Assembly: GCF_015295825.1 (NCBI RefSeq)
Contig: NZ_DVEH01000027.1
Location: 1,382-65,381, forward strand
Direction: 5' to 3'
Source of the DNA: Thermosynechococcus sp. M98_K2018_005
GTDB lineage: Bacteria > Cyanobacteriota > Cyanobacteriia > Thermosynechococcales > Thermosynechococcaceae
Length of the DNA: 64,000 bases
Under the pieces are notes generated by a model. That model worked only from the letters and a program-made list of their open reading frames with translations. It was not told where the DNA came from and ran no database searches. Position 1 is the stretch's first letter. Each line of letters opens with the position of its first letter. The position numbers and the translations under genes were made by a program. Positions 1 through 64,000 of the stretch are shown one piece after another.

Positions 1-1446
1 TGGGTCAGGCTGCCAGCTCACCGCTTCAGTTGCAACGGGGGGAAAGAGTTCTTTGAGGCGATTTTGAGCCGTTTCATAGAGGGCACGCTGGGGACGAACT
101 CGCTCAAGGAGTTGGCGGGCTTGCAGCAGGGCTTCAGGGGTGCCTTGGCGGGCAAGGGCATTGGCCTGATCGATCAGGAGTTGATCCTCAGCAATCTCGA
201 TTTGACGTTGCCACAGCCGTCGCTGATCGCGGATTTGGTCTTGGCGATAGGGACTCGCGTCCGCCAAAGGAATGTTGAGCTTGTTGAGGGCAAGGTAGAG
301 GCGATCCATCGTGCCACCACGGGCAATGGCTTGGGCTTCTGCGAGGGTATGCAGGACTTTTAGATCTATCTGCCAGCGCCGAATGGCCTGCTGAGCTTCA
401 AAGTAGAGGGGGCGTTCTGCCGTAATCGTTCGGGCTTGGGCGATCGCCCGATCAATATCCTGACCCATCCCCGCTTGGGCCAATTCTTCTGCTGTTGCCA
501 ATCTCACCACATCCTCAGCGCTGCGGGCACTCCTAACATCACGGGGAATTAAACCAGCAATCCGCCTTGCCTCTTGGGGGTCATAGCGATTCAGGGCCGC
601 CACTGCTGATGCAAGTAACTGTTCACCCAACTCATTGAGCAATCGCCGCGCACCGGGATAAATATCGCTAGTGGTGGGAATTCGCCGCACAATTTCAATG
701 GCAGCGGCCAAGTTATCGGCTCCCCCCTGTGCCATGAGGGCACGTGCTTCATCCAACTGCCGATCTTCCCGTTGGGCACGGATAATCCGCTCATTAAAGG
801 CACCAAACTGCTCCTGCGCCCAATAACGACAGTCAATAAATTGCAACTGGAGCGAGATTTGAAAAGCTTCTCGCCATTCGAGGTTTTTTAAGGCGGCTTC
901 GGCGCGCCGGTAAATGTTCTCCCCCTCTTGCCAAATTTCCTGCCAGCGCTGAATGCGTTCTTCCACCTTGGTATAGGCTTGGACATGCCGGGGAATCCGC
1001 CGTGCAAAGGCGATCGCCCGATTTAATTGGCCCTCATGAAAGGCTACGTCTGCCAAGGCCAAAACCTGATCTGACCACGCCTCTAAGCGACGACTAATCT
1101 CAGGGGCAAGGGGATGATCGCGGGGCAAGTCATCAATGAGATCAATGGCATGGAGCAAATCTTCAAGGGTCTGTCGCTCCGCCGCCTGTTGGGCGCAGTA
1201 GAGGCGAAAGGAGGCCGATGCCAAAGGCCAAAGGACAAAATCACAATTGCCGGGAGTCGTCGGTTGCCGCAGCAGCAGCCACAGGGATAGCCCGGAAATC
1301 CCTACCGAGGTTAGGAGAGAGAGGCTGGCCGCCACTTGCCAGTGTTGCAACCAAGGTAAGCAGGCACGCCACTGCTTGTGGACAAAGGGGACTAGACGAT
1401 TGAGTTGGAGCGATCGCCCGCCAAAGCGTTTTAAGATGGCGATCAC
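1..1446 (-). CDS. Hypothetical membrane-anchored repeat protein (truncated; C-terminus lies beyond window start)
   Basis: Minus-strand frame is open from GTG at 1446-1444 (alternative GTG at 1473) to position 1 with no stop. It is absent from the ORF track because it is truncated. Hand translation gives a TM-like segment (SLSLLTSVGISGLSLWLLL) followed by at least 5 copies of a ~26-aa motif AIxxaRxIPxxxxxYxxAxxxIxxW. Confidence 0.6.
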   Translation of the reverse strand, partial: MIAILKRFGGRSLQLNRLVPFVHKQWRACLPWLQHWQVAASLSLLTSVGISGLSLWLLLRQPTTPGNCDFVLWPLASASFRLYCAQQAAERQTLEDLLHAIDLIDDLPRDHPLAPEISRRLEAWSDQVLALADVAFHEGQLNRAIAFARRIPRHVQAYTKVEERIQRWQEIWQEGENIYRRAEAALKNLEWREAFQISLQLQFIDCRYWAQEQFGAFNERIIRAQREDRQLDEARALMAQGGADNLAAAIEIVRRIPTTSDIYPGARRLLNELGEQLLASAVAALNRYDPQEARRIAGLIPRDVRSARSAEDVVRLATAEELAQAGMGQDIDRAIAQARTITAERPLYFEAQQAIRRWQIDLKVLHTLAEAQAIARGGTMDRLYLALNKLNIPLADASPYRQDQIRDQRRLWQRQIEIAEDQLLIDQANALARQGTPEALLQARQLLERVRPQRALYETAQNRLKELFPPVATEAVSWQPDP

Positions 1447-1706
1447 TGCGGTTGGTTTAGTTTGATCTTGCACTGTTTCCCCCCTCCCCAACACTCCCTA
1501 TTGGCATCCCTAACTGTGAGCACAACGCTCGCTGACAGCCCTCTTCTGAAATAAGAGTTAAGGAAACCTTATCCGCCACTTGCTTTCGCAGCGTTGAGCA
1601 TCTTCCATCCTTAGCCAGAACAGCTGTCCCTCGGGAATGATCAAGCCTCTCAAAATTATCCTAATCAATTAAGAGCGAGAGCTAGACTCAAGACAAACTC
1701 AACAAA

Positions 1707-2255
1707 CTAACTGTTCGTCGTTTCACCAGAGGTTGTCACTTCGCTGGGGGTAGGCGATTGGGAAGCGGCATTGCTTCGATTGAGAGCTTCCTGCAACTTT
1801 GCCTCATCCTCTTTTGATAGAGACGTGTGCAGGACCTTGCCGCCAAAGGGAGCAATTTCCTCGATCACCTTGTCTGGTGTGGCTTGGCGCACTAATGTAA
1901 AAATGGCCGAGCTACCGGGGGAAATAGTTTGCCCCAATTCTTTGATGAAGTTGTCATCAATGCCAATATCGGTCAGTTTGCCGGAAATTGCCCCCGCCAC
2001 GAGACCCGCAGCCCAGCCCAAGAGGGGATTGAAGAACAATAGCCCAATTAACAGCCCCCAAACGCCACCGCCAAGGGCGCCTTGGAGGGTCAAATCTTGG
2101 GTCTGGTTGATTTTAACCTTGCCCTCTTTAGTGCGTACAACAACAGCAGCATCCTCCAGATCAATGAGATGCTCCCGCTGCAGTTTTAATAGCTGGATTA
2201 ATACTTCGTTCGCCTTGTACTCATCATCAAACGCAATGACCACTAAGGTACTCAT
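1707..2255 (-). CDS. DUF1269-family membrane protein
   Basis: 182-aa ORF. It has an N-terminal alpha/beta domain (VVIAFDDEYKANEVL), a glycine-zipper TM core (GGGVWGLLIGLLFFNPLLGWAAGLVAGAISG) and a C-terminal soluble domain, which is the typical DUF1269 layout. Confidence 0.75.
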   Translation of the reverse strand: MSTLVVIAFDDEYKANEVLIQLLKLQREHLIDLEDAAVVVRTKEGKVKINQTQDLTLQGALGGGVWGLLIGLLFFNPLLGWAAGLVAGAISGKLTDIGIDDNFIKELGQTISPGSSAIFTLVRQATPDKVIEEIAPFGGKVLHTSLSKEDEAKLQEALNRSNAASQSPTPSEVTTSGETTNS

Positions 2256-2399
2256 AACTTTAGGTCTCCCTATGAAGGTGGGTCATAGAACCGCTCCTAC
2301 CCTAGCATTGTCATTAGCAGGTTGGGATTGCGGTATTGTAGCTAAGGGACGAAGCAAGAAGGCCTTTAACAGCCCTTTTCACGGTAAGATAGCGAAACG

Positions 2400-2792
2400 A
2401 TGAGCACGCCACAAACCTACACGGTGACCATTCATGTGCGTCCCCTCAAGCCGGGGGATCCACCCACGCGGACGTACACAATTACTGTTCCGAGCGATCG
2501 CTACATCCTGCAATACGCTGAGAGCCAAGGCCTTGAGCTGCCCTTTTCCTGTCGCAACGGTGCCTGTACCACCTGTGCGGTGCGCATTCTCTCTGGCCAT
2601 GTCTATCAACCCGAAGCCATGGGACTCTCCCCAGCCCTGCAAGCCCAAGGCTATGCCCTCTTGTGTGTCAGCTATGCCCGCTCTGACCTTGAGGTGGAAA
2701 CCCAAGATGAAGATGAAGTCTATGAGCTGCAATTTGGCCGCTACTTTGGCAAAGGGCGAGTACAATTGGGGCTACCCCTCGATGAGGACTAG
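2400..2792 (+). CDS. Plant-type [2Fe-2S] ferredoxin with C-terminal extension (FdC2/Fed2-like)
   Basis: Cluster-binding motif CRNGACTTCAVR...C (LLCVSY), with a ~25-aa extension after the ferredoxin fold. Confidence 0.85.
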   Translation: MSTPQTYTVTIHVRPLKPGDPPTRTYTITVPSDRYILQYAESQGLELPFSCRNGACTTCAVRILSGHVYQPEAMGLSPALQAQGYALLCVSYARSDLEVETQDEDEVYELQFGRYFGKGRVQLGLPLDED

Positions 2793-2798
2793 TGCGCC

Positions 2799-3650
2799 AT
2801 GTCAGCCGTGAGTTGCCCACTGCCGGAGCATGAGCGGCAGCGTTATTTAGAAATTGCCACGGAGGCAGCCTTGGCCGGGGGCGCTGTCCTTCAGCACTAC
2901 TGGGGCAAACTGAGTGAGATTGAGGAAAAAGGGCGCTCTGGTGACCTCGTCACGGTGGCCGATCGCCAGTCAGAAGCGGCGGTACTGGATGTGATTCATC
3001 GCCACTGTCCAGACCATGCGGTGCTAGCGGAGGAATCGGGTCTTTCGGGACTCAAGGACAATCCATTCCTGTGGGCAATTGATCCTCTGGATGGCACAAC
3101 CAACTATGCCCATCAATACCCCTTTAGTGCGGTGTCAGTGGCTCTCTTAGTAGAGGGAGAACCCCACATTGGTGTCGTCTATGATCCCTTTCATCGCGAA
3201 CTGTTTCGCGCTGCTACAGGCCTCGGTGCCACCCGCGATCGCCAGCCCATCCGTGTTTCCAGCACCGCAGAACTGAGTCACAGCCTTTTGGTTACGGGTT
3301 TTGCCTACGATCGCCGTGAAACAGAGGACAACAACTATGCGGAATTTTGCTACCTGACCCATCTCAGCCAAGGGGTACGGCGGGGTGGCGCGGCAGCCAT
3401 TGACTTGGCCTACATTGCCTGTGGTCGCCTTGATGGCTATTGGGAACGGGGTCTCTCCCCTTGGGACTTGGCGGCTGGTGTGGTTCTGGTTCGTGAAGCT
3501 GGGGGCATCGTCACGGCCTACGATCAATCTCCTTTTCAACTGACATCAGGGCGGATTTTAGCCACGAATGGGTATCTCCATCCTGCCCTGAGTGAGGCAC
3601 TCCTGCGGGTAAAACCCTTGGGCTTTTCGTTTCTCCCCGAGGGACGTTAA
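2799..3650 (+). CDS. Inositol monophosphatase family protein (SuhB/HisN-like)
   Basis: IMPase signature motifs are present: LAEESG, WAIDPLDGTTNY and WDLAAG. Confidence 0.9.
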   Translation: MSAVSCPLPEHERQRYLEIATEAALAGGAVLQHYWGKLSEIEEKGRSGDLVTVADRQSEAAVLDVIHRHCPDHAVLAEESGLSGLKDNPFLWAIDPLDGTTNYAHQYPFSAVSVALLVEGEPHIGVVYDPFHRELFRAATGLGATRDRQPIRVSSTAELSHSLLVTGFAYDRRETEDNNYAEFCYLTHLSQGVRRGGAAAIDLAYIACGRLDGYWERGLSPWDLAAGVVLVREAGGIVTAYDQSPFQLTSGRILATNGYLHPALSEALLRVKPLGFSFLPEGR

Positions 3651-3651
3651 C

Positions 3652-4377
3652 TTAGGCCTCTAGGGGCATCGCCTCAGCTAGACACGTCCGCACCTGTAGG
3701 GGGTGATAAAAATCTGTTTGTTGGAGATCCACCTTAGACTGGGCAGCGAGGAATAGCAGCGCCCAAAAGACTCCCACGGGATCGGGTTTGCGCCGCAGTA
3801 GCTCTTGGAAGTCTAGCCATGTCCCTTCAGGAGCCATTTCTCCGAGGAGGCTCTCTACTTCGCTAGCTATCTCCGTGAGGTTTTCTTGGTGAGCCAGTTG
3901 GGTAATTGCCTTGAGGGTTGTGGGACGGCGCCGCCGCCGGGGTTGATGCGGCCGCAGCACCTTTGCACGGTCGTTCTGAACCGCCATGGTTTTCAGGTGG
4001 GCAATCAATTCCTCAAGGGTGACGCGGCGCCGTTGTTGGGGGGGAGCCACGGGGCGACGATGCAAATGCTGCTCTAGGGCAGGGGGCAAGACCATAACGG
4101 ACTGGTTTTCACTGATCTCTGACGGCTCTGCGAATTCTGTTTCCTCTGGAATAGATTCAGCAACCGCCACTAGGCGATCGCTCTTCAGGAGTACCAGCAT
4201 CGCTGCATACAAAAAGGCTTGCCCTGCTTCACTGAGATTGGGTTCCCCCCGCCGTGCCAACTCCACCCAACAGCGATCGAAGACCTCAATCACTTGAATA
4301 TCCCAAGGGTCAATTTCCCCCCGCTCGGCCAAGTCAATCAAAATGTCAATGGCGGTATCGGCAAAAGATTGGCTCAT
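3652..4377 (-). CDS. scpA: Segregation and condensation protein A
   Basis: ScpA-like N-terminus (IDILIDLAERGEIDPWDIQVIEV) and C-terminal winged-helix region (FWALLFLAAQSKVDLQQ). Confidence 0.8.
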   Translation of the reverse strand: MSQSFADTAIDILIDLAERGEIDPWDIQVIEVFDRCWVELARRGEPNLSEAGQAFLYAAMLVLLKSDRLVAVAESIPEETEFAEPSEISENQSVMVLPPALEQHLHRRPVAPPQQRRRVTLEELIAHLKTMAVQNDRAKVLRPHQPRRRRRPTTLKAITQLAHQENLTEIASEVESLLGEMAPEGTWLDFQELLRRKPDPVGVFWALLFLAAQSKVDLQQTDFYHPLQVRTCLAEAMPLEA

Positions 4378-4425
4378 GGCTGGCTGCCCACTCGTTGTTG
4401 TCTATCTTAGGGGGATTGGCAGCCC

Positions 4426-6351
4426 CTATCCAGAAAAAGGCTCAGCAATGGGAATCGTAAAGTGGAACTCACTGCCGCGATCGCGCCCCGCCGACTCCGC
4501 CCAAATTTGCCCCCCCAAATTGGTAATGATCTGGCGACAGATCGCTAGACCCAAGCCCGTCCCACCCGTAGAGCGCCGCAGTGCGCCCTCCTCCTGATAA
4601 AAGCGATCAAAAATCGTTTCCAAGCGATCCGGCTCAATACCGCGCCCAGTATCGGCAACCGTCACTTCCAATAGACCATCGGGACGAGGCTTGGCAACAA
4701 TGGAAACCTGACCCGACTGCTCAGTAAACTTGCAGGCATTATCCAGTAGCTTTGAGAGCACCTCCACTAGCCATTCGCCATCTGCTCGGATCAAGGGCAA
4801 TTCCTTGGGCAACACCGTGCGAATAGTCGGTAGTTGATCCTTGGGGGTGCGCAGACTACTGAGAGCCATATCCACCAGTTCTTGGAGGGGCAGAGGTTCT
4901 GGTCGCCACTGCACCCGGCCACTTTCCAACTGCGAGAGGGTGAGGAAGTCCTGAATCAGTTTCCGCATGCGCTCAGCATCAGTGAGAGCGGTACTCAACA
5001 TCATCTGCCGCAGTTCTGGATCCATATCGGGTTCACTCGCTAGACTTTCGAGGCAGACTTGAATGGTCGAAAGGGGCGTGCGCAGTTCATGACCCGTAAT
5101 TGCAATTAAATTGCTGCGGGTGCGATCTAAGGCCTCTAGTTGCGCATTGAGTTCCTCCAGATCTGCGTAGGCCTCTGCCTGAATCAGGGCAACCCCCACT
5201 TGGGTGGCGATCGCCTCCACCAATTCTGCGTCCATATCGTGCCACGGCAGCGGTTCACCTCGGTGGAGTTCAACAATGCCCAACAGCCGCCCCTGATAGA
5301 GAACCGGTGCCAGTAGGAGGGCTTTGACCCCGGCGGCATCGAGGGGCTTGAAACGGGTCGCCTCATAGTGGGGATCAGCGGCCACATCATCCACCTGAAT
5401 AACCTGCTGATGTGCCAGTGCCTGCTGGGTGTAGGGGTGTTCACTTACGGGCCAATACTGGTACTGCAATGGCGGTAGGGTACCACTGGTGTACTCGTGT
5501 TCAATGCGCACCCGCGTATCGGTACTGCGGCAACGATAAATGAGACAGCGATCGCCCTTGAGGGCTTCCCCTAGTTCTGCCACTGCACGAGTGAGAATTT
5601 CTGTGGGATTAAGGGAGTTGCGAATCGCCGTGGTAATCGCATTGGTGAGGCGTTCCTTGCGCTCTTGAATGGCAATTTGGCGGTAGGCCTTGATTTGCTT
5701 GTACTGGCCTGCCTGAAGATAGGTCACTAGGCGATCGGCAAAGGGGGCAGGATCGCTATTGCATCCCGCCACTTGGCGATAGGTCTCAACCCATACCAGA
5801 CCTTCCTTGAGTTTCTCCTCCAGTTCAGGGCGGTACTCCCGAATACGGTTCAGGAGGATTTCAGCCGTTGTGGCTGCCACTTGCCGATCAAAGGTCCAAA
5901 TGCCCTCAAAACGACGCGCCGCATCCATCGGCGGCAACACATCTAAGCGATTAGCGGGCGATCGCTGGACTTCGCGGCAGACCAAGCAAGTGCTGTAATT
6001 TTTACCCAAGACCGTCAAATGCCATTCTTGACTGAGGGCATCGGCGGGATCAAAGGCAACCGTTTCATAGTCTCCCGAGCAGTTCTTAAACTCGGTTTCC
6101 GGAGCAGCCAAAACGTAAACATGGTGGGACTTTGTGGCAATGCGCTGGTAGCGATGGGCTTCTTGGCGATAAAAACGTTCCCGCTGAAAGCAGGCAATAA
6201 TAATCGGCGCATCCTCATTGGCCAAAACCTGATCCTCCATTGCATGGGAAAGCGCCGTCAGCGATGTCTTGAAGTACAGTTGCGATCGCAAGCGAGGCAA
6301 CCGCGCCAACAACTCCTCAAGAACAGATGTGGCAATGATTCTGTTGGCCAT
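4426..6351 (-). CDS. Sensor histidine kinase with N-terminal sensory domain and GAF domain
   Basis: H-box ITGHELRTPL. HATPase N, G1 and G2 boxes are present (LDNACKF, DTGRGI, GGTGLGLAICR). The central GAF-like region reads DRCLIYRC...LLAPVLYQGRLLGIVELH. Confidence 0.9.
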   Translation of the reverse strand: MANRIIATSVLEELLARLPRLRSQLYFKTSLTALSHAMEDQVLANEDAPIIIACFQRERFYRQEAHRYQRIATKSHHVYVLAAPETEFKNCSGDYETVAFDPADALSQEWHLTVLGKNYSTCLVCREVQRSPANRLDVLPPMDAARRFEGIWTFDRQVAATTAEILLNRIREYRPELEEKLKEGLVWVETYRQVAGCNSDPAPFADRLVTYLQAGQYKQIKAYRQIAIQERKERLTNAITTAIRNSLNPTEILTRAVAELGEALKGDRCLIYRCRSTDTRVRIEHEYTSGTLPPLQYQYWPVSEHPYTQQALAHQQVIQVDDVAADPHYEATRFKPLDAAGVKALLLAPVLYQGRLLGIVELHRGEPLPWHDMDAELVEAIATQVGVALIQAEAYADLEELNAQLEALDRTRSNLIAITGHELRTPLSTIQVCLESLASEPDMDPELRQMMLSTALTDAERMRKLIQDFLTLSQLESGRVQWRPEPLPLQELVDMALSSLRTPKDQLPTIRTVLPKELPLIRADGEWLVEVLSKLLDNACKFTEQSGQVSIVAKPRPDGLLEVTVADTGRGIEPDRLETIFDRFYQEEGALRRSTGGTGLGLAICRQIITNLGGQIWAESAGRDRGSEFHFTIPIAEPFSG

Positions 6352-6708
6352 GGAAGGGTGTGAATGAGAAGATGCCCTACGCTACCATTATCGGCAAATC
6401 CGCACCAGCGAACCTACTGAAATTCAGGTCGAGCGGCTGTACCTCAGTCAACCAACGGCTTAATTGCTGGAACCACCAACCTTAAACTTTTGTTAAGAAT
6501 TTTATTAATTAGCAGGGCTTATGTGTAGTTTTCTATACTATATTTAAGCGAACCCAAAAAGATCAGCTCCTCTAGCAGCAGGGATCAACAAAATCCTCAT
6601 AATTGCGATGGTTGCTTACGTTGTCCCCCAAAGGGCTCCGTGGAAACACCCATGGCAAGGGGAGAGGGTTGTAGTAAGTTGGGTTTCAGAGAATAAGGTG
6701 AAAAAGCT

Positions 6709-8418
6709 GTGACTGCCCGTGTTTCTGCTGTCCCTAGTGCTGGTCATCGTCGTTACGATCCTGAGGCGATCGCCCGCTACTACTGGCGACACCCTTGGCA
6801 AGTAATCTGGCGGTTCATTAACATTTCGGTATCTTTCTTGACATTCTGGCTGTTGTTGCAGTGGGACAAATGGCTAGGTCAACAGGAAAGTCAGCGTCCC
6901 CTGCGGGCAATGCAACTGCGCAAACTCCTGATCCGTTTAGGCCCAACCTTCATCAAAGTTGGTCAAGCTCTCTCCACTCGCCCCGATTTGATTTGCCCTG
7001 ACTACCTCGAAGAACTGACGCTCCTTCAGGACAAACTTCCCCCCTTTGCCAATGAGATTGCGATTGCCATTATTGAGCGGGATCTGCGCTTAAACTTAGG
7101 GGATATTTTTGCCGAATTCTCACCCCAACCGGTGGCCGCTGCGAGTCTCGGCCAAGTCTATCGAGCCAGACTCCACAGTGGCAAAGAAGTGGCCGTCAAG
7201 GTGCAGCGTCCCAATCTCTTGCCCGTGATTACCCGCGATCTCTTCTTAATCCGCCTTTTGGTGCAGTGGGTCAAGCCGTGGCTACCCATTAACCTCTGCC
7301 ACGATTTGCGGGACATTGTGGATGAGTTTGGCCGCAAGCTCTACGAGGAAATTGACTACCTCAATGAAGGGCGCAATGCCGAGAAATTTGCTGCCAACTT
7401 CCGCGATGATCCCACGGTTAAGGTACCGAAAATCTATTGGGAATACACCACGGAGCACGTGCTCACGCTGGAGTGGATCCATGGCATTAAGCTCACCCGT
7501 ACGGATTGCATGGTGGCGGCGGGCGTCGATCCCGATGAGCTGATCCGTGTTGGCGTCATTTCTGGTCTGCGGCAACTCTTGGAATTTGGCTTTTTCCATG
7601 CGGATCCACATCCGGGGAATCTCTTCGCCATGCCCGATGGCCGTATAGCCTACATTGACTTCGGCATGATGGATCAACTGGAGGAGAGCACTAAAGAATC
7701 CTTGGTGGATGCCGTCGTTCATTTGGTGAACAAGGACTATCCAGCCTTGGCGACGGACTTTGTCAAACTGGGCTTTCTGACCCCAGAAACGGATATTACA
7801 CCGATTATCCCTGCCCTTGAGTCGGTCTTTGAGGAGGTGATTGGCTCCAGTGTGCGGGAATTCAACTTCAAAGTGATCACTGATCGCTTTTCCGAGTTGA
7901 TGTATGCCTATCCCTTCCGTGTTCCCGCTAAGTTTGCCCTGATCATTCGCTCTCTAGTCACCCAAGAGGGCATTGCCCTGTGTCTCAACCCTAACTTCCG
8001 CATCGTCGATGTCAGCTATCCCTATGTGGCACGGCGTCTGCTCCAAGGAGAATCGCCCCAACTGCGGCGACGGTTATTGGATATCCTCTTCAAGGATGGT
8101 CGTCTTCAGTGGCAACGCCTCGAAAACCTGATTGCGATCGCTCGGCAGGATCAGCACTTTAACCTCGCGCCAACGGCCACCTTAGGCTTGCAGTATCTCT
8201 TTTCTGAGGAGGGGCAGTACCTGCGGCGGCAAATTGTGCTAGCGTTAACCGAAGATGACCGTCTCCACACCGAAGAGGTGCAACGCCTTTGGAATTTGGT
8301 CAAGTCTGATCTGCGTCCGCTCTTTTTGATTGATGTGGCATGGGAAGCCCTCAAGGCCTCTGTCTCCCACACGCTGGGTAAAGAAGAAGAGAGCAGTTCC
8401 TTGGTGGTGGCCAGTTAA
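6709..8418 (+). CDS. ABC1/UbiB (AarF) atypical kinase family protein
   Basis: ABC1 motifs are present: LGPTFIKVGQALSTRPD, AAASLGQVY, VAVKVQRP, FFHADPHPGNL and IDFGMM. GTG start. Confidence 0.9.
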   Translation: MTARVSAVPSAGHRRYDPEAIARYYWRHPWQVIWRFINISVSFLTFWLLLQWDKWLGQQESQRPLRAMQLRKLLIRLGPTFIKVGQALSTRPDLICPDYLEELTLLQDKLPPFANEIAIAIIERDLRLNLGDIFAEFSPQPVAAASLGQVYRARLHSGKEVAVKVQRPNLLPVITRDLFLIRLLVQWVKPWLPINLCHDLRDIVDEFGRKLYEEIDYLNEGRNAEKFAANFRDDPTVKVPKIYWEYTTEHVLTLEWIHGIKLTRTDCMVAAGVDPDELIRVGVISGLRQLLEFGFFHADPHPGNLFAMPDGRIAYIDFGMMDQLEESTKESLVDAVVHLVNKDYPALATDFVKLGFLTPETDITPIIPALESVFEEVIGSSVREFNFKVITDRFSELMYAYPFRVPAKFALIIRSLVTQEGIALCLNPNFRIVDVSYPYVARRLLQGESPQLRRRLLDILFKDGRLQWQRLENLIAIARQDQHFNLAPTATLGLQYLFSEEGQYLRRQIVLALTEDDRLHTEEVQRLWNLVKSDLRPLFLIDVAWEALKASVSHTLGKEEESSSLVVAS

Positions 8419-8421
8419 GGG

Positions 8422-8844
8422 TTGGCAGCGGTTATCAACCTCCCTGAGTGTTTAAGAAGGATGAAGTATCCCGTGTTTGATCCACCCATTGTCTTGCTCC
8501 TGGCGGGTATTTTTATGGGGTTGACCAGTGGTAAAGCCTTTGAAGCCACCCTCAAGCAGAGCGTTCAAGAATGGAACCGCAGTCGCTCCACCCGCGTTCT
8601 GAGTCAATTGCGCGGCCCCCAACTTCAGTTGCCCTACTTGGGGATTTCCATTGGCATCTGGCTCTTCCTGATGGCGGGATTGTGGACCTATGGCTTTGGT
8701 GCAGGGCTGAGTATGGTCATTGCCTTTGTGCTGACGATCGCCACCGCGCTTTTGGTGTGGTATCAACTGGGGAAAGTGCTGACGATTTTAGGGACGGGTG
8801 GCTCCCGCGCCCTTGATCTCGATGCCCTTGAGGCCAAGGAATAG
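8422..8844 (+). CDS. Hypothetical membrane protein
   Basis: 140-aa ORF with 3 predicted TM segments. The TTG start lies directly after the ABC1 stop; an alternative ATG is at 8461 (MKYPVF). Confidence 0.5.
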   Translation: MAAVINLPECLRRMKYPVFDPPIVLLLAGIFMGLTSGKAFEATLKQSVQEWNRSRSTRVLSQLRGPQLQLPYLGISIGIWLFLMAGLWTYGFGAGLSMVIAFVLTIATALLVWYQLGKVLTILGTGGSRALDLDALEAKE

Positions 8845-8871
8845 TTCTCTATAACCACCAAAGGAGGCGTT

Positions 8872-9306
8872 GTGGATTTACTGACCCAAGTGGATGAACT
8901 GATTGCCAACGCCCCCGATGACCCTGCGACTGTGGCGGCGGTACAGGCGATCGCCCCCATTCTCTATGAAGAAGCCCAGCGCTACGGGCAAACGGTTTAC
9001 TACGTCCTGCAAACCCGCGATGGTCAGTGGCAGGTGATTACCCTTGAGGAACAGCACCCTCCCCACCAGCAAAAAAATGTAATCCACGCCTACGGCAGTC
9101 AAGCCATGGCTCAAGAGGCCTGTGATGAACAAGTGATCCCAGTGCCCATGCCAATTATTCCCCTCTTATTTCAACTGTTGGCCGCAGAGCCAGTGGATAG
9201 CCTGATGATCCTTGAGGCGGATGGTGAGCGGGGCTGGGAAGTGGGGCGGGAATCGTTGTTGGCTCAGGTGCGCGCAATCCTCAGTGCCCCCCCGAATATC
9301 GCTTAA
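8872..9306 (+). CDS. Hypothetical protein
   Basis: 144-aa ORF with a GTG start and host-like composition. No motif recognised. Confidence 0.5.
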   Translation: MDLLTQVDELIANAPDDPATVAAVQAIAPILYEEAQRYGQTVYYVLQTRDGQWQVITLEEQHPPHQQKNVIHAYGSQAMAQEACDEQVIPVPMPIIPLLFQLLAAEPVDSLMILEADGERGWEVGRESLLAQVRAILSAPPNIA

Positions 9307-10613
9307 GAGGGCAACTGCTCACCACGAATCGCCAAGTCTAGCAGTTGCATCGGGTGGTAAATGGGCACGGGGCTGCTCTGCTCTTGGAGATACTGCCGCA
9401 ATTGCACGGTGCAACCCACATTGGCTGAGACAATGACATTAGGGCGAGTATTCAGCAGGTTGCGCACCTTTTGGCGTCCCAATTCGGCTGCGACATCGGG
9501 TTGAAGAATGTTATAAACCCCGGCACTGCCACAGCACAGCGCTGCATCAAGGGGTTCCCGCAGTTGCACTTGGGGAATTTGCCGCAGCAGTTGACGGGGT
9601 TCAAGGCGAATTTTTTGACCGTGGATCATGTGGCAGGCATCTTGATAGACCACGGTCAGAGGGCGATCGCCCAAGGGGTGAAGCGGTGTCACCAAGCCCT
9701 GTTTGACCAAAAAGACCTGTACATCCTCAACTTTTTGCACAAAGTCACGGGCGCGATCGCCATAGTCAGGGTCAGTTGCCAAAAGGTGATGGTACTCCTT
9801 GAGGGTATGGCCACAACCCGACGCATTGATTAAAACCGCATCCACATGAGCGGCAGTAAAACAATCAATCATCCGGCGAGCAAGGGTTTGCGCCTGATCC
9901 TCTTCCCCTTGGTGATGGGGCAGGGCACCACAGCATCCCTGTTGCGGCGGCAGCACCACCTCAAAGCCATTGGCACTTAACACGGAGATCGTGGCTTCAT
10001 TGACTTCAGGCAAAAAGAGCCGTTGGACACAGCCGAGAATCACCCCCACGCGGCCACGTTGTTTCCCTTGGGCAGGGACGACTTCAGGGGAGCGATCGCG
10101 AAAGGTTGCGGCTGAAAGGGGCGGCAGCATTTGATACATGGCCGCAAGGGACTTGGGCAGCAGCCGTTTCAGCAGTCCCACCCGCTTTTCGAGATTGGCC
10201 AAGCCTAGTTTTTGGTAGAGCCAGAGCGGCCACAGGAGCGCACGCAGCCGTTGGGGGTAGGGCAACGTTTGGAAAATCAACTGCCGCAACCAGCGATCGC
10301 CCACGGGACGCTGATAATGACGCTGCACCTGAACCCGGGTGGCGGCAATCAACTTATCGTACTCAACTCCCGATGGACAGGTGGTAACGCAGGCCAAGCA
10401 ACCCAAGCAGGAATCAAAGTGCTGTACGACATCCGCCAGTTGTACCTGCCCCTCATTAATGGCATCCATGAGATAGATACGACCACGGGGGGAGTCCATT
10501 TCCGTGCCCAGCACCCGATAACTCGGACAGGTGGAGAGGCAAAACCCGCAGTGGACACAGGCATCAATCAGGTGTGGATCGGGCGGGCGAGCCACAGGAT
10601 CAGTTGCAGTCAT
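9303..10613 (-). CDS. glcF: Glycolate oxidase/dehydrogenase iron-sulfur subunit
   Basis: Two 4Fe-4S ferredoxin motifs (CVHCGFCLSTCP, CLGCLACVTTCP) followed by two CCG cysteine-rich domains (CCG...). Confidence 0.85.
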   Translation of the reverse strand: MTATDPVARPPDPHLIDACVHCGFCLSTCPSYRVLGTEMDSPRGRIYLMDAINEGQVQLADVVQHFDSCLGCLACVTTCPSGVEYDKLIAATRVQVQRHYQRPVGDRWLRQLIFQTLPYPQRLRALLWPLWLYQKLGLANLEKRVGLLKRLLPKSLAAMYQMLPPLSAATFRDRSPEVVPAQGKQRGRVGVILGCVQRLFLPEVNEATISVLSANGFEVVLPPQQGCCGALPHHQGEEDQAQTLARRMIDCFTAAHVDAVLINASGCGHTLKEYHHLLATDPDYGDRARDFVQKVEDVQVFLVKQGLVTPLHPLGDRPLTVVYQDACHMIHGQKIRLEPRQLLRQIPQVQLREPLDAALCCGSAGVYNILQPDVAAELGRQKVRNLLNTRPNVIVSANVGCTVQLRQYLQEQSSPVPIYHPMQLLDLAIRGEQLPS

Positions 10614-10633
10614 TCGTAAGTATTGAAATCTGC

Positions 10634-11881
10634 CTAGAGATTGCCGACAAAAACACCAGTGCCAAAGACAGCCGTTGCATCCAATTGTTGCTTAAGATTC
10701 CGCATCAATTCAAGGGCGTTGCCGCGATAGTCCCAGGGAGCCAGTTGCTGCTTGAGGCTCAGGGGTGCAGCTAAGACGGTGACATAGCCCCGGGGTAGCC
10801 CTTGGCGCAGCCTGAGAATGAGTTGGCGGAGATGCGCCTCCTGTCCGTGGAGATAGGCGTAACCCACCCCTGCACTCATTTCGCCTCGGCACTCGCAGGC
10901 CAATTCCCTTGCCAACTGCTGAAGCTGGGTGAGGGCGGGCAACATCTCGCTCAAAGGCACACCGATTTTGAGAATCACTTGATCGGGAGTGGGGTTGAGG
11001 GTAATGCCTAGGGGGGCTTGGGGTTCCAGTTGCAGATCATGGGTCTGGGCAATATCACTCAGGCGATCGCCCAATGTGCCCAAGGCCAAGACTTCCCGCA
11101 GCGTATGAAACTCCAATTCCAGTAAGAGTGCCCCTGTTCCCTCAAGGCGAAGGACGCACCGCGCAGGGGCTAGGGAACTGCTGAAAATCCCCTCCAACCC
11201 CTTGACCAAGGCAGCAACCGCGCCCCGCAACTGCCAAATTTGCACCGCATCGGGCAGGGGATAGACCCGCAACGTCACCTCCGTCATAATTCCCAACGTG
11301 CCATAGCTACCGATGAGCAGCTTCATCAAGTCATAGCCAGCCACATTTTTGACCACTCGTCCCCCGGCTTTAACGATTTGGCCATCGCTGCGAATGAACT
11401 TGACCCCCAATACCTGATCGCGCCATGACCCATACCGCTGCCGTAGGCTGCCATTGCTTTGGGTGGCTAAGCAACCCCCAAGGGTAGCGGTTTCCCGAAA
11501 GAGGGGATCCGCTGCAATCCATTGTCCTGCGGGTGCTAGCTGGTGCTGGAGTTGTTGAAAGGGAATACCCACCTGTGTAGTAACAGTCATATCGGCAGCG
11601 GCATGATCAATGAGCCTGTGCCACGCCGTTGTCCGTAGAAAAATATCTGCCTTGGGGGTGTTCCCTAGCCAATTGAGTTTGGTGCCTGCGCCAATGGGCA
11701 ATACTCGCCAGCCTTCCCGCTGGGCATAGGCAATCACTTCTGCCCCCGCTTCTGGGGTGGGGGGAGTCACCAGCAGGGCATGCTCAGGAAGGTAAGGACG
11801 CAGGTGGGGGGCGCGATCGCCCAATTCAGCAAGGGAGTGAACCGCTGCATCCCCCAACAGGGCGCTCAGCGTTTGTTTCAT
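10634..11881 (-). CDS. glcE: FAD-binding oxidase, glycolate oxidase subunit GlcE-like
   Basis: FAD-binding PCMH-type domain (VLPIGAGTKLNWLG, VAGYDLMKLLIGSYGTLGIMTEVTLRVYP). It sits immediately upstream of glcF on the same strand. Confidence 0.7.
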   Translation of the reverse strand: MKQTLSALLGDAAVHSLAELGDRAPHLRPYLPEHALLVTPPTPEAGAEVIAYAQREGWRVLPIGAGTKLNWLGNTPKADIFLRTTAWHRLIDHAAADMTVTTQVGIPFQQLQHQLAPAGQWIAADPLFRETATLGGCLATQSNGSLRQRYGSWRDQVLGVKFIRSDGQIVKAGGRVVKNVAGYDLMKLLIGSYGTLGIMTEVTLRVYPLPDAVQIWQLRGAVAALVKGLEGIFSSSLAPARCVLRLEGTGALLLELEFHTLREVLALGTLGDRLSDIAQTHDLQLEPQAPLGITLNPTPDQVILKIGVPLSEMLPALTQLQQLARELACECRGEMSAGVGYAYLHGQEAHLRQLILRLRQGLPRGYVTVLAAPLSLKQQLAPWDYRGNALELMRNLKQQLDATAVFGTGVFVGNL

Positions 11882-12744
11882 GGATTGCGGGTGGGCAGTT
11901 CAAAGACAAACCCTTCGTAGTATAAAAGTTGACCGTCCTCACTTTTGACAGGGCGGGCGCATTCGCAAATGGTCGTGATCGTTTGGTCAGCCCGATACAC
12001 TTTAGAAACCAAGTTGCGCACAAAGCCACAAGTTTCAATTTGCTGTTGGAATTTTCCCCAAGAGCTGTCATCCACGTAGGGACGATGATTATGGTGCTCA
12101 ATATCTGCTAGCCAATCTTCGGCATCGGCATAGCCATAGATGCGTGCCAAGGCATTGTTAACTTTGAAGTAAACCCCCTCTGGCGAACTTTGGTAAATCC
12201 CGACCACGGCTTCCTCAAACATTTGCCGATACTGTTCTTGCGCCGCTTGCAGTGAGGAGACCAAGTCACGCCGCTCCTCAGCGATTTCCTGTAACTGCTG
12301 GTTTTGCTTTTGCAACAGGGCATTTTTTTGCCGCAGCTTCCGCTGTAGGAGGGCAATCGTCAACTGATTCTTGACCCGTGCCAGCACCTCCGCCTGCTGA
12401 AAGGGTTTGGTGATGTAGTCGGCGCCACCCATCTCAAAGGCCTTCACCTTGTCAAAGACATCATCGAGGGCACTAATGAAAATAATGGGGATATGCTTGG
12501 TCTTGGGATTCTCCTTCAGGGTTTGACAGACCTCGTAGCCATTCATATCAGGCATCATGATGTCCAAGAGAATGACATCCGGGGGTTCGGCCTCAATCCC
12601 CATGAGCGCCATTTGGCCACTGATAGCACCGCGCACATCGTAGCCTTCCAGTTGGAGCAGTGTGGTTAAAACTTCAACATTTTCGGGGGTATCATCGACT
12701 ATCAGAATGCGACCAGCCCCTGAATCAAAGAGGTCGGTGGTCAT
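11878..12744 (-). CDS. Response regulator with receiver domain, coiled coil and C-terminal PAS domain
   Basis: Receiver motifs ILIVDD, LLDIMMPDMNGYEV and KP. A PAS-like C-terminal half follows a coiled-coil linker. ATG at 12744 is preceded by GGGAGA; the track start is TTG at 12759. The stop overlaps the glcE start (ATGA). Confidence 0.9.
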   Translation of the reverse strand: MTTDLFDSGAGRILIVDDTPENVEVLTTLLQLEGYDVRGAISGQMALMGIEAEPPDVILLDIMMPDMNGYEVCQTLKENPKTKHIPIIFISALDDVFDKVKAFEMGGADYITKPFQQAEVLARVKNQLTIALLQRKLRQKNALLQKQNQQLQEIAEERRDLVSSLQAAQEQYRQMFEEAVVGIYQSSPEGVYFKVNNALARIYGYADAEDWLADIEHHNHRPYVDDSSWGKFQQQIETCGFVRNLVSKVYRADQTITTICECARPVKSEDGQLLYYEGFVFELPTRNP

Positions 12745-12909
12745 GCACGGGTCTCCCAATGGCGATCGTTTGTCAGCACCCTGACACTCCCCATCCTATC
12801 AAAGTTTTTTCTGACCGCAGGCGATCGCCGGCCAGTTCCCAATTGCCCAGATCTCCAGTACTTCATTTTTCTATAGGATGGTGGTGGCACACAGCGGCAA
12901 AGATAATCA

Positions 12910-13737
12910 ATGACAACAAATTGGGAAAATTTTCGCAAAAACCTTGGGGAATGGCATGGCTCCTTCACGGCTGTCAGTCCGATGGGGGAAGTGGGAACAT
13001 CAGTGCCCTCGATTTTGATCCTTGCCGATACTGCTGACGGTCAGCGGGTGCGCTTTGAACTGCGACGCTTTGGCAATGGTCTCGATCAGCCCCCCACCAG
13101 TGAAACGGTGCAGGAGTATACCACCATTGGCCGCCAAAATGTCTTTTTTCCGACGGGGGCTTTTTCTAAGGGATCGTTGCAGGTGGCGCCCTTTGCGGAG
13201 TTTGGTGCCGAGTATGGCTTTGTCATGGGGGATCGCCGACTGCGGTTTGTCCAACTCTTTGACAAAAATCAGCACCTCCAATCCATGACCCTGATTCGCG
13301 AGTTTCGTGCCCACAGTAATGCCGTTGAACGTCCCCCCTTAACCGTGGATCAACTCTTAGGGGAATGGCGCGGTACGGCCTACACCGTCTATGCCGACTG
13401 GCGATCGCCAACGGAAACCCCGACCCAGCTGAGCCTTTGGCGCGAGGGCGATCGGCTCTACCAACTGCTGCAAACCCCCGACCACGAGGTGAAAACAACG
13501 GCCACAATGACTGGCTCACGGCTTCTCTTTAGCGATACGGATCAACCCAAGCAGCTTGTGTTGCTACCCGATGGCACCTCTAGCCTTACACCGCTGCAAG
13601 TCTCCTTTCGTCAGCCCTTCTTTGTTGAGGTGGGCTGGTTGTGGGCAGAAGGGCAGCGGCAGCGCCTCATTCGTACCTATGGCGATCGCGGTGAATGGGT
13701 CAGTGCGACGCTCGTTGTCGAAGAACGGATAAGCTAA
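12910..13737 (+). CDS. Conserved hypothetical protein (DUF3598-like)
   Basis: 275-aa ORF. The N-terminal W..F..N.G.W.GSF pattern is recalled from DUF3598; the domain name is not verified. Confidence 0.6.
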   Translation: MTTNWENFRKNLGEWHGSFTAVSPMGEVGTSVPSILILADTADGQRVRFELRRFGNGLDQPPTSETVQEYTTIGRQNVFFPTGAFSKGSLQVAPFAEFGAEYGFVMGDRRLRFVQLFDKNQHLQSMTLIREFRAHSNAVERPPLTVDQLLGEWRGTAYTVYADWRSPTETPTQLSLWREGDRLYQLLQTPDHEVKTTATMTGSRLLFSDTDQPKQLVLLPDGTSSLTPLQVSFRQPFFVEVGWLWAEGQRQRLIRTYGDRGEWVSATLVVEERIS

Positions 13738-15220
13738 GCATCCCCAGCAAGAGGGGGAGCAACCAATCCCCATAGTGAGTGTAGAGGGTCTGGGTCTGTC
13801 GCCGCAAAATCGTTGCTGCATGAATCACAAACTCGTCGGTATCTGAGAGCCAAAGGGTTTCCCCCGTAGGCGCAATCACCGCGGAAAGACCTGTATTCGT
13901 CGAGCGCACCAGCCAGCGATCGCCTTCGACGGCCCGCAACACATCATGGCCGTGGTGCTGGGTCATCAGTTGGTGACGGTAGGGATCATTGTTGGCAATA
14001 CTCAGGATAAACTGCCCCCCATGAACCAGTTGCCAGCGACTGCGGTGGGAAAAGGCGGATTCAAAGCAAATCAAGACAACGGCATTGCCCCAAGGGGTGG
14101 TAAAGACCTGCTCAGGGTCTCCTGGAATCAGGCGCGATTGCAATGTGGATAACCGCTGCACCACCCCCGCCAGCCAATCGGGAATATATTCCCCCAATAG
14201 GACAAGATTGACTTTGTCATAGTGACTGTAAATCTCACCGTTACCATCAAGGGTCAGGAGCACCTGATGATGTCCCCCCGCCGTCTCCATAAAGGTTCCT
14301 AACCACAGGGGCACCCCCGCCTGCCGCACTGCCTGCGTGATCGGATTCAGTTGCTGCGGCTGCCAGAGAATGGGCAGTGCCCCCTCTGGGGTCAAAACGG
14401 CATCAACCCCTAGAGCCACCAGTTGGCGATAGCCACGGGGATAGTCCTGCCAAGCGCGGCGGATACCCTCTGGCGTGAGCTTTTCCCGTGTCGGGATATT
14501 GCCTTGGATCAACCCCACCCGTAGGGGTTCCCCTTGATCGGCAATGACACTAGCGCCCAAAATCCCATTGAGGGCGATCGCCCCCGCGAGGGTCATCGCA
14601 AGCCAGACCCTTGCCCACTTTTGCCGCTGCAGACTGAGGGTGACCAAGCCATTCACTGTCATCACGACTGCCGTAATCGTGGTGGGCCCCGCCAGACGAC
14701 CCAGTTGAAGGAGTCCCGTGGGGCTTTGGGTCAGGGATAAACTAGTCCACCATAGGGGTGAATGGCTCCAAAGGGCCTCAAGGGCACACCAAAGGGTCAC
14801 ACCCCACAGGAGTTGCCAAGGGGCAGATCGCCGTACACCGTAGCGTGCCATCAAAAAGGCCCAACTCCCGCTCAGGACTGCCCCCCAAGTGCTCAGGAAA
14901 AGCCAAATCCCCCGCGAGATTAGCCAACTGGGGACTGGGGCAATACCGATCCACGTCAGGGGATGCAAATCCCACACCCAGACCAAGCTACTGCCGTAGA
15001 ACCCCCATCCCCAACACAGCCCCGCGATCGCTGCCCACAGGGGCGATAAAATCTGACATTGCCACCACAGGGGCACAATTCCCCCAAAGGCCAAGAACCA
15101 CCCGCTTACTGGCGGTAGGGCCAACTGCATTCCCCACCCCGCGATGCCTAAACCAACGAACAGCGGCCACCTAGGCAATACTTTGGCGTTTGCGTTGCTC
15201 TTTGGGGGAAGGAGCCACAT
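13700..15220 (-). CDS. lnt: Apolipoprotein N-acyltransferase
   Basis: Multi-TM N-terminal half plus a CN-hydrolase domain with the catalytic triad context (E in LTPEG, K in YDKVNLV, C in ICFESAF). The start is ambiguous: ATG 15220 or TTG 15178, and both overlap the upstream gene. Confidence 0.85.
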   Translation of the reverse strand: MWLLPPKSNANAKVLPRWPLFVGLGIAGWGMQLALPPVSGWFLAFGGIVPLWWQCQILSPLWAAIAGLCWGWGFYGSSLVWVWDLHPLTWIGIAPVPSWLISRGIWLFLSTWGAVLSGSWAFLMARYGVRRSAPWQLLWGVTLWCALEALWSHSPLWWTSLSLTQSPTGLLQLGRLAGPTTITAVVMTVNGLVTLSLQRQKWARVWLAMTLAGAIALNGILGASVIADQGEPLRVGLIQGNIPTREKLTPEGIRRAWQDYPRGYRQLVALGVDAVLTPEGALPILWQPQQLNPITQAVRQAGVPLWLGTFMETAGGHHQVLLTLDGNGEIYSHYDKVNLVLLGEYIPDWLAGVVQRLSTLQSRLIPGDPEQVFTTPWGNAVVLICFESAFSHRSRWQLVHGGQFILSIANNDPYRHQLMTQHHGHDVLRAVEGDRWLVRSTNTGLSAVIAPTGETLWLSDTDEFVIHAATILRRQTQTLYTHYGDWLLPLLLGMLSLSVLRQRASH

Positions 15221-16418
15221 GCCACTGTCCTGCTTTAATCAGTTCCCGTTCCAGTAAAGCAAAAAAGCGCTGGCGATCGCTGCCGCGCACAACGGCTAAA
15301 TTGTGGGCTTCTGCCAATGCCACAGGGTAACCGCGGCCTTTTTCAATTTGTGCTGCCGTCAACGCGACTGCCTGTTGCCACAGGTCTACATCCTGCGCTA
15401 CCCATTGAGGGACTTCCAAACGCACCACTTCCGAGCCACCGTGGAGGTAGGCAACGTAGATCTGATGTTCACCGTAATGTTCCAGAATGCGACTGCGGCT
15501 ACGCCAGAGGGAGCTATACTGTTGCGGTGCTAAGTGCGCTTGCCAGAGGAGCACATCCCGCAGCGGATCAAAGATTTGACAAGGGGGGCGATCGCGAGTT
15601 GCCTCGAGGCCAGTCTGACTTGTTTGACCACAGTGGAGGGCACAGTTGGGTTCAGGGTAGGGGCAAACCCCCAAGCGCAGAAAATTGACCGTTTCATGAC
15701 TGCGAGAGGCGCTGACATAGCCCACCAAGGGAATTCGCTTCGCGCGCAATTCATCCCAAGCAGCTAAGATGGGCGTCAACAATTCCTCACGCACCATTGG
15801 CGGCAGTGATTCCCACGCCCAGAAAATCAGTGAACCATCCACGAGTGCTAAGCTGGGGGCTTTCTTGTCTTGCGTTTGAATGAGTTCAACAAGGGCAAGA
15901 ATTTCCGCTTGGGTGCGGCGGTAGCGTAACCAGTCTTCTATGGTGAGTCCCCAGCCGCGCGATCGCCCCAATTCATCGGGGTCATAAACCAACTGCGGCA
16001 CGCTATCTAAATGGGGGCGTTGCCCTTGACCGTAGGCGATCGCCACCCGTCCCACATTAATCAAATAGCAGTAGGCAATTTCGTGGTGACTGGGGGCAAT
16101 TTGCGAGCCATCGGTGGCAAAAATCGTGTGTGATCTTGGGGCGGAGGGTACAGTATGCCTTGCGGTGAGGGATTCAACCGGTTCAGCAGTATGAAAGGGA
16201 AAGGAGTCGCCCCACGCTTCGATGGCTTGGCGATAGTGCTCTAAATTCTCTGCCATCCCTGTCAAGACTTCGAGGGCACGGGCTTGTTTTTGTTGGCTGG
16301 CGATCGCCCCTTGGCGGATCACATGACCCACCGTTCCCATTTGAGCAGCCACCTTGACGAAGTCCAACACTGCTTTCGTATCTAGAGATACAGATGCACC
16401 GAGGTCTTGCTCCCTCAA
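15171..16418 (-). CDS. NurA-domain nuclease-like protein
   Basis: 415-aa ORF with NurA-type acidic motifs (IFATDGSQI, LALVDGSLIFW). The call rests on motif recollection only. Confidence 0.6.
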   Translation of the reverse strand: MREQDLGASVSLDTKAVLDFVKVAAQMGTVGHVIRQGAIASQQKQARALEVLTGMAENLEHYRQAIEAWGDSFPFHTAEPVESLTARHTVPSAPRSHTIFATDGSQIAPSHHEIAYCYLINVGRVAIAYGQGQRPHLDSVPQLVYDPDELGRSRGWGLTIEDWLRYRRTQAEILALVELIQTQDKKAPSLALVDGSLIFWAWESLPPMVREELLTPILAAWDELRAKRIPLVGYVSASRSHETVNFLRLGVCPYPEPNCALHCGQTSQTGLEATRDRPPCQIFDPLRDVLLWQAHLAPQQYSSLWRSRSRILEHYGEHQIYVAYLHGGSEVVRLEVPQWVAQDVDLWQQAVALTAAQIEKGRGYPVALAEAHNLAVVRGSDRQRFFALLERELIKAGQWHVAPSPKEQRKRQSIA

Positions 16419-16733
16419 CCCGCGATCGCCCGTGACTAATTGTTAAGTTAGATACACGTTGATTATCGATAAATTCAAAGTATTAAGATTTATTGCGATT
16501 TGGGACTGCTGGTAACTTTAGCGATCTCTAGGGGTATTGTCAACAGTACAGCTCTTTTCTTAGAATAAAGCATGAAATCCTCTCCTATAAAGACTTTCGC
16601 GATTTTCATGTGTGCTATCCGTGTGAAAAGAGTTGTAGATCACATTTCCTCAGGAAAGTAGGCATTAAAAATTCATCGATTGATGTCCCCTTGGTGCCGA
16701 AAGTTCAATAATTTTCTACCAGTAGGAGTAACC

Positions 16734-17339
16734 ATGAAAATTGGCGAATTACTGCTGAAAGCAGCCCTAATTAACCTTGGTCAGCTTCAAGTGGCCTTGA
16801 GGGAGAAAGATATCTACACTCACCTGCGCCTCGGGGAAATTCTTGCCCTCCACGGTTGGCTATCACAGGGCACCATTGATTTTTTTGTCGAAGAATGGCC
16901 TAAGCTCATCCAAGATAAAGAAAAACATCCCATTGGTTTTTATCTCAAAAAGGCCGGTTTGTTGACCGAGGAACAAATTCAGCAAATTCTCAAAGAACAA
17001 TGGCAGACTAGCTATCGCTTTGGTGCCTTGGCTGTCCTCAATGGCTGGGTGAAACAGGAAACGGTTAACTTCTTCCTGCAATATGTGAACCCCAATGCCC
17101 TCCAAAAAAGCAGCCGCATCGAAAGGGCGCTGGGGGGGAATCCAGGGGAATCGAAGGGGACTTCCCAACTCCATTCGTTCAAACCCGTTCAGGAGCCACT
17201 GAAGCAAGATTTGATTGATCCAGAGGATTTAGCGGAATTCGACCTTCACTTTGATGAGAAGCACTGGTTAACTCCGACAAAAACGCCACAGCGGAGTCCA
17301 ATAAAAACTCGCATGAGAGGTCAACCCATGCGAGGCTAA
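16734..17339 (+). CDS. Stand-alone protein with two tandem T2SSE_N (GspE N-terminal / MshEN-like) repeats
   Basis: The two repeats are IGELLLKAALINLGQLQVAL...RLGEILALHGWLSQGTIDFF and IGFYLKKAGLLTEEQIQQIL...RFGALAVLNGWVKQETVNFF. ATG at 16734 has AGGAG 7 nt upstream; the track start is 16680. Confidence 0.6.
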   Translation: MKIGELLLKAALINLGQLQVALREKDIYTHLRLGEILALHGWLSQGTIDFFVEEWPKLIQDKEKHPIGFYLKKAGLLTEEQIQQILKEQWQTSYRFGALAVLNGWVKQETVNFFLQYVNPNALQKSSRIERALGGNPGESKGTSQLHSFKPVQEPLKQDLIDPEDLAEFDLHFDEKHWLTPTKTPQRSPIKTRMRGQPMRG

Positions 17340-17379
17340 CTGTAAATTACTCTTGAGAGAGGACAATTACATCCGTGCG

Positions 17380-17838
17380 CTAGCTCATTGTGGCATGACT
17401 GCGATCGTAGCTTGTCCAGATATGGGGCTTAATTTTGCCCTGAATTTGGTTCCAATAGTGGCCTGCGGCCGCAGGTAATCCCATTTGGGCAATCATCCGC
17501 GTGAGGAGGGATTGTTCGCGGTTTTTGATCACTTGGTGGTGATGGGTGAGAATGACCCGCGAAAGTTGATTGAGATCAAGTGCTGGCATATTTACTTCCT
17601 TGGCTGTGTTGGCAGCAGCAGTTGCCTTCGTATTCACGGCTTCTGCTTGACCCGTACGGTAGGCAACACCGCGATAGATTAAATCCCGTACAGGTTGGGC
17701 TGGGGGATTCACTGCGTGGGTGCAGTGGTAATTCCAACCCCGATATTTTGCCACCACATCGGTTGCTTCGGTGCGTACTGCCGGAGGAACGTAATCGTAT
17801 TGAACGCCGCGATAGGTCAGTGTGGTTTTCATAGTCAT
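17380..17838 (-). CDS. DUF4278 domain protein
   Basis: Repeated YRG-x-x-Y motif (TYRGVQYDY, KYRGWNYH, IYRGVAYR), characteristic of cyanobacterial DUF4278. Confidence 0.7.
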   Translation of the reverse strand: MTMKTTLTYRGVQYDYVPPAVRTEATDVVAKYRGWNYHCTHAVNPPAQPVRDLIYRGVAYRTGQAEAVNTKATAAANTAKEVNMPALDLNQLSRVILTHHHQVIKNREQSLLTRMIAQMGLPAAAGHYWNQIQGKIKPHIWTSYDRSHATMS

Positions 17839-17844
17839 CGCCCC

Positions 17845-17872
17845 ACATTATCTACTAGGTGGTTTTTGTCAA
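17845..17872 (-). promoter_or_regulatory. Candidate sigma70-type promoter, TTGACA-N16-TAATGT, ending 6 nt before the DUF4278 ATG
   Basis: The minus strand reads cagTTGACAaaaaccacctagtagaTAATGTggggcgATG. The predicted transcription start falls at or next to the start codon, and there is no Shine-Dalgarno sequence. Confidence 0.4.
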
Positions 17873-18045
17873 CTGAGGCGCGTTCCTTCGGGACAACTGC
17901 CCTACTTCCGTCTTCACTGCTCACCCCAGTTTTCAGGTGTTCGCTAGCGAAGATGAACGATTTATTTCTGTATCTAATTTAACAGTTTTGCCACTATGAA
18001 TGCAAGTATTTACAAAAATTTACACTAGAAAGCTCCCCCCCTGTT

Positions 18046-18696
18046 CTAGGGGGCCTTGATGCAGGTGGGGGTGCCCTCTGAAATCTCAGCGGTGTTGGTG
18101 AGAATGATGTGGCGATCGCGATCATAGGTGAGCCACTGCTCCTCTTTGAGCTTGCCCAAGAGGCGAGTCATCGTCACCCGACTCGTACCAATAGCTGTTG
18201 CTAATTGTTGATGGGTGAGGCGGACACTGTAGCGTGTGCCCAAGGGATGGGGTTGACCAATTTCTTGCTTCAACAGGAGGAGTAAATGGCGCAATCGATC
18301 CTCAATGCGGCGATGGCTGGTAATTCCCAGGAGGCCTTCTGCTTGAGACAGGCGACGAGCCAGACCGCGCACAAGACTTTGGGTCAAGTTAGGCGAGGAT
18401 TCCACTTCCATTAGGGTAAAGAGCATTAGCTCTGCCTTGGAAAGTGCCTTGGCTTGGTAGGCCGTTAAACTGGTTAAGGGTAAACCAAAAGCAGTACCAG
18501 GTGTAGCCAGTCCCACCACCACTTCTTCACCATCGGGGTGCAAAAGATTTAAGAGGACAACCCCCCGGCTCACTAGCCAAATGCGCTCTGGCTCCATCCA
18601 GATGCTCTCACCCGCGCTGAAGATGTGGACTCGAGCAAAGGAACGCCAGCGCTCATCCACAGGGGGAGTAACTGCAGCGGTGGAGACGTTTGCCAT
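18046..18696 (-). CDS. Crp/Fnr family transcriptional regulator
   Basis: cNMP-binding-like beta-roll (FSAGESIW...VSRGVVLL...DGEEVVVGLATPGTAFG) and a C-terminal HTH (LTHQQLATAIGTSRVTMTRLLGKLKEE). Confidence 0.85.
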   Translation of the reverse strand: MANVSTAAVTPPVDERWRSFARVHIFSAGESIWMEPERIWLVSRGVVLLNLLHPDGEEVVVGLATPGTAFGLPLTSLTAYQAKALSKAELMLFTLMEVESSPNLTQSLVRGLARRLSQAEGLLGITSHRRIEDRLRHLLLLLKQEIGQPHPLGTRYSVRLTHQQLATAIGTSRVTMTRLLGKLKEEQWLTYDRDRHIILTNTAEISEGTPTCIKAP

Positions 18697-18862
18697 GGCA
18701 GCAGAACCTCAAGCCAAGCAACCAATACCTAGGTGCAAGCCCAAGAGATTGGTTGTTTTTCCAACATTCCCAGTGCCTGTGTTCTGGGTAACGTTGGCCA
18801 ACACTGTCGACTAGGCTAGGGGGCAAACGTAAAGATGAGATAATCCTTGGTTCAAGATAGGG

Positions 18863-20383
18863 TTAAGGTTTGATGACCAAGGCAGAAATTGCCTCCAGCG
18901 CCCCCCGCGCTTTATTCAGGGTTTCTTCGTATTCCCGTTGGGGATCGGAGTCAGCTACAATGCCAGCACCCGCTTGCACGTGAATGAGATGTTCGTCGTC
19001 AGTAAGGGGTTGCACCACCATTGTGCGAATGGCAATGGCCGTGTTGAGCTGACCTTCAAAGTCATAGTAACCATAGGCACCCGAGTAGGGGCCACGGCGG
19101 CAGCCCTCCAATTCATGAATAATCTCCATCGCCCGAATTTTGGGGGCACCACTCACTGTCCCAGCGGGGAAACAGGCTTGAAGTAAGTCCCATGCCGTTT
19201 TGTTGGGTAGTAGCTCTCCCACCACATTACTGACAATGTGCATGACATGGGAGTAGCGCTCAATCACCATAAACTCTTCAACGGTGACACTCCCTTGACG
19301 ACACACCCGCCCCAAATCATTGCGCCCCAAATCAACTAGCATGACGTGTTCGGCGACTTCTTTGGTGTCAGCGAGGAGTTCTGCGGCAAGTTGCTGATCT
19401 TCGGCATGGGTGTGCCCCCGCTTGCGAGTACCGGCAATGGGACGCACAGTGGCAAGAAGAGACCCAGTTTTTTCAGGGTGGTGCTCCGCCTTGACCATGA
19501 CTTCTGGGCTGGAGCCAATGATCTGCCACGTGCCAAATTGAAAGTAGGCCATGTAGGGAGAAGGGTTAATCAGGCGCAAGGAGCGATAGAGGGCAAAGGG
19601 ATCACCGCTGTAGGGGGCACTGAGGCGTTGGGAGAGAACGACTTGGAAAATGTCGCCGGCGCGGATGTAGTCCTTGGCACGCGCCACATTGGTACAGAAG
19701 GCTTCAGGGGTGATGTTGCTGGTGTAGCTGGGGATCTGCCGACTGGGTTGCCAGTGAAGTTGGGTGGCCTCAGCAGGAATACGGGTTTGGAGTTTGCTCA
19801 AAAGCCGCTCTAGGCGATCGCCCGCGTGGGTATAGGCCGTTTTCAAATCTGTGTTGCGGGTATCAGCATAGACCACTGCCCAAATTTTCCGCTTCACCTG
19901 ATCAAAAATCAGGATTTGATCCACCTGCATCCACACGCCGTCAGGCAAATCCTTTTCGGTAGCAGGATGAATGGGAACCCGTGGTTCAATCCACTGAATC
20001 AGTTCATAGCCCCAAAAACCAAAAAGACCGCCAATGCCCCCCGGCAGTTGTGGCAGCTTTACGGGCTGATAGGGCGCAAGGCAATTGGCCAAAATCGTGA
20101 AGGGATTGCCGGTAAATGTGGTGACCGAGCCATCGCGATGGGTTTGGGTGGTTTGGTTGCCCCGCGTTTCCAGTACCCATAGCGGATCACAACTGAGGAG
20201 GCTGTAGCGAGCCAATTGTTCACCCCCCTCGACAGACTCCAGCAAAAAGTTGTAGGGGCGATCGCGACAGACCCGATACCAAGCCGACACGGGCGTATCC
20301 ATATCCGCCACCCACTCCTGATAGATGGGGATGAAGTTCCCCTGCTCGGCAAGCTGACAAAAGGTCTGAAAATCGGGGTACAT
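18863..20383 (-). CDS. trpE: Anthranilate synthase component I
   Basis: Chorismate-binding enzyme motifs are present: LLESVEGGE, GAPKIRAMEII and RGPYSGAYGY. Length is 506 aa. Confidence 0.95.
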   Translation of the reverse strand: MYPDFQTFCQLAEQGNFIPIYQEWVADMDTPVSAWYRVCRDRPYNFLLESVEGGEQLARYSLLSCDPLWVLETRGNQTTQTHRDGSVTTFTGNPFTILANCLAPYQPVKLPQLPGGIGGLFGFWGYELIQWIEPRVPIHPATEKDLPDGVWMQVDQILIFDQVKRKIWAVVYADTRNTDLKTAYTHAGDRLERLLSKLQTRIPAEATQLHWQPSRQIPSYTSNITPEAFCTNVARAKDYIRAGDIFQVVLSQRLSAPYSGDPFALYRSLRLINPSPYMAYFQFGTWQIIGSSPEVMVKAEHHPEKTGSLLATVRPIAGTRKRGHTHAEDQQLAAELLADTKEVAEHVMLVDLGRNDLGRVCRQGSVTVEEFMVIERYSHVMHIVSNVVGELLPNKTAWDLLQACFPAGTVSGAPKIRAMEIIHELEGCRRGPYSGAYGYYDFEGQLNTAIAIRTMVVQPLTDDEHLIHVQAGAGIVADSDPQREYEETLNKARGALEAISALVIKP

Positions 20384-20416
20384 GGTCGCATCTGTGAAAG
20401 CTTTCTTATTTTCTCC

Positions 20417-21283
20417 CTAAAGGGGGGCAACAGCAATCTCGACGCTAAGGGTGAGGTGCTTCTGTGGTGGCACGTGCAGTCGATCTACTCCCGTATTCAA
20501 GGCATTGCGGGGAGCGGTCCAAGGCTCTAGACAGTAGTAGGGTTTACCCTGAACAGTCCAAAAAACAAGGGTGGTAAAGGCTGTATCGTAGCGCAGCGTC
20601 AGGCAGTACTGTTGTTGCAGATCACAGACGCGAGCCACTTGACCCGTGAGGGGGCGACAGGCCAAATCCAGTTCTGCGGCACCCCAGTCAAACGTGCCGC
20701 TAAAGGTGAGGGGTTGTTGCGTTTTCTGATCCACCATGGCATGGATTGGCAGGTCAAACTGCAGTTGGTGCTTGTCAGCAACGGCAAAGTAGGGATGCAA
20801 GCCAAAGCTAAAGGGCAAGGGGGTATCACCGGGGTTAGCTACCTCAAGGGCGATCGCCAGGGCATCAGCAGCGAGGGTGTAGGTTAAGGTCAGATGAAAG
20901 GCAAAGGGATACATTTGGCGCGTGGCTGGCGTATCTTGCAATCCTAGCTTCAAGAGATGTTCCTGCTGATCTAACACCTGCCATGGCAAATCCCGTGCAA
21001 AGCCATGCTGCTTGAGGTGATAGGTTTGGCCATAGTAGTGAAATGTATCCTCGGGCAAATTGCCACAAATCGGAAAAAGGAGCGGAATACCGCCGCGCAC
21101 GCTTAACTGCGGGTTAGCAAAGCGCTCCCGATCTAGGTACAGCAGCTCATGACCTTGCCACTGCCAGCGACTAATGAGGCCACCGCGCTCTGGGATCACT
21201 TCAACGCGAGTACGTTCGGCGTGGAGGGTATAGGGCATTACCATAGCTGGACAGGACGCCTGCTTTTTAGGATACACCCGCAA
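20417..21283 (-). CDS. Aldose 1-epimerase family protein
   Basis: Galactose mutarotase-like motifs GGIPLLFPICGN, HGFAR, GLHPYF and LEPW. Confidence 0.8.
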   Translation of the reverse strand: MRVYPKKQASCPAMVMPYTLHAERTRVEVIPERGGLISRWQWQGHELLYLDRERFANPQLSVRGGIPLLFPICGNLPEDTFHYYGQTYHLKQHGFARDLPWQVLDQQEHLLKLGLQDTPATRQMYPFAFHLTLTYTLAADALAIALEVANPGDTPLPFSFGLHPYFAVADKHQLQFDLPIHAMVDQKTQQPLTFSGTFDWGAAELDLACRPLTGQVARVCDLQQQYCLTLRYDTAFTTLVFWTVQGKPYYCLEPWTAPRNALNTGVDRLHVPPQKHLTLSVEIAVAPL

Positions 21284-21322
21284 CTACGCTAGAATAGCGG
21301 CAATGCCCTTGGAGGGAGGCCA

Positions 21323-21688
21323 ATGTCCCTAAGATTTACCCTAACCCCCACCCTACGTTTTTGGTTCAGTGTGTTGCTGGTGACTTGGTTACTGGGGCTA
21401 CTGGGGCTAGGCTGGTTAGTGCAATCCTTTCTGGTGCTGTTTTTCATCTTGATGTTGACCCCTGTGCTCCTTTTTACGGGGTTGCAACTGTGGTTTCGCT
21501 GGAAGCTGGTGACGGCGGCCTGCCCAGTGTGTGGCTTTGAATTTAGCAGTTTGAATAATACCCAAACCCAATGCCCCGCCTGCGGCGAAATCCTGATGGT
21601 GCGCGATCGCCAGTTTCAACGATTGGCTCCCCCCGGCACCATTGATGTCCAAGCAGTAGAAGTCAGTCAATCAGTGATTGAGGACTAG
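21323..21688 (+). CDS. Hypothetical membrane protein with C-terminal zinc-ribbon
   Basis: Two TM segments followed by CPVCG-x14-CPACG. Confidence 0.55.
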   Translation: MSLRFTLTPTLRFWFSVLLVTWLLGLLGLGWLVQSFLVLFFILMLTPVLLFTGLQLWFRWKLVTAACPVCGFEFSSLNNTQTQCPACGEILMVRDRQFQRLAPPGTIDVQAVEVSQSVIED

Positions 21689-21784
21689 CCACAGTGGTAT
21701 GATTAGCCCAAGTATTGTTGCTCGCTGGCAAGATGCCCGATGCGATAATCCCTATCTATGATTAGATGTGTTACAGGATGCCCT

Positions 21785-22126
21785 ATGCAACAACTTAACT
21801 TTTTAATGATATTTGTCATTGGTTTGGGCTTAGTTCTCTTTAGTATTCAAAATACGGATCCCGTTAGTATTAAGTTCTTTGAAGGGAAAGTGATTCAAGC
21901 CCCATTGTGCATTGAACTGATTGTGGCCATGGGCATGGGTGCTGTCTTTGCTTGGGTCTTTAACGTCTGGGTACAGGTGCAGCGCATCTTTACAATTCGG
22001 GTGGAAATGGAAGCCCGCGATGAGCAAATTGCCCACCTTGAGGCGGATGTGGAACGCTACAAAGCTGCCCTTGAGGAGCAACAACGCCTCTTGCCCAGTG
22101 TCAGCAGTGCCTCGACGGAAAAGTAG
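21785..22126 (+). CDS. LapA-domain (DUF1049) membrane protein
   Basis: Two TM helices (FLMIFVIGLGLVLFSIQN, IELIVAMGMGAVFAWVF) and a C-terminal coiled coil. The track start is 21758; ATG 21785 is preferred. Confidence 0.55.
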   Translation: MQQLNFLMIFVIGLGLVLFSIQNTDPVSIKFFEGKVIQAPLCIELIVAMGMGAVFAWVFNVWVQVQRIFTIRVEMEARDEQIAHLEADVERYKAALEEQQRLLPSVSSASTEK

Positions 22127-22199
22127 CCTAGAGCCTTGAAAATTCGTTAGGCTAGGAAGTAATTAACTTTTGTTATTTTGTGTTAGGTCGGCGTGTCCT

Positions 22200-22766
22200 A
22201 TGGCTACATCTCTGGCTGTTGAAAAGAAAAAGTTAAAAAATCCGCCCCTGCAATTGCACTATTTGGGCGATCGCGTGCTGCGTCAACCCGCCAAACGGGT
22301 CACTAAAGTTGATGAAAGTATTCGCGATATTGTGCGGAAAATGCTGCAAACCATGTACAGTGCTGATGGCATTGGCTTGGCGGCACCACAGGTGGGCATC
22401 AATAAGCAAATTCTCGTTATCGACATTCATCCCGATGACCCCGCAGCAGAGCCGTTGGTGATGATTAACCCCGTCATTAAGGACTTCAGTGAAGATCTTG
22501 AAGTATGCCAAGAGGGCTGCCTGAGTATTCCGGGGGTGTACCTAGAGGTGCGGCGTCCAGCCATGGTGGAGGTGGCCTACAAAGATGAGTGGGGGCGTCC
22601 CCAAGTCATTATGGCGGGGGGGCTGCTTGCCCGTGCGATCCAGCATGAAATTGATCACCTGATGGGGGTGATGTTTGTCGATCGCGTCGAAAACCAAGCG
22701 CTACTGCGCCACGAACTCAAAGAGCATGGGTTTACCGCCAGTGCCGTGCGTCCCATTGCTGCCTAA
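22200..22766 (+). CDS. def: Peptide deformylase
   Basis: Motifs GIGLAAPQVG, EGCLSIPG and HEIDHL. ATG 22200 gives a typical ~188-aa product; the track start is 22170. Confidence 0.95.
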   Translation: MATSLAVEKKKLKNPPLQLHYLGDRVLRQPAKRVTKVDESIRDIVRKMLQTMYSADGIGLAAPQVGINKQILVIDIHPDDPAAEPLVMINPVIKDFSEDLEVCQEGCLSIPGVYLEVRRPAMVEVAYKDEWGRPQVIMAGGLLARAIQHEIDHLMGVMFVDRVENQALLRHELKEHGFTASAVRPIAA

Positions 22767-22778
22767 CCCTGAGGATCA

Positions 22779-22982
22779 TTGTCTGTGGCCAAGAGTTATC
22801 TATACCTATTGGGGGCCTGTGTGGCAGCGATCGCCACGGTGGGTTGTGTCTTTGAACTCAGTTCGGGAGAAGCCCAGTTGGGAACCATCCCAACTACCGT
22901 GATCTTGCTGCTCAGTGTGCCCCTGGGTTTAGTAGCCTTTGTAATGGCGGTGCGCCTTGGCCGTGCCAGCGATCGCCCCTGA
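22779..22982 (+). CDS. Possible small two-TM membrane protein
   Basis: 67-aa ORF with a TTG start and two hydrophobic helices. It fills the def-gcvH spacer. No homology recognised. Confidence 0.3.
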
Positions 22983-22998
22983 CGGATTGGAACCTGCT

Positions 22999-23382
22999 AT
23001 GACGCTCACCTACCCTGACGACCTGCAATATCTCGACAGCCATGAGTACCTGCGCCTTGAGGGCGATACGGCCACCCTCGGCATTAGTGCCTTTGCCGTC
23101 GATCAACTGGGGGATATTGTCTTCGTTGAGTTGCCTGCTGTTGGCGATGCCCTAGAACCTGGCGAACGCTTTGGCACGATTGAGTCGGTTAAGGCCGTTG
23201 AGGATCTCTATGCCCCCCTTGCAGGAACCGTGATTGAGGTCAATCAAGCAGTCATTGACAACCCCGAGCACATTGCTGCCGATCCCTACGGCAAGGGGTG
23301 GTTGGTGAAGGTGCAAGTCAGTACCCCCCCGACAGGGCTCCTCTCAGCAGCAGATTATCGTGCCCTTGTGGAAGGCGCTTAG
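22999..23382 (+). CDS. gcvH: Glycine cleavage system H protein
   Basis: Lipoyl-attachment motif ESVKAV, with HEYLRLEGD and GWLVKV. ATG 22999 gives ~127 aa. Confidence 0.95.
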
Positions 23383-24318
23383 GTGGCAACGAACGCCCTG
23401 CAAGTCCTTGTAGATGGATTGGCCACGGGAAGTGTTTATGCCATCTTTGCCCTCGGTTATACCCTTGTCTTCTCAATTTTGGGCATCATCAACTTTGCCC
23501 ACGGCGCTGTTTTTGCCATTGGCGCTTATCTCACCTATGCCCTCTTGGGAGGACGCTTTGGCTTTAATGGTCTGTTGGCCAATGGACAGCTTCCCGTTGC
23601 CTTACCCTTTGTGCCGGCCTTAGTTGTGAGTGCCCTTGGCTGTGGCCTGTTGGGGGTTGGCATGGATTGGGCGGTCTTTCGACCCTTGCGGCAGCAGCGC
23701 ACCGATACCCTCTTGACCGTGGTGGCGAGTCTTGGGGCGGCTGTGCTCCTCAGCAACCTGATCCAGTATTTGGTGGGTGCCGAAGTCTATACCTATCCCG
23801 ATCAACTCTGGGGGGGATTGCCCCTCACCCTGCGATTGGGGGACATTGCCCTGCGCACTAGTCAATTTGTCATCCTTGTCGTGGCCGTGGTCTTGATGAT
23901 TGCCCTGACCTATTGGGTCAAAGGCACGCGCATGGGGAAAGGATTGCAAGCGGTGGCCGAAAATCCAACTGCCGCGACATTACTGGGGATTGATAGCGAT
24001 CGCATTATTCAAGTAACGTTTTTTGTCAGCAGTGCTCTAGCTGCTGTTGCTGGTACCCTCGTCGCCTTGAGTGTTGGGATCACGGGGCCACAGTTTGGGG
24101 TGATCTTTGGCCTCAAGGGGCTAGCGGTGATTGTGCTGGGGGGCCTAGGGAGCTTACCGGGGACGATGTTGGCGGGTTTCTTTCTGGGATTGGTGGAGGC
24201 AATGGTGCCTGCCGCTGCTTCGGGGTTTCGGGATGCTGCTGCCTTTGCGATTCTCTTTCTTGTGTTGCTTGTGCGCCCCCAAGGGCTGCTGGGTCAGTCC
24301 CCAGTGGAAAAAGTCTAA
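23383..24318 (+). CDS. Branched-chain/neutral amino acid ABC transporter permease (LivH/NatD-like)
   Basis: LivH-type N-terminus (LVDGLATGSVYAIFALGYTLVF...INFAHG) and about 8 TM segments. The GTG start lies directly after the gcvH stop. No partner permease or ATPase gene is adjacent. Confidence 0.85.
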   Translation: MATNALQVLVDGLATGSVYAIFALGYTLVFSILGIINFAHGAVFAIGAYLTYALLGGRFGFNGLLANGQLPVALPFVPALVVSALGCGLLGVGMDWAVFRPLRQQRTDTLLTVVASLGAAVLLSNLIQYLVGAEVYTYPDQLWGGLPLTLRLGDIALRTSQFVILVVAVVLMIALTYWVKGTRMGKGLQAVAENPTAATLLGIDSDRIIQVTFFVSSALAAVAGTLVALSVGITGPQFGVIFGLKGLAVIVLGGLGSLPGTMLAGFFLGLVEAMVPAAASGFRDAAAFAILFLVLLVRPQGLLGQSPVEKV

Positions 24319-24328
24319 GGCGCTTCAA

Positions 24329-26014
24329 TCAGTCATTCACTGCTGTAGCTAGAACCGTACTGCTGGCGGGCACTAATTCCACCTTCAAACTGACGCCAAA
24401 TTGGTTTTCAAAGGGTTCTTTTTTGTAGTTGACACTCCAAATTTCCAACTCACAGCGATCGCTAGGATCTGCCGGCTGCACCTGCACACAAAATTCCCGC
24501 TGCGGAGCGCGCCACTCACAGGTAATGTGATCCACAGCTCCGATTTGCCGCCGGTCCAAGGCTGAAGCCAGCCGTAGAATTGCACTGAGTTGCTCGACAA
24601 CTTGCCGTTCTCGCCGTCCCACCAATTGGCGGAAGTTCTCATGTTTTTTCTTGGGGGGGCTTTTGCGGTGATAGCGACAGAGGTTGGCAATGATCTCAAT
24701 TTCCGTATCGGTGTAGCCCAGTAAGCCACCGTGGCGCACCAGGTAGTAGGAATGTTTGTGGTGGGCGGAATGGCTGACGTAGTGGCCAGCATTGTGGAGG
24801 ATTGCCGCTGCCCAAAGGAGTTCCCGTTCCACTTCTGTCCAGTTGTGGAGGATTCCTTGGGTGCGATCAAATAGCGTCAGGGCAAAATTGGCCACCCGTT
24901 CACTGCTGGCAAGATTGACATGGAACTTTTGCGCCAAACTGTAGGTACTGCGCTGGCGGACGGAGCTTTGATAGCGGAGGCGGTCTTCAATCAGACCGTG
25001 GGTGAGCATCCAGTCCACAATGATGCCTTCCCGCAGGGCGCGATCGCAGGTAATCAGGCTGGGTTGACCCAGCATCTCCATGGCCTCAGCGAGAATCACT
25101 GCCCCCGCAACAATAATTTCTGCGCGCCGCTCCGACATCCCCAAGAGTTGACAGCGCTGGTTAAAGTTTAGTCGCCGCAATTTGGCCACAAGTGCCTTTA
25201 AGTCCTCTAGCGTCAGTTCATAGCCCCGTAGAGAGGGGGGGCAAGCACCGAGGCGATCGCAAGTGTGAATCATCATCAGGCTCTCAATCGTGCCTGAGGT
25301 ACCCACCAATTGCGGTTTTTCATGGGGGCTGAGTTGCTGCCGCAGATCTTCAACGGCACGATCCAACATTCCCCGGACGTAGGCGCGCAGGGCTGCGTAG
25401 TCCTGATCGCTAATGGGATCGCTTTTGACAAATAAATCTGTCAGACGTACTGCCCCCACCTTGGTACTGCTGAGGTAGCGGGGTTCATGCCCATCACCAA
25501 GGATTAACTCTGTGGAGCCACCGCCAATGTCAATGATAATGTGGGGCTTGCCGTTGAATTCTAGCCCCGAGAGTACCCCCAAGTAGATGCGCCGCGCTTC
25601 CTCTTCGCCGGAAATCAGATCAATGGTCAGGCCGGTCTCTTCCTTGACCCGCTCTAAAAACTCGCGACCATTGGGGGCTTCGCGCACAGCACTGGTGGCG
25701 ACGCCAATAATTTCTTCCGCCTTGAGACCCATGGCCAATTCGCGACAGCGGCGCAGGGTGGCGATCGCCCGATTCATGGCCTCTTCCGTCAGTTGCCCAG
25801 TAATTTGGCAGCGTTCCCCCAGCCGTACCATATCCTTTTCGGTAGCAATGATTTTGAAGCTGGGTAAACTGGGCTGAATTTGCACCACCACCATGTGAAT
25901 TGAGTTTGTCCCGACATCAATTGCTGCCAGAATGCGATCGCTGAGGTTCACCGGTCGCCACAGGTGGAGATGTTGTTCAGCCGTCATTGGACTTGTCATC
26001 GAGGGGACAAACAT
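24329..26014 (-). CDS. ppx: Ppx/GppA family phosphatase with C-terminal HD domain (exopolyphosphatase)
   Basis: ASKHA-fold motifs AIDVGTNSIHMVV and IIDIGGGSTE. The HD region reads LHNAGHYVSHSAHHKHSYYL. Confidence 0.9.
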   Translation of the reverse strand: MFVPSMTSPMTAEQHLHLWRPVNLSDRILAAIDVGTNSIHMVVVQIQPSLPSFKIIATEKDMVRLGERCQITGQLTEEAMNRAIATLRRCRELAMGLKAEEIIGVATSAVREAPNGREFLERVKEETGLTIDLISGEEEARRIYLGVLSGLEFNGKPHIIIDIGGGSTELILGDGHEPRYLSSTKVGAVRLTDLFVKSDPISDQDYAALRAYVRGMLDRAVEDLRQQLSPHEKPQLVGTSGTIESLMMIHTCDRLGACPPSLRGYELTLEDLKALVAKLRRLNFNQRCQLLGMSERRAEIIVAGAVILAEAMEMLGQPSLITCDRALREGIIVDWMLTHGLIEDRLRYQSSVRQRSTYSLAQKFHVNLASSERVANFALTLFDRTQGILHNWTEVERELLWAAAILHNAGHYVSHSAHHKHSYYLVRHGGLLGYTDTEIEIIANLCRYHRKSPPKKKHENFRQLVGRRERQVVEQLSAILRLASALDRRQIGAVDHITCEWRAPQREFCVQVQPADPSDRCELEIWSVNYKKEPFENQFGVSLKVELVPASSTVLATAVND

Positions 26015-26096
26015 CCCCTATGGTATCCCAACTCCAAATCTTTTCACGAGGATAGAGCAGACGCGAAAGGATGCAAGCCACGAGGTGTCTCCTATC

Positions 26097-26828
26097 TCAG
26101 AAAAGGGCTGTATTTCCTGTTAAATGATCCTTGATTTTGGCAGCAATCCGTGAGCCTAAATAGTCGGGAATGACACTGCCATTGGGGCCTAGCAGATAGA
26201 GCAACAGCCGCACCCGCCCCCGCCAAAGCATAAAGTTGACATTCACCACCAGCAATTCCTCTTGCCAAATGGCATGCATCACCTTGTAAAGCAGTGCGGG
26301 ATGATTCGCCGACTCCACCAAGAGTGCTGGTAGATGAAAGACCTGATCCTGATAAAAGCTGGTGGTAATTTGCGGCAGGCCTTCGTTGACGTTAAACTCC
26401 ATTGCCAGCATTTCCTCAACGGCAAACTCACCACTGAGGGTCTGTTGGAGGGCACGGCGCACGCTTTCACTGCGCTTTTTCGTCAGGGGTTTGCCCTGCT
26501 CTGAGAGCACCAGTTTGACAAACACCAGCATCGGTGGTCGCACATGGCCATAGAGCGAGACATTGTGAATCGTTAGCTTGTAGGCGGCCATCACCCCAAA
26601 GAGATCACTGAGCAGATAGGAGTGATTGCGGTGGGCAAAGTGGAGAACGGAGCGATCGCCTTCGGGATGAATCTGAATCACCGCCTGATTTGTCCGATGA
26701 ATTTGAAAGCCCAACTTGAGGTTTTGCAGTTGGACATCACGACCAACAAATTGCTCATAAAAGTCCGGAAAGGAGCGGTTAAACCGCTTCAGGACATCAA
26801 GGTTACGCAGTTGAAAATCGGAAACCAT
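26097..26828 (-). CDS. Conserved hypothetical protein (possibly two ACT-like halves)
   Basis: 243-aa ORF with host-like composition. The internal duplication and the ACT-like assignment are tentative. Confidence 0.5.
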   Translation of the reverse strand: MVSDFQLRNLDVLKRFNRSFPDFYEQFVGRDVQLQNLKLGFQIHRTNQAVIQIHPEGDRSVLHFAHRNHSYLLSDLFGVMAAYKLTIHNVSLYGHVRPPMLVFVKLVLSEQGKPLTKKRSESVRRALQQTLSGEFAVEEMLAMEFNVNEGLPQITTSFYQDQVFHLPALLVESANHPALLYKVMHAIWQEELLVVNVNFMLWRGRVRLLLYLLGPNGSVIPDYLGSRIAAKIKDHLTGNTALF

Positions 26829-26851
26829 GGGTGAGAGTCGCTATACTATAG

Positions 26852-27424
<573 letters not shown>

Positions 27425-27459
27425 GCTCGATAATCGATAACGTAGCCTAAATCATCGCC

Positions 27460-29745
27460 ATGAGCCAAACGCCCCTCGTCACTGAGGCTGAGATTGCTGC
27501 TGAAGGCCTCAAACCCCAAGAGTACACCGAAATTGTCCGCCGCCTTGGTCGCCATCCCAACCGCGCGGAATTGGGCATGTTTGGGGTGATGTGGTCAGAG
27601 CATTGCTGCTACAAAAACTCCCGTCCCCTGCTCAAGCAGTTTCCCACCCAAGGGCCACAGGTACTGGTCGGTCCCGGTGAGAATGCCGGCGTGGTGGACT
27701 TAGGGGATGGCTTGCGCCTTGCCTTTAAGATTGAGTCCCACAATCATCCCTCGGCCATTGAACCCTTTCAGGGAGCAGCCACTGGGGTGGGGGGGATTCT
27801 ACGGGATATTTTCACGATGGGGGCGCGTCCCATTGCCCTGCTGAACGCCTTGCGCTTTGGCGATCTCAAGGAAGCCAAAACCCAACAATTGGTGAAAGGA
27901 GTCGTGGCGGGTATTGCCCACTATGGCAACTGTGTCGGTGTGCCCACGGTGGGGGGCGAGGTTTATTTTGACCCTTGCTATGCCGGTAACCCCTTGGTGA
28001 ATGTCATGGCCTTGGGCCTCATGGAAACTCCAGAAATTGTCAAGTCGGGAGCGAGTGGCATTGGCAATCCCGTGCTGTATGTGGGCTCCACAACGGGTCG
28101 TGATGGCATGGGGGGGGCTAGTTTTGCCAGTACCGAACTCACCGATGAATCAATGAGTGATCGCCCCGCCGTCCAAGTGGGGGATCCCTTCATGGAAAAA
28201 TGCCTTATTGAAGCCTGTCTGGAAGCCTTTCAAACTGGGGCAGTGGTGGCCGCCCAAGACATGGGGGCAGCGGGCTTGACCTGCTCGACTTCGGAAATGG
28301 CTGCCAAAGGCGGTGTCGGTATTGAACTGGACTTGGACAAAGTGCCCGTACGGGAACAGGGGATGGTGCCCTACGAGTTTCTGCTTTCGGAATCCCAAGA
28401 ACGGATGCTGTTTGTGGCAGTCCAAGGGCGGGAGGCAGAATTGATTGAGATTTTCCATCGTTGGGGCTTGCAGGCGGTGGTTGTGGGTCGGGTCATTGCT
28501 GAGCCGCTAGTGCGGGTGCTTTACCGTGGCGAGGTGGCCGCAGAGGTGCCTGCCCGTGCCCTTGCTGAAGATACCCCCCTCTATGAGCGGCAGTGCCCCA
28601 GTGAGCCGCCAGCCTATGTACAACAGGCGCGGCAATGGTCAGTGGATCAATTGGCGCTACCGGCGCGATCGCCCTCGGAGATCTTGCTCACCCTGCTTGC
28701 CACCCCCAGTATTGCTTCCAAGGCATGGGTCTATCGTCAGTACGATCACGAGGTGCAAAACAACACCCTCGTCTTTCCCGGTGATGCCGATGCAGCGGTA
28801 ATTCGCCTGCGGGGTACCTCAAAAGGAATTGCGGCAACCGTGGATTGCCCCAGCCGCTATGTGTATCTGGATCCCTACGAAGGGGGCAAAGCAGCCGTGG
28901 TCGAAGCTGCCCGTAATCTTAGTTGTGTTGGGGCAGAGCCTCTGGCCGTTACCGATAACCTCAACTTTGGCAGTCCAGAAACCCCCGTAGGTTACTGGCA
29001 GTTGGCCCATGCCTGTGGGGGTCTGGCCGAGGCTTGTCGTGCCCTACACACGCCGGTTACTGGTGGTAATGTCTCCCTCTACAACGAAACGATTGATAGC
29101 AATGGCCAGCCACAGCCCATTTATCCGACCCCCGTAGTGGGGATGGTGGGGTTGATTCCCGACGTGCAGCGGGTTGTCGGTCAGGGCTGGCGATCGCCCG
29201 GAGATGCCATTTACCTATTGGGGTTGCCTCTGACCACGCCCTTGAGTGATCCGCGCCTGAGCCTGGGCGGGTCGGAATACCTTGCCCAGATCCATGGCCT
29301 TGTGGCGGGTCGTCCGCCTCAAATTGATTTAGACCTAGAGCAGCGAGTGCAGGCGGTGTGTCGCTATGGCATTCAGCAGGGGTGGATTGCCAGTGCCCAC
29401 GATCTCAGTGAGGGGGGGTTGGCCGTGGCCTTGGCAGAAAGCTGTCTCAGTGGCCAACGGGGGGCAACGATTCAATTGCCAGCGGGTACCTATCCGCGGT
29501 GGGATGTGCTACTGTTTGCTGAAGGGGGGGCGCGCATTCTGGTTTCTGTGCCGCCAACGGAACAGACGGTGTGGGAAGCCTATGTGCAAGCGCAACTGCC
29601 CAATGCTTGGACACGCCTAGGGGTTGTTAATGGTGAATATACAGAACTGTGTATTGACACCTGTGACAATTCTCCGCTCATCAAGGTTACGATGGAAGAG
29701 TTAGCTCTTGCGTGGCGATCGCCCCTGCCGAAGTATTTGGATTAA
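27460..29745 (+). CDS. purL: Phosphoribosylformylglycinamidine synthase subunit II
   Basis: PurL motifs [16 protein letters not shown] and GGILRDIF. Length is 761 aa. Confidence 0.95.
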
Positions 29746-31194
29746 ATGACAGAACAACAATTTGCTGATAAGCCGGAAGAAGCCTGTGGTGTGTTTGGGG
29801 TCTATGCCCCCGGGGCAGATGTGGCTCGCCTTACCTACTTTGGTCTCTATGCCTTACAACATCGAGGTCAGGAATCGGCTGGAATTGCCACATTTGCGGG
29901 TGACACCGTTCATTGTTATAAGGATATGGGCTTGGTCTCCCAAGTCTTTGACGAAGAGATTCTTGGACGGCTAGTGGGAGATTTGGCTGTCGGCCACAAC
30001 CGCTACTCGACCACAGGTTCTAGTCGCATTGTCAACGCCCAACCCGTGGTGGTGGAAACTCGCCTAGGGCCTTTGGCCTTAGCCCACAACGGTAACTTGG
30101 TGAATACCTACGCTCTGCGCGAACAAGTCCTAGCCTGTGAGGCCCCTACGGCGGTGTTAGCGAGTACAACAGATTCTGAACTGATCGCCTGGGCGATCGC
30201 CCAAGCGGTGGCCACGGGCCAATCCTGGTCAGCGGGGATGATTACTGCGGCTCAACAGTGCCAAGGGGCTTTTAGTCTAGTCATGGGTACCCCAGCGGGA
30301 TTGTTTGGACTGCGGGATGCCCACGGCATTCGGCCCTTAGTGATTGGCCGCCTAATGATAGACGGTACACCCCACTATGTCCTTGCTTCGGAGACCTGCG
30401 CCCTTGATATTATTGGTGCCGACTATCTGCGCGATGTGGAGCCGGGGGAACTCGTCCACATTACTGCTGAAGGCATTGACAGTGTGCAATGGGCAGAGTC
30501 GCAACGCAAGCTGTGTATCTTTGAGATGATTTACTTTGCCCGTCCCGATAGTGTCATGCAGCGGGAGAGCCTCTATAGCTACCGGCAGCGCTTGGGGTAC
30601 CAGTTGGGGAGTGAAGCTCCCGCCGATGCCGATGTGGTGATTGCTGTGCCCGATTCGGGTGTGCCAGCGGCCATTGGCTTTTCCCAAGCGACGGGGGTGC
30701 CCTACGCCGAAGGTTTGATTAAAAATCGCTATGTGGGGCGCACATTTATTCAGCCCACCCAGTCGATGCGGGAGTCAGGAATTCGGATGAAGCTGAATCC
30801 GCTGCGGGATGTGCTGATGGGACAGCGGGTGGTGATTGTGGATGACTCGATTGTGCGGGGCACCACTAGCCGCAAAATTGTCAAGGCGCTGCGGGATGCC
30901 GGGGCTGTGGAAGTGCACATGCGTATTTCTTCGCCACCGGTCACTCACCCCTGCTTCTATGGCATTGATACCGATACCCAAGATCAACTGATTGCCGCCA
31001 CCAAGTCCGTAGCTGAGATTGCCGCTCAGATTGGTGTGGATTCCCTGAGTTACCTCAGTTGGCAGGGGATGATTGCCGCCACCTACGATACGGGCGATCG
31101 CTTTTGTTCTGCCTGTTTTACGGGTAAGTATCCCATTAGCATCCCGGAGCCAGTGAAACGGCAAAAGTTGGTGCTTGAGCAAATTCCCCAATGA
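29746..31194 (+). CDS. purF: Amidophosphoribosyltransferase
   Basis: N-terminal nucleophile context EACGVFGV, the PRPP-binding loop VVIVDDSIVRGTT, and C-terminal Cys ligands. The ATG abuts the purL stop (TAAATG). Confidence 0.95.
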   Translation: MTEQQFADKPEEACGVFGVYAPGADVARLTYFGLYALQHRGQESAGIATFAGDTVHCYKDMGLVSQVFDEEILGRLVGDLAVGHNRYSTTGSSRIVNAQPVVVETRLGPLALAHNGNLVNTYALREQVLACEAPTAVLASTTDSELIAWAIAQAVATGQSWSAGMITAAQQCQGAFSLVMGTPAGLFGLRDAHGIRPLVIGRLMIDGTPHYVLASETCALDIIGADYLRDVEPGELVHITAEGIDSVQWAESQRKLCIFEMIYFARPDSVMQRESLYSYRQRLGYQLGSEAPADADVVIAVPDSGVPAAIGFSQATGVPYAEGLIKNRYVGRTFIQPTQSMRESGIRMKLNPLRDVLMGQRVVIVDDSIVRGTTSRKIVKALRDAGAVEVHMRISSPPVTHPCFYGIDTDTQDQLIAATKSVAEIAAQIGVDSLSYLSWQGMIAATYDTGDRFCSACFTGKYPISIPEPVKRQKLVLEQIPQ

Positions 31195-33041
31195 GTCTGG
31201 ACTACGGTCACTGGCCTTCCATTCTCTCTGCCGCCGACGTCAGTGCTGCGGCCACCAGTCTCAGTGAATTGCGCTCCACTCCCCTTGGTCTAGTGTGGTT
31301 AGAGCGGCGTCCCCAAGAAAAGGGGCGAGTGGTGTTGGTGCGTCAAGGGCAAGAACTTTTGGCTGCCCCCTGGAGTGCGCGATCGCGCGTGAATGAGTAT
31401 GGCGGCGGTGCCTACTGGTGTGATGGTGATCAGATTTACTTTGTCAATGATGCCGATCAGGGGATCTATGCCCTTGGGAAACCCAGCCCTCAGCTCATCT
31501 ACCAAGCGGCGAATACTCGCTTTGCCGATGGCTGCGTCGATCCTTGGGGCGATCGCCTGCTGTGTGTCGAAGAGGCGCATCTTCCAGAGGGTAGCTCACA
31601 GCAATCCCTTGTTGCCATTTCCCTATCGGGGGAACGGACTTCCCTGATCGCTGGGGCTGGCTTTTATGCTGCGCCACGCTTGAGTCCAGAGGGCAATACC
31701 TTTGTCTGGTTGCAATGGTCAGCACCGCAGATGCCTTGGGATGGCTGTGAATTGTGGGGAGCCAGGGTCAGTAGTAACGGTTCCCTTGGTACCCCCTACC
31801 GCATTGCTGGCAGTAGTGAGGAATCTGTGCAGCAACCCCAATGGCAGGGAGAGATCCTTTACTACGTGAGCGATCGCTCTGGCTGGTGGAATCTCTATCG
31901 TTACCGTGATGGCCGCCATGAACCCGTTTGGCAGGCCAGCTATGATGCCGGTGTGCCCCTATGGGTCTTTGGTCAATCCACCTATGCCCTTGTGAACGCT
32001 GAAACAGCAGTTTTAACCTATAGCGATCGCGGGCTGTGGCGGCTGGCAGTGGTTTCCCTCGCCACGGGTGAGTGGCAAACTGTCCCGACGGACTACACTG
32101 AGATTCATTCCCTCATTCGCGTCAGCGATCGCGCCGTTGCCTTCATTGGCAGTTCGCCCCTGTTGTCCCCCCATATTGTTGAGTTCAATCTGGATGACGG
32201 CACCACCACACCGCTGCAACCGATTGCTTGTCCCTTGCCACCTGAGTGGGTTTCGCAGCCCGAGGTAATTGAATTTCCCACAACTGAGGGTGCAACCGCC
32301 TACGGCTTTTTCTACCCGCCCCAAAATCCCCAAGTACAACCCCCGACAGACTCACGCCCCCCCTTAATCGTGAGAAGTCATGGCGGGCCAACGGCAGCCA
32401 GTGCTACAGGTCTCGATTTGCGCATCCAGTTTTGGACAAGTCGTGGCTTTGCGGTGTTGGATGTCAACTATCGTGGCAGTACCGGCTATGGTCGTGCCTA
32501 TCGCAATGCCCTGCGGGGACAGTGGGGAGTGGTGGATGTGGCCGACTGTGGAGCAGGGGCGCAGTACTTGGTAGCTCAAGGACGAGTGGCTGGCGATTGC
32601 TTGGGGATTCGTGGCAGCAGTGCCGGCGGCTATACCACCCTGTGTGCCTTGACATTTACGCAAGTATTCCATGTGGGGGCGAGTTACTACGGCATTGGCG
32701 ATCTCATTAGCCTGCTCAAGGAGACCCATGCCTTTGAAGCCCATTATTTTGATCAACTGATTGCCCCCTATCCCGCAGAGGCAGACCTCTACCGCCAGCG
32801 ATCGCCCTTCTACCATGCGGATCGCCTCACCTGCCCAGTGATTTTCTTTCAGGGGCTCAAGGATGTGGTCGTTCCCCCCAGCCAAGCGGAACAGATGGTG
32901 GCTGCCCTTCAGGCCAAGGGCATTCCCGTCGAGTATTACACCTTTGCCGAAGAGGGGCACGGCTTCCGCCAAAGCAGCACGATCGCCACCGCCCTTGAGG
33001 CAGAATTGAAGTTTTATCAAAGGTATTTACTCAAAGGCTAG
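31191..33041 (+). CDS. S9 family serine peptidase (prolyl oligopeptidase/dipeptidyl aminopeptidase-like)
   Basis: N-terminal beta-propeller region plus an alpha/beta hydrolase domain. It has the catalytic GSSAGGY and downstream D (GLKDVVVP) and H (EGHGF). The start overlaps the purF stop (ATGA). Confidence 0.85.
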   Translation: MSLDYGHWPSILSAADVSAAATSLSELRSTPLGLVWLERRPQEKGRVVLVRQGQELLAAPWSARSRVNEYGGGAYWCDGDQIYFVNDADQGIYALGKPSPQLIYQAANTRFADGCVDPWGDRLLCVEEAHLPEGSSQQSLVAISLSGERTSLIAGAGFYAAPRLSPEGNTFVWLQWSAPQMPWDGCELWGARVSSNGSLGTPYRIAGSSEESVQQPQWQGEILYYVSDRSGWWNLYRYRDGRHEPVWQASYDAGVPLWVFGQSTYALVNAETAVLTYSDRGLWRLAVVSLATGEWQTVPTDYTEIHSLIRVSDRAVAFIGSSPLLSPHIVEFNLDDGTTTPLQPIACPLPPEWVSQPEVIEFPTTEGATAYGFFYPPQNPQVQPPTDSRPPLIVRSHGGPTAASATGLDLRIQFWTSRGFAVLDVNYRGSTGYGRAYRNALRGQWGVVDVADCGAGAQYLVAQGRVAGDCLGIRGSSAGGYTTLCALTFTQVFHVGASYYGIGDLISLLKETHAFEAHYFDQLIAPYPAEADLYRQRSPFYHADRLTCPVIFFQGLKDVVVPPSQAEQMVAALQAKGIPVEYYTFAEEGHGFRQSSTIATALEAELKFYQRYLLKG

Positions 33042-33048
33042 AGGAACA

Positions 33049-33699
33049 ATGTTTACTGGCATTATTCAGGCGATCGGTGTGCTCCAGCAACGCTCCGAGT
33101 CCCAGTTAGCCATTACTACGACCGATGCCCCTTTCCTTAAGGACGTGGCCATTGGCGATAGTATTGCCGTTGAGGGCGTCTGTCTCACAGTGGAAACCTT
33201 TGATACCAAGGGTTTTACGGTCAGTGTCTCCCCAGAAACGCTGCAACGCACCACATTGGCGGCCAAAGCAGCAGCGGGAGCGATGGTGAACTTAGAACCT
33301 GCCCTACGAGTCGGGGATAAGGTGGGGGGGCATTTTGTGACCGGTCATGTGGATGGTGTCGGTACTGTACTGGCGATCGCCCCCACAGGCACCAGTTGGG
33401 AATTCACCTTCTCTGCTCCTGAAGCGGTAGCGACGTACATTATCCCCAAGGGCAGTATTGCCATCAATGGCATTAGCCTCACCGTTGCCCATTGCAATGA
33501 AAAAGGGGATGAATTTAGCATTGCTGTCATCCCCCATACCTACGCAGAAACCACGTTACAATTTCTTAGGGTTGGCGATGGCGTCAACCTAGAGGCGGAT
33601 CTGTTGGGCAAATATACCCGCAAGTTTCTCCAGCCCCAAGAGGCCTCAACCGCAGTGGAAATTGACCTCGACTTTCTCCAAGCCCATGGCTACGCCTAG
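33049..33699 (+). CDS. ribE: Riboflavin synthase alpha chain
   Basis: MFTGII start. The lumazine-binding repeats are duplicated (GDSIAVEGVCLTV, GSIAINGISLTV). Confidence 0.9.
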   Translation: MFTGIIQAIGVLQQRSESQLAITTTDAPFLKDVAIGDSIAVEGVCLTVETFDTKGFTVSVSPETLQRTTLAAKAAAGAMVNLEPALRVGDKVGGHFVTGHVDGVGTVLAIAPTGTSWEFTFSAPEAVATYIIPKGSIAINGISLTVAHCNEKGDEFSIAVIPHTYAETTLQFLRVGDGVNLEADLLGKYTRKFLQPQEASTAVEIDLDFLQAHGYA

Positions 33700-33704
33700 G
33701 GACA

Positions 33705-34631
33705 TTATTTTTTCTTCTTGGTGGTGCGAGACTTGCCACCAGACTTTTTGGCAGCGGCACCAAATCCCTTGCTTTCAGCCGCAGGTTCAGCTACTGGTTC
33801 AGGACTTTCGGCAGCAGGCTCAGCTACTGGTTCCACCGTCTGCTCAGAAACTGCGACAGGTTCTGGGGCTGGCTCATCAGTTGTCGTTTCCGCTGCTGGC
33901 TCAGGGGCACTCACTTCAGGAGTTGCGGTTTCGGCCACTTTTGCGGGTGCTTCGGCAGTTTTTGCGGCAGCACTCATGGCTCGGGTTTGAGCGGCCACCT
34001 CTTCAGCAAGGTTGGTTTCTTGCTTCTCAATCCCCTCGCCGAGGACAAAGCGTTGGAAGCGACGAATCTGGATATTTTCCCCTAGTTCGGCAATGTGCTC
34101 TTTGACCAACTCTTCAACGGTCTTGGACTGATCGCGAATAAAGGGCTGGTTGAGCAGGCACAGCTCCTTGAGGGTTTTCTCCAATTTGCCAGCAACGATT
34201 TTCTCCTTGACTTCCGGGGGTTTCCCCTTCAGAGCATCGGAGCCAAGGGCAATCTGGCGTTCTTTTTCCTTGTACTCAGCGGGAATATCATCCACTGAGA
34301 CAAACTCCACATTGGGGCAAGCGGCAATTTGCTTGGCAATGTCTTGGACAAGGGCTTTGAATTTCTCGTTGCGAGCCACAAAGTCGGTCTCACAGTTCAC
34401 CTCCACCAGCACGCCAATGCGCCCGCCGGTGTGAATGTAGCTATCCACCAGACCTTCACTGGTCACGCGCCCCGCCTTTTTACCGGCAGAGGCCAGACCC
34501 TTTTGCCGCAACCAAGCAATGGCGGCTTCCATATCGCCGTTCGACTCCTGCAAAGCTTTCTTGCAGTCCATCATGCCGGCACCGGTCTTGTCCCGCAGTT
34601 CTTTGACTAGTTTGGCTGAAATCTCTGCCAT
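33705..34631 (-). CDS. tsf: Translation elongation factor Ts with repetitive C-terminal extension
   Basis: EF-Ts N-terminal UBA-like motif ([22 protein letters not shown]) and core ([17 protein letters not shown]). Residues from about 215 to 308 are low-complexity P/E/A/V repeats ending in [14 protein letters not shown]. Confidence 0.95.
33775..33840. repeat. Two tandem 33-nt repeat units inside the tsf 3' region
   Basis: Unit 33775-33807 matches unit 33808-33840. The cores are gcaggttcagctactggttc and gcaggctcagctactggttc. They encode PVAEPAAES twice. Confidence 0.8.
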
Positions 34632-34648
34632 GATCTGTTCCTCAAGGA

Positions 34649-35440
34649 TTAAGCATCAGAGTCATCTGGAATATCTAGGGCTTCAGCATCACCATCGTCG
34701 CTGGCGGTCATCCCATCGTCGTCCTCATCAGCGAGATCCGCTTCCGGTTCGTCCAACTGACCATGGCGGCCTTCGTAAATGGCATCGGCTAGTTTACCCA
34801 CAATCAGCTTAATCGAACGGATGGCATCATCGTTAGCGGGGATGGGAATATCCACTTGGTTGGGGTCACAGTTGGTATCCAGCAGCGCCACGATCGGAAC
34901 CCCCAATTTGTGACACTCGGCAACGGCGTTGTACTCCCGCTTGACATCAACAATGATTGCGACATCGGGCAGCCGCCGCATCTGTTTGATCCCGCCAAGG
35001 TATTTTTGCAAGCGTGCCAGTTCTCGCCGTAGGGCTGAGGCCTCCTGTTTTGGCCGCAGATCAATGAGGCCATTTTCCTCCATGCTTTCTAATTCTTTGA
35101 GGCGATCGACACGGGTTTTGATGGTATTCCAGTTGGTGAGCATCCCCCCCAGCCAGCGCTGGTTGACGTAGTAACTACCGCAGCGGAGCGCTTCCTGCTC
35201 GACGATGCCGGCGGCTTGGCGCTTGGTACCAATAAACAAAAAGCGTTTGCCTTTTTCGGCGGCGTTGCGGATGTAGTTGTAGGCTTCATCCAACAGTTGG
35301 GCGGTTTGTACGAGGTCAATAATGTGCACCCCATTGCGAACCGTGAAGATGTAGGGTGCCATTCGGGGGTTCCAGCGACGGGCTTGGTGACCAAAGTGAA
35401 CCCCTGCCTCTAGCATTTGGGCAAGGCTAAGAACTGCCAT
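34649..35440 (-). CDS. rpsB: 30S ribosomal protein S2
   Basis: The sequence includes [19 protein letters not shown]. There is an acidic C-terminal tail. It lies upstream of tsf in the conserved rpsB-tsf order. Confidence 0.97.
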
Positions 35441-35657
35441 TGAGTTGTACTCCTATGGGTTAAACAACCATCCGTCCATCATCCGGTGAGGACACCCAAG
35501 GGGACGAATGTGAAAGATTTGCAGATTTATTATCATAGCCAATGATCAAGGCCGTTGGAAAGCCCGATCCACAATGATTTGGTAGCGTCGCGATCTTGAC
35601 GCTCGGGGGTGGCCAACCTATTCTGAAAGATTCAAGACGGCTGGGTGGTGCTTAACG

Positions 35658-37112
35658 TTGGATATTTCCCGCTTGCGATCGCAATGGCAACAAATTCACG
35701 GTGACGAAACCTCTGAAGCCGTTATTGAGCAGCACTTTGTGCAACCGCTCCTGAGTATGTTGGGCTTTGGCGATCGCGATCGTGTCTCCTCTTTTGACAC
35801 AGGTATGGGCATTGCCGATGTGGCAGCCCGTTTTCCCCGGGAGCATCAGCCTCCTTTTTCTCAGATTCAAGTTAACCCCGATTTAATTGTGGAGATTAAA
35901 CCCCCTGCCCGTCGCTCCCGCAATACCCCCAGTCAAACTGTGGCCTTGAACCTTGAGAATGGGTCTGCGCACCATAGCCGCGCTCTGCAACAACTCCGCC
36001 AACTTCTCAGGGGTTGCCATTGCCAAGGAACCACTTGGGGATTAATTACAAATGCCCGCCATCTACAGCTTTTTCAACGCCACGGCCACTTGGTCTATCC
36101 AGTAACGCCCAACTATGAACTGACGGGCGATCGCCTTGAGAGCATTATCGACGATCTCAAAACCTGCTTGCGATCGCGCCCCCGTGCCACCACCCTCTGT
36201 CTCTATAACCACAAGGGGGGAGTCGGCAAAACCACCACCACAATTAACTTGGGCGCCACCCTTGCTGTGGCAGATGCCGCTGTCTTGCTCGTTGATTGCG
36301 ACCCCCAAGGGGATCTCAGCCGCGCCCTTGAGCTAACCCCCACAGGTACAACCCTTGCGGCTTGTCTGCAAAACCCTGAGGAGCCGATTACGGCTACGAT
36401 TCGACCTTTTGACCTGCGCATTCGCACCAGCAGCAGTATCAAGTCTGCCCATATTTTTGATGTCATTCCCGCTGCGCCGCAACTGCAAAGCATCCTCATT
36501 CAGGCGATGCAAACCCAACATCCACCCATTACCCGCCTGCGGGAACTCCTCGCCCCCTTGCGCGATCGCTACGACTACATCCTCATTGACTGCCCCAGTG
36601 CTTGGCTCTTTTTAAGTAAGAGCGCCGTGTATGCCAGTGACGCCGTTTTGATTCCCACCCGCCACACCGATCTCTCCTCCCTCAACAATGCCGCTCAGGT
36701 GATTCACCAATTTCTTTTTAACGAAATTCACACATTGCGCCGCGAAGGGGGGCCCCTTCCTTTGCCTATTTTCTTTAATGGTGCTCCCACAACCGATAAG
36801 GCGATGGCTGTTGCTCAAGCAGAAATTGAACGGATTCTCCAGAAACTTCCCCACCTCACTCCCTACTTTTGGCCACAGTATCAAGCCAATGACACAAGCG
36901 TATTTGCCATTCCTGAATATGCCATTATTTCCCGTGCTGCCTTTGCCCGTGTTCCTGCTGTCTTCAAAGATAAGCGCGTCTTAGGCTTCTATCAGACATT
37001 GGTGCAGGCCTATCTTTGCCCCTTAACTCCTGCCAATGAGACAACCTTCCTAAACCGATCAGAAATTCAACATCGTCGATCAGAAGCTCCAAGCAATGGA
37101 GACCAAGTTTGA
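35658..37112 (+). CDS. Fusion protein: N-terminal HSDR_N / PD-(D/E)xK restriction-endonuclease-like domain plus C-terminal ParA/Soj-family ATPase
   Basis: The N-terminal ~170 aa carry SEAVIEQHFVQPLLSMLGF, GIADVAA, DLIVEIKPP and WGLITNARHLQLF, which matches the D...ExK and TNG pattern of type I R-subunit N-terminal domains. The C-terminal part has the deviant Walker A LYNHKGGVGKTTTTINLG, VLLVDCDPQGD and ILIDCPSAW. TTG is the first available in-frame start. Confidence 0.75.
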   Translation: MDISRLRSQWQQIHGDETSEAVIEQHFVQPLLSMLGFGDRDRVSSFDTGMGIADVAARFPREHQPPFSQIQVNPDLIVEIKPPARRSRNTPSQTVALNLENGSAHHSRALQQLRQLLRGCHCQGTTWGLITNARHLQLFQRHGHLVYPVTPNYELTGDRLESIIDDLKTCLRSRPRATTLCLYNHKGGVGKTTTTINLGATLAVADAAVLLVDCDPQGDLSRALELTPTGTTLAACLQNPEEPITATIRPFDLRIRTSSSIKSAHIFDVIPAAPQLQSILIQAMQTQHPPITRLRELLAPLRDRYDYILIDCPSAWLFLSKSAVYASDAVLIPTRHTDLSSLNNAAQVIHQFLFNEIHTLRREGGPLPLPIFFNGAPTTDKAMAVAQAEIERILQKLPHLTPYFWPQYQANDTSVFAIPEYAIISRAAFARVPAVFKDKRVLGFYQTLVQAYLCPLTPANETTFLNRSEIQHRRSEAPSNGDQV

Positions 37113-37326
37113 AGAAAGACTCAATGCAATCGAAGTCAAATTCGATGCAAAATTCAACACAATGGAAGCAACTCTCAATGAACGATTCAAGGCTATTGAT
37201 GAAAAGTTCAATGTAATAGAGGCCACCATTAACCAAAAATTCAAGGCTGTTGATGAGAAATTTAACACCATGGGCGCAAAAATTGAGGCTGTGCGATTAG
37301 AAGTACAGACCAATCGCGAACAGTGA
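37096..37326 (+). CDS. Small helical repeat protein (76 aa, 18-residue periodicity)
   Basis: The ATG ORF overlaps the upstream gene by 17 nt. It has three 18-aa repeats: KFNTMEATLNERFKAIDE, KFNVIEATINQKFKAVDE and KFNTMGAKIEAVRLEVQT. It is visibly AT-richer than its flanks. Both antisense frames are also open because of the repeat structure. Confidence 0.5.
   Translation: METKFEERLNAIEVKFDAKFNTMEATLNERFKAIDEKFNVIEATINQKFKAVDEKFNTMGAKIEAVRLEVQTNREQ
37150..37311 (+). repeat. Three tandem 54-nt repeats (coding)
   Basis: The units are 37150-37203, 37204-37257 and 37258-37311. They correspond to the 18-aa repeats of the small ORF. Confidence 0.75.
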
Positions 37327-37523
37327 GTGGAGTTAGAAAAACGCCAGCGGTGCGTTGCCATTGGGGGATTGAAAACCAAGTGGACTGGGTGCCGGATGTG
37401 GCTTTGACTACCTCGCTCCTCTCCTTGCCACTATCTGAGTATGCGTTTGCCCTGTGGGCAGAGACACAAGACTTCAAAACTACGGTAATCTTATAGAGAA
37501 ACTAGAGTATTGCTGGCAGTCCT

Positions 37524-38534
37524 ATGGGCATCACTATTGAAAACGTTTCTAAGTCCTTTGGCTCCTTTCAAGCCGTCAAGCAGGTGGATTTGGATATTGC
37601 CAGTGGTTCTTTGGTAGCGCTGTTGGGGCCTTCGGGTTCTGGTAAATCAACCTTACTGCGACTGATTGCGGGTCTAGAAATGCCTGACACTGGCCGGATT
37701 CTGCTCACGGGCAAGGACGCCACCTATCAAAGTGTCCAAGAGCGTAATATTGGCTTCGTCTTTCAGCACTATGCCCTTTTTAAGCACATGACTGTGCGTC
37801 AAAATATCGCCTTTGGCCTAGAGTTGCGCAAGGTGCCCCGTGCCAAGATCAAAGCTCGGGTCGAGGAGTTGCTCGAGTTGGTGCAGTTGGCTGGCTTAGG
37901 CGATCGCTACCCCTCTCAGCTCTCTGGGGGACAACGCCAGCGGGTGGCTCTTGCCCGTGCCCTTGCTGTAGAACCAAAGGTGCTGTTGCTGGATGAACCC
38001 TTTGGTGCCCTTGATGCCAAGGTGCGCAAAGAACTGCGAGCATGGTTACGTCACCTCCACGATGATGTCCATGTGACAACGGTCTTCGTGACCCATGATC
38101 AAGAGGAAGCGATGGAAGTCGCGGATCAAATTGTCGTCATGAACAAAGGTCAAGTGGAGCAGGTGGGCACCCCTGCTGAAATTTACGACCATCCCGCCAG
38201 CCCCTTTGTGATGAGTTTTATTGGCCCTGTGAATGTCTTACGCTCCCGCGTCTTCCAGCAAAGTGAAGGCACGGCTGCCCACTGCGATATTTTTCTGCGC
38301 CCGCGCGACATCATTATTGAAACGAGTCCCAATGGTAACACCGTCTCAGCTCGCATTCACCGCATCATTCACTTGGGTTGGGAAATTCAGGTAGAACTGC
38401 GCCTAGACGATGGGCAGGAATTGATGGCACACCTATCGCGAGAGCGCTTTGACGAACTGCGCCTTGAACCGCAACAGCAGGTCTTTATTAAGCCACGGGA
38501 GGCAAAGTCCTTTCCCCTGTACTACAGCATTTAG
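37524..38534 (+). CDS. cysA: Sulfate/thiosulfate ABC transporter ATP-binding protein
   Basis: Walker [10 protein letters not shown], signature [15 protein letters not shown] and Walker B LLLDEP. The C-terminal TOBE-like regulatory domain is typical of CysA. Confidence 0.85.
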
Positions 38535-38559
38535 GCACGAAAAAAAATCAGTCCATCCC

Positions 38560-38589
38560 TTGAACAAACCAAGCCAAACTTGTTATGCT
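38560..38589 (+). promoter_or_regulatory. Candidate promoter for tRNA-Gln (TTGAAC-N18-TATGCT)
   Basis: Hexamers at 38560-38565 and 38584-38589. The -10 element ends 15 nt upstream of the mature tRNA 5' end. Confidence 0.35.
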
Positions 38590-38604
38590 AACAGAGCGAT
38601 GCAA

Positions 38605-38676
38605 TGGGGTGTCGCCAAGCGGTAAGGCAGCGGGTTTTGGTCCCGCCATTCGGGGGTTCGAATCCTCCCGCCCCAG
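38605..38676 (+). tRNA. tRNA-Gln (anticodon UUG)
   Basis: Hand-folded cloverleaf. The acceptor stem tggggtg pairs with cgcccca, the anticodon arm is gcggg-ttTTGgt-cccgc, and the T-arm reads gggggTTCGAATCctccc. CCA is not encoded. Confidence 0.9.
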
Positions 38677-38693
38677 TTAGGTTTTAGACAGCA

Positions 38694-39476
38694 ATGCCAC
38701 AAATATTACCCTCATTACTGGCCTTAGACTTTGATGGCGTCCTCTGCAATGGCCTACGGGAATATTTTCGAACCAGTTGGCGGGTATATCAGCAAGTGTG
38801 GCCTGATCAGCCCCTTGTGCTTTCCCTAGAGGAACTAGAAAGGCAATTTGGTCAATTGCGCCCTGTGATTACGGTGGGTTGGGAGATGCCACTCCTATTG
38901 CGGGCAATCCTTGAAGGCACCCCTACTCAAGAGATTCTCCAAAACTGGCCAAAGGTGCGTGATTGCCTACTTGCTACCTACCATCTCACTGCCACCGATT
39001 TGGGAGAACGAGTGGACGGCCTGCGCGATCGCTGGATTGCAACGGACTGGCAAAGCTGGCTGGCGCTCCATGACTTTTATGAGGGTGTTGTGGCGGCTCT
39101 GCAACGCTGGCAAGCCCAAGGACAACCCCTCGCCATTGTCACCACCAAGGAGCAGCGCTTTGTTACCTATTTGCTGAAGCAAGCGGGCATCGCCTTTCCC
39201 CCAGAGGCCATCTATGGTAAAGAGCAACAGCAGTCCAAGTCTGTGATTCTTGAAGCGCTTCAGTCAACCTATGGTGCTCCCCTGTGGTTCGTTGAGGATC
39301 GCCTTGGGGCACTGCTACAGGTTGCGGCTACACCGGAACTAGAGGAAACAGAACTCTTCTTGGCCACATGGGGCTACACCACCGCTGGCGATCGCGCCCA
39401 GGCCGAGGCACATCCGCGTATTCATCTCCTCAGCCGAGAACAATTTTGTGAATTTCCCCGCTGGCTTTCCCCCTAA
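38694..39476 (+). CDS. HAD superfamily hydrolase
   Basis: Motif I LALDFDGVLC, motif II-like IVTTK, and a C-terminal acidic motif (FVEDR). Confidence 0.8.
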   Translation: MPQILPSLLALDFDGVLCNGLREYFRTSWRVYQQVWPDQPLVLSLEELERQFGQLRPVITVGWEMPLLLRAILEGTPTQEILQNWPKVRDCLLATYHLTATDLGERVDGLRDRWIATDWQSWLALHDFYEGVVAALQRWQAQGQPLAIVTTKEQRFVTYLLKQAGIAFPPEAIYGKEQQQSKSVILEALQSTYGAPLWFVEDRLGALLQVAATPELEETELFLATWGYTTAGDRAQAEAHPRIHLLSREQFCEFPRWLSP

Positions 39477-39500
39477 CCCCTTGTCTTTCAAGGGGGTTTT
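39477..39500 (+). terminator. Rho-independent terminator after the HAD gene
   Basis: 7-bp stem ccccttg/caagggg with loop tcttt, then gTTTTcc, starting directly after the TAA stop. Confidence 0.5.
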
Positions 39501-39509
39501 CCCTATACT
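39481..39509 (+). promoter_or_regulatory. Candidate promoter for tRNA-Lys (TTGTCT-N17-TATACT)
   Basis: The -35 hexamer lies inside the terminator hairpin. The -10 TATACT is at 39504-39509, 21 nt upstream of the tRNA 5' end. Confidence 0.35.
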
Positions 39510-39530
39510 AAAAAAGCTGTGAAACAGCGC

Positions 39531-39602
39531 GGGTCGCTAGCTCAGCGGTAGAGCACTCGGCTTTTAACCGATTGGTCTTGGGTTCGAATCCCAGGCGACC
39601 CA
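39531..39602 (+). tRNA. tRNA-Lys (anticodon UUU)
   Basis: Acceptor stem gggtcgc/gcgaccc, D-arm gctcagcggtagagc, anticodon loop cTTTTaa, and T-arm ttgggTTCGAATcccag. There is one C-U mismatch at the top of the anticodon stem. Confidence 0.85.
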
Positions 39603-39608
39603 TTTAAG

Positions 39609-40454
39609 TTAACTCTCCAGTAGGCGGCGGAGTTCTGCCATATCGTCATCAATAGATTTACTCTGAGACGATGCACTGGTGCGTGGCGCGTCCTGCACTT
39701 CAGGAGTAGAGACGTTGATATTAATATTTAACTGACTGCTGCCACTGGAGGTCTGGGGAAGTGTCCCCGCAGAGGGAGCATCGGGCAACAAGCCCATCTG
39801 CCGCTTCATTTCTAGCAGTTCAAATTCCACATCTTGTTTGTTGGCGCCGCTTTGGAGCGCTTGGAATTTACTTTCGAGAGTATCGCCACTCAGTTCAGCG
39901 ATCGCTTGAGAGCGGGCTTCCATTTGTAGGACTTTATCTTCCATGCGTTCAAATGCCGCCATCGCATTGGAGGTACCCACCTTGCTGACCGCTTGATGAA
40001 TCTGCTCTGAGGCCTTGGCTGCACGGGCACGCGCTTTGAGCATTTCCTTCTTCGTTTTGGCCTCAGAAATTTTGCTTTCAAGAGCGGTCAAGTTGTCCTT
40101 GAGGGTTTTCACCTGCACCGCCATTTGATCCACTTGGGCTTTAAGGGCGACAGCAGTATCTGCGGCAGTTTTCTTGCGATTCAAGGCTTCGAGAGCCAGT
40201 GCTTCATCTCCTCTACTGAGGGCAAGGCGTGCCCGCTCTTCCCACTGCTGGGCATCCTTAAGATTTTGGGTGTACTGTTGTTCGAGTCGTTTTTGGGCGG
40301 CAATGGCCTGAGCAACCGCTTGGCGTAACTTTACCAAGTCGGCATTCATATCAATAATCGTTTGCTCAAGAATTTTTTCTGGATCTTCGGCAGCACTGAC
40401 TAGGGCATTGAGGTTAGAGCGAATCACCATGCCCACACGATCAAGTAAACCCAT
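39609..40454 (-). CDS. vipp1: Vesicle-inducing protein in plastids 1 (IM30, PspA family)
   Basis: PspA/IM30 N-terminus MGLLDRVGMVIRSNLNALVSAAEDPEKILEQ. It has a long coiled coil and a C-terminal extension typical of Vipp1. ATG 40454 is preferred over the track start at 40469. Confidence 0.9.
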   Translation of the reverse strand: MGLLDRVGMVIRSNLNALVSAAEDPEKILEQTIIDMNADLVKLRQAVAQAIAAQKRLEQQYTQNLKDAQQWEERARLALSRGDEALALEALNRKKTAADTAVALKAQVDQMAVQVKTLKDNLTALESKISEAKTKKEMLKARARAAKASEQIHQAVSKVGTSNAMAAFERMEDKVLQMEARSQAIAELSGDTLESKFQALQSGANKQDVEFELLEMKRQMGLLPDAPSAGTLPQTSSGSSQLNININVSTPEVQDAPRTSASSQSKSIDDDMAELRRLLES

Positions 40455-40501
40455 GCTTTGCCTCGTCAATAACTCGTTGACTCTACTCTAGCGCATGGCC
40501 T

Positions 40502-41281
40502 TCACATTCCCATGATGCAGTAACCCGAATCCACATAGAGAATTTGACCAGTGATGCCACTGGCTAGATCACTGGCAAGAAAAGCTGCTGTGTTGCCCAC
40601 TTCTGTTTGGGTCACCGTGCGCCGCAGCGGCGCCGTGGCTTCCACATGGTGAATCATGTCGAGAATGCCCCCCACTGCTGAGGAAGCTAAGGTGCGAATC
40701 GGACCAGCGGAAATACCATTGACACGGATATTCCGAGGCCCCAGTTCTGCCGCAAGGTAGCGCACATTCATTTCTAGGGCGGCCTTGGCAATCCCCATGA
40801 CATTGTAGTTCGGCACCACCCGCACACCCCCCAAATAGGTCAGGGTAATGATTGACCCGCCGTTGGTCATCAATGGTTTAGCGGCACGGCTGAGAGAGAT
40901 GAGGGAGTAGGCACTGATGTCGAGAGCGAGATTAAAGCCTTCAAGGGAGATGGCGGAAAAGTCACCACTGAGATCTTCTTTTTGGGCAAAGGCCAAACAG
41001 TGAATCAAAATCTCTAAGCCACCCCAAGTGGATTGAATCGCCGCAAAGGCCTCGTCAATTTGTTGAGGTTGCTGCACATCCAGCGGCAGGAGCAACTTGG
41101 GAGCAAGGGGGGCTGTGAGTTCCTCAACCTTTTGCTTCAGCTTTCCCCGCTCGTCGGGAAGATATGTCACTGCCAGTTCGGCACCCGCTGCATGGAGCTG
41201 TTGAGCAATCCCCCAAGCAATGGAGCGGTTATTGGCAATGCCTGTCACAAGGGCGCGTTTTCCCGATAGGTCTAGGAGCAT
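40502..41281 (-). CDS. fabI: Enoyl-[acyl-carrier-protein] reductase (NADH)
   Basis: GIANNRSIAWGIA N-terminus, the catalytic Y-x6-K context (YNVMGIAKAALE), and ISAGPIRT. Confidence 0.95.
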   Translation of the reverse strand: MLLDLSGKRALVTGIANNRSIAWGIAQQLHAAGAELAVTYLPDERGKLKQKVEELTAPLAPKLLLPLDVQQPQQIDEAFAAIQSTWGGLEILIHCLAFAQKEDLSGDFSAISLEGFNLALDISAYSLISLSRAAKPLMTNGGSIITLTYLGGVRVVPNYNVMGIAKAALEMNVRYLAAELGPRNIRVNGISAGPIRTLASSAVGGILDMIHHVEATAPLRRTVTQTEVGNTAAFLASDLASGITGQILYVDSGYCIMGM

Positions 41282-41338
41282 AGGTACAGCCGGTGTGAAT
41301 GATCTAACCCTCTGATCCTACCAGAGGGGCTGCTGCCT

Positions 41339-42412
41339 TTAGCGCCAGCGCAGAACTTGGGTTTTCAGGGGGTTGACAAATTCCCGTCCCTCTTGGGTGG
41401 CTTTTTCGTACTCGCGTTTAACCTGGTAGTACCACTTGGCTTGGTAATCTGCTTCCTTAATAAGGGTCAACGGTGGATTGTACTTCAGGCCTTCGCTCTG
41501 CTTGGCCACAATGCGCAAATCTTGGTTCAGAAATTCCCGCGCTAAGGGAGCTAGTAGGAGTTTCAGGGGGGCGAGCCACGGAAAGGTCCAGTAGTAGGTG
41601 GCAGTCAGTTCAGTTTCCTGATCGTTGATGGGGGTGAGGGTAATCAGCACACAAAACTTGTGGCGATCGCTATAATTCGTTTCGATGCGAATCCCCGGCA
41701 GCCGATAGATAATTTCCACCTCAGGGTGACCGCCTAAAATACGGTGCGCCCAAGATTTGCGCAGCAGGGGATGGCGGCGCATTGTAAAGCCATAGGGCGA
41801 CGGATCAAAGGTTTTTGCCTTCTCAAAGAGTTTGCCCCGCGTGCGCCACCACCACGCCCTATGGATAAAGGGCGCATGGGAGGGATCCATAAGGTTGATA
41901 AACACCTGGTCAAGATGTCCCCGACAGATGAATTTCTGCACGAATTGGGGTTGGGTCTCGGCACTAAATCCGGGAACTAAGGGTACTTCTAAAGCGGGGT
42001 CGCTGACATTGCGCTCATTAGCCGGAAAAAAAATCCAGAGATTACCCTGCACCTCCCGCACCGGATAGCTCAAGACACCAAAATGCTTGAGCTCGACATC
42101 ACTATCACTGGTGAGGGAGGGAATCAGCGTACAGTGGCCGTGGGCATTAAAGCGCCAACCATGGTAGGGGCACTCCACCTCTTCCCCATCAAAGCGACCA
42201 TAGTGCAGGGGAACACCACGGTGGGGGCAAAGATTGCGCAGGGCAAAGGGTTTACCCGAGGTGGTACGACAAAATAGGATGGGTTCCCCCAGGAGTACTT
42301 TGGCTTGAGACTGACGCGGCTTGAGGTCAGTAGCTGGCAGACCATAGTACCAGATATTGCGCAAGAAACCCCTACCCTCATGGAGGGAGAATGAAGTGCT
42401 GCTGGAGTTCAT
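41339..42412 (-). CDS. Rieske [2Fe-2S] non-heme iron oxygenase (PaO/Tic55-like family)
   Basis: Rieske motif CPHRG...CPYHGW and mononuclear-iron motif NLMDPSHAPFIH (D-x2-H-x4-H). Confidence 0.85.
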   Translation of the reverse strand: MNSSSTSFSLHEGRGFLRNIWYYGLPATDLKPRQSQAKVLLGEPILFCRTTSGKPFALRNLCPHRGVPLHYGRFDGEEVECPYHGWRFNAHGHCTLIPSLTSDSDVELKHFGVLSYPVREVQGNLWIFFPANERNVSDPALEVPLVPGFSAETQPQFVQKFICRGHLDQVFINLMDPSHAPFIHRAWWWRTRGKLFEKAKTFDPSPYGFTMRRHPLLRKSWAHRILGGHPEVEIIYRLPGIRIETNYSDRHKFCVLITLTPINDQETELTATYYWTFPWLAPLKLLLAPLAREFLNQDLRIVAKQSEGLKYNPPLTLIKEADYQAKWYYQVKREYEKATQEGREFVNPLKTQVLRWR

Positions 42413-42451
42413 AACGAGACTCTACCAGATGCTCCACAGTTATTTTCTAAG

Positions 42452-43495
42452 TTACGCCGAAGCAGCCGTCAAGTCAGTTACATACCGCAGCAAGATTCCC
42501 TTCTGGCCAATAATGAACCCTTGATCGGGACTAAAGAAAAGAATTTTATAAAAGTTGGAGGGGACTTTTTTTACATCCACATCCTGCTGCCACGTTTGGC
42601 CGCCATCTTGGCTACAGAGCAGTACGCCAGCACCCCCTGCCAGCCATACTTCATTGGGTGTGCGGTAGGCCAGATCGAGGAAGCCAACGCTATTGCGACG
42701 CAGGGGACTCAGGAGTTCTCCCCAATTTTCGGAATTGTCTGGATCAGAGAAGGCAATTTTACCGCCATTGACAATCATCCAGAGCCGACCATCGGGGGTA
42801 AAGCCCATATTGTGGACACGGCGCGAGGTGGTACGATTGTGGGGTTCCCAAGCGATTTGTCCCGGTTCCCATGTGGAATAAAAGCTCCCCCGCGAGGAGA
42901 CAGCCACATACTTACCAGAGGGCGAACGATTGAGGTTGCGCATGACCCCAATAGCTTCTTGGACTAATGCTTGCCAGTTTTTGCCACTATCTTTGGTACG
43001 GTAAATGGCGCCTACATCGGTCATCATTTCCGCAGCGCCATTGCCGAGGGCTTTGATCAGGCGGGGTGAGCCGGGAAGTTTGGGATTGAGGGGAATTTGA
43101 CTCCAAGATTGGCCACCATCGGTCGTGTGCAGCAGAATGGGTGGCTCACCGACAATCCAGCCCTCGTTCCCCTGGAAGCTAACGCTGTTGAAGCGATAGT
43201 CGGGATTATCTAAAACCAGCGTGCGGGGTTCCCAAGTTTGACCACCGTCGCGAGTTTCCATCAGTGTGGCATTGGCACCCACCAACCAACCGTGATTCCG
43301 GTCAATAAAGCTCATATCGAGAATGGTTGAGGTTGTTGGTAGTTGGATGGCTTCCCAAGGGTTGTAGTCTAAGGCGGGGATGGCAAGGGCAGGGGTACTC
43401 AGGCTCACCCAGAGGACAACGGTCACTAGTAGCCAATGCAGGAACTGGATGCCTTTCATTTTTTGCCAATAAGTGTCAATTTGTTTAGCGAACAT
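42452..43495 (-). CDS. ycf48: Photosystem II assembly/stability factor Ycf48 (HCF136)
   Basis: Signal peptide plus a 7-bladed propeller with repeated DGG-x-W motifs (TRDGGQTWE, TTDGGQSWS, SQDGGQTWQ). It closely resembles the Thermosynechococcus Ycf48 sequence as I recall it. Confidence 0.95.
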   Translation of the reverse strand: MFAKQIDTYWQKMKGIQFLHWLLVTVVLWVSLSTPALAIPALDYNPWEAIQLPTTSTILDMSFIDRNHGWLVGANATLMETRDGGQTWEPRTLVLDNPDYRFNSVSFQGNEGWIVGEPPILLHTTDGGQSWSQIPLNPKLPGSPRLIKALGNGAAEMMTDVGAIYRTKDSGKNWQALVQEAIGVMRNLNRSPSGKYVAVSSRGSFYSTWEPGQIAWEPHNRTTSRRVHNMGFTPDGRLWMIVNGGKIAFSDPDNSENWGELLSPLRRNSVGFLDLAYRTPNEVWLAGGAGVLLCSQDGGQTWQQDVDVKKVPSNFYKILFFSPDQGFIIGQKGILLRYVTDLTAASA

Positions 43496-43820
43496 TATAG
43501 AAACTCAGTAGAAAAAGAACGGCAAGGGCAAGACCACCAAAAATGAGGATATTTTTTTGGCCGGGGGTGAGGCGATTCACACCCAAGCCGTAGTTCAGAT
43601 TTTCCTTGAAGCCTGAGGGAGATCCCACAGGTCCAATGTTGCTAAATTGCTTTTTCGGAGCACTGCACACTGGACACCGCCAGTTCACGGGGAGATCAGC
43701 AAAGGCTGTCCCTGGCGGAATCGAGCGATTCTCGTCTCCCTTCGAGGGTTCATAGATGTAGCCGCAGGCACGGCACTCAAACCGATCTAAGGGTGCAACA
43801 TCAGGGGTTTCGGCGGTCAT
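43485..43820 (-). CDS. rubA: Membrane-anchored rubredoxin
   Basis: CRACGYIYEP...WRCPVCSAPK rubredoxin motifs plus a C-terminal TM helix. The 3' end overlaps the ycf48 start, which is the conserved rubA-ycf48 pairing. Confidence 0.9.
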   Translation of the reverse strand: MTAETPDVAPLDRFECRACGYIYEPSKGDENRSIPPGTAFADLPVNWRCPVCSAPKKQFSNIGPVGSPSGFKENLNYGLGVNRLTPGQKNILIFGGLALAVLFLLSFYNVR

Positions 43821-44080
43821 ACCTCAGAAATTTTTAAGATTTGCGACATACATCTTAATACTACGGGATTTAGGGGCGTTTCTTGTGATGAAGACAGGGG
43901 GGTTTTCAAGACAATACTGCGAAACCCTAAGACATGTAACGAAAGATCAGACCTTTGCAACATAAATATAAAGAAAAGATTAGGAAAGCTGCCTCTGCCA
44001 AGAAGTGATGCCATGATAAGGGTATTCAATTGAGGTCAGCCTATATAGACCTTAACCTTAAATCTCCTTTAATATTCCGT

Positions 44081-44121
44081 AAAATGCTGGCTTCCATATC
44101 ACCGAGGGAGGCTGGCATTTT
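44081..44121 (+). other. Plus-strand-specific 15-bp RNA hairpin followed by a U-rich tract
   Basis: aaaatgctggcttcc (44081-44095) pairs with ggaggctggcatttt (44107-44121). There are three G-U pairs, which would be A-C mismatches on the other strand. The loop is 11 nt and is followed by acTTTTagg. Confidence 0.45.
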
Positions 44122-44166
44122 ACTTTTAGGGGTAGAATAGAGACTTGCGCTTTCTACGGGTCGCCT

Positions 44167-44892
44167 GTGACTCCCACGTTGTGTTGGCACTATCCACCGC
44201 TCCAAGCAGGAATTCTCTGTCGGCGCTATCAGCGATTTTTTGCTGAGATTGAGTTGACCTCTGGCGATCGCATCACAGCCCACTGCCCGAATACAGGGCC
44301 CATGACAGGAATTTGCCAAGTGGGTGCCCCTGTCCAGGTCTCCTACCATGCGGATCCCAAGCGCAAGCTGGCCTATACCTGGGAAATGATTTTTGTTGAT
44401 GGCACATGGGTAGGGGTAAATACGAGTCTCCCGAACCGGGTGATTGCTGCGGCATTGGCGGCAGGCATCCTACCGGAACTGGCTGGGTACGGCACTCAGC
44501 AACGAGAGGTGGCCTATGGTCAAGAGCGTAGCCGCATTGACTTTTACTTGACGGATCATCCCCAACAGCCCCCTGCCTATGTTGAAGTGAAAAATACCAC
44601 TTGGGCGCAAGGGAGCTTAGCCCTGTTTCCTGATACAGTGACCACCCGAGGCCAAAAGCATCTGCGGGAACTGCAATGGCTACGGCAAACTCAGCCAGAC
44701 ACTCGTGTGTGTATACTCTACTTCATCAATCGCGGTGATTGCGATCGCTTTGCACCGGGGGACAGTGCCGATCCCACCTATGGACAACTCTTACGCGCCG
44801 CCTACAACCAAGGGGTAGAAATTCTGCCCTATCGTTTTACCATTGAGCCAAGGGGCATTCAGTTCTTGGGAACGGCCAAATTGGTCCTCTAG
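44167..44892 (+). CDS. sfsA: Sugar fermentation stimulation protein A homolog (SfsA nuclease-fold protein)
   Basis: RYQRFFAEIEL, HCPNTGPM and YVEVKNTT motifs. GTG start. Confidence 0.85.
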   Translation: MTPTLCWHYPPLQAGILCRRYQRFFAEIELTSGDRITAHCPNTGPMTGICQVGAPVQVSYHADPKRKLAYTWEMIFVDGTWVGVNTSLPNRVIAAALAAGILPELAGYGTQQREVAYGQERSRIDFYLTDHPQQPPAYVEVKNTTWAQGSLALFPDTVTTRGQKHLRELQWLRQTQPDTRVCILYFINRGDCDRFAPGDSADPTYGQLLRAAYNQGVEILPYRFTIEPRGIQFLGTAKLVL

Positions 44893-45242
44893 GACACTTG
44901 AGTGAGTTCAATCAGATTGCCATCGGGATCCGCGACAAAGATTGCGGCTCGTCCTGAGGCACTGCGCTGCAACGGAATTTGGGCTGTGGCTAGGCGTTGT
45001 TCGAGACTGGCTAAATCAGTTACGCCAAGGGCAAAGTGGGGGTTACGTCCCCACCGCTCATCTTGACAGGGATCGACCACCTTCTCCGCTGGGATGAGAT
45101 GAATTTGCACCGTACCGATTTGATACCAACGGCCGGGAAATTTCAGGGGGCGATCAACGGGGCTAAGACCCAGCAACCCTTCATAGAAGGCAGCAGCTCG
45201 CTCCAAATCCGTGACGTTAATGGCAACGTGGAGAAAGACCAT
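44889..45242 (-). CDS. VOC (glyoxalase/bleomycin resistance/dioxygenase) family protein
   Basis: It contains HVAINVTDLERAAAFYEGLLGL. Length is 117 aa. Confidence 0.8.
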   Translation of the reverse strand: MVFLHVAINVTDLERAAAFYEGLLGLSPVDRPLKFPGRWYQIGTVQIHLIPAEKVVDPCQDERWGRNPHFALGVTDLASLEQRLATAQIPLQRSASGRAAIFVADPDGNLIELTQVS

Positions 45243-45778
45243 CAGGAATTGGCGGGTTGCGTCACTCCTAAGCGAATTTCTGAGCAGAAGGAGGCCATAC
45301 TAAAGCCACCAAAGCGCTTGAGAATACTGGTGCGCAGGCGTAGATTGGGGCTGGCAAACCAAAGGCGCTCTTCGGAATACATCGTTTCATATTCGGTAAT
45401 TAATGTCAGGGCACCATCACTGCCCATACTGAAACGACCGGCAACCGGTGCTTTTTCGGCATAGCCCATTTCCCGCAGGAGCTTGCCTTCCATCCGCGAC
45501 CCCTGATCCATGATCGGCACCAGTACCGTTGAACCTTCATGCTTCTCGCTGTCCCATTCCATCGTGCCGTCCCAACTGACCCGTGCACCGCACACTGCCC
45601 AAGCGGGATCCATCTCATATTGCTGACACAGGGCAATGACCGCAGGATCATCCACAGACAGTAATTCAATGGTTAACTGAGACTTGCCTGACTCGGTTTG
45701 CTTAAAGGCCAAGTGATGACTGGTACGTTGGGAAAACCAGCGGCCAGCACTTTGGGCAAAAAAGTCGCGGATGTCCAT
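45242..45778 (-). CDS. cpcS: Phycobiliprotein (phycocyanobilin) lyase, CpcS/CpeS family
   Basis: [23 protein letters not shown] is the N-terminus typical of CpcS lipocalin-fold lyases. The track start at 45790 adds MCIG. Confidence 0.85.
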
Positions 45779-45962
45779 ACCTATGCACACTGTGTAATGG
45801 GGACAAGGTTGGTATTTTTGAGTCTTTTTTTAGGGTACACCGTCTCTTCGATTCCTTCCAAACGATCGCGCTGAGGAAAGATGCAGTCAAAGATTAACAG
45901 TGTAACAATATGTAAACGAGTTTAAGATTTAAGATAGAAGTAGGTCGCCCTCATCAATCCCT

Positions 45963-46286
45963 ATGCTGCACTCAAATTTACCTGAACCTCAACTACTTAA
46001 GGTCTTGCTGGAGCCGCTACTTGAAGATTTTCAGTACTGGTTCACGCGATCGCGATCGCTGTTGCAGACAGAAGTGATTCCCTTCTTGACCGTGGCGGAA
46101 CAGCAGACACTCCTTGAACGGGTGGAGACCGCTCTCAACGATGTGATTGCTACCCAAAGCCTCTTTCGGGCAACGGACGGCCAAGTGGGGGTTGATACAC
46201 AGGTACTCATGCAGTGGCATACGCTCTTGATGGAGTGCTGGCAGGTTGCCCACCACTATCGCTTATCCAAATCTTGTGACGCTTAA
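45963..46286 (+). CDS. Conserved hypothetical protein
   Basis: 107-aa ORF. It appears to be first in a same-strand trio with the next two genes. The family (possibly DUF2605) is not verified. Confidence 0.55.
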   Translation: MLHSNLPEPQLLKVLLEPLLEDFQYWFTRSRSLLQTEVIPFLTVAEQQTLLERVETALNDVIATQSLFRATDGQVGVDTQVLMQWHTLLMECWQVAHHYRLSKSCDA

Positions 46287-46322
46287 ACCATTCTCAGCGC
46301 TTGGCTCGGAGGTGCTTTCTTC

Positions 46323-46604
46323 ATGTTGCAGTTGATTTATATTGTTGCCTTTACGGTCTTGGCACTACTGGCGATGGCTAATCTGATTCGTAGTTTGTTG
46401 ACCCTCGGCATTGAATCACAACGGCAACTTTCACCGCCACGGGTGACCCATCCCGAACTCTTGGATAGCGATGGCCACGTGATTGATGAACCCCTGTTGG
46501 TGATGCGCTCTCTCAGTGTGGAGGATGCCCGTGCTCAACTGGATGCGATCTACCGCGAATCCCCCAGCTACGGTGACGACGCCTGTGGAGAAACCCAAGC
46601 CTAA
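46323..46604 (+). CDS. Small membrane protein (DUF2973-like)
   Basis: N-terminal TM helix MLQLIYIVAFTVLALLAMANLIRSLL. The domain name is from memory only. Confidence 0.55.
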   Translation: MLQLIYIVAFTVLALLAMANLIRSLLTLGIESQRQLSPPRVTHPELLDSDGHVIDEPLLVMRSLSVEDARAQLDAIYRESPSYGDDACGETQA

Positions 46605-47781
46605 ATTCTTAGGCTCCTATGGGCAGTTCCTGAGCCGCTGGTTTCAGGTGGATGCAACGGCGCTGGCGGAGGTCTTGGCTAGGGCACGGCAGGAGTTACC
46701 GGCAACGGAAGTCTTGCTGATTGGCAAACCCCAATCGGGGAAAAGTTCGATTGTGCGGGCAATGACGGGTGCCGATGCCAGTATTGTCGGGGCGGGGTTT
46801 CGTCCCCATACTCGGCAAACACAGCGCTATGACTATCCCACGGCTGAACTGCCACTGCTCACCTTCACGGATACGGTGGGCTTGGGGGAAACGCCAGAGC
46901 AAACGGCTGAGGTAGTGGCGGAATTGGATCACCTGTTGCAGCAAAGTCAACGGGCGCGGGTAATTATTTTGACGGTCAAGGTAACGGATTTTGCGGGCGA
47001 TCGCCTGCACCAAGTGGCAAAGGCGCTTAAGAAAGCCCATCCAGAGATTCCCTTTATTTTGGCCATTACCTGTCTCCACGAGTTATATCCCCCGCATCAA
47101 GAAAATCATCCCCCCTACCCCCCAGAGGTTCCCGAGGTTAACTTGGCGATCGCCGGCCTGAAGGAACGCTTTGCCGACATTAGCGATCGCGTCATTCCCC
47201 TTGACTTTACGTTGGAGGAAGACGGCTACACCCCTGTTTTTTATGGCTTTGAGGCCCTTGCTGCAACCCTAGAGGCGGTGCTGCCCAAAGCAGAAGCCCA
47301 ATTGCTTCACCAGTTAGTCGCCCAATCCCATCTCAGTGATCAATTGGCTCCCCTCTATCGTCAAGTGGGGCGGCGTTACATTGCCCCCTTTGCAGTGATG
47401 GCGGGAACCTTGGCGGCAGTGCCTTTGCCCTTTGCCACGATGCCACTCCTTGTGGGGGTGCAGGTGGTGATGGTGGTGCTGTTGGGGCAGTTGTACGGTC
47501 AGACCCTTTCACCTTCCCAAGCCGGGGGCATCTTGACCACAATTGGTGGCGGATTTGTGGCGCGGTTGGTGGGGCAACAGTTGATTAAATTTATTCCGGG
47601 TTGGGGAGCGGTGCTCTCTGCCTCTTGGGCGGCGGCCTATACTTGGGCCTTGGGGGAAGCCGCCTGTGTCTATTTTGGCGACCTGATGGGGGGCAAAACC
47701 CCCGATTCGCAGCGCATTCAGCAGGTACTCCAAGAAACATTGGCAACCGCACATTTACGCTTGCGACAAAGTGAGAGCTAA
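46585..47781 (+). CDS. P-loop GTPase-like protein with C-terminal DUF697 membrane domain
   Basis: Walker A GKPQSGKSS, a DTVGLGE G3-like motif, and a C-terminal glycine-rich membrane region. The start is uncertain: in-frame GTG at 46585, or the track start GTG at 46516. Confidence 0.7.
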   Translation: MEKPKPKFLGSYGQFLSRWFQVDATALAEVLARARQELPATEVLLIGKPQSGKSSIVRAMTGADASIVGAGFRPHTRQTQRYDYPTAELPLLTFTDTVGLGETPEQTAEVVAELDHLLQQSQRARVIILTVKVTDFAGDRLHQVAKALKKAHPEIPFILAITCLHELYPPHQENHPPYPPEVPEVNLAIAGLKERFADISDRVIPLDFTLEEDGYTPVFYGFEALAATLEAVLPKAEAQLLHQLVAQSHLSDQLAPLYRQVGRRYIAPFAVMAGTLAAVPLPFATMPLLVGVQVVMVVLLGQLYGQTLSPSQAGGILTTIGGGFVARLVGQQLIKFIPGWGAVLSASWAAAYTWALGEAACVYFGDLMGGKTPDSQRIQQVLQETLATAHLRLRQSES

Positions 47782-50063
47782 ACCAAGCCATCGTTTTGAG
47801 GAGCGTTGGCCCTCAGGGAGCCATCGGCCTGCCAGCGCACTTCTCCTACTTCTCCAACCACAAAATAGGGAATTTGTTTCTGCTTTAGGTAGCTGGCGAT
47901 CGCGGGCTCAAGGGCGTTGCGACTAAGAATGACACTGCGCGGCTTGACAATCTCAAAGAGGCGTGGTGTTAATTTGCGCCCCCACCACCAGAGAACTTGC
48001 GGTGGCTCCACGGGCGTCACGGCCAGCCAATCGGTTTGAGCGGCATCGCGACTCGGATCACTGACAAAGAGCCACTGGGTATTGCCCATCTCCAAGGTCA
48101 AGATAGCTGGATCCGCCCGCAGGACAGTAATTTTCACCTGACCCAGTTGAACGGGTTGCCGCAGAGGTAGCGATTGATGGGGCACCTTGAGGGTGGTCAA
48201 CATTTCCCGGTAGGCAGGATCACTCTTGGCCGTTGGCACATCCGTAAACTGGCGAATTGGGGTGATCCCATGAATGTCGCGCCAGCCCTGTTGTTGACGG
48301 TACTGGCGATCGCTGGCCACCGCCCAATCAATGCGGTTAATGCCCTCTTGAGCCAAGAAAGCCGTTAGCCCTTGGGAATCCCCCCCATTAATGACGACTG
48401 TCCCCGCTGGTTGCTGAATCACCAGTGTCGGAACCTGTGTATTGGCAAGAACCGTAGCTTGAAAGAGGGTGTTTTGGCGCAGAATAAAGGGCACTAGAAC
48501 AAGAGTGACACCAAGGGTAAACAGCAAAAACCAGCGGCGCCGCCAGCGAGGACTCAGCCACACAAGGACGATCAGGCCATAGAGAACAACAACTTGGAAC
48601 CAACCCAAACTGCCGAGGGCGATCGTTGCCCCCGGCCACTGACCGATGGTTTGAATCAGCCACAGGAGGAAGGCTGTGGGGTAGTAGAGGAGCCAAGCAA
48701 GAGCCGAGCCCACAGGCGGAATGAGGAGGCCGACCATTGCACTGATGAAGCCGCCAACCGTCAAGAAAACCAGGGGCAAATTGGCAACGACATTGGCCAG
48801 CAGACCATACACCGGAAAAATACCGAAGATTGCTAAAGAGAGGGGAAGTACCCAAAGGGTGGCGGCGAGGGGCACCGCAACAAGGTTACGCAGGGGCGCT
48901 GGCAACCAATCGAGGCGATCGCTAATCGGTTGAGCACTGACAATTAGACCCAATGTCGCTAGGAAGCTTAACTGGAAGCCAATGTCCTCAATCCACAGGG
49001 GATTGTAGATCAGCATGGCAGTGGCGATCGCCAGCAGAATCACGAGGGGTTGTCCCTTTTGGCCATTCACTAAAGCCACTAACCCCGCCAAACCCATCAA
49101 CACAGCGCGAATTGCTGAGGGGGCAAACCCACTCAAACAGGCAAAGAGCACCAAGACCCCAGCCCCCAAACCATAGCGCCACTGCTGCGGCAACAAACGC
49201 GCCACCGCCAAGACAACCGCTAACAGAATCGCCGTATGAAACCCCGACGCCGCCAAGGCATGGGATAGCCCCACCCGCCGAAAGCTGTCGCGCACCTCAA
49301 AGGGAATGGCTACCGCGCGGTTCCCTAACACCATTGCCGAGACCACAGCACCATAGCGATCGCCCAACCCTTGGGCATGGACTTGGACAATTCGCTGCCG
49401 CAGTGCCCACAGCCCCCAGGGCGATCCCCGATCCAAAATCGTGACCTTATTGCCTGCTAAGCCGGCAAAGGTATGCTGCAACTGAAGTTGCTGCCGAAAG
49501 TTAAAGGCACGAAAAAACTCACTGCCCCCCCCACGAGGCAGATAGAGCCGCCCCGAAATCTGGATCCGTTGGCTGGGATGTAGCTTTGCCCCTTCCTCGG
49601 CTGGCAGCGTCACATAGAGGCGGCCACTGGCTCTCCCTTGCAGCACCCCACTTTGGGCAGATACCTGACTGAGATTTTGATAGCGCTCCACTCCTAGGAA
49701 AAAGCGTAGTCGCCCAGCGCGATTAGGTAGTGGTGTGGTTTCAACACGCCCCTCGACGAGCACCGTTGGCGGTAGATTCAACGCCCCAAGACGCGGCACT
49801 AACCTGCTGATGTCATTCACCCCCGGCTGGGGCGTGCGCAGCCACACATAGGCCACTGCCAAGAGGGCAACCCCGCTGGCGATCGCAAAACTTTGACTCG
49901 AAGGCAGGTGCAGCCGAATCTTGCCGCCCCAACGACGCCCCCCATAGAGGATTCCCCCCACGACCAAGACCCCCAGCCACCCCCACTGAAAAAGACTGAA
50001 AATGCACCCCGTAATAAAGGCGATCGCCCAGAGAATTCCATCCGCCTTGGTAACGCTGAACAT
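47778..50063 (-). CDS. comEC: DNA internalization-related competence protein ComEC/Rec2
   Basis: 761 aa. It has a large polytopic competence domain and a C-terminal metallo-beta-lactamase-like region. Confidence 0.8.
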   Translation of the reverse strand: MFSVTKADGILWAIAFITGCIFSLFQWGWLGVLVVGGILYGGRRWGGKIRLHLPSSQSFAIASGVALLAVAYVWLRTPQPGVNDISRLVPRLGALNLPPTVLVEGRVETTPLPNRAGRLRFFLGVERYQNLSQVSAQSGVLQGRASGRLYVTLPAEEGAKLHPSQRIQISGRLYLPRGGGSEFFRAFNFRQQLQLQHTFAGLAGNKVTILDRGSPWGLWALRQRIVQVHAQGLGDRYGAVVSAMVLGNRAVAIPFEVRDSFRRVGLSHALAASGFHTAILLAVVLAVARLLPQQWRYGLGAGVLVLFACLSGFAPSAIRAVLMGLAGLVALVNGQKGQPLVILLAIATAMLIYNPLWIEDIGFQLSFLATLGLIVSAQPISDRLDWLPAPLRNLVAVPLAATLWVLPLSLAIFGIFPVYGLLANVVANLPLVFLTVGGFISAMVGLLIPPVGSALAWLLYYPTAFLLWLIQTIGQWPGATIALGSLGWFQVVVLYGLIVLVWLSPRWRRRWFLLFTLGVTLVLVPFILRQNTLFQATVLANTQVPTLVIQQPAGTVVINGGDSQGLTAFLAQEGINRIDWAVASDRQYRQQQGWRDIHGITPIRQFTDVPTAKSDPAYREMLTTLKVPHQSLPLRQPVQLGQVKITVLRADPAILTLEMGNTQWLFVSDPSRDAAQTDWLAVTPVEPPQVLWWWGRKLTPRLFEIVKPRSVILSRNALEPAIASYLKQKQIPYFVVGEVGEVRWQADGSLRANAPQNDGLV

Positions 50064-50165
50064 GGCCTTGTTGGGGTTGGCGTCCAGTGAAGAGACTGAG
50101 AAAAAAACTTTAAGACGGCACCATGCTATAGGATAAAGGGCTTTAGAACCAACTCAAATTTTAAC

Positions 50166-50501
50166 CTACGTCATGCCAACACTAAGGGGCACCCGCGTCT
50201 TTTTTTCGGCGTCAATGGTCACCTCTTTAGGACGGCAGCGCACGACACTAACCTCAAGTCCCTCTGCGCCCTCAGCCTTCAAATCCTCAATGTAGCCATC
50301 CTTCTCTTTTTCCGCCTCCATGAGCGTCAGAAAAGGGCCAAAGTAGTAGGTGCAGGGGGGGGTTTTCGTTTCTATCTTGACCCACCATGCCAGACCCATT
50401 CCATTGACGAGATCGGCGAGCCAGCTTGTAAAACCTGTATTATTATCTCTAAACATTGACAGTATTCCTCCGAGACTTGCCAAATTGCCCCAACCAATCA
50501 A
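50166..50501 (-). CDS. DUF1816 domain protein
   Basis: LAWWVKIETKTPPCTYYFGPFLTLMEAEKEKDGYIEDL matches the recalled DUF1816 core. A likely true start is ATG 50456 (MFRDNN). Confidence 0.6.
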   Translation of the reverse strand: MIGWGNLASLGGILSMFRDNNTGFTSWLADLVNGMGLAWWVKIETKTPPCTYYFGPFLTLMEAEKEKDGYIEDLKAEGAEGLEVSVVRCRPKEVTIDAEKKTRVPLSVGMT

Positions 50502-50631
50502 TACATCTTTTGGTTTGCTCTCTATTTGTGTATAGCCGATCCCCCCCTAAATGTGTATGGCGAAACTTCCAAACCATCAATTGTCATATTTATTTACATC
50601 AAGACTTCCCACGAGGATTAAGATCGCTGAT

Positions 50632-51321
50632 TCAAGCCTGACGCTGAAGGTAAACGCAGTGGCGCTGGGCATGGCTCAAGGGGGTCGTGAATGCCTGAAG
50701 ATCCAGTCGTTGACTGCGGTACCGCGGCAAGAGGGTCTCTAAATGCTGGGTATCCTCGTTGCTCCATTGGCCTCGGTACAGGACTAAAACGCCCCCCGAT
50801 CGCAATAGGGGCAAGCCATAGGCACAACAACGAGCGACATCACCGACGGCTCGAATCAAGGCCAAATCATACCGGCGCTCATGGGCTTCTGCCCGTCCCC
50901 ATTGCGGGTGAATGTTGGCTAAACCAACGGTTGAAGGGAGAGAGTGCAAAAACTTGACTTTCTTTTGGGTTGCTTCAAGGAGCGTCACTGACCAATCGGG
51001 GCGGGCGATCGCCACCGGTACCCCCGGAAAACCACCGCCACTGCCAATATCAATGACCTGTTGAATCTTGGTGCCTCCCAGCGTGCCCCCAGTAGGCTGA
51101 AGCCAGGGCAAAATCCCCCGCAATGAATCCCAGAGGTGCTTCTCCCAAAACTCAGTGACTGCCGTAATCCGCGTCAAGTTGATCCCTTGGTTGGCTGCGA
51201 GGATTGCCCCATAGAAGCGTTCGAACTGTTCCTGCTGTTGGGGTGTGGGTTGCCACTGGAGTGTCTCCTGCCAAGGGAATTGCTCAAGCAATAACGGACT
51301 AGGACTCGCCATCACCACCAC
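50632..51321 (-). CDS. rsmG: 16S rRNA (guanine527-N7)-methyltransferase
   Basis: GidB motifs HLWDSL and VIDIGSGGGFPGVPVAI. Confidence 0.9.
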   Translation of the reverse strand: MVVMASPSPLLLEQFPWQETLQWQPTPQQQEQFERFYGAILAANQGINLTRITAVTEFWEKHLWDSLRGILPWLQPTGGTLGGTKIQQVIDIGSGGGFPGVPVAIARPDWSVTLLEATQKKVKFLHSLPSTVGLANIHPQWGRAEAHERRYDLALIRAVGDVARCCAYGLPLLRSGGVLVLYRGQWSNEDTQHLETLLPRYRSQRLDLQAFTTPLSHAQRHCVYLQRQA

Positions 51322-51670
51322 TGGGCAACTCTTTCTTTGCCGTTAGCACCTCCCACGCAGCCTTGAGTCGCTCCTCAAAATCCTTGACATGGCTGGAGAC
51401 AGTATCAGCATTCGACTTCAGCTCTGCGATCGCTGTTTCAAGGGCTTTTTGGACATCCGCCGGTAGGGCTTTGAGTTGAGCAGTTGCAAACCGTTGCAGC
51501 GCGGCAATGAGAGCTTTTGCCGCTTCGGTGACTTCTTCTGGACTGACGGCTTCTGTTTCAGGTTCGGGCGTCGGGGACTCTGGTGGTTCGGTGACCTCTT
51601 CTGGACTGACGGCTTCTGTTTCAGGTTCGGGCGTCGGAGACTCTGGTGGCGAAACTTGTTTTTCGGACAT
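51299..51670 (-). CDS. Hypothetical protein with duplicated acidic P/E/T-rich N-terminal module
   Basis: PPESPTPEPETEAVSPEEVTE occurs twice in tandem, followed by a helical C-terminal half. The 3' end overlaps rsmG. Confidence 0.55.
   Translation of the reverse strand: MSEKQVSPPESPTPEPETEAVSPEEVTEPPESPTPEPETEAVSPEEVTEAAKALIAALQRFATAQLKALPADVQKALETAIAELKSNADTVSSHVKDFEERLKAAWEVLTAKKELPSGGDGES
51524..51649. repeat. Two tandem 63-nt repeats (61/63 identical)
   Basis: Unit 51524-51586 versus unit 51587-51649. The only differences are t/c at 51533/51596 and one g/a in cggGgac versus cggAgac. Confidence 0.9.
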
Positions 51671-51804
51671 AGGGCAATGCTCCCAAGTGAGTACTCAACA
51701 ACCTTAGCAATTATTTTGTGTTGTGCGCCCCAGAAAAGGGGTGTACCCCTACCTTAGCAGATGCCTCTTTAGAGTGCTCTAACCCCCCAAAGATTAAAGT
51801 CAAG

Positions 51805-51824
51805 CCCCGCCCCGTTGGGCAGGG
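51805..51824 (-). terminator. Possible intrinsic terminator after the porin gene
   Basis: The minus-strand RNA reads ccctgccc-AACG-ggggcggg-like, an 8-bp stem with one G-U pair. It is followed by cuugacuuuaaucuuu and lies 14 nt after the stop. Confidence 0.3.
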
Positions 51825-51837
51825 AAGATGCAATACG

Positions 51838-53589
51838 CTAGAAGCTAAAGGTTGTCCGTACCACGCCGAGGACGATTGGGGCATTATTACTATTGCTGTT
51901 GGGGTTGACCAAAGCAATGACCCCCGGTGTGATCGAGAGATTCCGCGAAATGGGAATGCGGTATAACCCCTCAATGTGGTAGGAGTTAAACGTCGCGTTG
52001 GGGGCACCTATCACATTGCGGACGCTAATGGTCTGTGGGGGTTGGCCGACAATCAAACCCAGAACATCGCCCTTGCGCCAGATGTCCGGTACCGCAAAAG
52101 TGGCTGCCCAGTTCAAAACCTCCGCTTCTGGCCGGGATCCAATGAAGTTTTGCCCTTGATAGACATTGGAGTAGCCGACCCAACCGGCGATATTGAACTT
52201 CGGAATCGGGCGATAGGTAAACTGAAAGCCAAAGTTATCAGCTGCTGCGTTGGCATTACTACCAATTGGGTTATCAGCGGATCCGGCAAAACCATTGCTT
52301 CCGGTGCCGCCGGCAACACTGGTACCAAAGGAGCGCACGTAGGTCAATCCGAGGGCTAAGTTCTTCACCGGTCGCCAATCCAATTGAGCAAGGGCTGCAT
52401 AGGCTCCCCCGATCAAACCATTGGTATTCGGGGTGTTACGGTTGGGATTGTTGGCATTCGGTGCTTGATAGCCAAGATTGAGGATGAGGCTCGTGCCTTG
52501 CTCTTTATTTTCGAGGAGTGTGTAACGCAGGGTTAGACCGGCACTGTTACCGCCACCGAAGCGATAGAGGGGGTTAAAGCGACCAAACCGGCTAATGGCT
52601 CCCGTTTCATCGGACTGCAAGAGGGGGTTAAAGGTGAAGACATTCTTATCAAAGTTCCCTGCTGCGGCGTCAAAGGCAAGGAACAGGCGGTTGGTCAGAG
52701 GGGTGCGGTAGTAGAGGTCATCAATGGCGAATTGGCCTCCAGTGTTGGTGTCGTAGCTGAGGCGTGCCATGTTGGTACCGGTAACGGTTCCGTAGTTAGG
52801 CATATTGGCCGCCTGAATGCGCACCCGCAGGACATCTTTGCCATAGAAACTGGTGTCGAAGTTCAGCCGAGCGCGGTAGGTGGCAACGGGATTATCTTCG
52901 ATGGTTGGCCCACGACCAGGAGCCGTAACGGCTCGGGTGCCCGTGAGGACATCGGACACACTAAAAATTGCTGAAGCGCGTAGTTTAGTAGTGGTGGAAA
53001 ATTGGGTCGCCTCAAGGTTGGCAACGCGGCCTTCCAGATTCGTTACCCGTCCCTTGATCACGTCTAATTCCCTACTAAACTCCTCCGCTAGCCGCTGAAG
53101 GGTGGCCAAATCTTCCTTGCTCGCAAAGCGATCGCTAATCACATCGAGGCAGGCATTTAAAGCCGCAGCCATTTCAAAACGTGTCGCTGCTCGGTTGCCG
53201 CGAAAGGTGCCATCGGGATAACCGGCAATACAGCCATATTTCTCCACCAGTGACGCCAAGGCTTGATAGGCCCAGTCCGTGGGGCGCACATCCGAGAGTT
53301 GATTCACCGAGGTCACTTGCGGCATTGTCCGCTGCATTCCCAAAGACGGCTCGGGGGCAGGGAGTCGGGGAGCTTGAGCCTCTAAGTCTGCCACCGCTGG
53401 CATTTGTGCCACTGGCAAGGGTGATGTTACTGAATGAGTGGCTTGTTGCAACTCATCATCAAGAAACTCAAAAGCATCCACATTGCTCGTAGGGGGTCTA
53501 TCTTGCAATTGATTTGCAGCTAGCGCCGCTGACATTCCCCAAGCAGAAGCCAAAGCCAGCCCCAGCCAGACCGCGATCGATCTCGCCAT
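51838..53589 (-). CDS. Outer-membrane porin with N-terminal SLH domain (OprB-like cyanobacterial porin)
   Basis: It has a signal peptide, the SLH motif (DVRPTDWAYQALASLVEKYGCIAGYPDGTFRGNRAATRFEMAAAL), a coiled-coil linker, and a beta-barrel ending in ...TTFSF. Confidence 0.9.
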   Translation of the reverse strand: MARSIAVWLGLALASAWGMSAALAANQLQDRPPTSNVDAFEFLDDELQQATHSVTSPLPVAQMPAVADLEAQAPRLPAPEPSLGMQRTMPQVTSVNQLSDVRPTDWAYQALASLVEKYGCIAGYPDGTFRGNRAATRFEMAAALNACLDVISDRFASKEDLATLQRLAEEFSRELDVIKGRVTNLEGRVANLEATQFSTTTKLRASAIFSVSDVLTGTRAVTAPGRGPTIEDNPVATYRARLNFDTSFYGKDVLRVRIQAANMPNYGTVTGTNMARLSYDTNTGGQFAIDDLYYRTPLTNRLFLAFDAAAGNFDKNVFTFNPLLQSDETGAISRFGRFNPLYRFGGGNSAGLTLRYTLLENKEQGTSLILNLGYQAPNANNPNRNTPNTNGLIGGAYAALAQLDWRPVKNLALGLTYVRSFGTSVAGGTGSNGFAGSADNPIGSNANAAADNFGFQFTYRPIPKFNIAGWVGYSNVYQGQNFIGSRPEAEVLNWAATFAVPDIWRKGDVLGLIVGQPPQTISVRNVIGAPNATFNSYHIEGLYRIPISRNLSITPGVIALVNPNSNSNNAPIVLGVVRTTFSF

Positions 53590-53884
53590 TATTCACTCCT
53601 TAATAATGATCAAAGTATCTGCAAGCCTCGATTTATAGGATATTCAAGGGCAATCGGGCGATCGTGAACAGGTAACCATCACCTGCCCCCTAGGAAAGTC
53701 AGGAGTGGATTCGCAATAAGTTCATTGAGGCTGCACAGAGAAAAACGGTTTCTTTGCTTTCTTTAGCTTGAACTACTTGCAAATAAAAGTCAACTACTTC
53801 TTGCAAATTTCTCTAAGCCAGTTCCAACGCTGCCGCACGCAAATCTTGATATGCTTTTTAGCAATTCCCTTGATCGTTGCTGCC

Positions 53885-54634
53885 ATGTCCTACTCGCTCC
53901 GTGTTGCTGATCTGCCCGTCGGCGATCGCCCGCGTGAAAAGCTGCTCAGCCAAGGTGCGCGCTATCTAAGTTCAGCAGAACTGTTGGCGATTTTACTGGG
54001 CACCGGTCAAGGGGCTGGTAAACTCTCAGCCGTCGGCCTAGGACAATTCATCCTCAAACAGTTGGGGGAGCGCAGTGGTGACAGTAGCGATGCTGTCAGC
54101 GTTTTACGCGACATTACCCCAGAGGAATTGATGGCCATCCCCGGTGTTGGCCCCGCCAAAGCCACGACAATTCTGGCTGCTGTGGAACTGGGGAAGCGGG
54201 TCTTTCAGTCACGGCCGGGGGAGCAAACAATTATTGACAATCCAGCCCTTGCTGCTGCTGTCCTCAGTACCGATCTCATGTGGCAACCGACGGAACGCTT
54301 TGCCGTTCTCTTGCTGGATGTGCGCCATCGCCTGTTGGGGTCTCATGTCATTACGGTGGGAACCGCCACAGAAACCCTTGCCCATCCCCGCGAAATTTTC
54401 CGTGAAGCGGTGCGCCGCAATGCAAGCCGCCTGATCATTGCCCACAACCATCCCTCAGGCAATCTCTCTCCCAGTCAAGCGGATCTGGACTTAACCAAAC
54501 AAATTCTGCAAGCGGGACAGCTTATGGGGATTCCAGTGCTGGATCATTTGATTCTTGGCAATGGCGATTACCAAAGTCTGCGGGAGATCACCCCCCTCTG
54601 GCAAGACGTGCCCCAAGGTGATGGTAGTGCCTAA
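53885..54634 (+). CDS. radC: RadC-family JAB/MPN domain protein
   Basis: PRE(K)LL N-terminus, an HhH region ([21 protein letters not shown]), and the JAMM motif HNHPSG...PSQAD. ATG 53885 is preferred over the track start at 53768. Confidence 0.9.
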
Positions 54635-55539
54635 TCCTCGTCGGGTTCATTTTCCAGCAGCGCTTTTGCCTCTAGGAGTTGCTGCTTGTGGACTTCACTG
54701 ACAATTGGGTAGTGCAGGTTGAGACTCGCCAACTTTTGATAAATGAAGTGAGCTACCATGAGGCGGGCAAACCACTTGCGATTGGCGGGAATAATGTGCC
54801 ACGGTGCCCATTCGGTACTGGTGTAGCGAAAGACATCGGCATAGGCGTCTCGATAGTCGTCCCAGTGGGCGCGATCGCGCACGTCATCAATGGAAAATTT
54901 CCAGTTTTTTTCTGGGCGACTTATGCGCTCCAAAAAGCGTTTTTTCTGCTCTGCTTTGGAGATATTCAGGAAAAACTTGAGGATGAGAATACCATTGCGG
55001 GTTAAGTAACGTTCGTAGTGATTGATGTCCTCAAAGCGCTCTTGCCAGATGTGCTTGGTCTTGGTTTCGGGGGGAAGTTGCTGGCGATTGAGCAAATCGG
55101 GGTGTACCCGCACCACGAGAACTTCTTCGTAATAGGAGCGATTAAAAATACCAATACAGCCTCGCGCCGGCAATGCCCGATTCGCTCGCCACAAAAAGTC
55201 ATGATCCAACTCCTCGGCACTGGGTGCCTTAAAGCTATAGACCTGACAGCCTTGGGGGTTAATGCCACTCATGACGTGTTTGATCGTGCTGTCTTTGCCC
55301 GCTGCATCCATCGCTTGGAAGATAATCAGCAGCGCATAGATATTCTGGGCATAGAGAACATCTTGGTAGGCGGCTAGCTTCTTAATCCCAGCGGCAAGGA
55401 GTTCTTGGGCTTCGACTTTGCTTTTGAGGCCAGCGGTATCCGCAGGATCATAGTCCTTCCAGTGAAATTTCTCCCCCACAGGAACAATGTAGCGATCGGG
55501 GTTAATTTGGTCGAGAAAGTCTTGGGGAATCATGCTCAA
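54631..55539 (-). CDS. Polyphosphate kinase 2 family protein (polyphosphate:nucleotide phosphotransferase)
   Basis: PPK2 Walker A-like motif [16 protein letters not shown], with [14 protein letters not shown] and the lid region. Confidence 0.9.
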
Positions 55540-55736
55540 GAGGGGGTGCGGCAGAACTGTATCCTAGCCTACATTCTCTCGTTGCAGAAAAATCGAAATA
55601 TCCCACTGTCGCGGCTATCTTTAACAAATTGTATAAGTCACAGGCAAAACAGAATTCTCTTTGTATGCTGTATCAGTAGGCGAGCGATCGCCCTCCATCG
55701 AATCATTTCCTGTCGTTTGCGTTTTGGACAGCCACC

Positions 55737-56156
55737 GTGGCTCCGATTAAACCTCACAAACTGGATCTCGATGCAAGTTACCCCTGCCCCTGTCGTCGCC
55801 AAGGGGAGTTGGTGCCGATCGCCCTGACGGAAGCCTTTGGCTGTCGGCGCTGTCAGCAAATTTTTGTTGTTCGTCCCGATGGCTTTTCCATTGAGCAGTT
55901 GGCCACCACCTATCCCTACAAGCGAGCGTGGTATTGGACAGGATGGCAGTGGAATCAGTTGCAGCGGGGCTTCTCAGAAAGCCATTGGTATTTTGCGATT
56001 GGCCTGAGCTTTTTTTTATTGATGCCTATTCTCCTCTGGCTGCCCTTACTTCTACAATTGTCCTTAAAACCTGAAGGGTTACTATGGATTATTGCCTCCC
56101 TGTTGATTGCACTGACACCAGCATTTTTAGTCTGGATTGTCCTGTCCCGTCGTTGA
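55737..56156 (+). CDS. Hypothetical protein with N-terminal zinc-ribbon and two C-terminal TM helices
   Basis: CPCRRQG-x14-CRRC followed by hydrophobic segments. GTG start. Confidence 0.5.
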   Translation: MAPIKPHKLDLDASYPCPCRRQGELVPIALTEAFGCRRCQQIFVVRPDGFSIEQLATTYPYKRAWYWTGWQWNQLQRGFSESHWYFAIGLSFFLLMPILLWLPLLLQLSLKPEGLLWIIASLLIALTPAFLVWIVLSRR

Positions 56157-56169
56157 ATGCGCTGCGGCC

Positions 56170-57345
56170 ATGTTGCCTGAGCCGCTAAGGGAGGCGCGGG
56201 TCGCCAGTACACACCTCAGCCAAGTTAGCTATGCCCTCCGTCAGAACGTTCTTAAGCGATTGATTGAGGAGCTAGCAACAGCAGAACCCCTCCTATTGGA
56301 GCAAAATACCCTCGATCTTGAATCCAGCCGCGATCTAGCAGTGTCTCAGATTGTTCTTGGCTGGCTGCGGCTGACCCACGAGCGCTTGCACCGTATTCGC
56401 CAGTGGCTCGAGCACCTCTACCATGCCCCAGATCCATGGCAGCAACCATTGCCAACGCGACCCGATCGGTTTCAGTATGCCGTTCCCCTAGGGGTAGTGG
56501 CCTTGGTTTATGAAGGGCTACCCACTTTAAGTTTGATGCTGGCGGGCATGGCTCTCAAAACAGGAAATGCCCTTGTGCTCTGGAGTGGTGAAAGTAGCCG
56601 CTATACTGCTGGGGCGATCGCGAGTCTCATCGAGGCCGTCCTCAGTAAAACCAGTCTGCCCAAAGCCGCCATTCAAACCCTCTCCTTGAGTCCAGCCAGT
56701 TGGCTTGCAGATCCCACCGCCGTTGATTTAGCCCTTGCCTATGGCCGCTCCCGCTTTGTGGCCGAGCAGCGCGCTGCTGCTCGCTGTCCCTTCGTCGCTC
56801 TTTCCCTTGGTAATACCTATCTTGTTTGGGATGGCTCAGTATCGCCAGAGAGTGTCCTCAACTGTATTCAGCACAGCCACCAAGCCAATCCCGATCGCGC
56901 CCTTGCCATTGAAAAGGTGATTGTGCTCGGTAATGTCAATCCCTCCCATCTCGCATTCGTCATCAATGAACTCACTCAAGCGGGCTACAAGCAGGGGGTG
57001 GATGAGCACTTACACCGCAACTATCCCGAAATTCCCCTTGTGGACGCCAGTGAGTGGCCACTCCCCTATCTGGATCAACGCTTAGCATGGCACTACGAAG
57101 AGGATCTCACCGCTGCAGTGCATTGGATTCACCAGTATGGCAGCGCCGCCAGTGGGATTATTGCCAGCAGCTACGAAGACTGCCGTGCCTTTTATCAGCA
57201 GGTGCAAACGCCCCTTATCTTTGTCAATCGCCCCCCCCAACTAGAGCGCTTGGATGCCTTGGCCCTTGGTGTGGCTGCAAGGGGTTTCCAGCGGGGACTC
57301 TTTGGCCTTGCGCAGTTACTGAGCATGAAGCAGGTCTATTTGTAG
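56170..57345 (+). CDS. Gamma-glutamyl phosphate reductase (ProA)-like protein, apparently lacking the catalytic cysteine
   Basis: Aldehyde-dehydrogenase/ProA-like order of motifs. By-eye alignment places DRALAIEKVIV where ProA has STCNTVETLLV (Cys to Ala), and YGSAASGIIAS where ProA has HGTQHSDAILT. ATG 56170 is preferred. Confidence 0.65.
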   Translation: MLPEPLREARVASTHLSQVSYALRQNVLKRLIEELATAEPLLLEQNTLDLESSRDLAVSQIVLGWLRLTHERLHRIRQWLEHLYHAPDPWQQPLPTRPDRFQYAVPLGVVALVYEGLPTLSLMLAGMALKTGNALVLWSGESSRYTAGAIASLIEAVLSKTSLPKAAIQTLSLSPASWLADPTAVDLALAYGRSRFVAEQRAAARCPFVALSLGNTYLVWDGSVSPESVLNCIQHSHQANPDRALAIEKVIVLGNVNPSHLAFVINELTQAGYKQGVDEHLHRNYPEIPLVDASEWPLPYLDQRLAWHYEEDLTAAVHWIHQYGSAASGIIASSYEDCRAFYQQVQTPLIFVNRPPQLERLDALALGVAARGFQRGLFGLAQLLSMKQVYL

Positions 57346-57352
57346 TGAAGTT

Positions 57353-57934
57353 TTAGCTGGAACTGACAGGGACAGGCGTGAGCCAGTCGCCACTGCCATT
57401 GGTTTCCACTTCCGTGAGCCAGCGCTGGTAATCGGCGACAAGGTGTTGACTGAGGCGCTGTTTAATCGTTAACAGAACACTCTTGAGTAAGCCATTGCCG
57501 GTGGCTTCGAGAATCGGGCGCGGTGTCAGATCCAAAGGCGGCGGAATATCTACCCCCACCTGCAAGTCAGCTAGACCAATCAAATCCGTACCGTTCGCCG
57601 TCGCTTGGGGAGACAAGTAACCTTCGAGGGCGAGGCGAAAGCGGCGATTGATGTAGTCGACTCCGCGAATTTCACAGCCGAGGGAGCGCAATTGTAAAGA
57701 GCCATCGCTATTGGCATGAACAGCCAAATCCACAGTGGGCTGCAAGCTGACCATGAGAAAGTTGAGGGGACGCATCTTGAGGCGAAAGCAATCGCTGCCC
57801 AAAAATTCCACTCGGGTTGGATCAGTAAGGGCATAGACAAGCCGCCGGGGTTGACGCAGGTAGTGCTGCAAGGGAGCCGTGGGTGTTTCAATACTGAGGC
57901 GGACAGATTGGCTGGCCTTAAATTCTAAGTACAT
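57353..57934 (-). CDS. DUF1997 family protein
   Basis: 193-aa ORF. The N-terminal pattern F.A...V.L.V.......YL..P.RLV is recalled from DUF1997. Confidence 0.6.
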   Translation of the reverse strand: MYLEFKASQSVRLSIETPTAPLQHYLRQPRRLVYALTDPTRVEFLGSDCFRLKMRPLNFLMVSLQPTVDLAVHANSDGSLQLRSLGCEIRGVDYINRRFRLALEGYLSPQATANGTDLIGLADLQVGVDIPPPLDLTPRPILEATGNGLLKSVLLTIKQRLSQHLVADYQRWLTEVETNGSGDWLTPVPVSSS

Positions 57935-58006
57935 GGCACACCTAGCGAACGTTGCTTCTAATGTAACGAATTATTAAGAAGATTGGTAAACGGTAAACCG
58001 AACTCG

Positions 58007-59650
58007 CTAATCTGCCCAGCGGGTGTGCCGCCCCAGCCAAATGACCGGGATGAGACCCACGACCACCAAGGCCAAAGCACTTAAGGCGGCTTCGGGAAGT
58101 CGCTCATCAGAGGCAAAGCGGTAAACCTGTATTGCTAGGGTATCAAAGTTAAAGGGGCGAATCACCAATGTGGCCGGCAATTCCTTCATCACATCGACAA
58201 AGACCATCAGGGCAGCGGTGAAAAGGCCGGGCACCATCAGCGGGAAGTGAACAGTGCGCAGAATATTCCAGGGCGATCGCCCCAATGTCCGCGCCACCTC
58301 ATCCAAGGAAGGACGAATCTTCACTAGGCTGGCCTCAACACTGCCCAAGGAAACCGCCAAAAAGCGTACCAAGTAGGCATAGATCAGGGCTGTGATCGTG
58401 CCACTGAGAATCAAGCCCACTGCCACCCCCCACAAGTGCTCAGTGACATCATTAATGACGTTATCTAACCACCCCAAGGGCATGAGAATGCCCACCGCAA
58501 TCACTGTACCGGGAATGGCATAGCCCATAGCCGCAATCTGTGTTCCCCAACGCACCCAAACCGTTGGCAGCAAGCGATGCCCATAGGCCAACAGCAGGGC
58601 AATACCCACCGCTAAAACTGCGGAGAGGGTGGCCAAAATCAGGCTGTGGCTGGCGTGTTCTAAAAATTCACGGCTGAGGTACAGTTGTTGGTAGCTGATG
58701 GCCAAGTAGAGGAGCAACCCGCCGGGGAGTAGGAGACCAAAGAACACCGGTAGGGCACAGACGAGCCAAGCTAAAGCCGCTCGCCATCCTTTGAGTACAT
58801 AGGGAATGGGGCGATCGCCACCGCGATTATAATAGCGTGCCTTGCCCCGAGACCATTTTTCCACTAGCAGTAGGGCAAAAACAATGACCACCAAAACTGA
58901 GGCCAACTGCGCCGCCGCCACGCGATCGCCCATGCCAAACCAAGTGCGGTAAATCCCGACGGTAAAGGTATCAACACCAAAGTACTGAACGGTACCAAAA
59001 TCATTGAGGGTTTCCATGAGGGCGAGGCTCGTACCCGCAGCGATCGCTGGCCGAGCAAGGGGCAACGCCACCGTCCAAAAACTGCGCCAAGGACTACAGC
59101 CAAGGGAACGACTGGCTTCTAAGCTACAGGTGGCCTGCTCCAAAAAGGCTACCCGCGCCAAGAGAAAGACATAGGGATAGAGAACGAGGGTGAGCAGGGC
59201 GATCGCCCCGCCTAGGGAGCGGATATTGGGAAACCAATAGTCACCGTAGCCCCAGCCCGTTAGTTCCCGCAGCCATGCCTGAATCGGACCTTCAAAGGCA
59301 AAAAACTCCGTATAGGTGTAGGCCAACACATAGGCCGGTGCCGCCAAAGGGGTCAATAGCAGCCATTGCCACCAGCGCACGCCCCAAAATTGACAGTTGG
59401 TGACCAGCCATGCCGTACTGACACCAATCACAACGACGCCTATCCCCACCCCCAACATCAACCAGAGGGAGTTCAACAAGTAGTCGGGCAAAACCGTTGT
59501 CACCAAATGCTGCCAAGTGTTACCCGTATTAACAAAGACTTGACTGAGAATGACAAGAATGGGCACGGCAATCACAAGGGCAATCAGCCACACCAGTAAC
59601 TCCCAAGGTTTCAGGCGAACCCACCGAGGTAGACTTAGGGATTTCGACAC
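58007..59650 (-). CDS. Iron(III) ABC transporter permease, fused two-domain type (FutB/HitB-like)
   Basis: 547 aa with about 12 TM segments. There are two MetI-like permease domains, each with an EAA-like loop (EASRSLGCSPWRSF, EVARTLGRSPWNIL). Confidence 0.85.
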   Translation of the reverse strand: MSKSLSLPRWVRLKPWELLVWLIALVIAVPILVILSQVFVNTGNTWQHLVTTVLPDYLLNSLWLMLGVGIGVVVIGVSTAWLVTNCQFWGVRWWQWLLLTPLAAPAYVLAYTYTEFFAFEGPIQAWLRELTGWGYGDYWFPNIRSLGGAIALLTLVLYPYVFLLARVAFLEQATCSLEASRSLGCSPWRSFWTVALPLARPAIAAGTSLALMETLNDFGTVQYFGVDTFTVGIYRTWFGMGDRVAAAQLASVLVVIVFALLLVEKWSRGKARYYNRGGDRPIPYVLKGWRAALAWLVCALPVFFGLLLPGGLLLYLAISYQQLYLSREFLEHASHSLILATLSAVLAVGIALLLAYGHRLLPTVWVRWGTQIAAMGYAIPGTVIAVGILMPLGWLDNVINDVTEHLWGVAVGLILSGTITALIYAYLVRFLAVSLGSVEASLVKIRPSLDEVARTLGRSPWNILRTVHFPLMVPGLFTAALMVFVDVMKELPATLVIRPFNFDTLAIQVYRFASDERLPEAALSALALVVVGLIPVIWLGRHTRWAD

Positions 59651-59692
59651 GGCACGACCTCCGAAAACAGGCGCTCACTTTCTCAAAAAGAC

Positions 59693-60559
59693 TCAAAGAA
59701 TCGTCAAACTAAAATCTAGCCAAGGCGATCGCGTCATCATCGCACTGGTAGAAATGTAGTCCACCCCTGTCAAGGCCACCGCTCGCAAGGTTTCTAGGGT
59801 GATATTGCCAGAGGCTTCAATTTTAGTGTGGGGGGCTGCGGCGCGGATTATCGCCACCGCTTTGGTCATCTCTGGAATCGGCATATTGTCGAGCATGATC
59901 ACCTCTACCCCCAAGGAGAGGGCTTCGCGCACCTGCTCTAGCGTCTCAGTTTCCACCTCAATGGCCAAGGGAAAGGGACTGGCTTGGCGGACTTTTTCAA
60001 CCGCAGCCGTGATGCCCCCCGCTGCCACAATGTGGTTGTCCTTAATCATAATTGCATCGTCAAGGCCAAAGCGATGGTTGACACCGCCCCCCACCGCCAC
60101 CGCATATTTTTCTAACAGGCGCAGTCCGGGCGTTGTTTTGCGGGTATCCACGAGTTGCGTCGGCAAGTCAGCAATTTGCTGGGCATAGGTACGGGTGAGG
60201 GTGGCAATGCCACTGAGGCGCATCAAGCAATTGAGAGCCAGCCGTTCACCCAGGAGTAAGGTTTCTAGGGGAGCTTCAATCCGAGCAACAATTGTCGGCG
60301 CCTCACAAAGGGTGCCCTCGGCCTGCTCGTAGGTAAACACTACCGCTGCTGTCAGGCGTTGGAACACCCGCTCCACAATGGGCAGACCGGCAATCACTCC
60401 CTGACTTTTGAGACGGATATGGGCTTTTCCTTGGCGATCTTGGAGATGCAGGGCTTGCGTGGTGCGATCGCCCCGACCGATGTCCTCCTGTAACCATTGA
60501 TCCAAGAGGGGATCTAAGACACACCACGGCGGCAAATAGGCAGACACCCTAGGACTCAT
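59693..60559 (-). CDS. nadC: Nicotinate-nucleotide pyrophosphorylase (carboxylating)
   Basis: QPRTase motifs are present: [26 protein letters not shown] and IMLDNM. Confidence 0.95.
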
Positions 60560-61568
60560 TGGAGAGCGTCACCAATGCCTGTAACTTGTCCCATGCCGCA
60601 CCACTGGCCAGAATCGCCTTTGCCCGATCGACGCCTTCCCACCAATCTTGAACTGCTGCTGCCACGTAGAGGGCTAAGGCTGCATTGAGCGCCACCACCT
60701 CCTGCTGAGCCGTCGTGCCTTTTCCCTGCAGAACTTGGGTAAGAATCTCGGCATTGGTCTGGACATCTCCCCCAGCCAGAGCCCTCAGGGGCGCACTGGC
60801 GAGTCCCAAGGCTTGGGGATCGAGGACTTCTTGGCGCAGCGACTCCTCAGGGCTGCTAAACATCACGAGATCCGTCATATTGCCGAGGGTAGCTTCATCC
60901 ACCCCTTCCCGACCATAGAGGACAATCCCGCGTTGGCGTCCGAGACGTTGTAGGGCGCCGGCCATGGCTTCAAGATAGCGATCGCTAAAGACACCAATGA
61001 CCTGCCCCGTGGGGCGGAGCGGATTCACCAAAGGACCGAGGAGATTAAAGACGGTGCGAATTTTCAGGGTGCGGCGCAGGGGAGCGACGGCTTTCATGGC
61101 GGGATGCCAACCGGGGGCAAAGAGGAACGTAATCCCCACCTCCTTGAGTAAAAAGGCGGGATCGCCGTGGGCAAGGTTGACCCCAAGGCACTCAAGGACA
61201 TCCGCTGAACCGACGCGGCTAGAGACTGAACGATTGCCGTGCTTGGCCACTTTGACGCCGGCTGCTGCTACAACAAAGGCAACCGCTGTGGAGATATTAA
61301 AGGTACCGGCGCGATCGCCCCCGGTGCCGCAGGTATCAATGAGGGGTTCAGCTAAATTTAGGGGCGCACCTGCGGACTGAGCCAATAATACATTGGCCAT
61401 GCCCGTGAGTTCCTCAACCGTTAGCCCCTTGAACTGCAATGCGGTGAGAATGGCACCGGAGAGGGCATCGGGAATTTCTGCTGCCAGCCATCCTTGCATT
61501 AACTGGGTGGCCTGCTCTTGCGTCAGGGCTTGGCGATCGAGGAGTTGTTGGAGCAGGTCAGACCACAT
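60549..61568 (-). CDS. trpD: Anthranilate phosphoribosyltransferase
   Basis: Motifs [20 protein letters not shown] and FNLLGPL.NP. The 3' end overlaps nadC by 11 nt. Confidence 0.95.
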
Positions 61569-61605
61569 TGAACCGTGTAGGCAGAGAACCGAGACTGAAT
61601 TAGAC

Positions 61606-61959
61606 TTAATTGAGTTGTTGCTGGCGCTGGCGTGCCTGCCAATAGTGCATCGGTAAGCAAAGCAGCGAAGAGGTGGTGAGCAAAAAGGCCAAGAGTGCGG
61701 TGATGTTGCACATTTGACCTAAATCGGTGTTTTCTAATGGTACAGCGATTTGCAGACCCCGCGCACCACAATAGACGAGCCAATAGACAAAGATCATGCG
61801 CCAAAGGGTTTCACCATAGACCTCTTGGGGGGAATACTCCCGCAGGGGAAATTGTTTTTCCTCTTGATAAGCCGTGTACAAGAGCCAGCTTAAACCAATC
61901 AGAGCGGCGATCGCTGAAACAATTAAGATTCCCACTGACCAAGAAGCAGCCACTGTCAT
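61606..61959 (-). CDS. Hypothetical membrane protein
   Basis: 117-aa ORF with 3-4 hydrophobic helices. Confidence 0.45.
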
Positions 61960-62055
61960 TGTCCTTTTGCACTCCTTATCATCAGCACATCGTTCCTCAG
62001 TCTAGGGGAGTCATTTGCAAGGGATGACAATTGCTAACAATTTGAAATTTTTACA

Positions 62056-63552
62056 TCAACATAATTTACAAATGCCCTCTAGGTTCAGGTGAGCCATCAC
62101 GGCTTCCGTGAGTTGATCCAGTGCGACAGACCGTTGCTCAGCGTAGTGGGGAATGGCTGTGGGTAGGGGGGGCAGTTGGCGGCGCGATCGCAACCTATTG
62201 AGCCAATAGCGGCGCCAAGCACCATTTTCCAATAGCCCATGCAGATAGGTGCCCCAAAGGGTGCCCGCTGCATTAACAAGGCCGAGTTCTGAGGCAGTAA
62301 AAAGGGGCTGCCAACCTTCGAGATCACCTGTGTATTCACTTTGGCCTTGGTGAATCTCATAGCCCACGATCGGCTCAGGACAGGGGAAATACAGCGATTG
62401 GGTTTGCTGTTGCTGAGTACATTTGCTTACCCCCAATTGCGTGTGCAGCGGCATGAGTCCCAGTCCTTCATAGGTGCCAGGGCAGCCCTCTAATCCCAGA
62501 GGATCACTGATGGTAGCACCCAAAATCTGCCAACCGCCGCAAATGCCGAGAATGGTTCCCCCTTGGGCAGCGTAGGCTTGGAGTTGCTTTGCCATTCCCG
62601 TTTCCTGTAGGACGTGGAGATCGGCAATCGTCGTTTTCGTCCCCGGCAGGATCACGGCATCGGGTTGCCCCAAGGGACGATGGGGGGCCAGAAACTCAAG
62701 GGAGACACTGGGTTCCGCCAGCAGGGGATCCACATCGGTGAAGTTGGCAATACGCGGTAGTCGAATGACTGTAATTTTCAAGTCTGCTCCTTGGCGTTGG
62801 GGACGCGGGTCCCATAGATCAAGGGAATCTTCGGCAGCATAGTGGCGCTCCAGCCATGGAATCACCCCTAAAACCGGTACCCCCGTGGTCTCCTCTAGCC
62901 ATTGCACACCACTGTCAAGGAGCGATCGCTGGCCGCGAAATTTATTAATCACAATCCCCTGAATGAGCGATCGCTCAGCGGGGTCAAGAAGCATCAATGT
63001 CCCGACAATGTGGGCAAACACCCCGCCCCGATCAATATCCGCCACAAGAATCGTCGGTGCTCCAAGATAGGTGGCCACCCGCATATTCGTGAGATCGCGG
63101 TGCTTGAGATTGATTTCTGCCGGTGACCCTGCGCCTTCACACACAATCCAATCAAACCGTTGTTGGAGATCCGCCAAGGCCTCGGTAATTGCCTGCCAAC
63201 CCCGCTCAAAATAGTCCCGATAGTAGTCTGCCGCTTGGGTGACCCCCGCCACTTGTCCCTTGAGAATCACTTGAGAGGTCATGTTGCCTTGGGGCTTGAG
63301 GAGAATTGGATTCATTGCCACTTCAGGTTCTATCCCTGCCGCCCAGGCCTGCATTGCTTGGGCATAGCCAATTTCGCCGCCCTCACGGGTGACGTAGGCA
63401 TTCAAAGCCATATTCTGTCCCTTAAAGGGGGTGACACGGTAGCCCTGCTGCGCCAGCCAACGACAAATCACCGCTGTGAGGAGCGATTTACCCGCATGGG
63501 ACGTGGTTCCCACTACCATCAGGGATTTAGCATTCATGGTCGAGTTGATCAT
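62056..63552 (-). CDS. cobQ: Cobyric acid synthase
   Basis: N-terminal P-loop LMVVGTTSHAGKS plus a C-terminal GATase1-like domain (ICGGWQILG, YEIHQG). ATG 63552 forms TAATG with the upstream stop; the track start at 63663 would overlap the neighbour by 112 nt. Confidence 0.9.
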   Translation of the reverse strand: MINSTMNAKSLMVVGTTSHAGKSLLTAVICRWLAQQGYRVTPFKGQNMALNAYVTREGGEIGYAQAMQAWAAGIEPEVAMNPILLKPQGNMTSQVILKGQVAGVTQAADYYRDYFERGWQAITEALADLQQRFDWIVCEGAGSPAEINLKHRDLTNMRVATYLGAPTILVADIDRGGVFAHIVGTLMLLDPAERSLIQGIVINKFRGQRSLLDSGVQWLEETTGVPVLGVIPWLERHYAAEDSLDLWDPRPQRQGADLKITVIRLPRIANFTDVDPLLAEPSVSLEFLAPHRPLGQPDAVILPGTKTTIADLHVLQETGMAKQLQAYAAQGGTILGICGGWQILGATISDPLGLEGCPGTYEGLGLMPLHTQLGVSKCTQQQQTQSLYFPCPEPIVGYEIHQGQSEYTGDLEGWQPLFTASELGLVNAAGTLWGTYLHGLLENGAWRRYWLNRLRSRRQLPPLPTAIPHYAEQRSVALDQLTEAVMAHLNLEGICKLC

Positions 63553-64000
63553 TACTTCACTGCCTGCGGTACCCTTTCCAACAGTTCTGGGGCGAGGGAT
63601 TGGGTCAGGTTCAGGCCATGGGTGGGCGAACTCAACGCCATTGCTGCGGCCGGTGTCAGCCATTGCCGCGCCTGTTCATCCCCTAGAAGGTGCAAGCGTA
63701 AAAAGGCCAAGCTCAATCCTTGCAAATAAGTGCGCGATCGCGGGGGCATGGCACCGACGAGTGCCTTTGGCACAGGCAAGACAGCTTCATTTTGACCAGC
63801 CTCACCAATTGTCGAAAAATGGGTCGCATTGTCCATCAAGACAAGGTAGCGATCAGGCGTCGTCAGCCACGTAAAGGGATAAATTTGCTCCTCGACCGCT
63901 GGGGCGATCGTATCGTTACTGGCAGCCACAAACATAACGGGGGTTTTCAACTGACTCAAGGATTCAGGACTAAAGACCGCACTGGTAATCGGGTTAACAG
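63552..64000 (-). CDS. Alpha/beta hydrolase fold protein (truncated; N-terminus lies beyond window end)
   Basis: The frame stays open from 64000 through the track ORF (63552-63959). The C-terminal hydrolase pattern reads PVMFVAASNDTIAP...MDNATHFS (Asp and His of the triad). Confidence 0.55.
   Translation of the reverse strand, partial: VNPITSAVFSPESLSQLKTPVMFVAASNDTIAPAVEEQIYPFTWLTTPDRYLVLMDNATHFSTIGEAGQNEAVLPVPKALVGAMPPRSRTYLQGLSLAFLRLHLLGDEQARQWLTPAAAMALSSPTHGLNLTQSLAPELLERVPQAVK

Follow-up and report, generated by a model that had tools for sequence, protein, structure and literature searches.

A mostly cyanobacterial nuclease-fold ParA: a probable ParA-ParB-type module and, in the window, a gene remnant beside it

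Positioning in bacteria is chiefly the work of ParA/MinD ATPases. What, then, does a ParA-type ATPase do with a nuclease-like domain at its N-terminus, and is the small repeat protein encoded across its 3' end its partner? These questions are raised by one locus in the window, the stretch of 64,000 nt of Thermosynechococcus sp. M98_K2018_005 DNA that was analysed here. The initial annotation read the two overlapping genes as a translationally coupled module for the positioning or surveillance of DNA. The analysis favors a different answer, to which we assign a probability of roughly 0.6: the large gene belongs to a mostly cyanobacterial family of nuclease-fold ParA proteins, which elsewhere forms a ParA-ParB-type module with a protein encoded by the next gene, and the 76-aa open reading frame (ORF) is what remains of a decayed gene. 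The features of the locus are as follows.

35658..37112, plus strand: HSDR_N_2-like/ParA fusion gene, TTG start, 484 aa
35658..36176, plus strand: N-terminal PD-(D/E)xK domain of HSDR_N_2 type, residues 1-173
36177..37038, plus strand: ParA/Soj-type ATPase domain, residues about 174-460
37039..37112, plus strand: assembly-specific read-through tail, residues 461-484, ETTFLNRSEIQHRRSEAPSNGDQV
37096..37326, plus strand: 76-aa ORF, ATG start
37054..37347, plus strand: pseudogene remnant of a tail-anchored coiled-coil repeat protein, from translated homology and DNA alignments
37350..37420, plus strand: short remnant resembling the C-terminus of an ISAs1-family transposase, from weak tblastn matches; contains RCHWGIENQVDWVPDV
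37524..38534, plus strand: cysA-type ABC transporter ATPase, the conserved downstream neighbor in Thermosynechococcus
38605-38676: tRNA-Gln, downstream of cysA
Upstream of the fusion gene, minus strand: tsf and rpsB

Two domains in one gene

Both ORFs and their overlap of 17 nt (37096-37112) are present as first described, as are the flanks, with rpsB and tsf on one side and cysA and the tRNA-Gln gene on the other. The cysA product is, in the orthologous loci, an ABC ATPase with TOBE domains, and cysA lies outside the fusion-gene module. An exact-sequence look-up finds the fusion protein deposited as HIK34744.1 / WP_297048709.1, under the name “ParA family protein”. All of the nuclease-like and ParA motifs initially quoted are found in the 484-aa translation: EAVIEQHFVQPLLSMLGF (residues 20-37), GIADVAA (51-57), DLIVEIKPP (75-83) and WGLITNARHLQLF (127-139) in the N-terminal domain, and KGGVGKT (186-192), DCDPQGD (213-219) and IDCPSAW (310-316) in the ATPase.

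The C-terminal module is, as proposed, a complete ParA/Soj-type ATPase with a deviant Walker A motif. Residues 179-350 match Pfam AAA_31 with an E-value of 6.9e-30 (104.7 bits, cut-off 27), CbiA is matched at 47.5 bits (cut-off 25.4) and MipZ is also matched; the best NCBIfam similarities of the domain are to ParA_partition, RepA, PrgP and SopA, all below cut-off. Foldseek searches with the full-length model return ParA-ATP 8ray, Soj 6iub/2bej and McdA 6nop at E-values of 1e-15 to 1e-11, with values for the ParA domain down to 3.6e-15. K186GGVGKT, D213-C-D215 and D311 of IDCP are invariant in alignment A1. By its signature lysine, its Walker A' and Walker B aspartates, its profile matches and its fold, the domain belongs to the deviant Walker A superfamily of ParA/MinD ATPases. 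The chromosomal Soj proteins of Thermus thermophilus and Helicobacter pylori are among the top structural matches, over residues about 175-455 (8ray, 6iub and 2bej, E 1e-15 to 1e-13), and have the deviant Walker A motif and signature lysine in common with the fusion protein; unlike it, Soj itself is about 250 aa long and has no N-terminal domain.

The N-terminal module had been likened to the N-terminal (HSDR_N) domains of type I restriction R subunits. Profile searches bear this out for the family: among 18 non-redundant orthologous N-domains, 13 match PF13588 (HSDR_N_2; best E 9.1e-8) and six match PF04313, and the relative P0283 reaches 29.5 bits (cut-off 25) in the HSDR_N_2/HSDR_N profile test. 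They do not do so for the N-domain of the window itself, which has no Pfam match at E<=1 and no significant match in Pfam, NCBIfam or PADLOC, and whose assignment to HSDR_N_2/HSDR_N follows solely from its homology (33-40% identity) to the orthologues that do match. Sequence searches of the PDB, whether by the single N-domain or by a profile of 18 sequences, returned only UBA and MIT domains at E > 0.1.

The full-length Foldseek search was dominated by ParA matches, and the N-domain was therefore modelled and searched separately. The resulting AF2 model (pLDDT 93.5) has the order helix-strand-strand-strand-helix-strand (H20-34, E42-47, E52-57, E76-80, H104-117, E127-131), in which strand 2 bears D54, strand 3 bears E79 and, at its end, K81, and the helix after it bears Q112. 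The model thus contains the core of the PD-(D/E)xK superfamily, in which the D sits on strand 2 and the (D/E)xK on strand 3. Its top Foldseek match is the BpuSI nuclease 3s1s (E 6.6e-4, probability 1.0), with chains of EcoR124I HsdR ranking below. The catalytic-type D/E/K residues, whose alignment the initial annotation had proposed to check, are conserved; over 121 sequences, D54, K81 and Q112 are each conserved in 121 and E79 in 120. Candidate active-site residues are E20, D54, E79, K81 and Q112, and the tyrosine of the QxxxY pattern is Leu116 in the Thermosynechococcus clade. The invariance of the D-ExK triad suggests that the domain is catalytic, and catalysis by a nuclease triad is, to our knowledge, performed by no known partition ParA, a point against a partition-type mechanism. 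In fold and motif placement, the N-domain agrees with the nuclease domains of HsdR (EcoR124I) and the type IIG enzyme BpuSI, and the D...ExK plus QxxxY pattern is conserved in the fusion family. Unlike these enzymes, the fusion protein is devoid of a helicase motor, a methyltransferase and a specificity subunit, and has a ParA ATPase fused instead.

The joining of the two domains is not a product of a frameshift or of assembly, as the same architecture is found in 120 orthologues among the matches listed, nearly all of them cyanobacterial. Identity to the window protein is 90-92% among Thermosynechococcus orthologues and falls to 77-80% in the sister genera, to 59% in Ca. S. calcipolaris and to 41-46% elsewhere. 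The dN/dS ratio is 0.06-0.21 in 14 of 15 pairwise comparisons covering the N-domain and the ParA domain (the outlier, at 0.50, is the ParA domain of the closest pair), which points to purifying selection on both domains. With identity that tracks taxonomy and a low dN/dS, the gene looks like a vertically inherited housekeeping gene. It had been taken as long resident on account of its several HIP1 sites; five of the 104 sites in the window lie inside the gene, and the fusion, which is conserved across cyanobacteria, is a long-standing resident of the chromosome.

In a set of 1.84 billion proteins, just 140 representative clusters match the N-domain profile; most are ParA fusions, so the N-domain forms a separate subfamily. 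KGGxGKT is carried by 44 of the 52 representative proteins of at least 400 aa that match the profile, and its distance from the start is about 160-240 residues in those of the 44 that have a typical length (424-515 aa). In rare relatives, the N-domain-ParA unit is preceded by an SF1 helicase (AAA_11/AAA_12), in one case with DUF559 as well, or by HEPN_Swt1. Two of the fusion loci are non-cyanobacterial, one of them from Leptospira (L013).

The next-gene partner and the candidate mechanism

Outside the Thermosynechococcales, the fusion gene of cyanobacteria has a regular neighbor. In all 12 loci with enough downstream sequence, the next gene encodes a protein of 221-310 aa, and this gene overlaps or directly follows the fusion gene, with an IS-like insertion between the two in one locus. 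The protein, of which 1106 homologues were found, has a ParB_N-like domain at its N-terminus, a middle domain in one or two copies and, in most cases, a Rho_N/SAP-like tail. Out of ten partner proteins, seven match ParB_N, weakly (best E 1.6e-3, below the Pfam cut-off), and six match Rho_N (E 2.9e-10). From an alignment read by eye, we take a GNxF(I/V)Y motif to stand at the place of the arginine-rich GERRxR box of ParB, and ParB-like CTP switching is therefore unlikely. A canonical ParABS partner, that is, an adjacent protein with a CTP-binding ParB_N domain and a helix-turn-helix (HTH), was found neither in the window and the Thermosynechococcales loci searched nor in the partner family of other cyanobacteria. 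The window holds no ParB or Spo0J homologue that could be found, and the sequences at 35380-35720 and 36950-37560 contain short repeats at chance level only, with no tandem array resembling a centromere or parS. Full-text literature searches retrieved no paper on an HSDR_N-ParA fusion or a Rho_N/ParB_N partner and no experimental study of any fusion-family member, and in a PNAS survey of the ParB fold the terms Rho_N, “Rho termination” and HSDR do not occur.

The type Ia partition proteins, P1 ParA and F SopA, are also ParAs with an extra N-terminal DNA-directed domain, encoded upstream of a partner gene; copies of the fusion family similarly occur on plasmids, and P1 ParA (3ez2) is among the fold matches. 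The N-terminal domain of type Ia ParA is, however, a helix-turn-helix region for operator binding, whereas that of the fusion has a PD-(D/E)xK fold with conserved catalytic-type residues. The usual fusion partner is in turn unlike ParB/SopB, having weak ParB_N similarity, no visible GERRxR box and usually a Rho_N tail. McdA/McdB likewise pairs a cyanobacterial ParA-type ATPase with a small partner encoded downstream, and the fold matches include the McdA structures 6nop and 6non. With about 260 residues, the solved McdA chains leave no room for a 170-residue N-terminal nuclease-fold domain. As to McdB, the 76-aa ORF differs from it in being a gene fragment and the usual partner family in being ParB_N-like with Rho_N; the 76-aa ORF is also absent beside close orthologues, and no carboxysome genes were identified among the neighbors examined.

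Fusion and partner genes occur together on plasmids as well. Two Nostoc plasmids have the pair next to a site-specific integrase, and an Acaryochloris plasmid has matches to both genes. A ParM/StbA gene is present on each of the two Nostoc plasmids, and a further ParA-type ATPase on one of them, so the pair is not needed to explain plasmid partitioning. The other neighbors of the loci are unrelated housekeeping genes. In the window and six Thermosynechococcales loci, tblastn with the ten partner proteins found no partner gene, with nothing below an E-value of about 0.03. Thermosynechococcus and its relatives keep the ATPase under purifying selection, with no partner gene next to it. Given this partner-free locus and the leucine in place of the QxxxY tyrosine, the fusion protein of the Thermosynechococcus clade may have a different function.

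From these similarities, we infer the following mechanism for the fusion and its partner. On binding ATP, the ParA domains would dimerize on DNA in the manner of Soj and ParA, and the dimer would bring two nuclease-fold domains onto the DNA, where they could recognize a particular site or structure and perhaps also cut it. The next-gene partner of most cyanobacteria would attach to the DNA cargo and, like ParB, trigger ATP hydrolysis. Fusion and partner would together act as a ParA-ParB-type module for maintaining or positioning DNA, on chromosomes and plasmids alike. The family is accordingly described as an uncharacterized variant of ParA-ParB-type systems, with a function that we infer by analogy. 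The setting in which it matters is the organization and inheritance of genome copies in polyploid cyanobacteria. Cyanobacteria lack a classical ParABS segregation mechanism according to a 2020 review (PMC7766704), and deletion of the chromosomal parA of Synechococcus PCC 7002, which may or may not belong to the fusion family, produced no segregation defect (bioRxiv 10.1101/661256). A widespread, vertically inherited ParA with an N-terminal nuclease fold and an invariant catalytic-type triad, together with its ParB_N-like/Rho_N protein, would be a concrete and testable candidate here, either for a novel type of DNA maintenance module or for an ATP-gated nuclease.

The latter notion can be taken further, if only tentatively. 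The fusion and its ParB_N/Rho_N partner might constitute an unrecognized two-gene DNA-handling system, in which the ATP switch of the ParA domain gates an active PD-(D/E)xK nuclease and of which the Thermosynechococcus version is partner-independent. Such a gated nuclease could, for instance, act on the genome copies of polyploid cells by resolving, processing or policing them, rather than merely position a cargo.

A rather improbable relative of this idea is that the family serves defense or conflict, as an ATP-gated nuclease directed against foreign DNA, with the ParA domain as the DNA-bound switch, the PD-(D/E)xK domain as the effector and the ParB_N/Rho_N protein as a sensor or regulator. 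The invariant or nearly invariant D-ExK triad and Q112, and a closest fold that is the nuclease domain of a restriction enzyme, are consistent with this, as are the rare relatives with an added SF1 helicase (one with DUF559) or HEPN_Swt1, domains that are typical of conflict systems. Further points in its favor are the two small ORFs downstream of the Leptospira gene, which look toxin-antitoxin-like from their sequence alone, and the presence of the fusion/partner pair on mobilizable or conjugative plasmids. Nevertheless, the PADLOC matches are weak and do not reach beyond the Walker A region (residues 165-215, E 8e-6), and the chromosomal copies sit among varied housekeeping genes rather than in defense islands. 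The agreement of identity with taxonomy and the low dN/dS also argue against a role in defense, and no methyltransferase or other gene for self-protection lies adjacent. The only MinD/ParA-like effector domains described in an eLife paper on conflict systems are inactive forms, unrelated to the fusion family.

Genes of DNA metabolism are found beside the fusion gene in some genomes, namely holB/tmk in Microseira and holB/gyrA in Ca. S. calcipolaris, and recJ lies near it in Parathermosynechococcus and the Okahandja strain. Other fusion loci have unrelated neighbors, so a link to DNA metabolism is unproven.

The 3' end of the fusion gene and the 76-aa ORF

The 18-residue repeats first noticed in the 76-aa ORF are confirmed as three 54-nt direct copies, two of them 63% and 70% identical to the third, the reference copy. 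Full-length relatives of the ORF are tail-anchored coiled-coil repeat proteins of 104-180 aa, and in-frame translation extends the homology to them beyond both ends of the ORF; tblastn with P0122 spans 37036-37401. The ORF is the open part of this longer remnant, and its start corresponds to a Met codon that lies inside the gene in some full-length paralogues. About 45 codons have been lost from the 5' end, TGA stands at 37324-37326 where the gene of Thermosynechococcus sp. HN-54 has TTA (Leu), and the C-terminal membrane anchor is gone. Homologues of the repeat protein form only eight clusters, all of 119-130 aa and, where named, all from Thermosynechococcus. The exact 76-aa sequence is absent from a collection of 15 billion proteins, searches of Pfam, NCBIfam and PADLOC gave coiled-coil noise only, and blastn of the remnant region against plasmids gave no match.

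The surroundings of the repeat gene vary among strains. In HN-54, the ATPase gene is followed directly, after 94 nt, by three full-length paralogues; locus L081 has a remnant at the same place as the window; at the corresponding site of L082, no trace of a repeat gene was found; and in other strains the cassette has MFS and clpB genes as its neighbors, with no ParA gene nearby. Orthologues 90-92% identical to the window protein end 21 codons earlier and are not followed by an ORF of the 76-aa type. Thus, while the expected conservation across cyanobacteria holds for the fusion, it fails for the small ORF, whose conservation next to orthologues had been named at the outset as a test of its role. 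On the evidence of these alignments, the 76-aa ORF is a pseudogene fragment and should be annotated as such.

Residues 461-484 and the overlap are found only in this assembly. DNA alignments with L081, L082 and L084 indicate that a 12-nt deletion removed the native TAA stop of the fusion gene, with the result that reading runs on for 24 codons and produces the 17-nt overlap. The tail draws its codons from the former spacer and from the remnant of the repeat gene, in a frame other than that of the remnant itself, and the AF2 model has a pLDDT below 30 for residues 456-484. The 24-residue tail of the 484-aa model is spurious. It could be that the tail and overlap are an artefact of assembly, with paralogous cassette repeats collapsed and a real gene of 463 aa, but this is quite unlikely. 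The source is a metagenome-assembled genome (MAG), the 54-nt repeats and paralogous sequences of the region could mislead an assembler, and every other Thermosynechococcus orthologue has 457-463 aa. Still, the three differences from HN-54 (the 12-nt deletion at the stop, the loss of the spacer and 5' part of the repeat gene, and TGA for TTA) are of kinds that natural decay yields, and the flanks are collinear with those of related genomes. In addition, L081 and L082 decayed independently and differently at the same site, indicating that the locus is genuinely unstable.

The least probable reading by far is the one from which this work started, a translationally coupled pair in which the repeat protein is the ATPase partner or cargo adaptor: although the overlap is real, the HN-54 paralogues adjoin the ATPase gene, remnants occupy the same place in the window and L081, and coiled-coil proteins are common among ParA partners (McdB or PomX, for instance), the ORF is truncated at both ends, with no native 5' end or membrane anchor and a premature TGA at a Leu codon, the overlap stems from a deletion seen only in this MAG, the cassette is missing from the L082 site or located beside MFS/clpB elsewhere, its family is restricted to Thermosynechococcus among named clusters while the ATPase family spans cyanobacteria with a different partner, and it decays while the ATPase stays under purifying selection. 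The comparative data therefore largely refute it.

Behind the remnant of the repeat gene lies the transposase-like sequence, for which a Pfam search gave no match. By tblastn it is weakly similar, over 22-23 aa at 65-68% identity and E-values of about 1e-2, to genes that carry the annotation ISAs1 family transposase. The sequence, also present in L082, marks where the remnant of the repeat gene breaks off at its 3' end.

The nuclease-fold ParA fusion

The coordinates bear out the two ORFs of the initial annotation and the 17-nt overlap between their ends, and all of the motifs that it quoted are found in the sequence; the observation as such is confirmed.

Features of the locus in the window
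35658..37112, + strand: fusion ORF, TTG start, 484 aa
37096..37326, + strand: small ORF, 76 aa
37350-37420: remnant resembling the C-terminus of an ISAs1-family transposase (HWxIEN...DV), a weak match (E about 1e-2), found also at about 5408-5453 of the related metagenomic contig L082
38605-38676: tRNA-Gln

Upstream of the fusion gene lie tsf and rpsB on the minus strand, and downstream a cysA-type ABC ATPase precedes the tRNA gene. By exact-sequence look-up, the 484-aa product is HIK34744.1 / WP_297048709.1, annotated as "ParA family protein" and derived from the metagenome-assembled genome (MAG) Thermosynechococcus sp. M98_K2018_005, and the 76-aa sequence has no exact match in a collection of 15 billion proteins. 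HIP1 (GCGATCGC) occurs 104 times in the 64 kb against the ~0.9 copies expected by chance, and five of these octamers fall within the fusion gene. A HIP1-free stretch (36570-37899), too short for significance, takes in the small ORF and its surroundings.

Among the matches listed in the homology search, 120 are full-length relatives of the fusion (428-464 aa), all collinear across both domains.

Identity of relatives to the window fusion
Other Thermosynechococcus: 90-92%
Parathermosynechococcus and a Thermosynechococcaceae isolate: 77-80%
Ca. Synechococcus calcipolaris: 59%
Thermostichus, Leptolyngbya, Nostoc and others: 41-46%

This collinearity rules out a frameshift or assembly artefact as the source of the fusion, and the joining of two modules proposed earlier therefore stands. 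Among Thermosynechococcaceae, a TTG/GTG start codon and the N-terminus MDISRLRSQW are kept, and pairwise dN/dS is 0.10-0.21 for the N-domain and 0.06-0.11 for the ParA domain, with the one exception of 0.50 for the ParA domain of a very close pair that differs by few substitutions. Purifying selection acts on both halves.

Residues 1-170 of the window protein match no Pfam family, and searches of PDB sequences with a single N-domain sequence or with a profile gave no match. The proposed HSDR_N assignment is recovered through the orthologues instead: of 18 non-redundant orthologous N-domains, 13 match PF13588 (HSDR_N_2; best E 9.1e-8), six PF04313 (HSDR_N) and three PDDEXK_9. Modelled on its own with AlphaFold (pLDDT 93.5), the domain shows the order helix-strand-strand-strand-helix-strand, as in PD-(D/E)xK nucleases; D54 sits in strand 2, E79-x-K81 in strand 3 and Q112 in the helix that follows. 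In Foldseek the model matches only one structure at E below 1e-3, that of the type IIG restriction enzyme BpuSI (3s1s; E 6.6e-4, probability 1.0), and several EcoR124I HsdR chains come after it with low probability (E 0.04-0.8). An uncharacterised protein of Leptospira (PDB 6okh) ranks second among the structural matches. The N-domain is thus a member of the PD-(D/E)xK superfamily, in support of the earlier assignment at the level of both family and fold, and, by way of the sequences of its orthologues, a predicted member of the HSDR_N_2 neighbourhood.

Residue conservation in 121 N-domains
D54: 121/121
E79: 120/121
K81: 121/121
Q112: 121/121
E20: 119/121
Tyr at position 116: 114/121

The D/E/K residues picked out in the initial annotation do align (120-121 of 121 domains), which argues that selection acts on a putative metal binding or catalysis. 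The Q-x-x-x-Y spacing may correspond to the QxxxY motif found in nucleases of the HsdR and RecB families; in the remaining seven domains, those of the closest relatives of the window, Tyr116 is replaced by Leu, as it is in the window itself. An N-domain profile matches 140 representative clusters (E <= 1e-3; 1.84 billion proteins), and 44 of the 52 clusters of at least 400 aa carry KGGxGKT, placed ~160-240 residues in among proteins of typical length (424-515 aa); this subfamily of the nuclease fold thus occurs essentially only in ParA fusions. Added front modules are found in P0311, P0336 and P0320, where an SF1 helicase (AAA_11/AAA_12) precedes the unit in two relatives, one of them also with DUF559, and HEPN_Swt1 precedes it in the third.

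The C-terminal domain matches AAA_31 (E 6.9e-30) as well as CbiA and MipZ in Pfam, and its best NCBIfam similarities, all under the equivalog cut-offs, are to the partition ATPases ParA_partition, RepA, PrgP and SopA. The full-length model (pLDDT 83.4) resembles ParA-ATP (8ray), Soj (6iub, 2bej) and McdA (6nop) at E 1e-15 to 1e-11, and the alignment shows no change in Walker A', in Walker B or in the deviant Walker A, signature lysine included. All of these features place the fusion protein in the ParA/MinD superfamily.

A conserved partner in other cyanobacteria

Twelve fusion loci of other cyanobacteria extend far enough past the fusion gene to show what follows it (Thermostichus-type Synechococcus, Microseira, Myxacorys, Leptolyngbyaceae, Nostoc, Trichodesmium, an uncultured cyanobacterium, Limnothrix, Chroococcopsis, Merismopediaceae, Fischerella and Phormidium), and in all 12 a gene for a conserved protein of 221-310 aa comes next on that strand. 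It overlaps or directly succeeds the fusion gene except in Chroococcopsis gigantea, where an IS-like insert with two minus-strand putative transposase ORFs splits the pair (locus L009, 5271-6067). ParB_N is matched weakly by seven of ten partners (best E 1.6e-3, under the Pfam cut-off) and a C-terminal Rho_N by six of ten (E 2.9e-10). The middle domain, with the pattern ...NLS.ASRDEI.AAL.YLI..PGS.LKGV....A..RI.EA.R..W..F.PIT.L.CGITKGKKL..L..VF.L, is duplicated in some (Trichodesmium L006 2159-3088, Microseira L002 5319-6116, Nostoc L005 1189-1983), and the Microseira and Nostoc partners have the second copy where the Rho_N tail would otherwise be. At the alignment position that would correspond to the arginine-rich GERRxR box of ParB, the partners carry GNxF(I/V)Y, and a ParB-type CTP switch therefore appears unlikely. 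At E <= 1e-3 the family comprises 1106 proteins, most of them annotated as "Rho termination factor N-terminal domain-containing protein".

The pair also adjoins a small site-specific integrase on two plasmids of Nostoc sp. UHCC 0870, which carry ParM/StbA as well, and an Acaryochloris marina plasmid has matches to both genes close together. On chromosomes, the neighbours other than the partner are unrelated housekeeping genes. In the Okahandja strain, two recJ paralogues flank the fusion gene (L088 1669-3981, 5359-7590), one ending 20 nt before its start; in P. lividus a convergent recJ overlaps its 3' end (L083 5359-7584); holB and gyrA neighbour it in Ca. S. calcipolaris (L087 374-3820), and holB and a putative tmk ORF, so named by sequence, lie upstream in Microseira (L002 1589-3374). 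A tie to DNA-metabolism genes is suggestive at most, as other loci have unrelated neighbours.

By tblastn, the partner was found neither in the 64-kb window (ten partner sequences) nor beside the fusion gene in Thermosynechococcus, Parathermosynechococcus, the Okahandja strain and Ca. S. calcipolaris. Beyond cyanobacteria, the N-domain-ParA unit occurs without a Rho_N partner in Leptospira sp. 96542 (L013 3929-5257) and a Ca. Berkiella MAG (L015 670-1986). Two small ORFs downstream of the Leptospira unit have the appearance of a putative toxin-antitoxin pair.

Proposed function

What is established is a conserved protein of two domains, an intact ParA ATPase joined to a nuclease fold that retains its catalytic-type residues, together with a dedicated ParB_N-like/Rho_N partner in most cyanobacteria, occurring on chromosomes and plasmids. 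We class the family as a module of the ParA-ParB type whose ATPase carries a nuclease fold. It differs from canonical ParABS in that no ParB with a CTP-binding box is present; no parS-like repeats were found near the gene, and it is neither a canonical ParABS nor a McdAB system. Classical ParABS is absent from cyanobacteria according to a review (PMC7766704), and deletion of the chromosomal parA of PCC 7002, a gene that may or may not belong to the present family, is reported to give no phenotype (preprint, bioRxiv 10.1101/661256). In our literature search, neither a nuclease-fold-ParA fusion nor its partner was found described.

By analogy with Soj, ParA and the type Ia ParAs, the fusion protein would dimerise on DNA with ATP and set its two N-domains on the DNA, the partner would bind DNA through its Rho_N/SAP-like tail and stimulate ATP hydrolysis, and the pair would form a module for DNA maintenance or positioning. 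With the nuclease triad invariant, there is room for an ATP switch that might gate DNA cleavage. That the family is a defence system working by such a switch is nevertheless improbable; the rare HEPN, helicase and DUF559 architectures fit the idea, but the housekeeping contexts, the fall of identity in step with taxonomy, the low dN/dS and a PADLOC search with no convincing match all speak against it. Within the Thermosynechococcus clade, where no partner adjoins the gene and Tyr has changed to Leu, the role may be a modified one, possibly independent of a partner.

The small ORF as a gene remnant

The initial annotation had proposed the 76-aa ORF as the ATPase partner or cargo adaptor, and here its interpretation fails, although the fusion family with its newly recognised partner offers a testable lead. 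The ORF is unconserved or absent next to orthologues. Its homologues form only eight clusters of 119-130-aa proteins, those named being all Thermosynechococcus, with a conserved N-terminus (MSEPITQSQLAEVLETMKA...), a varying number of KF-type repeats and a conserved C-terminus (KIEAVRLEVQTNREQLVELGKRQGSTDNRLWALLVALFLMVAGLLAKITLFDQV) that is a hydrophobic tail anchor. A full-length repeat protein matches window 37036-37401 by tblastn, and homology extends to either side of the ORF in the in-frame translation (...S*TDQKFNIVDQKLQA-METKF...VQTNREQ*VELEKRQ). Its ATG is an internal Met codon in some full-length paralogues, and its TGA stop stands against TTA (Leu) in the gene of Thermosynechococcus sp. 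HN-54 (L084). The first ~45 codons and the intergenic spacer seen in HN-54 are missing, and the membrane anchor is lost because homology breaks off, seven codons past the stop, at the ISAs1-like remnant. As this remnant lies in the ParA-cysA interval of the window and of L082 alike, an old IS insertion seems to have helped shape that intergenic region.

The C-terminal tail of the fusion protein (residues 461-484; AlphaFold pLDDT <30) is unique to the window in the alignment, orthologues even at 92% identity stopping at ...PLASADDLS or similar. DNA alignments with L081, a further relative of the window, L082 and L084 reveal that 12 nt (ACCTCxCCTAAC) with the native TAA stop are absent from the window, and this loss caused the tail. 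The small ORF is thus a gene remnant and the 17-nt overlap an accident, so that the two-gene coupling is no real feature. Misassembly of this repeat-rich stretch in the MAG could have made both tail and overlap, but L081, with a different remnant from the N-terminal part of the repeat gene, and L082, where DNA alignment finds no repeat-gene remnant, decayed independently at the same site, which makes a natural deletion more likely.

The parent cassette comprises two to four tandem paralogous genes of 104-180 aa (L084 4001-5261, CP098039; loci L085/L086 3785-5791), which share an N-terminus and a C-terminal membrane anchor and differ in their count of KF-type 11/18-residue repeats; in Pfam they match nothing beyond coiled-coil noise. 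Strains differ in how many copies they carry, in the number of repeats and in where the cassette lies. The cassette is a genus-restricted, unstable element that decays at the window site while the ATPase gene stays preserved. Immediately after the ATPase gene, HN-54 holds three intact tandem paralogues (126, 104 and 180 aa), and other strains have the cassette elsewhere, adjoining MFS-transporter and clpB genes.
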